A stretch of DNA of 64,000 nt from Ranitomeya imitator (Eukaryota), in assembly GCF_032444005.1 (NCBI RefSeq), contig NC_091290.1, forward strand, positions 57,722,001 through 57,786,000, given 5' to 3'. Below, one piece after another: positions 1-64,000 of the stretch. A program made the position numbers and the translations under genes. Numbering within the stretch: position 1 is the stretch's first letter; every line of letters starts with the position of its first letter. The notes beneath the pieces were generated by a model. That model worked only from the letters and a program-made list of their open reading frames with translations. It made no database searches and was not told where the DNA came from.

Positions 1-7200
<7,200 letters not shown>

Positions 7201-8049
7201 AAGTGCTGCTATACACCTAGGCTATAATGCAGGCCTCGCCCTCTCTGCAGGTCCAGGTGTTTAGGGTGTGGCGGTGACGTCATTGACAGCACGGATGACC
7301 GCTGCAGCCAGTCACCAAGCCCAGCAGCTCGTGCCGTCTACAGAGTCAGAGCTCAGTGATTGGCTGAATCTGTGATGTCGCCAGCGGTGGGGGTCGTGCA
7401 CCAGAGCCAGGAAGGGGGAGAACCACTCTGTTAAGGCTGCACAAGAGCATTTGGGGTCCGCTTTCCTACAAATGGCAGCCCCTTTGTTTCCGTGTTTTAT
7501 CATATGTTATCTGACCTCCCGTCTGTTCACACAAGCTGCTGTGGTGAGACATTCCCGCCTCGTGTGCCTCCAGATCCGCGGATAGCACTCGTGCCAGAAA
7601 GCGAGCCCTTACACACATTCTGCGCCTTTTCTGTAAAGGGGTGGAGTTAGTGGGGCATGGGTGTGGCCTAGTGTGCCAGCCCACGGGCCAGTAATTGTGG
7701 CGCACAGCTCCGGGCATGATTAAAGGGGTTGCCCAAAATTAAACTAACAGGCAGGAAGTTTCTATCTAGTTATTATCACCTACCTGCCTGTTCTACCCGG
7801 CACAGAACGCTCACTTACCGCTCCTGCCAGCGATTCTGCTGCTCCACATCAGAGCAGCTCTTCTTCTGGGTTCCTCTGTTGACAGGGCGTGACTGCTGAC
7901 GTCATGATGATTGACTGTCGGCTTTTTGGAGTTAGTCAGCTGTCAATCAGCATGACATTGGCAGTCACACCCATCAGCGCAGCACAAGAGAAGTAAACGT
8001 AGCGTGATATAATCCATATTTTTACTGTAGACACCACAAGGCAAAAGTG

Positions 8050-8340
8050 AAACTCCCCAGATCTCAGCCCCATTGAGAACTTGTGGTCAATCCTCCAAAT
8101 TCGGGTGGACAAACAAAACACAGAACTTGTGGTAAACTCTCTGATTATATAAGAATGAGTGTCATCAGCCAGGATTTGGCCCTGAAGCCGATATCCAGCT
8201 GTCAGGGCAGAAGTCTGGAAAACTAAGGGTCAACATTGTGAATTTTGAGTTTTTTGCATAAACTTTGTATTTGTCAATAAAAATGTAAAAACTTATGAAA
8301 TACTGATAATTGTACTTGCGTGACCATAAGTGGCTAAGTC
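8050..8340 (+). mobile_element. Degenerate Tc1 transposase C-terminal fragment
   Basis: aactccccagatctcagccccattgagaacttgtgg encodes NSPDLSPIENLW; downstream frame disrupted. Confidence 0.75.
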
Positions 8341-8526
8341 CGGGTGCAAACAAGCATATGAAAAATCATCCAAGTTTCATCCCGAAAGTTGTTGATTTTT
8401 TTCAAATTTTCATCCGTGTCCTTTTTCTACGTCCATGTGACGTCTGTGTACAATCAGTTTTCATATATCTATATTAAAAAAAAAAAAGTAGATAATAGTT
8501 TCCTCGGTTTATAATAGGAGTGTATC

Positions 8527-9295
8527 TGTTGTGAATTCTGCTTTTGGGTTCCCTCCAGTGGTTGTAGGTGGGAATGCAGTTGTCTGAGTCGCAGTCCTGG
8601 CCAGGTGTATCTGCTGATTGCAGTTCTGACTGGGATATTTAGGTGTGCAGGATTCATTAGTCCATGTCAGTTGTCAATGTTTCTTGGGAAGTATTGGACC
8701 TCTTTCTGGCTTCTCCTGCTTAGCTGCCAATTCAGCAAAGATAAGTGTCTGTTTCTTTTTCTGTGGCACACATGCTGTGTGCTTATATTCTGTGCTATTC
8801 ATTTGTTTTCTCTTGTCCAGCTTAGACTGTGTCAGTGTTTTCTCAGTCTTGTTGGATTCTCTGGAGCTGCAGATATACGCTCCACATCTTTAGTTAGATG
8901 GTGGAGTTTTTGTATTTTCTGCTGTGGATATTTTTTGGAAGGAATTTAATTCTGACCGCTTAGTATCCTGTCATATCCTTTCCTATTTTAGCTAGTGTGT
9001 CCTCTTTTGCTAAATCCTGTTTCCTGCCTGCGTGTGTCTTTTCCTCTACTACTCACAGTCATTATTTGTGGGGGGCTGCCTATTCTTTGGGGTTCTGCTC
9101 TGAGGCAAGGTAGAATTCCTATTTCCATCTTTAGGGGTATTTAGTCCTCCGGCTGTGACGAGGTGTCTAGGATTTGTTAGGTACACCCCACGGCTACTTC
9201 TAGTTGCGGTGTTAAGATCAGGGTTTGCGGTCAGTATAGTACCATCTACTCCAGTGATAGTTTTCATGCTGCTCCAAGGTCACCTGATCATAACA
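8527..9295. mobile_element. Solo LTR (Gypsy-like)
   Basis: TGTTGTGAATT...ATCATAACA termini; tgtatc on both flanks; related to the LTR at 13215-13838. Confidence 0.8.
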
Positions 9296-10109
9296 TGTAT
9301 CTGTAAAAATCGGAAGCCACTTGGATGTTTTGTGTGGGATCCGGTTTATTTTTACGCACCCATAGACTTGAATAGATGAGTCTTATCCATGATTTGGAAG
9401 AGGTTAGTGCATGCTGCAATTTTTTTTTTCTTTTCTGTTTGACCGAAAAAAGTAAATGTTCGTATGACTATTCCTATTGACTATCATTGGCCAGTGTGCT
9501 ATCCTTTTGTTATCCCATAAAAAAATCAAACAGCATATGTCCTTCTTAGGGCTCATACTCATTTGTGAGAAAAAAAGGTCCGATTTCTGGACAGAAAAAA
9601 CGGACAAGTGCTATGCGAGTGTCATGCGATTTCCGTTTGATTTTTTTTCCTCGGAACATCCGTATGACATGCGTATGCAATACAATTTTACCATGAGGTT
9701 TTACATACAGCACTTATCTGTATGTAAAAGCTCATGTTAAAATCGCATTGTAAAATACAACTGTACCAATCGTTTTAAAACCAAATAATATATATATATT
9801 AGATTAAAAGCCAGCAGATGCCGCATGCAGTAAAGGATAGGGTAGAATAGATAGAATTGAAATATGCACATAGTATAGGTAGGTGTGTGTGTATATATGT
9901 GTGTGTGTATATATATATATATGTGTATATATATATATAGATAGATAGATAGGAAAAAAAATGAGTGCAGCACAACGCTCACCAATGGGTGCCAGGCCTC
10001 CTGGAAAAGACCATCCTCATGTCCATCCAAGTAATATACCAAACAAAAAACGGAAGGCAGCACTCCAATGGATAATGAAGGTGAAAAAAGCTGTGAAGTT
10101 TATTTCAGA

Positions 10110-10160
10110 CCCACATCTCGCGACGTTTTGGCTCGCACTGAGCCTTTCTCAAGCAGTGGG
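10110..10160 (-). ncRNA. Minimal type I hammerhead ribozyme motif (U3-A8 variant, G12A)
   Basis: Reverse complement of 12595-12645, in the left PLE arm. Confidence 0.7.
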
Positions 10161-10794
10161 TGGTAACAAGTTGTGTCCTTATATACATATACCGTACAAT
10201 CATTTACATAGTAAATAGCCATATATATGTTTACATATATTGTGATAAGTTTTACATTATACTTAATAAACGCTCCATATGTTACTTTGGTGTATAAAAG
10301 TGCAATGTGCTAAGGTGCTTAAGACTCTTCTTACTTCCACATTCCCATTGATATTTCTGCTTTTGCGGCATTCTCTCATATATATGTAAAGATTCTTACC
10401 CGCTAATATTAATAAAATATAGTGCTTACCCCGCTGGACAGATTGTATCACATGGAGGACTGTATCGCCGCTAAATTCGGCGTTCTCTAGAGTTTACTGC
10501 GCATGTCAGAGCCTCCCATATCCATGTGGTGTGGAGCCAGCCAGTGAGATTACAAGCGCTCCTTCCTTCTGCCTGCGCGTGCGCATAGGAGCTATGTCCG
10601 CCCCACGCCTCCATCTTAGTTGTGGCAATGCCACCCTCTGTGTTATACAGCGGAGCTCTTTCACAATTGTTCCTCCGCACTTTAAAGTTATTTTTATGTA
10701 TGTAGATACTCATTGGGTAATTCCTATTAATCACTTTCAGCTAGCAGGACAGCACCTTATTCAGGCTGTCTCCCGCTGCTGATGGGCTTCTACC

Positions 10795-11505
10795 TTGTCC
10801 CGTGACCTTCTCAGATCACACAGTCTCCGTAGTAAGACCCATATAAGTGTACTCTTATTATGCCCAGTATCTCTAATAGAAAGAAACTTTGTGGTGATTA
10901 GGAAACATTGGGGTATGTTGGGCAAATGCCTCCCAAATATCAAGGAATTTAGGGAACCCCCACTCTTTTCATACCGCAGAAATAAAAATCTTGGAGACCA
11001 TATGGTAAAGTCAGATATTGGTTCCTTTAAAAATATTGTCCAACCCACAATTATAGGAAATAAACAACATGGCTGTTTCCCATGCCTATCATGCATAAAT
11101 TGTAAACATATGCTTAAGGGATCTAGCTTTAAACATCCAGTTACGAACAAACAATATACAATTCGTGAATACCTTACGTGTAACTCGGACCATGTCATAT
11201 ATTTATTGGAATGTCCCTGCAAATTGTGGTATGTGGGGGAAACGACATGCGAATTTAAAACCCGTATAAACAATCATCGTCACTCAATTAGGAAGCGAAG
11301 ACAAGATCTTCCGGTGTCGAAACACTTTTTAGATTTTAATCATACGGAAAAAGATTTAAAATTCAGAATAATAGATAGAGTTCCAGCCCAAAGAAGAGGG
11401 GGAGACAGAATGAGCCTTTTAAAAAAATTGGAACTCCGTTGGATCTATGAGTTAGACACATTAAAGCCGAAAGGCTTAAATGTAGAGTTTAAGATCCATT
11501 TTTAA
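10795..11505 (+). CDS. PLE linker, Cys/His zinc-binding region and GIY-YIG endonuclease (236-aa ORF; first ~32 codons come from the inverted arm)
   Basis: IRKHW...SYRRNKNLGD linker, CxxCxxC, VIYLLECPCKLWYVGET, KTRINNH, ELRWIYELDTLKPKGLN; no RT domain present. Confidence 0.85.
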   Translation: MSRDLLRSHSLRSKTHISVLLLCPVSLIERNFVVIRKHWGMLGKCLPNIKEFREPPLFSYRRNKNLGDHMVKSDIGSFKNIVQPTIIGNKQHGCFPCLSCINCKHMLKGSSFKHPVTNKQYTIREYLTCNSDHVIYLLECPCKLWYVGETTCEFKTRINNHRHSIRKRRQDLPVSKHFLDFNHTEKDLKFRIIDRVPAQRRGGDRMSLLKKLELRWIYELDTLKPKGLNVEFKIHF

Positions 11506-12594
11506 ATGGTCCTTCCTTAAAGGGAAATGCTCAGTTGAATTAGTTGTATATACACTCCGGTTGTTAATATGGATCATGCAGAATGAAGACTGTTCTACTG
11601 CTCCTATTTTAATAAGTGTTATGTTTGTATTTTTTTAGATGTATCTCCACTCCCAGTGAAAAGGGTCCTTGCCCGGCTGTAAACGGATTGGAAGTTCACA
11701 GAGGAGGACACAGTTATCAATTTACTTTAATTTCTACATATATATTCTTTTAAAAAAAAATTTTTTCCCATGCTCATTTGATGTGGTTTTGCTGGCCAGT
11801 TGAGATTGTTTATATTTGAATCAATAAATATGAAATTAGCATTTAACTCTGTGTATATTGGAAGGAAGTTTCTTTCTATTAGAGATACTTGGCATAATAA
11901 GAGTACACTTATATGGGTCTTACTACGGAGACTGTGTGATCTGAGAAGGTCACGGGACAAGGTAGAAGCCCATCAGCAGCGGGAGACAGCCTGAATAAGG
12001 TGCTGTCCTGCTAGCTGAAAGTGATTAATAGGAATTACCCAATGAGTATCTACATACATAAAAATAACTTTAAAGTGCAGAGGAACAATTGTGAAAGAGC
12101 TCCGCTGTATAACACAGAGGGTGGCATTGCCACAACTAAGATGGAGGCGTGGGGCGGACATAGCTCCTATGCGCACGCGCAGGCAGAAGGAAGGAGCGCT
12201 TGTAATCTCACTGGCTGGCTCCACACCACGTGGATATGGGAGGCTCTGACATGCGCAGTAAACTCTAGAGAACGCCGAATTTAGCGGCGATACAGTCCTC
12301 CATGTGATACAATCTGTCCAGCGGGGTAAGCACTATATTTTATTAATATTAGCGGGTAAGAATCTTTACATATATATGAGAGAATGCCGCAAAAGCAGAA
12401 ATATCAATGGGAATGTGGAAGTAAGAAGAGTCTTAAGCACCTTAGCACATTGCACTTGTATACACCAAAGTAACATATGGAGCGTTTATTAAGTATAATG
12501 TAAAACTTATCACAATATATGTAAACATATATATGGCTATTTACTATGTAAATGATTGTACGGTATATGTATATAAGGACACAACTTGTTACCA

Positions 12595-12645
12595 CCCACT
12601 GCTTGAGAAAGGCTCAGTGCGAGCCAAAACGTCGCGAGATGTGGG
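12595..12645 (+). ncRNA. Minimal type I hammerhead ribozyme motif (U3-A8 variant, G12A)
   Basis: cccac-t-gc UUGAGAA a ggctc(agtgc)gagcc AAAA cg UC gc-gagat-gtggg: core, 5-bp stem II, palindromic ACGU stem III, GUC site, stem I. GAAA reads AAAA. Confidence 0.7.
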
Positions 12646-12714
12646 TCTGAAATAAACTTCACAGCTTTTTTCACCTTCATTATCCATTGGAGTGCTGCCT
12701 TCCGTTTTTTGTTT

Positions 12715-12717
<3 letters not shown>

Positions 12718-12775
<58 letters not shown>
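12718..12775. repeat. (TA)n microsatellite
   Basis: Pure TA run between the PLE end and a Tc1 end. Confidence 0.95.
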
Positions 12776-12777
<2 letters not shown>

Positions 12778-14130
12778 TCAAAAAAATAAAGGGAACACTA
12801 AAATCCCACATCCTATATATCGCTGAATGTAATATTCCAGTTGTAAATCTTTATTCATTGCATAGTGGAATGTGTTGGGAACAATAAAACCTAAAAATGA
12901 TGACTGTAAATCACAGCTAATATCCAAATCAAAGTGGAAAATGAAGTTACAGGCTGATCCAACTTCAGTGGAAATGCCTCAAGACAAGGAAATGATGCTC
13001 AGTATTGTGTGTGGCCTCCATGTGCCTGTATGATCTCCCTACACCACCTGGGCATGCTCCTGATGAAGCGGCGGATGGTCTCCTGAGGCATCTTCTCCCA
13101 GACCTGGACTAAAGCATCCGCCAACTCCTGGACAGTCTGTGGTGCAACGTGACGTTGGTGGATGGTGCAAGACATGATGTCCCAGATATGTTCAATGGGA
13201 TTCAGGTCTGGGGATGTTGTGAATTCCGCTCTTGGGCTCCCTCTTGTGGTTTCTAGTGGTATGGCTGCTCCTTGGAGTTAGCTGACCAGTTCAGCAAAGC
13301 TAAGTTTTTGCTTGCGCTTTTCTGTTCACAGATTGTGGACTTATCCGTTCAGTGCTTTCTATGTTTGTCCAGCGTTATCAGTATGAATTAATTCTGTCTT
13401 GCTGGAAGCTCTGGGAAGCAGATTTGCCCTCCACACCTTTAGTCAGGTGTGGAGACTTTTTTTGTAAACTCTGCGTGGATTTTTGTAGTGTTTTATACTG
13501 ACCGCACAGTATTCCATCCTGTCCTATCTATCAAGCTAGACTGGCCTCCTGTGCTCATCCTGGTTTCATTCTGTGTATGTCTTTTCCCTCTCCACTCACA
13601 GTCATTATTTGTGGGGGGCTAATCTATCCTTTGGGGATTTTCTCTGAGGCAAGATAGTTTTCCTGCTTCTGTCTTTAGGGGTAGTTAGCTCTTAGGCTGG
13701 GACGAGATGCCTAGGGAGAGTTAGGAGCATTCCACGGCTACTTCTAGTGTTGTGTTGAGCTTAGGGACTGCGGTCAGTACAGTTACCACGTCCTTCAGAG
13801 CTCGTTCCATGTTGCTCCTAGACCACCGCATCATAACAGGGGAACGTTCGGGCCAGTCCGTAGCTTCAATGCCTTCATCTTGCAGGAACTGCTGATACAC
13901 TCCAGCCACATGAGGTCTGGCATTGTCCTGCATTAGGAGGAACCCAGGGCCAACCGCACCAGCATATGGTCTCACAAGGGGTCTGAGGATCTCATCTCGG
14001 TACCTAATGGCAGTCAGGCTACCTCTGGCGAGCACATGGAGGGCTGTGCGGCCCTACAAAGAAATGCCACCCCACACCATTACTGACCCACTGCCAAACC
14101 GGTCATGCTGAAGGATGTTGCAGGCAGCAA
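12776..14130 (-). mobile_element. Truncated Tc1 element interrupted by a solo LTR
   Basis: Terminal ctcaaaaaaataaagggaacact; transposase peptide LLMQDNARPHVAG...WPERSP continues beyond the LTR insertion. Confidence 0.85.
13215..13838. mobile_element. Solo LTR inserted in Tc1 transposase
   Basis: TGTTGTGAATT...CATAACA with 5-bp TSD gggga (13210-13214 / 13839-13843). Confidence 0.9.
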
Positions 14131-14169
14131 CAGTTTTCACAGAACATTATGTTCAGTGATGAGGCAAAC

Positions 14170-14620
14170 TTTTTTGGCTGGGCCATTTATATGGATACAC
14201 CTAAATAATATGGGAATGGTGACAGTTTTCTTGCGTAGGCTGTTGCATTGAAGTCTGCTGCGATGACCCGGGTACTGCATTCACCAGACATCAACACAAT
14301 TTCTGTCCGCTCCTCATGTGTTAACCTCTGCGATATGTTAATGGCTGTAAACAAAGAGAAACTTGTAAATAACTCACGAAAGAATAAAGTTACGTTAAAA
14401 CCAAGCACACCATTGTTTTTCTTCTGAAAATCTCAATAAGTTTCACATGACCCTCTTCTCATTGGAAAAAATAAAGTTGGATCCAAAATGGCCACCATTG
14501 TCACCACCCATCTTGAAAAGTTTTCCCGCCCCATATACTAACGTGCCAAACACAGGAGGTTGATATCACCAATCATTCCCATTTGATTTAGGTGTATCCA
14601 TATATGTGGCCCACCCTGTA
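14170..14620. mobile_element. Tc1/mariner-type MITE
   Basis: Imperfect TIRs gggccatttatatggatacacctaaat / atttaggtgtatccatatatgtggcccaccctgta. Confidence 0.6.
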
Positions 14621-14884
14621 CATTGCTATGTCTAGGATGGATTCCTATATATATATAAATCTCACATCATTTCAGATATACTCCTTACTAGGTAAAGTGT
14701 AGAGACTGCCCTAATATTCATATGATTAGTCAGTATGAACTGAATAATTTACATAGAATAAACCTGACTGCAGTTATGTAAGGCCTTAGATGCATGCATA
14801 CTGTATGTCTGGCTGAAACTGACATCAATACACTTATAGCACATATAAGATTTCAATTAATGTTGTAAATCACATGAAATAACT

Positions 14885-15398
14885 TAATAATAAATAATAA
14901 TTTTATTTATATAGCGCCAACATATTCCGCAGCGCATTACAAATTATAGAGGGGATTTGTGCAGACAATAGACATTACAGCATAACACAAATCACAGTTC
15001 AAAATAGATACCAAGAGGAATGAGGGCCCTGCTCGCAAGCTTACAAACTGAGGAAAAGGGGAGACACGAGAGGTGGATGGTAACAATTGCTTTCGTTGTT
15101 TGGACCGGCCATAGTGTAAGGCTCAGGTGTTCATGTAAAGCTGCATGAACCAGTTAACTGCCTAAGTATGTAGCAGTACAGACACAGAGGGCTAATAACT
15201 GCATAAAGTGTATGAGAACATGTTGCGAGGAACCTGATTATGTTTCTTTTTTGTTTTTTTGAATGGGCCACACAGGGATAGTTAGGTTAATACATTGAGG
15301 CGGTAGGCCAATCTGAACAAATGAGTGTTTAGGGCACGCTTAAAACTGTGGGGATTAATCGTATTAACCTAGGTAGTGCATTTCAAAGAATCGGCGCA
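14885..15398 (-). mobile_element. L2 (CR1/L2 clade) LINE 3' end
   Basis: Reverse-complement homolog of 16576-17083, including the (TAA)n tail. Confidence 0.85.
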
Positions 15399-17083
15399 TC
15401 TCTAAACTTCTCGAACGCCTGGTCCACTCCCGTCTTACCCGCTATCTCTCAGATAACTCTCTTCTCGATTCTCTTCAATCTGGTTTCCGATCTTTACACT
15501 CTACTGAAACTGCCCTCACTAAAGTCTCTAATGACCTACTAACAGCTAAATCTAATGGTCACTACTCCATGCTAATTCTCTTGGATCTCTCTGCAGCATT
15601 CGACACTGTGGATCATCAGCTCCTCCTCACTATGCTCCGCTCCATCGGCCTCAAGGACACCGTTCTCTCCTGGTTCTCCTCCTATCTCTCTGACCGATCC
15701 TTCACTGTATGTTTTGCTGGTTCCTCCTCCTCTCACCTTCCCCTTACTGTTGGGGTTCCTCAAGGATCAGTCTTAGGTCCCCTCCTCTTCTCTTTGTATA
15801 CTGCTCCTATTGGACAAACAATCAGTAGATTTGGTTTCCAGTACCATCTCTATGCTGACGATACCCAATTATACACCTCTTCTCCTGATACCACACCGAC
15901 CTTTTTACTAAACACCAGTGATTGTCTTACCACTGTCTCTAACATCATGTCCTCCCTCTATCTGAAACTGAACCTGTCAAAAACTGAACTCCTCGTGTTT
16001 TCACCCTCTATTAACCTACCTTTGCCTGACATCTCCGTGTGCGGTTCCACCATTACTCCCAAGCAACATGCCCGCTGCCTTGGGGTCATACTTGATTCAG
16101 AGCTTTCATTCACCCCCCCACATCCGATCACTGGCTCGCTCTTCTTATCTGCACCTCAAATACATTTCTAGAATTCGCCCTTTTCTTACTTTCGACTCTG
16201 CAAAAACTCTTACTGTTTCACTTATTCATTCTTGTCTGGACTATTGTAACTCTCTACTAATCGACCTCCCCCTTACAAAACTTTCCCCGCTCCAATCTGT
16301 CCTGAATGCTGCTGCCAGGATCATATTCCTCACAACCGTTACACCGATGCCTCTACCTTGTGCCAGTCATTACACTGGCTACCCATCCACTCCAGAATCC
16401 ACAACAAAACTGCTACCCTCATCCACAAAGTAGTGCATGGCTCAGCACCACCCTACATATCCTCTCTGGTCTCAGTTTACCACCCTTCCCGTGCCCTCCG
16501 TTCTGCTAATGACCTCAGGTTAGCATCCTCAATAATCAGAACCTCCCACTCCCGTCTCCAAGACTTTACACGTGCTGCGCCGATTCTTTGGAATGCACTT
16601 CCCAAGTTAATACGATTAATCCCCAATCCCCACAGTTTTAAGCGTGCCCTGAAAACGCATTTGTGCAGATTGGCCTACCGCCTCAATGCATTAACCTAAC
16701 TGTCCCCGTGTGGCTCATTCAAAAAAACAATCGGGTTCCTCGCAACATGTTCTCATACACTTTATGCAGTTAATAGCCCTCTGTGTCTGTACTGCTACAT
16801 ACTTAGGCAGTTAACTGGTTCATGCAGCTTTACATGAACACCCGAACATTACACTATGGCCAGTCCGAATAACTAAAGCAATTGTTACCATCCACCTCTC
16901 GTGTCTCCCCTTTTCCTCATAGTCTGTAAGCTTGCGAGCAGGGCCCTCATTCCTCTTGGTATCTGTTTTGAACTGTGATTTCTGTTATGCTGTAATGTCT
17001 ATTGTCTGTACAAGTCCCCTCTATAATTTGTAAAGCGCTGCGGAATATGTTGACGCTATATAAATAAAAATTATTATTATTAT
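15399..17083 (+). mobile_element. 5'-truncated L2 LINE, RT domain with frameshifts plus 3' UTR
   Basis: [48 protein letters not shown] spread over three frames; ends aataaaaattattattattat. Confidence 0.92.
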
Positions 17084-17503
17084 AGCTTGCCTGCCCTGAA
17101 CTGAAAGCCTACTCTCAGTAACCTTGTGTGCAGTTTATAAGATGGGAGAGGAGAAAGAGAGAGAGAGACAAGGACCCACCTCCAGGTCCTTCAATGAACC
17201 AATACACTTTACATAGATAGCTGATGGCCGAATAGCTATTTCTCACAGATCAGGTATTTACATGCACATTTGACCTTACTTGTATGTTTTTTCCAATAGA
17301 CTACAGTGAAAAAGCGTTATTTTCTAAAGGAATTAATGAATTGGCATGTTGAAATCCAACATGCCCCATCCTTCTTACCACTGATGTTTGCTATTGAGGA
17401 AGAAGTGTTGAATGGCCACCATAAACATGAGTATGACAGCAATCCATGATCACTACAACACTTTCTCTAATGCAAGTCCTCATTAAATTCCTTCTGTAGT
17501 ACT

Positions 17504-17645
17504 ATATCTTGGTACCGTGTTAGCCAGTGGATAGAAAAATATTTAGACCTGTGTAGTCTCGAAAGCTTGCAATTTGTTACCATCTTTTCAGTTTGCCATT
17601 AAAAGGTATCAACCACTGAGGACTCTCAATTCTAAATATTTTTCT
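17504..17645 (+). mobile_element. Miniature PLE-derived insertion with inverted 5' segment and 12-bp TSD
   Basis: TSD ttctgtagtact (17492-17503 / 17642-17653); 15-bp IR (17533-17547 / 17631-17645); 3' half of a hammerhead (agac ctgtgta gtct cGAAAgctt). Confidence 0.65.
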
Positions 17646-17724
17646 GTAGTACTTTCACTTTTCAGTTTCACTTCAAAGTGATCACCCAACCATCTAATAG
17701 GACTACTAATGGGATGGGAGGGAC

Positions 17725-18520
17725 AAATCTGCTAAGGGAAGTACTGGAGGAACAAATGTAGTTAGGAAAGGACTGGAGCTACATGTCTACTAAGAGAGGG
17801 TCTGAAGGAACACATCTACTAAGGAAAGACTGAAGGAACACATCTGCTAAGGGAAGGACTAGAGGAACACGTCTAAAAAGGAAAGGACTGGAGGATCAAA
17901 TCTAGTGAGGAAAGGACTGGAGGAACACATCTAGTAAGGAAACTACTGGAAAAACACATCTAATAAGGAAAGAACTGGAGGACCACGTCTACTAAGAGAA
18001 GGTTTGGAGGAACACGTCTACTAAGGAAAGACTGGAGGAACACGTCTACTAAGTGTAGGACTGGAGGAACACATCTACTAAGGAAAGGACTGGAGGAACA
18101 CATATACTAAGGAAAGAACTGGAGGACCACGTCTACTAAGAGAAGGTCTAGAGGAACACGTCTACTAAGGAAAGACTGGAGGAACACGTCTACTAAGTGT
18201 AGGACTGGAGAAACACATCTACTAAGGAAAGGACTGGAGGAACACATATACTCAGGGAAGGACTGGAGTAACATGTTTACTAAGGGAAAGACAGGAGGAA
18301 CACGTATACTAAGCAAAGGACTGGAGGAACACGTATACTAAGCAAAGGACTGGAGGAACACATCTACTAAGGAATGGACTGGAGGAACATGTCTACTAAG
18401 AAAAGCACTGTGGGAACACAACTACTAAGGAAAGGACTGGAGGAACACTTCTACTAAGGAAAACACTAGAGGACACCTCTACTAAGGAAACAACTGTAGG
18501 AACAAGTCCACTAAGGGAAA
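17725..18520. repeat. ~28-29-bp purine-rich minisatellite (ctaaggaaaggactggaggaacacatcta)
   Basis: Diverged tandem copies visible directly. Confidence 0.9.
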
Positions 18521-19242
18521 GATGGCATCTATTGAACAATATAGTTATTTAAGGTGCCATAAGGCAGCACACATAGTGCCTACTGCTCCATTATTCAGAC
18601 ATCTAAAGCGTTTAATATGCCTCCTTTTAGGCTGTGTCTTAAATATGAAATCTTACCAATATACCCAACAAAATGTTTTTTTTCCAAGCCAACTCTCATC
18701 TTCACAGTCTCCGCAACCACCAGTCTTTCAAGCATCCCACACTTCCATGCATTCACCTGAAAATAGGAAGCTTTGAAGTGCTTTTGGAAATCTTTTCTGT
18801 CTTGAACTTTCCAACCGCGAGGAATTTTAATTTATGGCTTTCATTGGCACACAATGATTGTAAGGCTCAGTTTTGACTTTGAAAATTAAAGGATTTCTCT
18901 GGTAATTGTGTTTATTTTGATTTTCTATCAGCAATTTACCATATTAGAATTTAGGAATGTTGTAAATATTTGGCTTTCAATGGGCACAATCAGGTATTTT
19001 CCTGGGGTGCTGGGAACTGGACCCAAGCGATCATCTCATGAAACAACCACTTTAATGGGTTAATACTTTACTGGAAGAAGAGTTTAATCTTGTTTGCTGG
19101 TGAGATACTGTACATGGGGCTAGGGTAGTGAATAGCAAATACACATACAATGAGAAAAATAAATCCCAAAGAAAAAACAGCTCCTTGTCTAATTGTTCAT
19201 TTGTCTCTCGTCCTTTTGGAATAATCTTTCCCTTGAGACTAA

Positions 19243-19769
19243 AGGTACCGTCACACATAACGATATCGTTGCTTTTTGTGACGTAGCAACGATATCGTTA
19301 ACGAAATCGTTATGTGTGACAGCGACCAACGATCAGGCCCCTGCTGGGAGATCGTTGGTCGCTGGAGAATGATCAGGACTTTATTTTATAGTCGCTGGAT
19401 TACCCGCTGTCATCGCTGAATCGGCGTGTGTGATGCCGTAAAGCAAAGCACAGCGGTGACGTCACCGCTCTGCTTTCCGGCAAGCGCTTACACAGAGCAG
19501 GGAAGCTGAGGCTGAGGGACGCGACAGGAATGTAAGTATGTAGTGGGGTTTTTTTTACATTTACAATGGTAAGAAGGGTAAACATCGGGTTACTAAGCGC
19601 GGCCCTGCGCTTAGTAACCTGATATTTACCCTGGTTACCCGGGGACTTCGGCATCGTTGGTCGCTGGACAGCTGTCTGTGTGACAGGTCTCCAGCGACCA
19701 AACAGCGACGCTGCAGTGATCGGCATCGTTGTCTATATTGCTGCAGCGTCGCTTAATGTGACGGTACCT
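19243..19769. mobile_element. PIF/Harbinger-type MITE
   Basis: TIR aggtaccgtcaca / tgtgacggtacct, TAA on both flanks. Confidence 0.8.
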
Positions 19770-20195
19770 TAAAAAGGACACTATAATGTCTGATGTCTGC
19801 TTAGGACTGGCTGTTGTCCAAAGGATTAAAACCAGAGTGCTTATTTAACCCTTACAACTCTTCCCCCAATGTAATGCAACATTTATAGGAACCTGTTTTG
19901 TGTTGTTTACTGGTAATCTGGCGCTCAAGTCAGAAATTAATTTTTTCTCAAATTGTAAAAGTCTTTATGGAGTGGTAGATCTCACCCATTTTAGTAAAGT
20001 GTATCACTACCTTAAAGAAGCACTCTTCCCATAACAATGTTTATCCTCTTAATATATTGCAGTCAAAGGGATAATGGAAGGGAAAGTAACCATTAGGGAA
20101 GTGGGGAGTGGAGACCCCTAGACAGATCTAACGTCACCCTGTTTGTCCTATCGTCCCTATATAGGTTCCGCACCTATCGCCGAGCAGGATACATA

Positions 20196-21806
20196 CAGGT
20201 CCTTCTCAAAAAATTAGCATATAGTGTTAAATTTCATTATTTACCATAATGTAATGATTACAATTAAACTTTCATATATTATAGATTCATTATCCACCAA
20301 CTGAAATTTGTCAGGTCTTTTATTGTTTTAATACTGATGATTTTGGCATACAACTCCTGATAACCCAAAAAACCTGTCTCAATAAATTAGCATATTTCAC
20401 CCATCCAATCAAATAAAAGTGTTTTTTAATAACAAACAAAAAAACCATCAAATAATAATGTTCAGTTATGCACTCAATACTTGGTCGGGAATCCTTTGGC
20501 AGAAATGACTGCTTCAATGCGGCGTGGCATGGAGGTAATCAGCCTGTGACACTGCTGAGATGTTATGGAGGCCCAGGATGCTTCAATAGCGGCCTTAAGC
20601 TCATCCAGAGTGTTGGGTCTTGCGTCTCTCAACTTTCTCTTCACAATATCCCACAGATTCTCTATGGGGTTCAGGTCAGGAGAGTTGGCAGGCCAATTGA
20701 GCACAGTAATACCATGGTCAGTAAACCATTTACCAGTGGTTTTGGCACTGTGAGCAGGTGCCAGGTCGTGCTGAAAAATGAAATCTTCATCTCCATAAAG
20801 CATTTCAGCCGATGGAAGCATGAAGTGCTCCAAAATCTCCTGATAGCTAGCTGCATTGACCCTGCCCTTGATGAAACACAGTAGACCAACACCAGCAGCT
20901 GACATGGCACCCCACACCATCACTGACTGTGGGTACTTGACACTGGACTTCAGGCATTTTGGCATTTCCTTCTCCCCAGTCTTCCTCCAGACTCTGGCAC
21001 CTTGATTTCCGAATGACATGCAAAATTTGCTTTCATCAGAAAAAAGTACTTGGGACCACTTAGCAACAGTCCAGTGCTGCTTCTCTGTAGCCCAGGTCAG
21101 GCGCCTCTGCCGCTGTTTATGGTTCAAAAGTGGCTTTACCTGGGGAATGCGGCACCTGTAGCCCATTTCCTGCACACGCCTGTGCACGGTGGCTCTGGAT
21201 GTTTCCACACCAGACTCAGTCCACTGCTTCCTCAGGTTCCCCAAGGTCTGGAATCGGTCCTTCTCCACAATCTTCCTCAGGGTCCGGTCTCCTCTTCTCG
21301 TTGTACAGCGTTTTCTGCCACATTGTTTCCTTCCAACAGACTTACCATTGAGGTGCCTTGATACAGCACTCTGGGAACAGCCTATTTGTTGAGAAATTTC
21401 TTTCTGGGTCTTACCCTCTTGCTTGAGGGTGTCAATGATGGCCTTCTTGACATCTGTCAGGTCGCTAGTCTTACCCATGATGGGGGTTTTGAGTAATGAA
21501 CCAGGCAGGGAGTTTATAAAAGCCTCAGGTATCTTTTGCATGTGTTTAGAGTTAATTAGTTGATTCAGAAGATTAGGGTAATAGGTCGTTTAGAGAACCT
21601 TTTCTTGATATGCTAATTTATTGAGACAGGTTTTTTGGGTTATCAGAGTTGTATGCCAAAATCATCAGTATTAAAACAATAAAAGACCTGACAAATTTCA
21701 GTTGGTGGATAATGAATCTATAATATATGAAAGTTTAATTGTAATCATTACATTATGGTAAATAATGAAATTTAACACTATATGCTAATTTTTTGAGAAG
21801 GACCTG
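20196..21806 (-). mobile_element. Full-length Tc1 (IR/DR-type) DNA transposon, 1611 bp
   Basis: ~200-bp TIRs (20196-20395 / 21608-21806) each with aaattagcatat at both ends; TA TSD (20194-20195 / 21807-21808); uninterrupted transposase. Confidence 0.95.
20474..21478 (-). CDS. Tc1 transposase, 334 aa from MGKTSDL, DD34E triad
   Basis: HTH region (IIDTLKQEGKTQKEISQQIGCSQSAVSR), FSDESKF, FQHDLAPAH, 34 residues, then NSPDLNPIE. Confidence 0.93.
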   Translation of the reverse strand: MGKTSDLTDVKKAIIDTLKQEGKTQKEISQQIGCSQSAVSRHLNGKSVGRKQCGRKRCTTRRGDRTLRKIVEKDRFQTLGNLRKQWTESGVETSRATVHRRVQEMGYRCRIPQVKPLLNHKQRQRRLTWATEKQHWTVAKWSQVLFSDESKFCMSFGNQGARVWRKTGEKEMPKCLKSSVKYPQSVMVWGAMSAAGVGLLCFIKGRVNAASYQEILEHFMLPSAEMLYGDEDFIFQHDLAPAHSAKTTGKWFTDHGITVLNWPANSPDLNPIENLWDIVKRKLRDARPNTLDELKAAIEASWASITSQQCHRLITSMPRRIEAVISAKGFPTKY

Positions 21807-22499
21807 TAATCCCTGCCTGACCCTGGCGATAATCCCTTCATCGGCGGGAAGGACAGGATGAGCACTAGTCCATCCTCACTACCGCTAAAGACAACTGGGA
21901 TAGACATATGAAACATGGGAATACTTAGCTTGAGAAGACTCAGGGAGAAACACCAACGTCCTCCAAACTCCAAAAAGGACAATAGCCGACTGCTACAGCT
22001 ACAAGCCTCAACAGTGAAATGGAAATAACACCCACAACTCCCAACAGAAAGTTAGGAGTTATAAACATCCAGATCCAGTTGACACCAATAAGGCCGGGGA
22101 GGTGGCCACTAGTCAGCGAGGCCAACCACTGAGACCTTCTGCAGCCAGATGCAATGCGACTGTCTGCAGCCTCTGACACACCCATGACATTTCCATTAGG
22201 TCTATGGCATAATGTTATTGAAAAAAGACTAGGGAGTCTCTTTTCTCTGCATGAGTCATCATTAGAACCACAATTCTACATCACTGCAAAGTCCCTGGCA
22301 GCGGGGAGGAGCAGATCAGCTGGTTTGGAGTTGAAGAGAGGAATGATAAATGCAGGGACAAATGACTTCCTGGTTCTACATAGAGCAGAGAAAAGAGAAG
22401 ATAGAAAGGATAAAAGAGCAATTGTAAGTAGACGGTGCTATATAAAATGATTGGAATATACAAAGAGGATACAAACTTTGATGAGAGGGCTTCTCTAAA

Positions 22500-23700
22500 A
22501 CCTATTGATAAGTTCACATTTTGTTTTTGCCCTACGTTTAGCGTGTTCTCCATGAAAGTTCCCATTTGGCATCTGTCACCATGTTGGTGACAGATGCCAC
22601 TCTAAATGGCCTTATAATAAAGTTGGGAGCCCCAATGGCGGGGATGAAACACAGTTGCTTTCCCAAATCAATTGGGAGATTCCGAAGCATGGCCACCAAA
22701 AACTTCTTCCCATTAGGCACAGGTTATGTGGAACAGAGGACTTGGCTACATCTTTTACCATGGCATTGATACTGCAAAAACCCAGTCTCCTGGGGATGCC
22801 ATGGAAGGTTAGGTGGTAATGGTCAGCAGATGGACATTTATGTCACTGGAGTTTCACAAAATATGTATCCCAATTTGTTCCCTTACTTTCGGACAACTTT
22901 TTTGTCCTTTTGAGTGACTTCTTGTCAATACAACAGAAAAATGTTACTTTAACATATACCAGCTAAACATATTCCAAACGTCAAACTTTTGGATAGAGCA
23001 GATCTCATGGGCAAACGGGGAGTATGCGGTTGTCAAAAAATATGTCCAAAAATTAAGTGAACAGAGCATAAGCCATACCTAATATGCACATCTACATATG
23101 TTCTTCACGATCGAGGCATTGGCCAAAGTCATGGATCAGTTCAAGAGCACAGTCTTGGAGATGTTGTAATGATCCCAACTGAGTCCATACCGTGATACCT
23201 GAAATCCCATGGGAAGATCTACTGGTATTGACCTACTAAAAATAACTAGAAAGCAAGCTACATATTTTAGGATAAGTTACATATAGTCAAAGGGGAGTGT
23301 CCCTAAACGTTCTGTCACTTTCTGCCCTGACTGGAGAATATTAGCCGGTGTGGAGACATCCCTGCAATTGTTAACATCCAGCAGAGAAACAGCACAGTCT
23401 AAGATCATACAGACGTCTGTGAAGCTTGCTCCAAACACGGACCTCAATGCATGGACTGTCCATCGGTCTCCCAACCCGAACTCAACATGCTCATATACTG
23501 TATAGCTATTATGCTGCCAAGCGTGGGTTGGAAGACCTTAGATGGTCTATGCATTCTGGTGTTTGGACCAAGTTTCATGGACGTCTGCATGATCTCTTCG
23601 ACTGTGCCATCCCACCGGGGCATTGAGAAGCCACTGAGGACCAGACTTTTGGACCAATCATACAAGATGGATAAATTTGTGAAGAACGTGTGTCATTTGG
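22500..23700 (-). mobile_element. Highly degenerate retroviral-like integrase (and possibly env) remnant
   Basis: Minus-strand fragments PFDYM and SRYGLS resemble the integrase core (PF..LQ.D / PRYGLP); many stops and frameshifts. Confidence 0.35.
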
Positions 23701-24501
23701 ATTAATTTGGCACAAAAATACAGAAGCGAATACTACAAAACAAAAAAGAAAAGCGACATGAAAAAAACTCTGTAAATCATGAATTGTCTCTGAAACACTG
23801 CACTGTTTTCAACCTATTTAGATAGGAAATTGGTATTCGAGGGAGGACATTTATTTACAGCCCGGAGCTGCCTCTTCTCATCACTAAATACCGCTTACAG
23901 AACGTACAAAGCTGCGTGACTTGATAAAATTATACCAAGATATTTTTGCCTCTATCTAAGGTCACACAGACATATTTTATGAATTCCTCATGTATTTCCT
24001 CCCTCTCCGACCTCTACCCTTTTCTTAATTTTTATATTTATCTGGAAATCACTCCCCCTTCATTAAAGAAAAGTATAGAGCAAGGGACACCGGGAGCTAT
24101 AAATTAGAAGTTTGCATTGCCAGATGTACAGATATGTCCAGAAAGTAATAAATATGTCTGCTATATGCCCGAGTGTAAGGTGACGCTTGTATCATGCAGG
24201 AAAATATATTCTTATTGTGATGCTTGGGGATATGTAAGAGTTCCTGTGTCATTTATTTTTCATCGTGAATTTTGTCATTGTGTCTTATTTATTTATTTTT
24301 TCCTGTTCTTGTCTCACGACAAGCAGCCTGTTTCAACTTTACATTTGTGCAGATACCTATTATGTCTAGGTTTTTTTTTACTGTGCATTCAATATAATGT
24401 ATTTTTTCCCATTTTTTTCTCCATTATATTGCATTTTTCATGTTCTTTTTTTTACTTATTATGTTTTTTTATTTTATTTTTTGTTTACATATTATATATT
24501 T

Positions 24502-24550
<49 letters not shown>

Positions 24551-24632
24551 ATATAGATAGATAGATATTACATTTCTTTTACATATGGTGCTTATTTTGT
24601 TTTTCTGGCATAAGCATTGTAAAAAGAATTCA

Positions 24633-24762
24633 NNNNNNNNNNNNNNNNNNNNNNNNNNNNNNNNNNNNNNNNNNNNNNNNNNNNNNNNNNNNNNNNNNNN
24701 NNNNNNNNNNNNNNNNNNNNNNNNNNNNNNNNNNNNNNNNNNNNNNNNNNNNNNNNNNNNNN
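24633..24762. other. Assembly gap (130 N)
   Basis: Run of N. Confidence 1.
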
Positions 24763-25245
24763 TTTGGACACACCTTCTCATTTCAAGATTTTTCTGTATT
24801 TTCATGACTATGAAAATTGTACATTCACACTGAAGGCATCAAAACTATGAATTAACACATGTGGAATTATATACTTAACAAACAAGTGTGAAACAACTGA
24901 AAATATGTCTTATATTCTAGGTTCTTCAAAGTAGCCACCTTTTGCTTTGATGACTGCTTTGCACACTCTTGGCATTCTCTTGATGAGCTTCAAGAGGTAG
25001 TCACCAGGAATGGTCTTACAACAATCTTGAAGGAGTTCCCAGAGATGCTTAGCACTTGTTGGCCCTTTTGCCTTCACTCTGCGGTCCAGCTCACCCCAAA
25101 CCATCTCGATTGGGTTCAGGTCTGGTGACTGTGGAGGCCAGGTCATTTGGCGTAGCACCCCATCACTCTCCTTCTTGGTCAAATAGCCCATACACAGCCT
25201 GGAGGTGTGTTTGGGGTCATTGTCCTGTTGAAAAATAAATGATGA
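24763..25245 (-). mobile_element. Tc1 transposase C-terminal fragment, end cut by the gap
   Basis: WPPQSPDLNPIEMVWGELDRRVK...MPRVCKAVIKAKGGYF. Confidence 0.88.
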
Positions 25246-25264
25246 TCATTATACAGTGTATATA

Positions 25265-25342
<78 letters not shown>

Positions 25343-25714
25343 AGCGAAAATTGTATTGAAAAATATTCATTTAAAATGCTTATTATAATATTTACAATAT
25401 TTGCTTAATATTTATTAAAATATAATTTCTTTTTAGTACATTTTACAAGTTTTTCTAAAAACTATATATATATGAAATATATATTTATATTGTAAAGTGG
25501 CAGCTAGACAAGACTTGGACAGGAGGTATGTGTCGGGGAGATGCCAAGCCTTGATGATGAAGGACTCAGAGAAGCAAGCTCCGGCACATATAGTGCTGAG
25601 AGGTGCTTTTTTATGGGTCTGGATTTTGGGTCCAGGTTTTAGGAGCGGCCATAGAGCTGGATGGGTCTGGCTGTTCCTTTACCTTCTGATCCAGGTTTGG
25701 AACAGACTACATAA

Positions 25715-26688
25715 GGCCTGTCCCACATGTCCAGATAATTTCGGTACCGGAAAAATCGGTACCGGAATTATGCATGTCCGTGTGCTTACGTAGCACATCA
25801 GTGTGGCACACGCGCGGCAGCCGTATGCTGCCCGTGTGCCGACTGGGGACCACACGGACCGTGCAGGAGACAGCTCTACAGTTAAGCGCTTTCCCCTGCG
25901 TGCTTTGCTGAAGCCGGTATTCATCCATTCTTCCCAGCAGCGTTCGCTGGAGAGAAGGAATGAATAATCTTTTTTTTTTTCTTTCCCCTTAAAAATAAAG
26001 TTTGCGCGTCCCCTCCCACCTCCCATCCCCTCCCGCTCCCCCCTCCCCCCGCGTGGCAGGAAATACTCACCGACACCCAGCTCTAGCGATGTCTCCTCTC
26101 AGCGCCGGCAGCAGGCCCTGTGTGAGCAGTCACGTGGTCCCGCTCATTACAGTGAGGAATATGCGCATATTCCTCACTGTAATGAGCGGAACCACGTGAC
26201 CGCTCACACAGCACAGGCTGCAGCCGCTGAGAGGAGACATCGCTGGAGCTGGGTGGTGGTGAGTATTTCCTGCCAAGCGGGGGGGGGGGGAGCACAGGGG
26301 ATGGGAGGTGGGAGGGGACGCGCAAACTTTATTTTTAAGGGGAAAGAAAAAAAAAAAAGATTATTCATTCCTTCTCTCCAGCGAACGCTGCTGGGAAGAA
26401 GGGATGAATTCCGGCTTCAGCACCACACACGGGGGGGACAGCGCTTACAGTAGCGCTGTCTCCTGCACGGCACACGGACTGCACACGGACAGCATCCGTG
26501 TGCGGTACGTGTTTTACACGGACCCATTGACTTGTCTCCGTGTTTTTCAAACGGACACACGGTCCGTGAAAACACGCTGACATGTGCAGAGACACATTGA
26601 TTTCAAAGTGTCTAAGTGAGTCAGTGTCTCAGGTACGTGAGGAAACTGTCACCACACATACCGGAGCCACTGACGTGTGAAACCGGCC
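25715..26688. mobile_element. Foldback PIF/Harbinger-type MITE
   Basis: GGCC...GGCC ends with TAA flanks; long internal inverted repeat centred on ctcattacagtgaggaatatgcgcatattcctcactgtaatgag (~26143-26186). Confidence 0.75.
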
Positions 26689-27291
26689 TAAAGCAGTTCA
26701 GCTGCCTCATTCAGGGTCTGGGACTAGAGTGGTGTTAGTCAGATCCTGGCATGCTGTGAGTGTGTATAAAGGGGTGAGCCTGTACATCTAAATAGTTTTT
26801 TTTACTTTTATGTCATCCCTTTGAGCCAGAAAAGGCTGTGCTTTTTTTATTAACCTAGATGGTTTATGGACATTTAATAAACCGCTCATTTGTTTTGAAC
26901 CAAAGTACTGGATCCTTGTGTGTGCACGAGCGTCTATCAGAGAACTCATCGCTTACAAATATAATATGTAAAATGTATAATACAATATAAATAAAATATA
27001 AAATAAATAAATTTATTTTTTACACTACTATACTGCACAGAAAACCAAAAATCATATGATTGCCTGGTCCAAAGGAGCATCCGCTTTACCATACCTCCCA
27101 ACTTTTGAAGAACAGAGATGGCGATAGAATATGCGGACATGCCCCAATCCACGCCCATTTACCATTTCTTTCTCCCCTGACAGGAGGAGTTGTCAGAGGG
27201 GCGCTGGCAGTGAGGGACATTCAGCAGACACCCGAGACTAGAGGGCGTAGACCCAAATCCAGGACTGTCCGGTGTACCCAGAACAGATGGG

Positions 27292-27454
27292 ACTAGAGAT
27301 GAGCGGATGGATTCCCGGGTCTCTGGTCCAGGTCTGTGGTACCTGGCGGCTGTACGGGAGGCCGTGAATCTCTTACCTTCCAGGGTCCCCGGCGCAGCTT
27401 ATGATGAGTCCGGGCAGCGTGGCGGCGTCATCTGTGCGTCCGGCTCATCTCTAG
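27292..27454. mobile_element. Small MITE
   Basis: TIR ctagagatgagc / gctcatctctag. Confidence 0.6.
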
Positions 27455-28264
27455 TTGGGACCTGAGGATTATTGTCTGTTCCTTCTTTCACAATCGGAGC
27501 CGCCAGAAATTTCTCATCACTATACGACATCCAGCTTCTGGCGTCTGTACGGCCGTGTTCACACGCTGCAGAAATACTGTGTTTTCTGCAGATATTCGCA
27601 CCAGACTACACAATAACAATCTTCTCCCCCTTACTTGATGTGTTTCTGGTGCAGATGTGAAGCCGCGTTTTTAATGTGTTTTTTATAATCCAGAAAAGCT
27701 TTGATTGTGCACTTAATAAAGTATCTGCAGTTTTTACATGCATTTTTTAGGCTCCAGAGAAAAAAAAGCACCAAAACCGCATAGTACAGTAGCAAAGGAC
27801 ACAAGAGAAAAAGTAAAGGTCATACAAATGGGGATCACCACAACAAGGATTTAGCTAGGATATATACAATTTTTATTAGTACACCACAGTACACATGAAA
27901 ACAGGTAATAAAGTGAACACACACTTAAAAACAAATTAAAAAAGGTAATACCTATGTGTACATCACCCCAAAAAAATACACACAGTTCAATAAAACAAGC
28001 TTTTTTTGGGGGGTGATGTCCACATAGGTATTGCCTCATTAGGTATTGATCTATGGTCTATGGCACAGGTGTTAGCCCTATTTCGGCTGACCTTTACTTT
28101 TTCTCTTGTGTCCTTTGGTTATGCATATGCTATAGGTCAGGGTGATCCCACTCTATAAGCCGTGGTGCCCCCTCAACATATATATTCAAAGCCTAGTACA
28201 GTAGCGTCTTTAGACCACGGAGGGCGCAGTTTTCATGAAATCACATCCACTTTGCTTGGACAGT

Positions 28265-29580
28265 TAGGGTATGTTCACACGTTCCTGATTTCCATCCTTT
28301 TTTTTTCAGGACTGTTTTTTAAAAAACTGCAGCTCTTGGCAGAAAACGCAGGTCCTTTTTTTGGTCCTTTTTTGGTCCTTTTTTGATGCAGTTTTCTAGC
28401 CAGAGTCTGTGTGTTTTCTAGGAATTTTTTTAGGGTTAAAATGGCTGAAAATACCCTAACCCTACCCCTAACCCTAACCCTATTCTAACCTTAGTGAAAA
28501 AAAAAAAAAAAAATTCTTTATTTTTTTATTGTCCCTACCTATGGGGGTGACAAAGGGGGGGGGGTCATTTACTATTTTTTTTATTTTGATCACTGAGATA
28601 GGTTATATCTCAGTGATCAAAATGCACTTTGTAACGAATCTGCCGGCCGGCAGATTCGGCGGGCGCACTGCGCATGCGCCCGCCATTTTGCAAGATGGCG
28701 GCGCCCAGGGAGAAGACGACCGGACGGACAACGGGACCGGGTAAGTATAAGGGGGGGAGATGGGGGCACGTGGGGGGGGTCGGAGCACGGGGGGGTGGCA
28801 TCGGAGCATGGGGGGGGGGATTGGGGCACGGGGGGGCAGCCACACTGCAGCGGTTCTGCACCACAAACCGCAGTAAAACCCGCAGATATTTTTTTCATCT
28901 GCGGGTTTTACTGCGGCTTTCACCTCACAATGGAGGTCTATGGGTGCAGAACCGCTGCTGTTTTACAAAAAGAAGTGACATGGTACTTCTTTTTTACCGC
29001 AGCTAATCAGTGCGGTTTTTTTTTTTTCAATTCAGGACCATGTGCACAGTGGGTCCTGTTTTCCATAGGGTACAGTGTACTGTACCCTGCATGGAAAACA
29101 GCCGCGGAACCGCAGCGGCAAAACCGCTGCGTTTCCGCGGTAAAAAACGCACTGTGTGAACATGGCCTTAAACAGCAGAATTTTTGTGCAGAAAATACGC
29201 AGCATTTACACTACATGTGAACACGGTCTAAATTTCCAAGGAAAGTGGATCTGATCCCATGAAAGCTCCTCTCTGTGGCTTGAAGACGCTGCTGAACTTT
29301 GCTGTTTTGGTGCATTTTTTTCCTGTAGACCTCTCCTAAAAAAAAAAAAAACAACAAAAAAAACGCTGTTACATTTTGAAGGTCAGAATCAAAGCTTTTC
29401 TTTACTGTCAAAAAAGCGTAAAAAATATATCTGCCCCAAAATTGCATCACATATGTGGGAAAATGCATAAAATAAACGCAATAATCGGATAAAATTGTTC
29501 TTACGTTGCCTGGTGCGGTCACCTGCAGAAAAAAGCAGCACAAAGAACGCAGCATTTACGCTACGTGCGATCACGGCCTC
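28265..29580. mobile_element. Cluster of nested MITE fragments, including a short (CCCTAA)n-like tract
   Basis: gggtatgttcacacg / ggccgtg-type termini; ccctaaccctacccctaaccctaacccta at ~28454-28482; GC-rich palindromic core at 28600-28700. Confidence 0.5.
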
Positions 29581-29975
29581 CGCTTTACAGTTTTATTAAT
29601 TTTTTTTATGTGTTTATTGGTGAAAAAATATCAGTCTCGCCATTTTTTTTACACCCTTTACCAATTCCCACAAATAATCTGATCGCTGTGTTTGGATTGT
29701 CATGATTGCAAGGACATCAAATATATCCGTGTTATTTGCCGATTTGTGTTGTTCATTATTTAAAATAAAACCGCATTAAAAATGACATTTCTTTCATCAT
29801 CATGTGTTTTTAATTTTTTAGCAATTTTATAGGATGAAAAAATCTCTTATTCTCCCTCTAGAGGACACATACATAGAAATACCGGGCTGTGTCCAATGCA
29901 TCAGTATAATCTGCCTGTGGAGTCAGAGTCTGCAATGCTGATCAAGTATACATAATTCTCCCCATTATTTCACCA

Positions 29976-30046
29976 GAGCTTGTGGCTCGGTAGCTTGAGC
30001 TCCTGCCTGTAATGTTAAGGTTGTAGGTTTGAGACCTGGGCTCTCC
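29976..30046 (+). mobile_element. Degenerate tRNA-like head, possibly a SINE 5' end
   Basis: tggctcggtag (A-box-like) and ggtttgagacc (B-box-like) at tRNA spacing; cloverleaf imperfect. Confidence 0.3.
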
Positions 30047-30241
30047 ATGCATGGACTGTGACTGCGACACATGCAGCTGCGGTGCTGATCATCGGGAGCG
30101 CTCCAGGTATCTTGGTTCCCAAGGCAGCTTCTTTGGTTAGCGCTCTATAGCTTGTCAAATGAGGAATGAGCCGACTGTTTTCTGATCCCTAGTTTTAACT
30201 AAACACATTGTTCTGTTTGCCTTTTATAGCTAACTGAGTTA

Positions 30242-30650
30242 GGCTACTTTCACACTAGCGTTTTTTCAATACGTCGCAATGCGTCGTTTAGGGGAAAAAC
30301 CGCATCCTGCAAGGTTGTCTGCAGGTTGCGTTTTTGCCCCATAGACTAACATTAGCGACGGATTGACACACGTCGCAACCGTCATGCGACGGTTGCGCCG
30401 TGTTGTGGCGGACCGCCGGGAGCAAAAAACGTTACATGTAACGTTTTTTGCTTCCGACGGTCCGCCATTTCCGACCGCGCATGCGCGGCCGGAACTCCTC
30501 CCCCACCTCCCCGCACCTCACAATGGGGCAGCAGATGCGCTGGAAAAATGCATCCACTGCCCCCGTTGTGCGGCGCATTCACTGCTAGCGTCGGTAACCT
30601 CGGCCCGACGCACTGCGACAGACCGAGCCGACGCTTGTGTGAAAGTAGCC
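30242..30650. mobile_element. PIF/Harbinger-type MITE
   Basis: TIR ggctactttcacac / gtgtgaaagtagcc, TTA TSD on both sides. Confidence 0.85.
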
Positions 30651-32903
30651 TTAACCGTTAACTGAGAATCCGTCAGTGAGTTTGTTATAACTTTCTGATG
30701 GGAAGTTTGTAACTCTTTTACCTCTTTCTTTTTGATCGACAGACCACATCAAAGTTGAATGTGGCGGCGAAACAGATCCTGTAAAAGCAAAACGGTGCAA
30801 CATTTTTAACAAAACCCAACTGCAAAAATAACTATTAGCCTCCAATACATGCATTTAAGTGAGAAAAAAAAAGTTGACAACCCCTATGGTCTCGCTCCTC
30901 AAAGATATTGAATCTTAGAGACCATTTCTTTCATTATGGTACGCTTCCATTTTTGGAGGTGGAAAATATCACTTTTTCTAATTGTGTCTTTCTTCATTGC
31001 AGGGTATATTAGTCACGCAAAAATGGACAGATATACAAAAAATACATTATAATTTTAATGTAAAAAGACCAAGGACAGCGAGGACTATTCTGGACATCTG
31101 AAGGAGACCTTTGAAAAGCCAAAGTAGGAACGATAATATATAGTTCAGCTGTGTATAATTGTGCGTTTTGCTCCTCGCCACCTCTCCCTCGTCACATTTT
31201 CCTTTTAACTGTAGATGAATACGAAGTCGGTAAATGCCAACCTGTCTGGGAATTGCTGCTGTCCTTGACTTTTGTTAATCATACCTTGCCTTTTTTTTTT
31301 TTTGCTGTGGTTTTTAAGGAAGTCCATAGAAATTAAAGTGAACCCGTCATTAGGATGATACCTTTGGTGATGAAATCAGTCTTGTGGTTCTTGTTCAATC
31401 TGTGTTAGAAGTTTTCAGTTAATGAGACTTTCGTGTTTTGGGGTGGAGCCCTCACAGGCTTACAATTTACAATCTTCCATTTAAGCCAGAAGAAACAATC
31501 TCCCATGTCTTTCTTTTAGCTCAGGTAGAACGTTACTGCTGCAGACAATGATTGGCTGCAGCTATCACATGATGTACCCCACCAGAAGAGGTACTCAGGA
31601 GACCGGTGGGGAACACCACCAATAGTTCGCAGGAGCGATGGGAGTTATTCTTAAAATTTGCAGATAGCTTTTTTTTCAGAGAGGAAGAAGACTTGAACCC
31701 TAGTGCCACCTATTCTAAGTACCAACCACAAAAATCAATGTCACTTCTTTAAAGGGCTTCATCACATGACTTAGGATAAAAAGCCAAACCAGAAACTCCA
31801 TTTGCAGGATACGTGTTTCAGGTTATTTGCCCTTCATCAGTGCAAAATAGTAGAGAAGTAGCCTGTATGAGTGAGTGACCTCTGACAGGGGCTCCAAGGG
31901 GTAAAGTTTCTCTTTATGGAGAGTGCCAAGTTGGCTACTTGGCAACCTCTTTGAATCCCTATGTTTACCCCCAGTGAAACCTTCTTTGCCGACCCCATTC
32001 CAGCAGTGCCTCTTCCCAGGATCCCTGCGGCCAATCAGCGTTGACTTCTCCCTTCTCTGTGAACATAACTGACATCCAGAGGAAGTGAAAGAGCAGCAGC
32101 AACCCTCACTTCCCATGGATGTCTTGATTTGTCCAAAGGAGGAAAGAAAGCATAAAGCCAGCGCTGATTGGCTGCAGGGATGGCATGACATAACAATGTC
32201 ACCAGCCCTGGGAGAGCCAGTACTTGCAATGCTGGAACGACACCGGAGGTGAGTATAAATTTTATTATTTTACTGGGTAAAAAATAAGGAATAGGAAGGG
32301 GTTGTCCGAGTAGTGGCCAACCCCTTTAAATTTCCCAGTGGAGCACTGCATGTGACATATTTTTTTAATTGCAGCTGTAAATCCCTTTTAATAAGATTAT
32401 AATTTTACACTGGAATTTTTCTAGTATTTCAGAATGATTCCTAACATATCTTAAGACCTAGATGCTGGGGTACTTAGTATCCGTCTGCTAAACCTCTGTG
32501 CTATGACCTACCATGTTTTTGAAGATATTGACAATGTAGCATTCAGGTGGCGCCATCTAGAGGTCTATATGGAAATTACTACATGGATTCAGAAATTAAG
32601 AAGTAGGTGGCCACATATCAACAGTGATTTGTATCATACTATCAAAAAAGAAAGCATCTTTTTGAAAAGTTTTAGGCAACTGTGGAAAATATGTTGCAGA
32701 ATAAGAAGCTTTCACAAGTGGAAGCGTTAATAGTTTGATTTTGTTAATTGAAAAAATGCAAAGTAAATTAACCAAAGAGACATCTAAATTACATCAATAT
32801 TTGGTGACCAACCAAATCAATTTTTCTAGGTTCACCTGCACACAGTTTTTGATGGAATTAGGCAGGAAGGCAGCCAGTCTACCGCTAGCCACTGGTCTCC
32901 TCA

Positions 32904-33455
32904 TGTCATGCACAGTGTAGGACAGACTAAGTGCAACACAAAGGGATAAGGGAAGGGGAACCAATTACTAGGGAAGGGGGAGTGGAGACCCCAAGACAGA
33001 TCTAACGTCACCCTGTCTGTCCTATCCTCCCTATATAGGTTCCTCACCTATCGCTGAGCAGGATACCTAATCCCTGCCTGACCCTGGCAAAAAGCCCTGC
33101 ACCGAAAAGGACAGGATGAGCACTAGCCAATCCCCACTAACGCTAAAGACAGCTAGGATACACAAAACAAGGGAACACTTAGCTTGAGTATACTCAGACA
33201 GAAACACAGTCGTCCTTCAATCTCCAAGAGGACACTAGCCGACTGCTGCAGCTCCAAGCCTCAACAGGGAAGTGCAAATAGAAAATATCACCCGCGCTTG
33301 CCAGCAGCAAGCAGGAAGTAGATCAACCCTCAGGTTCAGGTGTGGCCATTAGCATCGGGTCAGTTCGCCCGCCACTCCTCTGCAAAGCAAACTACTGAGA
33401 CCTTCTGCAGACAGATGCAGGACAATGGTCTGCAGCCTCTGACACATCTGTGACA
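32904..33455. mobile_element. Solo LTR
   Basis: TGTCA...TGACA termini, flanks cctca / cccca; homologous to 20058-22189. Confidence 0.7.
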
Positions 33456-34422
33456 CCCCAACTCTGGACTGGTGACCCACATTGACCCAGAGGTGGTCCC
33501 CAAAATCAAACCGTTTGTCTACCAGCTCATTGGCTTATATAGCATCACGTCAGCTCCCTGACAGCCCGAGGAAAAGCAAGAACAGGCTGAGAAATTTCTG
33601 AAATTCTAGAACAAACGTGGAGGATGGATTGTTCTTCAAGGATATCATGGTTACAATGTCTGAGACTTGTAGACCTTGTGGAATAAAGTCCCCAAAAATA
33701 TCCCCAAAGGGCATTTAGTCCTCCATGAAGCCCTCACCACTACTACAGTAACTTACTCCCATACATGGATCTACCCAGATGATGAAAAGACTTGGACTGT
33801 AAGGTACAGATCTGGCCAAATTATTTAACCTTGAGGAAATGTAGCATCAGGTTGTTCGTTCTCCATCGCTAGAAGTCATTAATGAAATGTTCTTCTCCAT
33901 TTTTGCTCTACAAATCTGAGGCCGATGAATGGGGCACAGGCACCAGTGCCATGGGAGTATGCCTTGAAAATGGCGTAAATCAGGACGTCTACAAGATTGT
34001 TATTTACCACGCGGACCCCCATGAAATTGACTTTTCTGTAGCATATAAATACTGCACGTTCATTTAAAAAATATCCTCAGTGAAAGAACAGTTCATGTAT
34101 CTTCTGTGACCTCCATATTGTGCCGTTCCTGGAAATATATGACCACCCAACGACTAGATGTCACTTCCCCTTTGTAATGGGGTGTGTTCCTACACAAGCC
34201 ACATGTTATCGCACTGTTGTGAAATGATGGGAAAATTCATGATAGCATTTGTGCCATTTTTTATTCTGGATTTTGTTATTTTTCATTTCATGTATGTGAA
34301 CATAGCCCAAAATATCTGCAATGACTCCGTTCCATAACTGATACGAATTGAAGCAGGGGGACCCCCTTGTTATTGTTGGGGGCCTCTAGGTCCCAATATG
34401 TTCAGTTTTAGGATGGAAATTA

Positions 34423-34622
34423 ATGTGAATATTTTTCTGCCCAATGATGGCAGAAGTATTCTAGGTGTGATACCTTTATTGGCTAACCAGAAAATAAATA
34501 TTTTCTGGTTAGCCAATAAAGGTATCACTCCTAGAATACTTCTGTCATCATTGGGCAGAAAAATATTCACATCGATTTTTCTTGCTAACACGGTACAACA
34601 ATAAAATTTGTTATTGTACATC
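34423..34622. mobile_element. PLE-tail-derived palindromic mini-insertion with 13-bp TSD
   Basis: 73-bp inverted arms (34423-34495 / 34500-34572, 2 mismatches); TSD aggatggaaatta (34410-34422 / 34623-34635); shares ttagccaataaaggtatca and gctaacacggtac motifs with the 17504 insertion. Confidence 0.7.
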
Positions 34623-35298
34623 AGGATGGAAATTAAAAAAAAAACAATATTTGCTGCGGATTTTTCTGCTGCATACTTTTCGTCCATGGAGCTGAGTGAG
34701 GTCTAGTTTCTTTTTCGTTGGGGGCTGATGCTTTTAATGATACCATTTTGGGGTGCTTATAACATTTCACTTTTTGCTGTATTTTTTATTGGAGGGGAGA
34801 AGTGCTGTGGCAGAAAAATGTCAATTCTAGCATTTTCAATTTTTTTTACAGTATGATCTGATTTAGAGGTGTAGCTAGGGGTTTGTTTCAGAGGGGGGCC
34901 AAACTTCTGAGTGGGCCCCTAAACTGGTAACCCTGATTACAACTATGGTGGTGGATTCTAACAGTGGATGTAGGAGAACCTCAGCAGATGACCGCGCTGT
35001 TACTGAAAATAATCTCTATAAAAAGACCAATACTGATATTACCGCCATATGGTCAGTGGTAGATACCAGTCATACGGAACATATAAGAGATCACAGCACA
35101 GTTATAGATGGTGACTTACCGCTGACGTTCTTTCTGATGGAGTCATTCATTTTTCCCGTCTTTTCATTTGGCCCAGACCGACATGACAACTTCTCCAGCC
35201 ATGACTCAGCTGCAGAGAATACAACAAAGACACATTTCAGTTCTCACATTCCAGCCCCATCACCATCTATTCCCAACCTGCACAAACTCCCCATCCTG

Positions 35299-36182
35299 CT
35301 GATACCCCAATACTGAGCCGCTGCTGCCGTATGTGTCCCAATTACTGCACCTGATACCCCAATACTGAGCAGCTGCTGCCGTATGTGTCCCTATTACTAC
35401 ACCTGATACCCCAATACTGAGCCGCTGCTGCCGTATGTGTCCCTATTACTACACCTGATACCCCAATACTGAGCCGCTGCTGCCGTATGTGTCCCTATTA
35501 CTACACCTGATACCCCAATACTGAGCTGCTGCTGCCGTATGTGTCCCTATTACTGCACCTGATACCCCAATACTGAGCCGCTGCTGCCGTATGTGTCCCT
35601 ATTACTGCACCTGATACCCCAATACTGAGCCGCTGCTGCCATATGTGTCCCTATTACTGCACCTGATACCCCATTACTGAGCCGCTGCTGCCGTATGTGT
35701 CCCTATTACTGCACCTGATACCCCAATACTGAGCCGCTGCTGCCGTATGTGTCCCTATTACTGCACCTGATACCCCAATACTCAGCCGCTGCTGCCGTGT
35801 GTCCCTATTACTGCACCTGATACCCCAATACTGAGCCGCTGCTGCCGTATGTGCCCCTATTACTGCACCTGATACCCCGATACTGAGCCGCTGCTGCCGT
35901 ATGTGTCCCTATTACTCCACCTGATACCCCGATACTGAGCCGCTGCTGCCGTATGTGTCCATATTACTGCACCTGATACCCCAATACTAAGCCTCTGCTG
36001 CCGTATGTGTCCCTATTACTGCACCTGATACCCCGATACTGAGCCGCTGCTGCCGTATGTGTCCCTATTACTGCACCTGATACCCCAATACTGAGCCGCT
36101 GCTGCCGTATGTGCCCCTATTACTGCACCTGATACCCCGATACTGAGCCGCTGCTGCCGTATGTGACCCTATTACTGCGCCT
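35299..36182. repeat. 52-bp minisatellite (~17 units) inside a non-autonomous DNA element starting ~34866
   Basis: Unit ctgataccccaatactgagccgctgctgccgtatgtgtccctattactgcac; degenerate cagtagcccccacactgtat repeats follow to ~37330. Confidence 0.9.
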
Positions 36183-38964
36183 GCTGTGTGGCTCTCTGTA
36201 ACTTATAAATTCTTAAGCACCACTCTATAATATAGTAATGCCGGGTGCAAGTGCCCTAGAAAACAGTGCCCACATTGTGCCCCCTAGAAAGTAATATTGC
36301 CCTGTGTGCCCCTTTGACAGTCACAGTAACCTGAGTTCCCCTATAACAATAAGTGCCCACTTTACATTTAATAATGTCCCGAGTCTCCCCCTGCACAGCT
36401 CCCCTATACACAGTATTATGCGCTCTTATACACAGTATAATGACCACAGCACTGTATCGTAGCCCCCACACGAAATGCTGACCTCTTAGAAGTCCCAAAC
36501 TGTATGATGGCCACAACATTGTATGATGGCCATCACAGTAGTCCCCACACTGTACAATGACCCCCTCAGTAGCCCCCACACTGTTCAATGACTCCCTCAG
36601 TAGCCCCCACACTGTAGAATGACCCCCTCAGTAATCCCCACATTGTTTCAGTGCAACATTAGTAGCCCCCAATCTATATCATGGACTTTTAGTAGCCCCC
36701 CCCCCCCCCCCCACTGTTATGGTCCCTGAGTAGCCCTCACACTGTGTCATGATCCCCCAGTAGCTCTTACACTATGATGACAACCTCAGTACCTCCTACT
36801 TTGTATCATGGTCCCCTACGTAGCTCCCACTCTGTATCATGGTCCCTTTAATAGCCCCAAGACTGTATTATGGCCCCTCTGTAGCCCTCACACTGTGTCA
36901 TGACCACCTTAGTAGCCCCCAAACTGTCATGGCTCCCTCAGTAGCTTCCACACTGTATGATGACCCCCTCAGTAGCCCTCACAGTGTCATTACCCCCTTA
37001 GTAGCCCCCGCACTGTGTCATGCCCCCCTTAGAAACCAAAACATTGCATCACGGTCCCCTCAGTAGCCCCAACACTGTATGATGACACCCTCAGTAGCCC
37101 CCACACTGTCATTGTCCCCTTACTAGCCCCCATGTTCTATGATAGCTCCGATAGTAGCCCTCACAGTGTGTCATGGCCCCCTTAGAAACCAAAACATTGT
37201 ATCACGGTCCCCTCAGTAGCCCCAACACTGTATGATGACACCCTCAGTAGCCCCCACACTGTCATTGTCCCCTTACTAGCTCCCATGTTCTATGATAGCT
37301 CCAATAGTAGCCCTCATAGCCCTCACTATGCATGATAGCCTCCCCTAATAAACATCATTTACTCGTACACTTACCTCGGCAAGTCCAACAGCAGACAGTG
37401 GCAGGGAACAGATGAATGTAGTGATGTAATCGCACCAGAATTCACGTTCCGTGTGTCGTGGCTCAATTACGTAATCGCGCCGCTCCGCTTTGGACCTCCT
37501 GCGCACGCTGATACAGTTGCAAATTATGTATCTCCAGGTGGGCTCCCTGCAATCACCATTCAGTGACTGACAGAGGCCTTTAAATGGATAAACCTTCAGT
37601 GATCGGAGCAAGCTCCAGTTGCTTCAGTTACAGGCGGTTTTTGGCTATGTAGCATAGCCGGCATCTGCTGCATATGAAGTGGGCTCTGCTACTGAGTCGG
37701 TTTCATACAGCCCTAAGAGACCAGTGACAAAACTACATCATAGGTTAAAGGGAACCTGTCATGTAGAATAACACTATTAACCTGCTGATATGGCGTTATC
37801 TGGCGCAAGTTCGATCATCATTCTATGTATAGAGAGCGGCGGCTGTATCCAGGCCCCGGCACTCACTGATAGACTGCCCTAATGCTAGCCTGGTAGTGGC
37901 ATTAAAGGAGTGGAAGAAGCTCATGTGTGAACAGCAGCTACAGATAGGAGTGGGCTGCACTTGTGTCCCCCTCCTCAGGATCGGCTGCCTTGTTGTCCCC
38001 CACAGTATTAGACCCGCTCACTTCCACTCTCTGCCTCCTTGTGGTGCTTTGCAGTCGCTCTGCACATGGACAGATAAATCCTCTTCTGTAGCTGGCACCG
38101 ATGAGGATCGGGGTGTGGGAGGAGGAGGTACAAAGTGATCGCACCGCCGCACCACGGGGCTTTGTCAGGTAAACCCTGCTCATGTGTGTGCCTGTACAGA
38201 TTATAAAGTTTATTCAAATAAAAAAAGCTAACTAGAGATCCGGGGCAGTGCACTCATGATCCGAGCCCTACTGATGAACTTGGTGGGCGGCCCCTGCAAT
38301 CACACCCTGACACTGACTGACAGTCGGATATATACTGATGCACTGCTGAGCCGGCTGTCAGTCAGTGCCGGGACGTAGTTACAGCTGAAGTTTCACCGAA
38401 ACCTTTAAAGTTCTTGACCAGTTTAGAAAACTCAATATCCATTTGCCATTTATTGGAATCTGAGGCAACTGAAGGGACCCGTTCTGAATTCTCATCCATT
38501 AGTGAGAATGCAGATGACCAATAAACAGCATTCTCTGCTCTGGAGGAACCAACACTTCCATGATTTCCGTGATTACAGAGGACAATGTGTAATACCTAAT
38601 TTCTCCTTTGGAGGTGCTGTAGGGAAGTTCAGCATTTGCTACAGGGTATTCACTTACTGCAGGAGGTTTGTGTAGAAGGGATCAATTTGGTCTTTATTCA
38701 CAGCACATTGGGGCTTTACCTCTGACCCATATGGAGAAGCCTTACATGAGACTGGACGACCCCATCAAGGTCCATAGTGCTGGAGAATAAGAGTCAGGGG
38801 CTTAACCCACATTCGCTACATGGACGTCGGATGAAATAAGGACAAAAACAACAATGTAGGGGAAAAACAGATAATTTATTTATAGATGGGGGTTATAAAT
38901 TATTATATATTTTATTATTATGTAGATGTGTAAATTATTACTCTATCAGAATAATTCTATTTAT

Positions 38965-39099
38965 GAGCCGTGTTGATCCAGAGGAAGGCGAAAACCCCCT
39001 GTGAGGAATCGGCCAATTATCCTCATATAAGGGGGAAAAATTCCTTCCTGACCTCAAATAAAACATGGCGGGCAGAATAAATCCCAGGATCAAGGGCTC
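38965..39099 (-). ncRNA. Structured RNA module A with ENE-like U-rich internal loop
   Basis: Minus strand AGGAAGG-AAUUUUU-CCCCCU..UGAGGA..UCCUCA..AGGGGG-UUUUCG-CCUUCCU (core 38982-39049) inside outer stem gagcc/ttgatcc...ggatcaa/ggctc. Confidence 0.6.
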
Positions 39100-39354
39100 A
39101 TAGCTAATGTGTATATGTAAGTTTAATCTAAAAAATATATATTATTTAAAATTATTATTATTATTTTTATATAAATGTCTATTATATAAAAATATAAAAG
39201 TAATTTCTATTTTTGGACTAATTTATGTTTATATTTGTCTACTAAATTAATGTAAATAAAAAATATTATATTATTATTTTACATAAATTATATATTTTTT
39301 TATTATAAACATAAGAAACTACTTATTTATTCTACTTTACTAAACCTATCTATT

Positions 39355-39483
39355 GGCCGTGTTGGTCCAGAGGAAGGCGAAAACCCCCTGTGAGGAACCG
39401 GCCAATTATCCTCATATCAGGGGGGGAAATTCCTTCCTGACCCCAAATATGGCGATCAGAATAAATCCCAGGATCAAGGGCTC
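39355..39483 (-). ncRNA. Structured RNA module B (ENE-like, 5' U-tract shortened to U3)
   Basis: Core 39371-39438, same stems as module A. Confidence 0.55.
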
Positions 39484-39676
39484 ATAGCTAATATGTCATA
39501 CCTAAGTGTAATTTATTATTTAGAAATTTTCTATTTTTAGACTAATTTATTTTTATATTTATGTTAACTATTTTTTTAAACCCAAAAAGAAATTCTATAT
39601 ATATTTATTTTGTTTATTTTTTTTTGTTATAAACATAAGAAACTACTTATATATTCTAATTTCTAAACCTATCTAT

Positions 39677-39805
39677 GGGCCGTGTTGATCCAGAGGAAGG
39701 CGAAAACCCCACGTGAGAAACGGGCCAATTGTTCTCGTGACGGAGGAAAAATTCCTTCCTGACCCCAAATATGACGATCAGATTAAATCCCAGGATCAAA
39801 GGCTC
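39677..39805 (-). ncRNA. Structured RNA module C (ENE-like)
   Basis: Core 39694-39760; upper stem carries a compensatory change (gagga/tcctc to gagaa/ttctc). Confidence 0.6.
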
Positions 39806-39983
39806 GAGCCTAATCTGTAAAGTGTGGAAGTGAGATTTTTAAAAAATATTTTACTTAGTTGTTATTTAGAATGTTATTGTTTTGTGTAAAATAAACTATT
39901 TCTGATTTATTTATTTTTTTTAACTTTTTTGGACTACTTATGAGGGAATCTACATATTAATATATTGTACTAAACCTATTTAA

Positions 39984-40110
39984 GGCTGTGTAGATCCAGA
40001 GGAAGGCAAAAACCCCCATGAGGAATGAGCCAATTGTCCTCATATTAGGGGAAAAAATTCCTTCCTGACCCCAAATATGGCGATCAGATTAAATCCCAGG
40101 ATCAAAAGCC
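39984..40110 (-). ncRNA. Structured RNA module D (ENE-like, U6/U5 loop)
   Basis: Core 40000-40066; outer stem ggct...agcc preserved. Confidence 0.6.
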
Positions 40111-40788
40111 GAAATCTCTAACTACATGCTATGTGTCTATGTGGGGGCCTATACGTATCATGTAGTGTGGGCCTAAATCTATCATGTAGTCGGGGTGATG
40201 TGGATGTGATGGGTTATGGGTGAAATACTTACCCGGCCTGTGCTGAGGTGAGTTCAGGGATTATGGCCCATATTAGACTATTATTCCTGAACTCACCAGA
40301 TGGACACTAAGCACAGGCCTCTCCCGATGGCACAGAAGATCTTCGGGCTTGAGTGATGTGAAGAACTAGCCCAGGATTGGGCTGGTGCAGTGACACAAAG
40401 GCAGTGGTCCGACATGAAGATGTTATGGAGAGACATGATGTTCTAGGGCAGCTGAGGTGACAAACAGCAGCAGAAATATCAGGTACGGGTTAGGAGGCAC
40501 AAACTTCTATCTGCTGGATCTTCTGTTATCATAGAGGAATGGTCATCATAATGAACCATTCACCTATGAAACATCAGATATGATGTATGGGTATAATCGG
40601 TGTCCTGTGTGTACAGCGGCCACTCACCTGATGGTCTTCGATGGTTTCACAGCCCAGATCTTCTCATCCATCTAAGAATAACAGAGAGATGGTCATTGGC
40701 AGAAACACTGGGAAAGGACAAGGACGGTGATAATGGCCACAAGGTGAGAAGGACATTTGATGTGATTTATCCTCAGAGAAAGTTGATC

Positions 40789-41347
40789 TTACCGGGCCCA
40801 GCTTGGTGACACATAATTGAAGCCGGCCATGGGGTTAAGGGCTTTTTTTTCCTCCGGCCACTGCATAAGATGTTTCTCCAGAACTGGCCTGAAGGGTATG
40901 AATGGCGGCTGTGCTCTCCTTTCCTCCAGATCCTCCCAGCCGATGGTGGTAAAGAATGGATGCTCTCGGATGTTCCCGCTCACACCCAATCGCTTATGAG
41001 GCTTTTTGCACAGCAGCTTCTTGATGAGATCTTGCATGTCCGCATCAAGCCAAGATGGAATTTCAGGCTCTTCTTTGGTAATAGCTCTGTAACCCATTTT
41101 GCTGACGGAGCCGGTATAAAATGGGGAGTGTCCTGTTGCCATCTCGGACACCACGATCCCCAGGCTCCACCAATCCACTGCTGTACCATATCCTCTTTTG
41201 CGAAGCACCTCTGGGGCCATGAAATGGAAAGTGCCCGTCATTCCAGAGATATTATTGGAGGAGGTGACGCCATCTTGGGCAAGCCCAAGGTCGATGATAC
41301 GGATGTGGCCATCGGCATCCAACATGATGTTATCCGGCTTAATATCT
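40789..41347 (-). CDS. PKC/AGC-like Ser/Thr kinase, last exon (subdomains VIb-XI plus AGC tail)
   Basis: Acceptor cag|AGAT; (R)DIKPDNIML, IIDLGLA, GTFHFMAPE, DWWSLG, PPFIP, GFNYVSP, stop. Confidence 0.88.
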
Positions 41348-41514
41348 CTGCAATGAAAAAAACATCAGAGTAAGAAATCTGCCGAGTGATACAGGAGATG
41401 GAAAATGGGTCACTGCAAGATCATGTAGAATAGGGAGACAGGAGCCCAGGAAAGTTGGGGGCAATATTACGAGCACGTAAAGGGGACCGAGAGAAGGAGG
41501 AAAGTTCTGCTTAC

Positions 41515-41577
41515 CGGTGGACGATGTTGTGTCCGTGGAGGAACTGGAGGCCACATACGATCTCTGCTGTGTAGAAT
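41515..41577 (-). CDS. PKC/AGC-like kinase, exon 3 (FYTAEIVCGLQFLHGHNIVH-R)
   Basis: 63-nt exon with cag| acceptor and |gtaag donor, phase 2 at both ends, completes HRD. Confidence 0.88.
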
Positions 41578-41733
41578 CTGATGGAGAGAACAGAGTGTAG
41601 AATCAATGTCATCACTGGAACCTCCTTCCTGCCTGGGCCACATTCCCTGCCAGTCCTTTCCAAGCTCCATCCCAAACTCAGCTTTTATTTCCACCCCAAC
41701 TCTCACTTTTTGGTATATCTTCCTATATCTCAC

Positions 41734-41846
41734 CTTACATGGTCGATGTTCAGAGTGCCATACGTCTCAATCAAAGTCTCGAGGCTGCCGCCGGACAGAT
41801 ATTCCATGATGAAATATGCACGCTTCCGAGACTGGTGTGATGATGA
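41734..41846 (-). CDS. PKC/AGC-like kinase, exon 2, apparently 5'-truncated (SSSHQSRKRAYFIMEYLSGGSLETLIETYGTLNIDHV-R)
   Basis: Hinge region YFIMEYLSGGSL and donor AG|gtgag are clear; 5' boundary (catag|) is inferred and in frame with exon 1; the VAIK/alphaC segment was not found. Confidence 0.65.
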
Positions 41847-42330
41847 CTATGGTGATGAGGTGAGCCAATATGTGAAATAATCATGGGGTCATGGGAGCGT
41901 TTGTGTGTTTTGTCAGCATTCCATAGAAGAATAATTAATCAAATCCCCCATGTATGTACTAGAGAGAAAATAGAGGAAAAAACAAAATAGCGTATCTTTA
42001 AAATTAAATAATTTATTTCACATGTAAATATTAAAATTAAAACAAGGGAATATCACAAAATTATTAAGGGTCATACAGAGACCAGGAATTATGAACAATT
42101 GGACATATATAATAATGATAAATGCCAAAGAACACCTAATCCCTTTTAAATATCCCACCATCAACACTCAATAGAAAATGCTCAGTGCCAAAATCTTTGT
42201 TGTGGTAACCAGATAATTAGAATGATAAAGTGCCTAGTGAAAATCGGCGCGTTCGTAAAGGCTAATGCCCATCTGTAAACTATATCATGTTACTTACATA
42301 AAGTATTATCCTGGTGTCCGCGCCCTCAAA

Positions 42331-42378
42331 TACCCCGACAGCGCCATTTCACCGTAATGGCTTCCTCAGCAGGGGGCA
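42331..42378 (-). ncRNA. Minimal type I hammerhead motif with canonical core
   Basis: tgcccc[ctg]CUGAGGA agcc(attac)ggt GAAA tggcgctg UC ggggta; stem I tgcccc/ggggta; extra ctg duplication; stem III palindrome eroded by two CpG-to-TpG changes. Confidence 0.7.
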
Positions 42379-42838
42379 TGTGTGCTGCTCATGAATCTGC
42401 CCATCTGTAGATGTCCCCGTACACAGCTGATGGTAATGTCGGCATCACCGGTGATGTACTGTGCATGCGCCGGTCCCTGGACTTCCTCCTTCGTAAATAG
42501 TGCCTTCCTGCTCATCGCGTCTGGAACGCAAGCGTGGAACGCTATGAGTCACAATGGTGAGCAAGGCTGGAAGCCACGGGGAAGTTCCTGACCTGCGCAT
42601 GCGCCAACCGGGCGCCTTGAATCACAAAGAACATAATGGAGCTATGAATAAGAATAGAGGGAATCCGGGCAGGCAACAAGGTGCCGTTGTTGAAAAAGGG
42701 GGATTTTTAGGAAATATGGGCTTATATGTATCTATTTATAAAGTGCATAATTATTAAATCTAATAAAAATTACATATGTTTATAAGTCATGTGTGAAGTA
42801 TAATAATGAAAGAAACCTAGTGCACAAATATATATCAA

Positions 42839-44511
42839 CTAGATGGTGGCCCGATTCTAACGCATCGGGTATTCTAGAATATGCATGTCTACGTAGTATA
42901 TTGCCCAGCCACGTAGTATATTGCCCAGCCATGTAGTATATTTCCCAGCCACGTAGTATACAGCACAGAGCCACGTAGTATATTGTCCAGCCACATAGTA
43001 TATTGCCCAGCCACGTATACAGCAGAGCCACGTAGTATATTGCACAGCGACGTAGCATATTGCCCAGCCATGTAGTATATAGCACAGAGCCACGTAGTAT
43101 ATTGCCCAGCCACGTAGTATACAGCACAGAGCCATGTAGTATATTGCACAGCGACGTAGCATATTGCCCAGCCACGTAGTATACAGCACAGAGCCACGTA
43201 GTATATTGCACAGCCACATAGTATATTGCCCAGCCACGTAGTATACAGCACAGAGCCACGTAGTATATTGCACAGCGACATAGCATATTGCACAGCCACG
43301 TAGTATACAGCACAGAGCCACGTAGTATACAGCACAGAGCCACGTAGTATATTGCACAGCGACATAGCATATTGCCCAGCCACGTAGTATACAGCACAGA
43401 GCCACGTAGTATATTGCACAGCCACGTAGTATACAGCACAGCCACGTAGTATACAGCACAGCCACGTAGTATATTGTCCAGCCACGTAGTATACAGCACA
43501 GAGCCACGTAGTATATTGCACAGCGACCTAGTATATTGCCCAGCCTTGTAGTATACATCACAGAGCCACGTAGTATATTGCCCAGCCTTGTAGTATACAG
43601 CACAGAGCCACGTAGTATATTGCCCAGCCACGTAGTATATTGTCCAGCCACGTAGTATACAGCACAGAACCACGTAGTATATTGCACAGCGACCTAGTAT
43701 ATTGCCCAGCCTTGTAGTATACAGCACAGAGCCACGTAGTATATTGCCCAGTGACGTAGTATATTACCGAGCCATGTATGTCACAGGTTAAAAAAATAAA
43801 CATACTCACCCATCAATCCGAGGGCCCCTTGTAGTGTAACATACTCACAATTCTTGTTGCTGCTCCTCAGCGTCCCGTCTCTCCACTTCCTGGGATCCAA
43901 CGGCGCTGTGCAGATGGGCACGCGGCTGCCGCCATCTTGCGTTCCCAGGATGCTTTGCGAAATTACCCATATGACTTAGCGGTCTCGCCAGACCGCTAGG
44001 TCTTTTGGGTAATTTCGCAAAGCATCGCTGGGAAAGGAAGATGGCGGCAGGCGTGAGCGGACAACGGAGGGTGAGTATAGCAGGTTTTTGTTTTTTTTTT
44101 ACTATTTTTAACATTACTTTTTTTTACTATTGATGCCGCATAGGCAGCATCAATAGTAAAAGGTTGGGGATACACAGGTTTAATAGCGGCGGTAACGGAA
44201 TGCGTTACCCGTGGCATAACGCGGTCCGTTACCGCCGGCATTAACCCTGTGTTAGCGGTGAACGGAGGGGAGTATGGAGCGGGCGTCGGGAACACTGACT
44301 GCGGGGAGTATGGATCGGGCGCCGGCCACTGACTGCGGAGAGTATGGAGCGGCCATTTTCTTCCGGACTGTGCCCATCGCTGATTGGTCGAGGCTGTTTT
44401 GCGGCGACCAATCAGCGACTTGGATTTCCATGATAGACAGAGGCCACGACCAATTAATATCCGTGACAGAAGGACAGACGGAAGTACCCCTTAGACAATT
44501 ATGTATATAGA
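42839..44511 (-). mobile_element. Non-autonomous Helitron-type element with internal 20-22-bp minisatellite
   Basis: Minus strand begins TC (44511-44510) after A, ends hairpin cccgat..atcggg + 8 nt + CTAG (42842-42839) before T; repeats cacgtagtatattgcccagc at ~42890-43760. Confidence 0.8.
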
Positions 44512-44826
44512 TATATGAATCGTGTAAATTAATCACATACAATTAATAATCATATTTACAATAAATTATATAAATTCCGTATATATTAAAATAAAAACAA
44601 CAGCAATAATAAATATTACCTAATATAGTGTCCTATCAAGATATACATAATATAGCTAGATAATCTATCCCAAATTTTAATAGATATATTAAATATAATC
44701 TCCCATATTGCCACATTTAATCTCATGCACAAGATTGAACAACAAAAAACATGTTATATACCTACTCCCTAACTTATTAACATATAATATACAAATTTCA
44801 TGACACAAACATAAACGAACAACATA

Positions 44827-46401
44827 CCGTATATGCTCGAGTATAAGCCGACCCGAGTATAAGCCGACCCCCCAAATTTTGCCACAAAAAACTGGGAAAA
44901 CTTATTGACTCGAGTATAAGCCTAGGGTGGAAATGCAGCATTTACCGGTGAATTTCAAAAATAAAAATAGATCATTATTTCCCCATAGCTGTGCCATATA
45001 GTGCTCTGCACCGTTCATTTTGTCCCATAGCTGTGCCCCGTATAGTGCTCTGCACCGTTCATTATTTCCCCATAGTTGTGCCCCATACTGTGTTTGGCAC
45101 CGTTCATTATTGCCCCATATCTGTGCCCCATATACAATGCTCTGCACCGTTCATTTTGTCCCATAGCTGTGCCCCATACTGTGCTCGGCACCGTTCATTA
45201 TTGCCCCATATCTGTGCCCCATATACAATGCTCTACACCGTTCATTTTGTCCATAGCTGTGCCCCATACAGTGCTCTGCACCGTTCATTGTGCCCCATAT
45301 CTGTGCCCCATATAGTGCTCTGCACCGTTCATTGTGCCCCATAGCTGTGCCCCATATACAGTGCTCTGCACCGTTCATTGTGCCCCATATACAGTGCTCT
45401 GCACCGTTCATTGTGCCCCATAGCTGTGCCCCATATACAGTACTCTGCACCGTTCATTGTGCCCCATAGCTGTGCCCCATATACAGTGCTCTGCACCGTT
45501 CATTGTGCCCCATAGCTGTGCCCCATATACAGTGCTCTGCACCGTTCATTGTGCCCCATAGCTGTGCCCCATATACAGTGCTCTGCACCGTTCATTGTGC
45601 CCCATAGCTGTGCCCCATATACAGTGCTCTGCACCGTTCATTGTGCCCCATAGCTGTGCCCCATATACAGTGCTCTGCACCGCTCATTGTGCCCCATAGT
45701 TGTGCCCCATATAGTGCTCTGCACCGTTCATATTTCCCCATAGATGATCCACATAATCTGTGCCGCTGCTGCTGCTGCAATAAAAAAAAAAAAAACACAT
45801 ACTCACCTCTCTTGATTGCAGCTCCCAGCGTCCGGTCCCGGCGCCTCCATCTTCCCGGCATCTCTGCTCTGACTGATCAGGCAGAGGACGCCGCGCACAC
45901 TATACGCGTCATCGCGCCCTCTGACCTGAACAGTCAGAGCGCAGACGCCGGGAAGATGGAGGCGCCGGGAAGATGGAGCGACGCCCGGCGGCTGGAACGC
46001 GGACAGGTGAATATTACATACTTACCTGGTCCCAGCGATCCTGACGCTCCCTCTGCCTGGTCTTCGGTGCCGCAGCCTCTTTCTCTATCAGCGGTCACCG
46101 GCACCGCTGATTAGAGAAATGAATACGCGGCTCCACCCCTATGGGAGGTGGAGCCGCCTATTCATTTTTTTAATGAGCGGTCCCACGTGACCGCTGAAGA
46201 GGGGAAGACGCTGCAGCACAGAAGACTGTGGGGCGGCAGGGGGAGCGCCAGGATCGCTGGGACTAGGTAAGTATGCCTCATTCCCTCACCCCCTCACCCG
46301 CCGACCCTGCCACCCACCTTGACTCGAGTATAAGCCGAGAGGGGCACTTTCAGCCCAAAAATTTGGGCTGAAAATCTCGGCTTATACTCGAGTATATACG
46401 G
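44827..46401. mobile_element. Tc2/pogo-type MITE with internal ~46-bp minisatellite
   Basis: TIR ccgtatat(g)ctcgagtataagccga / tcggcttatactcgagtatatacgg, TA TSD; repeats at ~44985-45740. Confidence 0.85.
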
Positions 46402-47358
46402 TAATTAAAATGGTCCATGGCGAATACATCTGCGAGACCGGACCTATTCATATCCTTATGAGGACAAGAGAAAAGAAGTAGGACTACTTGATATGATGTC
46501 TCTAATAAAGCAGAAGAAAACCGTATTGAAAACAAAACACCCAACAACACACACAATTAAAATTAGGATAAGAAATATTACTCAGTGGAGAATACTAAAC
46601 AACTGGGGAACACAATTTTTTAAGAGTTAGGTCAGACAACTGTTCTTAATTAACTTTTGGATGCTGAATTCAGAAATGATCTCAGTTTTTTTTCTATCAC
46701 GTCAAGTTTTTGAACTATAGGATTTTTGTCTTCTCAAAACTATGTAAACTACTGTACCTAAAAAGTGTTTTGTTTTTTTTTAATAGTACAAATATGAACA
46801 AAAAATGAAATATATAAGAAATAGGCATGACAAAGTTGTGACTACTCTTACAAGTTGCCACGTAGCTCTATATGAGTCGAATTGTAATCAGATAACAAGT
46901 CTTATTACAGATATCAGTTCAATTGTGCTTCTCTGGCAGGTAAGTTGTGGAGGAAAAACTTGACGTGCTAGAAAAAAACTGACTACATTTTTGGAATCAG
47001 CATGCCAATTTTAGTATAAATCAGCTCAAAAACCTAACTCAACAGAAATTTTTTTTCAAATTGTTCCCCTGTGTTATAGAAATGCAGAAAAGCCTGTGGT
47101 TTCATTAAGGCCTTGGGGGACCATGGTTCTCAATAAATAGATCCATCGGCTCTTTTTGCGCCAACATTTTGCCAAGGTTACCCCCCCTAAAGCCCAAGTC
47201 TACGTGATCTATGGCTTGAATTTTTAGTTCACTCGGATCACAATTGTGGTATAATGTAAAGTGCCATAGAAGAAGATGTCAATGAATATCTCTCTACAGA
47301 AAATAACAGATGGACAATGACAAATATAGATTGAGAAAGAAAAAAATATGAAACTTAC

Positions 47359-47790
47359 TTTGCCAAAGCTGCCTCTACCCAAGACCTTATGGAATGCAAA
47401 GTTGGTCATGTCAAGCCTGGCGTAAGGGCTGGATGTTCCGGTGTCTCTGCTGCATCCAGGTGTTGGTTCTCCTTCCTCCAATCCATTGTTTTCCACCTCT
47501 CTCCTCTTCTTCCTGAATCCAGCAGTGGTAATACTCTCCTCTTCTCTCTTCCTCTTCTCCTCTCTCTTATCCTCTCTCTTATCCTCTCTCCTCTTCTTCC
47601 TGAATCCAGCAGTGGTAATACTCACCTCTCCTCTCTTCCTCTTCTCCACTCTCTTCTCCTCTCTCCTCTTCTTCCTGAATCCAGCAATGGTATCACTCTG
47701 CTCTTCTCTCTTCCTCTTCTCCTCTCTCTTCCTCCTCTCCTCTCTCTTCCTCCTCTCCTCGCTCTCTTCTCCTCGTCCAGTAGGCGCCAT
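47359..47790 (-). CDS. PKC/AGC-like kinase, exon 1 (charged low-complexity N-terminus plus Gly-rich loop)
   Basis: MAPTGRGEESEERRKREE...FAFHKVLGRGSFGK|gtaagt; 432 nt, phase 0. Confidence 0.8.
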
Positions 47791-50579
47791 TCTCAGTAAT
47801 CTCTTCCCGCCTGCAGACCTCGGTCCAATCACTTCAGCCGACAGTTGAAAGTAAACGGTAGTTGGTCGTGTGCAGGTGACCAGAGGTCAGAGGTCACGGA
47901 ACCCTCAGGTGGCTCCTGCCAGGCAGCGGCTCCTGCCCTGCTCTGCCCTATACACTGAAATGTGGGCATCATGGGTGACAGTTTAGGGTCCAGAGGAACG
48001 GCACAGAACTTCATGGCGGCTTCTAGTGCTGTTTTTAAATTTCAGACTACATTCTTTTTATCCACAGGCACAGAGATGTGATCATATGCCAAGAATACAT
48101 AAAACACACAACATACTATAAAATCCCAGCTCTTCCCATTACTAATGTAATTCTAGGGTTTCCATATATTTAATAAATGATTCCTTTTATCTTTCACATT
48201 ATAATATTATTTCTCCTCTATCGCGATTACTAGAGATTATATTTTTTAAATATTTAGGAACCTGTGTGTCATTTCCTTTACACTTCACAAACACTTGTTA
48301 CCTTGTGTTGGTATCACATCAATTCCCAATAAAAAACATTTCAGTTTGTTGATGTAACGTGAATATATGTGTAAAAGTTCATGGGGTATGAATACTTTTT
48401 CAGGGCACTGTATTGCCGGCCATTTTCTGCAGTGCTTTACTAATTCTCTTTCCATCCTTTATTGCATTGATATCAGAGCCTTTTGCACTTATTGAGTATT
48501 TGTTCCTATTATTGCATTTTTCCTGGGCCCTCCTGCTCTTATTGTCAGTATGGGGTCGGTTGTCCTTTCTGTCCATGACTTGGGACATGGATTGGTCATT
48601 TTACGCACGTTGATGTGTTTATAGGTTTTTGTAGTCTGTGGATTTGTTCTGCTTTTTTCTCGATAGCGTTCGCAATAAAGCTATCCTAATATTTATTTGG
48701 ATGCCCTGATCCTTGGTTTCTCTCTTGTTGACAATATTCTAACTGCGCATTTTTGGCCGGCACTCGGGTCTTTATTTAAGTTGCACCCACCCAAGCACAA
48801 GGCCGAACAAAAATACAATCAATTTAATTTCTGTGTACACTGTGCATAAGCAGAAAGCTGCCAATCAGTGGTGGTGTGTGGTTATATAGAGCTCATGAAT
48901 ACGGAGGACTACCTGGCAGCAGTTTTACTAGTCCTCTAGTGATAAAAGAATGATTGTTTTAATCAAAACTATAGCAATCAGCTCAGTAAGTGACACATCA
49001 CTGGAATCAGGGTCTCTGTCTTTACATCATGCAGCTATCAGATTAGGTAACAAAAACCTGGTGACAGATTCCCTTTAACATATTAATAAAAAAGACTAGA
49101 CAAGGTTATTTGGGATAAAGAAAAGGCTCACAATGTTTATTAAAGGTTGCTTAAAACATAAATTAATAAGTCAATAAATATTAAACATCCTAGAATAAAT
49201 TCATCAGTCAGTAATCAAATAAATAATCAACTGTAACGATCAAAAATGGACCAAGTCCTCCCAGCCTTAGCTAAATAATGGGCATTGCAACAAAATAGGG
49301 TGGGCCAGCAGGTTGCTGGTGACTTGCTGTGCACGGACCACCCCGGACATTGGCGAAACTGGGCCTGTTATGCAGAAATATTCTCACCGTTACCAATAGT
49401 TCACCAATCAGGGTAAAGATGCATCTTCCTGTGCAATTAACAGAATCTTCCAAAACTTGGTCGTGGAGGACCACAGCTGAGAAAACATTGACTCTCAACT
49501 GATAAGTACCATGACGGGAAAGAATAAGGGGGAAAACCGAAAAGGAAAGGGAGCACAAATACAGCCAAATTATAGCTACAATTCTTAAATATAGAATAAT
49601 ATTCTAATGCTCCTGTGAAACTATGTGTCCCCCACTCTGCGGGCCCTTGACATCAGTGTCTTACCAGAAGTTGCTCCTGCTATCTGAATGATCTGTTCAC
49701 CCTATGTTTTTGCCTACTTGACACTACAGATGAAGTACCACCTATCACCAGGTCCTGTGCCCAACTTCTACTACCTCATCTGAAAGAATCCACCTGTTGA
49801 GTTGGGTTTTACTACTTAATTACAAGGACTTCCATGTGTGACATTTTTATGGACTCCAAGTAGAGAGCGATTGACAGTGACAGATTAAGTGTTCCCAGGC
49901 CAAGCCCTTGAATCCCACAGAAAACTCAAACTTTGAGCCTAATGCCGACAGACCCATCTATTGCTACAAATAAAAAAAGAACAATGGTGCTCCTCTAAGT
50001 TAGTATATCTCACAATAATAAGGTTGCACAGAAACTTTAGACAAGTGTTCACCTTTAGGAGTTGTTGTAGGGTTTAGGCACAACTCTAATGAAGCATATT
50101 AGATCCTTTCTGAGCTGAACTTTCTCATCAGAATCCACGGCCAAGAAGCGACCTTTCCGTAAGATAAAAGTTGCAAAATGAGGTAATTGGGTGCAAAGGA
50201 TGGTGGAAGATGGATAAGTATTGGCCATGGATACAAACGAAAATATTATATTGATAACAGGCAACACATTTCAAAAGTGGACTGATATCGGGACCCATGA
50301 AGAAAGGTCCAAGAAATGTTGGACACACAAAGGGACTCAACTTTAAGATCCTCTCACAATGGTCCAAGATCCCTGCTAAATTACATTAAATGTTCGAGTC
50401 ATTCTCGTACTTGTGTTGATGGTGGGCTTCAGCTCCAGATTCAGTTTTATATGTCTGGTGGACCTGATCTCGTATATGTCTATTATGGTACTAGATCTCC
50501 TGACTAACCTCCAAATGATTCCTGATGTTCCATGCTCCCCGGTACTTTTATACTTGCAACGCAACAAATTATTCCCAAA

Positions 50580-51300
50580 CTATGTGTCATGCAGCTGCAG
50601 TGCAGTACAGCACAACCTCCACCAGGGGGAACCTGGTAGGGAAGCCAGACTGCACACACAGAGCAACTGAACAGACGCCACCTAGTGGCGAGAGCGAGGT
50701 CAGGAAAACCAAGTCAGAGCACAACCGTACAAAAGGATTTAGACAGAATGAATAGTCAGGACATAGCAAGGGATCAGTAAACCAGGACGGGCAAAATACG
50801 GTACAATAGGGACAAACAGAAACGGAGTCAAAAAGCCAAGCTAAGAGATCAGAACCAGGGAGTCAAGCAGATATACAGACAAACAAAGAGACACTGGGAA
50901 AGGGCAGGCAGGGGGGAGATAACAGACACAGGACAAGTCAGGGTTCACAGTAGGACAAATCAAGGGCTTCCAGAGTCAGGTTCTCATGCCAAAGACAGAG
51001 CATTGTGAGTGTAGCTCAGGCCCCGCCCATAGGGCAGGGGAGCTTTATATATGAGCTGCCCCTCAGCAATTGGCTGGGGACAGCATTTAAAGTACACACC
51101 CTAACCCTGATAAAAGCAGGGGAGGTGTGGCCGCGCACGCCCTAAGCACACACAGAAACCATTATAGCACACAGTGCAGGATCTGAGGCTCAGGGCACCT
51201 GACTGAAACTGCATGCACTGAGCCATGTGGAAAGTCATGCACCAGCCGCAAATGACCACAACCCGCGGACAGCTTCACAGCAGCAACCAGGGACCGCACA
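50580..51300. mobile_element. Probable LTR remnant
   Basis: Purine-rich LTR-like composition with TATA-like tttatatatgag; termini not resolved. Confidence 0.35.
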
Positions 51301-52070
51301 TGAGGAAGGTATGCAGCAGGGTAAATACCTAAATGCCCATGTACGACTGCGCAGCAGAGCAGGGAACTGAGAAGGCTCCATTCAGGTAAAAGCCAACAGT
51401 ATCCTAGCTCAAATTAGGGGGAAAAGAGTAAAGGGTTAAAGCAAACATATGCATTGTCACGCCGAAAACCAGAGACAGACAGAACGGCATGACACTATGG
51501 AAATCTTTATCACCCCCTTTCAGGCTTCTATGGGTTAATGTATTAATGTGCATGGAGGAGAGTAAAGCTGGTAATGAAAATAGAGCAAAATACATCTTTG
51601 TCATCTGGCATCCTTGGTCAGAGATCTTCTCCCATCTTCTCACCCTGGTTGACAGGAAGTTCTCCCTGTCATCTTTTTTTACCACCTTGTCTTCTTTTCT
51701 GTTTTGTCCTTTCCTTTTCTTTATGCCTTTGTTCCCATTATCTGAGATCCTCCACATAAAACAGATTACCTTTAATTAGATTTAAAAAAAGAAAAAGTTT
51801 TTGATCCATCAATGTCTGATAGACTTGCGTCACATGCACAGCTTGCTCCATTCATTTTTATGGCAACTCTGAAAATTGACGTTTTCAAAGTAATCATAGA
51901 AATAAATTGAAAGAACGCTCGATCTCTGACATCAATGCATTGCAAAATTGTAGAAAACATGCATACACTGTGTATATAACTTAATAATTACAGTATATCA
52001 CAAGTGAGTACACCCCTAACATTTTTGTTAATATTGTATTATATCTTTTCATGGGACCACACTGAAGATA

Positions 52071-52780
52071 CAGTGGGGAAAAAAGTATTTGGTCAGCCAC
52101 CAATTGTGCATGTTCTCCCACTTAAAAAGATGAGAGAGGGGCCTGTAATTGACATCATAGGTAGACCACAACTATGAGAGTCAAAATGAGAAAACAAATC
52201 CAGAAAATCACCTTGTCTGATTTGGCAAGATTTATTTTGCAAATTGTGGTGGAAAATAAGTATTTGGTCACCTAAAAACATGCAAGATTTCTGACTCTCA
52301 CAGACCGGTAACTTCTTCTTTAAGAGGCTCCTCTGTCCTCCACTCATTACCTGTAGTAATTGCACCGGCTTGAACTTGTTATCAGTATAAAAGACACCTG
52401 TCCACAACCTCAAACAGTCACACTCCAAACTCCAGCTATCGAAGAAAACCAGAAACAAAATTGTAGCCCTGCACCAGGCTGGGAAGACTGAATCTGCAAT
52501 AGCAAGCAGCTTTGTGTGATGAAATTAACTGTCGAAGCAATAATAAGAAAATGGAAGACATACAAGACCACTGATAATCTCCCTTGATCTGAGGCTCCAC
52601 GCAAGATCTCACCCCGTGGGGTCAAAATGATCACACGAACGGTGATCAAAAATCCCAGAACCACATGGGTGACGTAGTGAATGACCTGCATAGAGCTGGG
52701 ACCACTATAACAAAGGCTACCATCAGTAACACACGCTGCCAGGGACTCAGATCGTGCAGTGCCAGACGTGTCCCCCTGTA
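52071..52780 (+). mobile_element. Degenerate Tc1 5' half
   Basis: TA + cagtggggaaaaaaagtatttggtcagcc terminus; broken N-terminal transposase (RNKIVALHQAGKTESAI). Confidence 0.7.
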
Positions 52781-52789
52781 TAAGCCAGT

Positions 52790-54340
52790 ACATGATAAGG
52801 ATAGGAGGACAAAAGGAGCAAACTGATTTTATCTAGTAAAAATATCATGTCATTTATTATTTCATAGAAACGGTAAAATGTTACAACAATATATAAAGCA
52901 ACATCAACAATGTAGATTGCTATAAACCCCATCCACACCTATCACCACCCCACAAAATACACTTTTGATCCCTGGAAAAATGAATATGAAGGTCCAAAGA
53001 CCATAAGACAGTGCATAATAACGTGGGCATACAGGAAGCAACATGCATAAAAACCGGGAGTATAGTAACACCCGTCTATCTAAGATCAAAAAGTGCAATA
53101 GTGCATATCAGAAAGTGCAGTGCTTACCAACGGATGAGTGGGAACAAGGAAGGGGGTAGATGGAGGATCGACGCGCGTTTTGCGGCGACTTAGGGCCGCT
53201 TTCTCAAGGGAGTGTCTAGGGTCCCTGTAGGACCTTCAAATAACCCTATGAACCTAATCACATGGCCAAAAACGGCCAATCAGGACGGCTAGAGTCGGCG
53301 CATGCGCACTGCGGCCGTCAGGTCCTGAACTGCGGGCAGGGCGTCATGGAAAGTGCGCACGCGCTGGGGGTGATCCCATAAAGCAGTGCACACCATAGAG
53401 ACGTCCACCCGCAGACAGAAAGCAGCGGGTCGCAGTGCGATGCGCACAGCCATCGCAGCATGTGAAAGAGGCAATGACCTAGATGGCAAGAGCGCTGTGT
53501 AGCAACAAGAAGCATAACTATATATAACATCACAAAAATCATTTATAAATAATGGGTGTTCAGATCATCCAACGTCGCTGAGATGGCTGTAATACTCCCA
53601 CATATTATGGTAAACGTCCAAGGCAATTTTCGGTCCGTAGCAGGGGCCCAATAGAGAAATATGCGAAGGCACTATAGATCAGCAAAGTCACGAACGCTAA
53701 ATGGAAAAAATATGTAATATTAAAATAAATATTTAAAAAAACACTAACACATCCACCGGGGGTAAATAGACATGGGGGCATTATGGGAACAGGAGACCAA
53801 ACCTGAGGCCAAATATTAGGAGAACTACAAAAAATGGGCAAAACTTAGAGATTCATTGAGGCCATTCGGTATCATGGTATCCAATTGGACGATCCATCTG
53901 TGCGAGAGGTTTTTTGTTGATCCATTCAGAATGTTTCGTTCAGTCTGCCATGCTTCTTATCTATCACGGCAAGGATCCTTCACTAACTACCATGCCCCCA
54001 CGGTAGTGTAATACCGGACTGTCCGCGCTCCTTATAGCTGATGGATACAGTTAATGGACGCTCGGCTTTGGGGCCAGTAATTACCTTCAAAAGGAAAACC
54101 TTTTTTGCTTGAGTAAAATATTCCATATCGGGACCGGTTCTTTTGCTGGGTGATCTCTGGTTTCAATAGATGTTTTAACAGATTTCTCACTGATTATAAA
54201 CATGTAGTGTTGTAAGGTTTATTAAAGAAATATATTTTTTTATATTTATATTACTAATATGTCTCCCTATCCTTTCTTGAGGTTGATCTTTCTGTTAGGT
54301 TAATCGTACAGTGGCTGTTTTCTCCTCCACATGGTGTTTA
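52790..54340 (-). mobile_element. Second PLE remnant: GIY-YIG C-terminus followed by pseudo-LTR
   Basis: 53899-53825 encodes RWIVQLDTMIPNGLNESLSFAHFL* (same motif as RWIYELDTLKPKGLN); hammerhead motif downstream on the same strand. Confidence 0.7.
53165..53210 (-). ncRNA. Degenerate minimal hammerhead motif (U3-A8, G12A)
   Basis: UUGAGAA a gcggc(cctaagtc)gccgc AAAA cgcgcg UC; palindromic ACGCGCGU stem III; stem I poorly paired. Confidence 0.55.
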
Positions 54341-54561
54341 TACGGCTTCGTTCACCCCTCGGTGTATAGAGCGACAGCTGTAACTTGGCCCTCAGCACTG
54401 ACTGACAGCCAGCTCAGCATTATGGCCGGCTGCCGTGGGCGCAGTTACAGATGCTGCTCTATATAAACAGGTGGTGACTGAGACCGTGCCGACACCTCCC
54501 CTATGACTGAACAAGTGAGCCTCTATTCCTCCCAGCAGCAGGGCTCTCAGGACACTATTAA

Positions 54562-55468
54562 CCTCTTTCTGACCTCGGACGGGATAGTACGTCCGAGGTC
54601 AGATCCCCTGCTTTGAACATGGAGCGTGGCGCTCGCATAACAGCAGGGACATGCCAGCTTCTAGCCTCTCATGGAGACTATTGAAGCATAGCAAAAGTAA
54701 AAAAAAAAAATGTTTAAAAAAATATGAAAAAAAATATAAAAGTTTAAATTACCACCCTTTCTGCCCCATTCAAAATAAAACAATTAAAAAAATCAAATAC
54801 ACACATATTTGGTATCGCCGCGTTCAGAATCACCCGATCTATCAATAAAAAAAGCATTAACCTGATCGCTAAACGGCGTAGCGAGAAAAAAATTTGAAAT
54901 GCCAGAATTACGTTTTTTTGGTTGCCGTGACATTGTATTAAAATGAAATAACGGGCGATCAAAAGAACATATCTGCACCAAAATGGTATCATTAAAAACG
55001 TCAGCTCGGCACGCAAAAAATAAGCCCTCACCTGACCCCAGATCATGAAAAATGGAGACGCTACGGGTATAGAAAAATGGCGCGATTTTTTTTATTTTTT
55101 TTGCAAAGTTTGGATTTTTTTTACCATTTAGATAACAAATAGCCTAGAGATGTTTGGTGTCCATGAACTCGTACTGACCTGGGGAATCATAATGTCAGGT
55201 CAGTTTTAGTATTTAGTGAACCTAGCAAAAAAGCCAAACAAAAAAAAACCATTTCGGGATTGCACTTTTTTTGCAATTTCCCCACACTTGAAATTTTTTT
55301 CCCGTTTACTAGTACACGACATGGTAAAACCAATGATGTTGTTCAAAAGTAAAACTTGTCCCGCAAAAAATAAGCCCTCACATGGCCAAATGGATGGAAA
55401 AATAAAAAAATTATGGCTCTGGGAAGGAGGGGAGCGAAAAAATGAAAATACCCCGGGTCATGAAGGGG
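54562..55468. mobile_element. Non-autonomous TTAA-targeting (piggyBac/Kolobok-like) element
   Basis: TTAA|cctctttc ... tgaagggg|TTAA. Confidence 0.7.
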
Positions 55469-56119
55469 TTAACCTACAGGCTGATGGCGTTGTTTCACAT
55501 GGCAGGCTGCCTTTAAGCTCTGAAAACAATGAAGCACTAAACTACGTGAAAACCAAAATTTGTGTCCGGCTCAAAACTTTTGTCCACAACTGTAAAATAC
55601 AGATGATGACGGTAATGACGGCTTTTGCTTTGTTTTTACATTCACTTTGTGACTGATCTTTGCAAATCGAGGTTGATTGTAATCATAATCACTTGCTATT
55701 AATTATAGTGGATAAAATGGAACTTGTACATGAGCCGGATTAATGATTATTGCCAGTGGATGGAGACTGCGGCCGTCCCTTACTTCTGTGGCAGTGGCAG
55801 AACAGCCATGATTATGGCCCCAGCTCTGCTACTGGTTCTGTAACACCTAACGTCTCCTGCCGATACAAGCAAGTTAGAGACTACCCAGAATGCACCTGGG
55901 TGATTTGCACAACTCTTGGCACCCACATGGTCACATGACCACTGGTATACTCTGATCTAAGTGTAAAGTTCCCGGACATTGGCTTTATAGATGTCCCGGT
56001 GCTGGATGTGAGCGCAGGAGATCAGCGAGCTGTAAGTTTTCTCTTTTATTGCTTTCATGTTGTCTTCTGTCTTGTCATTGTGCATCATTAACTGCATATC
56101 ATTCCCTGAAATACAGATA

Positions 56120-57800
56120 TTCTCCAGTCACTGCCCATCCTGCTCTGATTCTCTCCAGTCACTGCTCATCCTGCACCGATACTCTCCAGTCACTGCCCAT
56201 CCTGCACCGATACTCTCCAGTCACTGCCCATCTTGCACCGATGCTCTCCAGTCACTGCCCATCCTGCACCGATGCTCTCCAGTCACTGCTCATCCTGCAC
56301 CAATATTCTCCAGTCACTGCCCATCCTGCACCGATGCTCTCCAGTCACTGCTCATCCTGCATAGATACTCTCCAGTCACTGCTCATCCTGCACCAATACT
56401 CTGCAGTTATTTCTCATCCTGCATAGATACTCTCCAGTCACTGCCCATCCTGCACCTATGCTCTCCAGTCACTGCTTATCCTGCACCGATTCTCTCCAGT
56501 CACTGCCCATCCTGCACCGATACTCTCCAGTCACTGCCCATCCTGCACCGATACTCTCCAGTCACTGCCCATCCTGCACCGATACTCTCCAGTCACTGCC
56601 CATCCTGCACCGATACTCTCCAGTCACTGCTTATCCTGCGCCGATACTCTCCAGTCACTGCTTATCCTGCGCCGATACTCTCCAGTCACTGCCCATCCTG
56701 CACTGATACTCTCCAGTCACTGCCCATCCTGCACCGATACTCTCCAGTCACTGCCCATCCTGCACCGATACTCTCCAGTCACTGCCCATCCTGCACCGAT
56801 ACTCTCCAGTCACTGCTTATCCTGCGCCGATACTCTCCAGTCACTGCTTATCCTGCGCCGATACTCTCCAGTCACTGCCCATCCTCCACTGATACTCTCC
56901 AGTCACTGCTCATCCTGCTCCGATACTCTCCAGTCACAGTTAATCCTGCACCAATATTCTCCAGTCACTGCCCATCCTGCACCGATACTCTCCAGTCACT
57001 GCCCATCCTGCACCGATACTCTCCAGTCACTGCCCATCCTGCACCGATACTCTCCAGTCACTGCCCATCCTGCACCGATACTCTGCAGTCACTGCCCATC
57101 CTGCACCGATACTCTCCAGTCACTGCCCATCCTGCACCGATACTCTCCAGTCACTGCCCATCCTGCACCGATTCTCTCCAGTCACTGCTTATCTTGCGCC
57201 GATACTCTCCAGTCACAGTTAATCCTGCACCGATACTCTCCAGTCACTGCCCATCCTGCACCGATACTCTGCAGTCACTGCCCATCCTGCACCGATACTC
57301 TGCAGTCACTGCCCATCCTGCACCAATACACTCCAGTCACTGCCCATCCTGCACCGATACTCTGCAGTCACTGCCCATCCTGCACCGATACTCTCCAGTC
57401 ACTGCCCTTCCTGCACCGATACTCTCCAGTCACTGTCCATCCTGCACCGATACTCTCCAGTCACTGCTCATCCTGCACCGATACTCTCCAGTCACTGTTT
57501 ATCCTGCACCGATACTCTCCAGTCACTGCTTATCCTGCACCGATACTCTCCAGTCACTGCTTATCCTGCACCGATACTCTCCAGTCACTGCCCTTCCTGC
57601 ACCGATACTCTCCAGTCACTGCCCATCCTGCACCGATACGCTCCAGTCACTTCTCATCCTGCACCGATACTCTCCAGTCACTGCTCATCCTGCACCGATA
57701 CTCTCCAGTCACTGTTTATCCTGCACCGATACTCTCCAGTCACTGCTTATCCTGCACCGATACTCTCCAGTCACTGCTTATCCTGCACCGATACGCTCCA
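56120..57800. repeat. 31-bp minisatellite (~54 units) ending ~45 nt before the first TKFC coding exon
   Basis: Unit ctccagtcactgcccatcctgcaccgatact; gives the 31-aa periodicity of the 638-aa ORF. Confidence 0.95.
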
Positions 57801-57877
57801 GTATTGATACTCTACTGTGTATTGATGCTATATTTCTTGCACAGGATACATCCTTGCTGTCTGCGGGTGACTGTAAT

Positions 57878-57883
57878 ATGGAG
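57878..57883 (+). CDS. TKFC: TKFC start exon coding part (ATG GAG); exon probably 57845-57883
   Basis: Acceptor cttgcacag| at 57844, ATGGAG|gtatgt donor, 82-nt intron, in frame with the next exon giving [10 protein letters not shown]. Confidence 0.75.
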
Positions 57884-57965
57884 GTATGTGACTTATTTGC
57901 GCCCGCTCTCGCCCATTTCCGCCAGTGTAGATCCATCACTCCTGTGCCGTCCTGTTCTCCCCTAG

Positions 57966-58155
57966 GTCAGTAAGAAGCTCCTGAACTCCATCCCTGGTTG
58001 TGTCGATGACGTCCTCCATGGCCTGGCATCTTGCTGTCCGGGGCTGCGGGTACTTCAGGGTCACCGTGTAGTGCTACGCTCTGACCTTCATCGTGTAAAG
58101 GGCCGTGTAGCGCTGTTGTCCGGAGGCGGCTCAGGACATGAACCCGCACACGCAG
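57966..58155 (+). CDS. TKFC: Triokinase/FMN cyclase exon (VSKKLLNS...[20 protein letters not shown])
   Basis: 190 nt, ag|...|gt, DAK1-domain signature [11 protein letters not shown]. Confidence 0.95.
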
Positions 58156-58870
58156 GTAGCGCAGTAATATATGTTGTGTATGATGGCGGCTTCTCCCCTG
58201 TATCATATGCTCAACAATCATCCTCCTCATTAACCAGAATCTATCGCCAGGATTTTCCACCCCATCTGAGAGCAGCATAATGTAGGGGCAGAGATACTGA
58301 GTCCAGCGATGTGTCACTTACTGGGCTGCTTGCAGTAGTTTTGATAAAATAACTTATAATCGCAGGAAATTAGCTGGAGGACTAGTAAACCTGTTATCAA
58401 GTAGTCCAGAATATTCATAAGCTCTGTATAACCCCATCCTCACCAATGAATGGCAGATTTCTGTGTACACTGCATAGGCAGAAAGCTTCTATTCAGTGGT
58501 ATGGGCAGAGGCAGAGCTGAGCATTCAGAGAATTGCAGATAAACAGAAATTGTGTGAAAATGACTGCAGGCAGCCCAGTAAGTGACACATTGCTGGAATC
58601 AGGGTCTCTGCCCCTACACCATGTTGTTCTTACATGGGGGAACAAAAATCCTGGTGACAGATTTCCTTAAAGCTTAGCTCCTTCCAAGATGGTAAATGCG
58701 CCCTCCTTTACCCTGCACCGGGCCGACTAGTCACCCTTGCAGAGCTCATAGCTCTCCTGTCAGCAGTGGTGCTGCGGTTAGCTGGGCTGTCAGGGCCTTA
58801 CATGCGTTGCCTGTCTATGATATCGGTGACCTATCAATATCTGATAACGCTCACATTTCCCTCTGCGCAG

Positions 58871-58981
58871 GGTACGTTGGTCAGGGCATGCTCACTGGGG
58901 TCATCGCTGGTGCTGTCTTCACATCCCCTCCGGTTGGAAGCATCGTAGCCGCCATCAGAACAGTAGCAGAGGCCGGAGCAG
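58871..58981 (+). CDS. TKFC: TKFC exon ([36 protein letters not shown])
   Basis: 111 nt, phase 1-1, canonical splice sites. Confidence 0.95.
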
Positions 58982-59084
58982 GTGCACTTATTGCCTTTGT
59001 TTTCTATGTCTTTACTATTATCTTTTTTCAATGTATCAACTTCTTACAATTTAAAAATTACAAATCTTTCACAATTATATATTA

Positions 59085-59141
59085 CTAGATGGTGGCCCAA
59101 TTCTAACGCATCGGGTATTCTAGAATATGCAATTATATATT
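59085..59141 (-). mobile_element. Internally deleted copy of the Helitron-type element
   Basis: Same CTAG/hairpin end as 42839, fused almost directly to aattatatat resembling the other terminus. Confidence 0.55.
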
Positions 59142-59674
59142 ATTGCTTCTTCTTTTTTTTAGTAATCTAACCCTTACTCACTGCCATGGAATGCTAGTTA
59201 TTGCTGTCATTTAAAATATATATTAAAGGCAATATGTCAGCAGGTTTTTACTATGTAATCTGAGAGCAGCATCATATGGGGGCAGAGAGTCTGATTTCAG
59301 TCATGTGTCACTTACTAGGCTGTGCTTTGATGTTTCAATCAATACAATCAGTGTTTTATCAGGAGGAGATTATCATTGGAGACAAGCTGCCTCATGTTTC
59401 CCAGTCTTCCTGCTCCATATTACTCCGACCCCAGCACTGATTAGCAGCTGTCAGTATGCATTGCACATAGGAGGCTGCCAATCAGGAGCAGAGAAAACCG
59501 GGATTATGTCGCTACTTCTTGCACCCAGTAAACTAAGTGACACATCGCTGGAATAAGGGTTTCTGTCCCTATATCATGCTGCTGCCAGATTACATAACAA
59601 AACCTGCTGACAGATTCCCTTGAAAGAGGTTGTTTCATGCAGACAGTTCCTCCTTCAAAAAAAGCTGGATGTCT

Positions 59675-59871
59675 AAGGCTGCGGTCACACACTCAGTATT
59701 TGGTCAGTATTTTACCTCAGTATGTGTAAGCCAAAACCAGGAGTGGGTGATAAATACAGAAGTGGTGCATATGTTTCTATTACACTTTTCCTCTGATTGT
59801 TCCACTCCTGGTTTTGGCTTACAAATACTGATGTAAAATACTGACCAGATACTGCTAGTGTGACGACAGCC
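59675..59871. mobile_element. Harbinger-type MITE
   Basis: ggctgcggtcacac / gtgtgacgacagcc ends with TAA flanks. Confidence 0.65.
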
Positions 59872-60114
59872 TAATTCAGCGCTGCTGGTCTGACGTCACT
59901 AACCTACCGAGATCAGCTGAAACTGCCGGTGGGAGCCGCAAGTGTCCTGACATTGCCTGCAGTGGATGCGGCAGGATGCGGAGGTGCCACGTCCACCAGA
60001 GCAGAAACCTTTTTTAGGTGGGGGTTCTCTGTTCTGACCAAAAAGGAGTACAAAGCAGGGAATCATCTCTGTGACACCCACATACCCTAATAGGGCTACA
60101 GGCATGGTTGTCCT

Positions 60115-61398
60115 TTACCCTCCTCGCAATACAACTGTACTTCCATTTAAGTATACGCTCTCGCAAATGGACGTACTGTTATGTTCATTGAATAGCATGA
60201 GCAGAAGAACCGTGCCCACACCGTCCTCTGTAGGTTCCGTGCCCACACCGTCCTCTGTAGGTGCCGTGCCCACATCGTCCTCTGTAGGTGCCGTGCCCAC
60301 ATCGTCCTCTGTAGGTGCCGTTCCCACACCGTCCCCTGTAGGTGCCGTGCCCACACCGTCCCCTGTAAGTGCCGTGCCCACACCGTCCTCTGTAGGTTCC
60401 GTGCCCACACCGTCCTCTGTAGGTTCCGTGCCCACACCGTCCTCTGTAGGTTCCGTGCCCACACCGTCCTCTGTAGGTGCCGTGCCCACATCGTCCCCTG
60501 TAGGTGCCGTGCCCACACCGTCCTCTGTAGGTGCCGTGCCCACATCGTCCTCTGTAGGTGCCGTGCCCACATCGTCCTCTGTAGGTGCCGTTCCCACACC
60601 GTCCCCTGTAGGTGCCGTGCCCACACCGTCCCCTGTAAGTGCCGTGCCCACACCGTCCTCTGTAGGTTCCGTGCCCACACCGTCCTCTGTAGGTGCCGTG
60701 CCCACATCGTCCTCTGTAGGTGCCGTGCCCACATCGTCCTCTGTAGGTGCCGTTCCCACACCGTCCCCTGTAGGTGCCGTGCCCACACCGTCCCCTGTAA
60801 GTGCCGTGCCCACACCGTCCCCTGTAGGTTCCGTGCCCACACCGTCCTCTGTAGGTGCCGTGCCCACACCGTCCTCTGTAGGTTCCGTGCCCACACCGTC
60901 CTCTGTAGGTTCCGTGCCCACACCGTCCTCTGTAGGTGCCGTGCCCACACCGTCCTCTGTAGGTGCCGTTCCCACACCGTCCCCTGTAGGTGCCGTGCCC
61001 ACACCGTCCCCTGTAAGTGCCGTGCCCACACCGTCCTCTGTAGGTTCCGTGCCCACACCGTCCTCTGTAGGTGCCGTGCCCACACCGTCCTCTGTAGGTT
61101 CCGTGCCCACACCGTCCTCTGTAGGTGCCGTGCCCACATCGTCCTCTGTAGGTGCCGTGCCCACATCGTCCTCTGTAGGTGCCGTTCCCACACCGTCCCC
61201 TGTAGGTGCCGTGCCCACACCGTCCCCTGTAGGTGCCGTGCCCACATCGTCCCCTGTAGGTGCCGTGCCCACATCGTCCCCTGTAGGTGCCGTGCCCACA
61301 CCGTCCCCTGTAGGTGCCGTGCCCACACCGTCCCCTGTAGTTTCTGGCTGGTGCCCTGCTACAATCACCAGGAGCAGAAAAAATCCCAACTCTTTCAT
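60115..61398 (-). CDS. Candidate secreted Thr/Gly/Asp-rich octapeptide-repeat protein (hypothetical)
   Basis: MKELGFFLLLVIVAG signal-like leader in frame with (GVGTAPT[G/E]D)n repeats and a short unique tail with NST/NGS sequons; no expression evidence. Confidence 0.3.
   Translation of the reverse strand: MKELGFFLLLVIVAGHQPETTGDGVGTAPTGDGVGTAPTGDDVGTAPTGDDVGTAPTGDGVGTAPTGDGVGTAPTEDDVGTAPTEDDVGTAPTEDGVGTEPTEDGVGTAPTEDGVGTEPTEDGVGTALTGDGVGTAPTGDGVGTAPTEDGVGTAPTEDGVGTEPTEDGVGTEPTEDGVGTAPTEDGVGTEPTGDGVGTALTGDGVGTAPTGDGVGTAPTEDDVGTAPTEDDVGTAPTEDGVGTEPTEDGVGTALTGDGVGTAPTGDGVGTAPTEDDVGTAPTEDDVGTAPTEDGVGTAPTGDDVGTAPTEDGVGTEPTEDGVGTEPTEDGVGTEPTEDGVGTALTGDGVGTAPTGDGVGTAPTEDDVGTAPTEDDVGTAPTEDGVGTEPTEDGVGTVLLLMLFNEHNSTSICESVYLNGSTVVLRGG
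60212..61340. repeat. 24-bp tandem array (~47 units, no visible indels) in a TKFC intron
   Basis: Unit gtgcccacaccgtcctctgtaggtgcc-type; open frames on both strands. Confidence 0.97.
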
Positions 61399-61917
61399 CA
61401 CTTTGGTTTCCCCTCCACTATGCTGTAACATCTGGACGCTGCGTGTTTGACTCTGCGGCTCTACACAGCATCAAACACACAGCGTTTCCTGAACGTGGAA
61501 ACATACCCTTAGCGTCCTGGGATGGCACCACAAATAAAAAGCTTTATGTCAAAAAATATAAAAATAATGTATGAGTAGATGTACTTTGTATCACCACAAT
61601 CCTAACAGCCCAGACTATAAAACTAACGCACTCATTGTCCGACACGAAAAATGCTGAGCAGTCTTTGTTTTCTACTCAGCTGCTCTCCAAGATTGAATAT
61701 GTTTTGCCATAAAACAAATGCAAATAGTTCTGCAAAAAAAAAGTCCTCAAATGGCCACGTAAATAGAAAAGCTAAAAAGTGTAGGATTCTTGGAGCGCAG
61801 AGATGCAAAGACAAAAAACCCCTGTAGCCCCAAGAGCCAGTATAGCTGTGAAGGACTATATATATCTATTTCTTGGTACCGTCCAAACACAAAGTTCTTT
61901 TCTTTCTTTCCCGACAG

Positions 61918-62099
61918 CTGGAGTTCTGTTGCTGGTGAAGAATTACACGGGGGACCGCCTGAATTTCGGTTTGGCTCTCGAGCGTGCAAGGAGGGATGGG
62001 GTGGATGTGGAAATGGTGGTGGTCGCTGATGATTGCGCTTTCTTAGCCCCTCGCAAGGCAGGACGTCGAGGGTTGTGTGGCATCATACTGGTTCATAAG
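61918..62099 (+). CDS. TKFC: TKFC exon ([19 protein letters not shown]...[13 protein letters not shown])
   Basis: 182 nt, phase 1-0; KNYTGD and GRRG DAK motifs. Confidence 0.96.
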
Positions 62100-62351
62100 G
62101 TGAAGGACACATTTCTCCTAACGTGAGGATATTAAACCATAGGTGACAAACAGTCTGCATACAGTATTGACAGTGTCACATGTAGGGAACCTTCTATTGG
62201 GATTGTAGTCAGAGCTAGTGGTTAAATGGAACAATGGGACCCTTAGGCCAAAAATTGCTGCGCACCCTTGGTTTATTAGAAGACCCAACCAGTAGGCAGA
62301 GCTTAGTTCTGCTCGATATTAATGTTATGGTATAAAGGGCAGTAAAGATAC

Positions 62352-62631
62352 GGTTTAGATCAGCTTTTACTGGAAAGAATAGTCGTTATGATAAGTGTCA
62401 GGGAGCGACGACCACGGAGCTGCCCAGATCAGGTGCAGTAGCGCACAGCATTGTGTGTGGTACGTGCTCCTGCCCTGGTAGACACATAGACCTGAGCCTC
62501 AGACGCCGGGCAGGAGCACGTACCACACACACTGCTGTGCGCTTCTGCGCCTGATCTGTGCAGCTCCGTGGTCGTCGCTCCCTGACGCTTATCATAACGA
62601 CTATTCTTTCCAGTATAAGCTGATCTAAACC
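62352..62631. mobile_element. Foldback MITE, ~124-bp inverted arms
   Basis: ggtttagatcagc...ctcctgccc / gggcaggag...gctgatctaaacc with ~32-nt loop. Confidence 0.8.
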
Positions 62632-63020
62632 ATATGATTGCACACTGGATCCAGGCCAGCACTACACCATTGCTTAGTTACATTTCGTTCCCAGTTTTTG
62701 GGCCTAATTTGTACAAGTGTGGTCTAATACATGAACCAGTCGTCCAAAGAGAGCAGAGCTTTTTGCATCAGCCTTCCAGACCGCCGAAAAATGTGCAGGG
62801 TCTTATGGCTGACATATGGGTCCAGGAGAGGAAAGACTGATCCCCAGAACATGGGGCTGTAACCTAAATGTACGTAGTATGTTCATGCACACACAGCGAC
62901 CACGACCGTGGGAATAAGTAGAAGCTATTTGACTCAAACGTGTGTTCCCCCATTGCTTCTGGTTACCTCATTGTTTTCATCTTTACTCAGCTTTTTTTTC
63001 TTTTTTTTAACTACTTGTAG

Positions 63021-63099
63021 ATCGCTGGAGCTCTAGCAGAAGAAGGCAAAAGTTTGCAAGAAATTTCTTCATTTGTGAAAAGTGCTGCTGCAGGAATTG
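63021..63099 (+). CDS. TKFC: TKFC exon (IAGALAEEGKSLQEISSFVKSAAAGI-G)
   Basis: 79 nt, polypyrimidine tag| acceptor, G|gtataa donor, frame continues from the previous exon. Confidence 0.92.
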
Positions 63100-63436
63100 G
63101 TATAAAAGTTGCATTATTTCCCTACCGTAATACTGAATTATGAGACCTGGCCTGGCCTATTGAACATGCTGTTACATCTGTGTGCCACTAGGTGGGGCAC
63201 TTGCAGCTCTCTGATAGTGAGATCCTGTCTCTTTTGTCTTCCTCTTCTGGTATCTGCCATATGGCTACCTGCCAGTCCTGGGGGCCACTGTCCTTCCTCA
63301 CCACATAATGAATGAGCAGACGTGCTGGTGACTGATCACGCTATTAGTACCTCTGTTACAGAGATCGCTGGGCTTGGTCCACATATCGCCATGCAGATTT
63401 ATCATAGCTACGATGTCATAAGTATATAAGTATACA

Positions 63437-64000
63437 GCGTCGGACTGGAGCACCTTTGGCCCACCAGAGCAAAACCATTCTTGGGGCCAACTATGTAGCT
63501 ACATAGAAATAAATACAAGACCACCAATTGTGCGGTAAAACGCGCTAATATCAGGGTATAATATAAGGTAGTACTTCTCTTAATTATGTGGCAGGGGTTG
63601 GGCTAGCCCCCTCATAGTATATAAAGTGGCCCCCTCATAGAATATAAAGTAGCCCCCTCACAGAATATAATGCAGGCCTCATAAACAATATAATGTAGCC
63701 CCCTCATCGCATATAATGCAGCCCCCATAGAATATCATGTAGCCCCCCATAGAATATAATGCAACCAGCCTCATAGGGTATCATGCTGCCCCCCTCCAAT
63801 AAGGTATCATGCTGCCCCCCTCCAATAGGGTATCATGCTGCCCCCCTCCAAAAGGGTAGCATGCTGCACCCCCACCACAGCGTATCATGTTGCCCCCTCC
63901 GCAGGGTATCATGCTTCCCCCATGCGCAGGGTATCATGCTGTCCCCCTCCACAGGGTATCATGCACCTCCCCCCATATGATATGATGCATCTCCCCCCAT
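63437..64000. mobile_element. hAT-like non-autonomous element with degenerate C-rich tandem repeats (runs off the window end)
   Basis: cagcgtcggactggagcacc start; tagccccctcatagaatataa and gggtatcatgctgcccccctcc repeats. Confidence 0.5.

What the first reader, a model, noticed from the sequence alone, without database searches (positions are those of the whole stretch)
38965..40110. Four tandem ENE-like (poly(A)-capturing triple-helix) RNA modules downstream of the nested kinase, on the kinase strand
Seen: four ~130-nt modules spaced 310-390 bp apart by fast-diverging AT-rich spacers. On the minus strand each folds as lower stem AGGAAGG/CCUUCCU, a two-sided U-rich internal loop (AAUUUUU / UUUUCG), an upper CCCC/GGGG stem and an apical GAGGA/UCCUC stem, all inside an outer GAUCC stem with a side hairpin. 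Copy C has a compensatory change, and the stems are conserved while the spacers are not. They lie 0.7-1.8 kb past the kinase stop codon; AATAAA hexamers and A-rich tracts follow each one (e.g. 38911-38916, 38875-38880). Established: a U-rich internal loop between two stems is the ENE architecture (KSHV PAN RNA, MALAT1/NEAT1, plant and fungal transposons), which binds poly(A) as a U-A-U triple helix and blocks deadenylation. Inference: a structured motif, which from memory resembles amphibian/reptile CR1 LINE 3' UTRs, has been captured without the RT or CR1 tail and multiplied as a stability cassette for a host kinase mRNA. I am not aware of a description of an ENE array on a vertebrate protein-coding gene or of the CR1 3' UTR as an ENE.
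Basis: partly seen in the sequence, partly recalled or inferred. Interest (0 to 1): 0.85.

Follow-up and report, generated by a model that had tools for sequence, protein, structure and literature searches.

The report
CR1-derived RNA fold in kinase 3'UTR
Four tandem copies of a folded RNA module taken from the 3' end of a CR1 jumping gene sit inside the transcribed 3' UTR of a poison-frog PKC-delta-like kinase gene, and the same module is kept in the same place in related kinase genes of other frog families, so it is probably a domesticated regulatory RNA element; its proposed poly(A)-clamping (ENE) action is untested and fits only in part.

Summary
There are four 130-136-nt modules (A 38965-39100, B 39354-39484, C 39677-39806, D 39983-40112, minus strand), spaced 305-389 bp, and they fold as described.

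New results:
- The genome is Ranitomeya imitator.
- Spliced RNA contigs join the kinase exons to a last exon starting at 40451 that runs through modules D and C and on to B, so the modules are in the 3' UTR.
- Sense-strand modules (1 to 4 copies) lie just past the stop codon of paralogous or orthologous short PKC-delta/theta-like kinases in Pristimantis, Dendropsophus and a third hyloid transcript. Module types follow the kinase tree.
- The stems covary: 10 of 38 pairs show double changes and 94% of cells pair.
- Both U tracts and the GGAAGG/CCUUCC stem are kept. The apical hairpin is dispensable.

ENE membership is not shown. The U tracts are 3-6 and 4-5 nt here, non-U spacers separate them from the lower stem, no Rfam family matches, and CR1 itself has no poly(A) tail.

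Verdict: this is a domesticated CR1 3'-UTR structure. ENE-like action has about 0.2 probability. The scan had not noted this before on other DNA.

The parts
39983..40112 (-). Module D, the first in the mRNA. U tracts are 6 and 5 nt, the best ENE-like copy.
   Evidence: CM R1 150 bits; fold; lies inside spliced RNA contig X6 record 24
39677..39806 (-). Module C. It carries the compensatory G-C to A-U change in the apical stem. U tracts are 5 and 4 nt.
   Evidence: covered by RNA contigs
39354..39484 (-). Module B. The 5' U tract is reduced to UUU; U tracts are 3 and 4 nt.
   Evidence: RNA contig depth 23-49
38965..39100 (-). Module A, the last in the mRNA, about 85 nt upstream of the family-conserved AAUAAA. 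U tracts are 5 and 4 nt.
   Evidence: RNA contig in run X5 only
39101..39982 (-). Stretch between modules A and D. Besides modules B and C it holds three AT-rich spacers (39101-39353, 39485-39676, 39807-39982), 47-50% A on the mRNA strand. It has nine AAUAAA/AUUAAA hexamers, and A6-A9 runs about 52 nt 3' of modules D, C and B.
   Evidence: spacer homology (families D3 and D6)
38830..38884 (-). Family-conserved poly(A) signal (AAUAAA at 38880-38875) with a U/GU-rich downstream element.
   Evidence: Aligns to the Dendropsophus and Pristimantis gene ends
40113..40451 (-). Start of the last exon (3' UTR) upstream of the modules. It contains a conserved hairpin (40297-40247) and a 5'-splice-site-like GGGUAAGU (40234-40227).
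   Evidence: Splice joint 40451/40628; alignment to L062; weak miRNA-like Rfam hits
40628..40671 (-). 44-nt exon holding the true stop codon (40649-40647). The C-terminus reads ...SPSWAR|WMRRSGL*.
   Evidence: same structure in Dendropsophus
40793..41347 (-). Large kinase-domain exon of the short PKC-delta-like kinase.
   Evidence: Pfam Pkinase 1.4e-27; P0001 is 100% identical, R. imitator; splice joints

Best explanation
Each module is the first ~125 nt of a frog CR1 LINE 3' UTR, the part that follows the ORF2 stop codon. It became part of the terminal exon of an ancestral short PKC-delta/theta-like kinase gene before the hyloid frog families diverged, and it has been inherited with that expanding gene family ever since. 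In Ranitomeya imitator, module plus AT-rich spacer was then duplicated in tandem to four copies.

The module is transcribed as part of the kinase mRNA. It is kept as a folded RNA made of an outer stem, a side hairpin, an invariant GGAAGG/CCUUCC stem, two opposed U tracts and a C5/G5 stem.

I think it most likely works as a cis-acting 3'-UTR platform close to the poly(A) site. It would present its two U tracts and its polypurine/polypyrimidine stem to a trans-acting factor, most probably a host U-tract- or structure-binding protein that affects 3'-end processing, stability or translation. The version in which the bound partner is poly(A) itself (ENE-like) is listed as a rival.

Shown: origin, transcription, family-wide linkage, covariation.
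Inferred: selection, and any molecular function.

Sub-probabilities: CR1 origin and single old capture 0.85; maintained by selection 0.65; protein-binding platform 0.4.
For: RNA: the minus-strand GT-AG introns and a 1005-nt contig with no mismatches join the kinase exons to 40451-39681.

CR1 origin: L061 18200-18840 shows the CR1 ORF2 C-terminus, then the stop, the module in sense, the terminal hairpin and (TTACTATG)n. An ordinary truncated CR1 copy sits at L062 5005-5160.

Linkage to the kinase:
- L055: module 200 nt past the stop, plus the start of a second.
- L060: 2 modules. L057 and L058: 3 each plus a mini-module.
- L062: 1 module.
- All are on the sense strand. The searched contigs hold no other strong module matches except two CR1 copies in L061 and one in L062.
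- The 3' UTRs of R. imitator and Dendropsophus align end to end.
- Module types follow the kinase tree.

Structure:
- 94.4% of cells pair; 10 of 38 pairs have double changes; 0 of 500 shuffles reach this; slid controls pair at 39-63%.
- MAFFT plus RNAalifold recovers the outer stem, side hairpin and lower stem on its own.

Constraint:
- L057 vs L058: modules 301/327 identical against 634/737 in the rest of the UTR (p=0.006); cores 128/131.
- R. imitator vs Dendropsophus: modules 91-94% against 83-84% in the flanking UTR.
- The kinase pseudogene L059 has broken half-modules.
Against: - No experiment or read-level 3'-end data exist, and no factor is identified.
- The excess conservation over the flanking UTR is modest (p=0.06 for module D alone), and the comparisons are few and related.
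- Part of the covariation may have arisen in CR1 lineages before capture, if captures were multiple.
- Within the window array, 6 pair cells are broken against 2 compensated, which is not above the neutral expectation.
- Copy B has lost part of its U tract.
- The high genomic copy number shows that most relatives are ordinary CR1 3' ends.
Confidence: 0.45

Rival explanations
1. ENE-type clamp. The two U tracts of the internal loop bind the mRNA's poly(A) tail, or the A7-A9 runs encoded 52 nt downstream, as a U-A-U triple helix. This would slow deadenylation or nuclear decay of the kinase mRNA.
For: - The architecture is stem, opposed U tracts, G-C-rich stem.
- In 17 copies the tracts change in length but never gain A or G; the only change is U to C, in copy B.
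- The apical hairpin can be lost while the loop region is kept.
- The last module lies 73-180 nt upstream of the conserved AAUAAA in three genera.
- CR1 copies and the L057/L058/L055 copies have tracts of 5-6 and 6-8 U.
- ENEs are known in plant and fungal transposon RNAs (PMC7583470, PMC12501189).
Against: - Three of four window copies, and the single Dendropsophus copy, have only 4 U on the 3' side. Copy B has 3 and 4.
- AA on the 5' strand and CG or UG on the 3' strand separate the tracts from the lower-stem G-C pairs. Adjacent G-C pairs are reported as essential for ENEs (PMC12501189).
- No Rfam family matches even at E 10.
- CR1 copies end in a microsatellite, not poly(A), so poly(A) capture is an unlikely ancestral role (PMC4316615).
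- Internal modules lie 0.4-1.2 kb from the conserved poly(A) site.
- The side hairpin and outer stem are also conserved, and an ENE would not need them.
Confidence: 0.2
2. Neutral passenger. A 5'-truncated CR1 3' end happened to land in the ancestral 3' UTR, and slippage or unequal crossing-over made a minisatellite. The similarity between copies would reflect slow frog mutation rates and concerted evolution, not function.
For: - The flanking UTR is itself 83-84% identical between families, so the neutral divergence is low.
- Copy number is variable (1-4).
- Within the window, 6 pair cells are broken against 2 compensated.
- Copy B is degenerate.
- CR1 3' ends are very abundant.
Against: - The module persists across paralogs whose proteins differ by about 0.9 substitutions per site, while the 44-nt core stays nearly identical.
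- The covariation exceeds the shuffled and slid controls.
- Cores are 128/131 identical against 86% in the flanks.
- Indels avoid the core.
Confidence: 0.2
3. Small-RNA handle. Sense CR1 sequence in the 3' UTR makes the kinase mRNA a target of antisense CR1 piRNAs or siRNAs in the germline. More copies would give stronger regulation.
For: The modules are sense CR1 sequence in a mature mRNA. CR1 is abundant in this genome. Tandem multiplication would raise the number of target sites.
Against: This model predicts sequence tracking of the local CR1 families, not compensatory stem changes. The kinase-linked modules of four genera share derived states and, on the whole, resemble each other more than the local CR1 copy. 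No small-RNA data were examined.
Confidence: 0.08
4. Retrotransposition handle. The CR1-derived tail lets CR1 reverse transcriptase copy the kinase mRNA, which would explain the large gene family.
For: The CR1 3' UTR is the proposed RT recognition site (PMC4316615). The kinase family is very large.
Against: All copies examined have introns. The window modules lack the CR1 terminal hairpin and the microsatellite. The apical hairpin with its conserved AAUUGG loop is lost in many kinase-linked copies.
Confidence: 0.03

Closest known systems
CR1 (chicken repeat 1) LINE 3' UTR, frog lineage
   Same: The module is homologous to the ~125 nt that follow the ORF2 stop codon in X. laevis and Dendropsophus CR1 copies. 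The strand is the same, as are the lower stem, the U tracts, the C/G stem and the apical hairpin with its AAUUGG loop.
   Different: The window units have no ORF2, no terminal hairpin and no octamer microsatellite. They are tandem rather than dispersed. They are inherited with a host gene and carry their own derived states (CCUGGGA, GGGGUC, UUUUCG).
ENE triple-helix stability elements (KSHV PAN RNA, MALAT1/MEN-beta, plant and fungal transposon ENEs such as TWIFB1 and Evade)
   Same: A stem-loop with a two-sided U-rich internal loop next to G-C-rich helices, located in a 3' UTR not far from the poly(A) site, and of transposon origin (PMC7583470, PMC12501189).
   Different: The U tracts are shorter in most kinase-linked copies. 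Two non-U residues on each strand lie between the tracts and the lower stem. The element sits in a larger conserved three-helix fold. Copies are hundreds of nt apart, not a stacked double ENE. The source element, CR1, has no poly(A) tail. There is no binding or stabilisation data.
Stringent-type LINE 3'-UTR recognition stem-loops (eel UnaL2, the CR1 hairpin plus microsatellite)
   Same: A conserved, covarying stem-loop in a LINE 3' UTR with a conserved apical loop motif (PMC4316615, PMC5135761).
   Different: The module lies upstream of the terminal hairpin usually named as the RT site. In the kinase genes the apical loop is dispensable.
Transposon-derived regulatory elements in host 3' UTRs (for example SINE-derived structures)
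   Same: TE sequence fixed in a host terminal exon and transcribed in sense.
   Different: Here a LINE 3'-UTR fold has been kept across a whole expanded gene family for the age of Hyloidea, with variable tandem copy number.

Membership tests
ENE (triple-helix RNA stability element) | Stem-loop with a U-rich internal loop on both strands | tested here: met
   Folds; 13- and 17-sequence alignments
ENE (triple-helix RNA stability element) | About five or more consecutive U on each strand, enough for about five U-A-U triples as in PAN | tested here: inconclusive
   Window copies: D 6/5, C 5/4, A 5/4, B 3/4. Pristimantis L057/L058, L055 and the CR1 copies: 5-6 and 6-8.
ENE (triple-helix RNA stability element) | G-C pairs immediately adjacent to the U tracts (A-minor platform) | tested here: inconclusive
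   The C5/G5 stem abuts both tracts. The lower GGAAGG/CCUUCC stem is separated from them by a conserved AA and CG/UG. The criterion is taken from PMC7583470 and PMC12501189.
ENE (triple-helix RNA stability element) | Lies upstream of a poly(A) tail or an encoded A-rich tract in the same RNA | tested here: met
   Module A is 85 nt upstream of the conserved AAUAAA. A7-A9 runs lie 52 nt 3' of D, C and B. The actual 3' ends were not mapped.
ENE (triple-helix RNA stability element) | Similarity to curated RNA family models | tested here: not met
   No Rfam 15 family of any kind matched the modules at E up to 10, apart from chance-level hits.
ENE (triple-helix RNA stability element) | Binds oligo(A) and stabilises a reporter RNA | not testable with these tools
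   Complex prediction refuses RNA-only jobs.
CR1 LINE 3' UTR | Sequence and structure homology to the segment that follows the CR1 ORF2 stop, on the same strand | tested here: met
   CM R1 gives 55 and 60 bits in L061 and 59 bits in L062. The ORF2 C-terminus lies directly upstream in L061.
CR1 LINE 3' UTR | Terminal hairpin plus octamer microsatellite at the 3' end | tested here: not met
   Absent after the window modules. A hairpin like it follows the Pristimantis modules. The window units are therefore fragments of a CR1 3' UTR, not CR1 insertions.
CR1 LINE 3' UTR | ORF2/RT upstream in the same element | tested here: not met
   The only RT in the window (15569-16171) belongs to an L2-type LINE with a different tail.
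Tandem repeat (minisatellite) in a 3' UTR | Head-to-tail units that include the spacer | tested here: met
   Four units of 305-389 bp with homologous spacers. The Pristimantis arrays have a period of 251-266 bp.

The most novel reading that the evidence does not exclude
The conserved core of the frog CR1 3' UTR (GGAAGG-AA-U5-C5 ... G5-U4-8-CCUUCC) is a vertebrate ENE-type triple-helix element. A hyloid kinase family has domesticated it to protect its mRNAs. It may act together with the conserved 5'-splice-site-like GGUAAGU just upstream, a motif that in other systems causes nuclear retention and decay. This would be the first ENE-like element in a LINE and the first on a family of vertebrate protein-coding mRNAs.
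Probability: 0.2. Interest if true: 0.85.

Novelty: new variant of a known kind. Interest (0 to 1): 0.62.

Why it matters
If the module is functional, it is a clear case of a LINE 3'-UTR RNA structure being co-opted by a host gene family and kept through a large gene-family expansion and the radiation of hyloid frogs. It would also offer natural variants for dissecting the fold: one to four copies, and copies with or without the apical hairpin.

It also singles out a conserved element of unknown role in frog CR1 elements. That element lies next to the ORF2 stop and is distinct from the terminal hairpin usually discussed.

If the U-rich loop does bind A tracts, triple-helix stabilisers would extend to vertebrate LINEs and to cellular mRNAs. 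In the library searched, no paper links CR1 to ENEs.

Tried and rejected
- Scans of viral and metagenome contigs for the 18-mer GTTGATCCAGAGGAAGGC. The viral scan gave 0 hits. The metagenome scan gave 53 hits, none of which carries the rest of the module, so they are chance matches.
- Full-text search for the motif string found one unrelated paper.
- Rfam with relaxed thresholds, on the array and on the compact core, gave only chance-level hits.
There is therefore no structural test of the triple helix.
Close orthologues could not be read. Their existence is only inferred from DNA contigs of other species that bridge module edges and flanks.
- I first read the high DNA depth over the modules as proof of a dispersed TE only. 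It probably combines CR1 3' ends with the many kinase paralogs.
- The idea that the module came from the LINE inside this window was rejected. That element is L2-type with a different tail.
- The retrocopy explanation for the kinase expansion was rejected because the genes have introns.
- The 3' end of the transcript could not be mapped. Only assembled contigs were available, and they break in the AT-rich spacers.

Full report
**Observation.** The region holds four direct repeats with start-to-start spacing of 389, 323 and 305 bp.
- A 20-nt core motif occurs four times against none expected.
- A covariance model built from the four copies, run without filters, finds no further copy in the 64 kb.
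- Module coordinates are A 38965-39100, B 39354-39484, C 39677-39806 and D 39983-40112.
- Pairwise identity is 85-94%.
The single-sequence z-scores are modest, and the plus strand folds about as well.
- The compensatory change in copy C is real, and copy D has another. With four related copies this says little: the covariation term is about zero, and six pair cells are broken.
- The spacers are 78-88% A+T, A-rich on the mRNA strand and partly homologous. The repeat unit is therefore module plus spacer.

**Transcript.** The best protein match is 100% identical and comes from Ranitomeya imitator. The gene belongs to a large family of short (200-520 aa, mostly 200-430) 'protein kinase C delta/theta type-like' proteins of hyloid frogs.
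- RNA contigs from four runs show minus-strand GT-AG introns at 41577/41734, 41347/41515, 40671/40793 and 40451/40628.
- The ORF 40789-41325 is therefore not terminal. Splicing just before its genomic stop leads to a 44-nt exon with the real stop at 40647-40649 (...SPSWAR|WMRRSGL*). A 3'-UTR intron follows, and then a last exon starting at 40451.
- One 1005-nt contig with no mismatches joins 40982-40793, 40671-40628 and 40451-39681. It runs through module D and into C. Further contigs extend coverage to about 39240 (module B). Module A is covered in one run only.
The true 3' end could not be mapped from contigs.

**Origin.** X. laevis DNA around a family member (L061) holds two model hits.
- At 18200-18840 the sequence reads, in order: CR1 ORF2 C-terminus (LEKRRLRGD..., FFT.RAV..WNSLP...), the stop, the module in sense, an A-rich linker, the hairpin GGTTGAAC...TTCAACC, and (TTACTATG)n. 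This is the known CR1 3' end of hairpin plus octamer microsatellite (PMC4316615).
- A truncated CR1 copy with the same layout occurs in Dendropsophus.
- The module is therefore the proximal part of the frog CR1 3' UTR, and the U-rich loop is on the CR1 sense strand.
- DNA contigs of R. imitator and three other species pile up 5- to 100-fold over the modules but not over the spacers. This fits abundant CR1 3' ends plus many kinase paralogs.
- The only RT in the window belongs to an L2-type LINE with a different tail.

**Linkage to the kinase family.** All module matches in these loci are on the sense strand.

| Locus | Source | Modules found |
|---|---|---|
| L055 | transcript contig of another hyloid, kinase 61% identical | full module 200 nt past the stop, plus the start of a second |
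| L060 | Pristimantis genomic contig | 2 |
| L057 | Pristimantis genomic contig | 3, plus an internally deleted mini-module |
| L058 | Pristimantis genomic contig | 3, plus an internally deleted mini-module |
| L062 | Dendropsophus kinase gene | 1 |

- The Pristimantis modules lie immediately after the gene end, and those 53.6 kb hold no other match with E below 0.3.
- The Dendropsophus gene has the same WMRRSRL* exon and 3'-UTR intron as the window gene.
- The R. imitator and Dendropsophus 3' UTRs align from the last-exon start to a shared AAUAAA and GU-rich site. In the window this places the conserved poly(A) signal at 38880-38875, 85 nt after module A.
- In Pristimantis L057 the last module ends 73 nt before an AAUAAA followed by UGUGUGUG.
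- A maximum-likelihood tree of the kinases groups window, Phyllobates, Dendropsophus and L060 against L057/L058 and against L055.
- The module types follow that tree. The first group has the derived states CCUGGGA and GGGGUC. The others keep the CR1-like CCAGGGA and GGAGUC.
- This points to one old capture and vertical inheritance, with lineage-specific tandem expansion from 1 to 4 copies.
- A kinase pseudogene with in-frame stops (L059) has only broken half-modules. This is a single anecdotal case.

**Structure and constraint.**
- On 13 kinase-linked modules aligned to the model, 94.4% of cells pair and 10 of 38 pairs show double changes. No shuffle of 500 reaches these values, and slid controls pair at 39-63%.
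- Because that alignment leans towards the model, I repeated the test with MAFFT plus RNAalifold on 17 sequences. This recovered the outer stem (GAUCC/GGAUC to GAUUC/GAAUC in six copies), the side hairpin and the 7-bp lower stem (A-U to G-C in four copies) independently.
- The five GGAAG/CUUCC pairs never vary among the 13 kinase-linked modules.
- The 5' loop AAUUUUU is almost invariant.
- The 3' tract is always U (4-8 nt), followed by Y and then G, U or A.
- The apical hairpin is missing in L057, L058, L060a and Dendropsophus.
- Where the apical hairpin is present, its stem differs between copies (GAGGA/UCCUC, GACACA/UGUGUC, CUGAGGC/GCUUCAG) around a conserved AAUUGG loop (table 5c, 62).
- Between the recent paralogs L057 and L058, the modules are 301/327 identical against 634/737 for the rest of the UTR (p=0.006). 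The 44-nt cores are 128/131 identical.
- Between R. imitator and Dendropsophus, the modules are 91-94% identical against 83-84% for the alignable flanks. The flanks also carry many indels.
- Together these results favour purifying selection on the fold. The samples are small and related, and some covariation could predate the capture.

**Mechanism.** The ENE criteria in the literature are as follows (PMC7583470, PMC12501189):
- a stem-loop with a two-sided U-rich internal loop;
- G-C pairs directly beside the U tracts, reported as essential;
- a poly(A) tail or A tract downstream;
- five U-A-U triples plus A-minor contacts in PAN.

The module meets the first criterion and the positional one. 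It is ambiguous on tract length: 6/5, 5/4, 3/4 and 5/4 in the window, and longer in CR1 and in Pristimantis. It is also ambiguous on adjacency, because a conserved AA and CG lie between the tracts and the lower stem. No Rfam family matches. CR1 copies end in a microsatellite rather than poly(A), so poly(A) capture is an unlikely ancestral role. The side hairpin and outer stem are conserved as well, and an ENE would not need them.

The opposed U tracts that never mutate into pairs remain the feature any model has to explain. My estimates are:

| Model | Probability |
|---|---|
| Selected structured platform binding a host factor | 0.4-0.45 |
| ENE-like A-tract clamp | 0.2 |
| Neutral passenger | 0.2 |
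| piRNA/siRNA handle | 0.08 |
| Retrotransposition handle | 0.03 |

**Novelty.** Searches of the held literature found ENEs in viruses, in MALAT1/MEN-beta, in plant, fungal and slime-mould transposons and in a stickleback retrovirus (PMC7583470). They found nothing linking CR1 to ENEs and nothing describing this kinase-linked module. The element is a new variant of a known kind: a transposon-derived 3'-UTR RNA structure. ENE membership is unproven.

Noticed in passing
window 40789-41347 (minus); The kinase belongs to a very large, hyloid-wide family of short PKC-delta/theta-like kinases. DNA contig depth over its exon is roughly 20-40 times the depth of low-depth contigs that I took as single-copy in R. 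imitator, and several hundred times in another species (run X28). This suggests tens to hundreds of paralogs. No paper on this expansion turned up.
   Followed up: partly
window 40227-40234 (minus GGGUAAGU); L062 ~13785; L055 ~1322-1340; L059 ~4787: A consensus 5'-splice-site-like motif (GGUAAGU or GGUGAGU) is conserved in the terminal exon just upstream of the first module in four genera. RNA contigs run through it unspliced. Such motifs can bind U1 snRNP and affect polyadenylation or nuclear retention.
   Followed up: no
window 40247-40297: A ~50-nt inverted repeat (GGTGAGTTCAGG...CCTGAACTCACC) in the 3' UTR is conserved in Dendropsophus and, in degenerate form, in L055. It gave weak miRNA-precursor-like Rfam hits far below threshold.
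   Followed up: partly
window 40647-40793: The long ORF's stop at 40789 is bypassed by a splice at 40793. The real C-terminus, WMRRSGL*, lies in a 44-nt exon and is followed by a 3'-UTR intron. The arrangement is shared with Dendropsophus. Public annotation of the R. imitator protein (P0001) ends at ...SPSWAR.
   Followed up: yes
window 15569-17085 (+): An L2-type LINE fragment. It has an RVT_1 ORF and the tail TGTAAAGCGCTGCGGAATATGTTGACGCTATATAAATAAA followed by (ATT)n.
   Followed up: partly
window 20474-21541 (-): An intact-looking 355-aa Tc1/mariner-type transposase ORF (DDE_3 plus HTH_Tnp_Tc3_2).
   Followed up: no
window 38500-38700: Another high-copy dispersed repeat lies just downstream of the kinase poly(A) site. 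Many DNA contigs of four species break at 38586-38626.
   Followed up: no
window 36536-37262 and 42780-43727: Long tandem arrays with periods of 31/62 bp and about 20 bp flank the kinase gene. The second one creates spurious long ORFs on the minus strand.
   Followed up: no
L057 14082-14126; L058 5491-5534: A 'mini-module' in which only the outer stem (GATCCAGGG...CCCTGGATC) is left and the interior is deleted. It precedes the full modules in both Pristimantis paralogs.
   Followed up: no
L061 (X. laevis chr record CM030356.1): The X. laevis family member lies within the range of a Beclin-1-like gene (BH3/APG6 domains) on the same strand, so nesting inside another gene also occurs there. Its only nearby CR1 modules are an intronic CR1 and a truncated CR1 1.7 kb past the gene. 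There is no tandem array.
   Followed up: partly
L062 4800-5160: A truncated CR1 3' end directly abuts the end of an ORF with a cysteine-rich C-terminus that I recognised from memory as piggyBac-transposase-like (no domain search was run).
   Followed up: no
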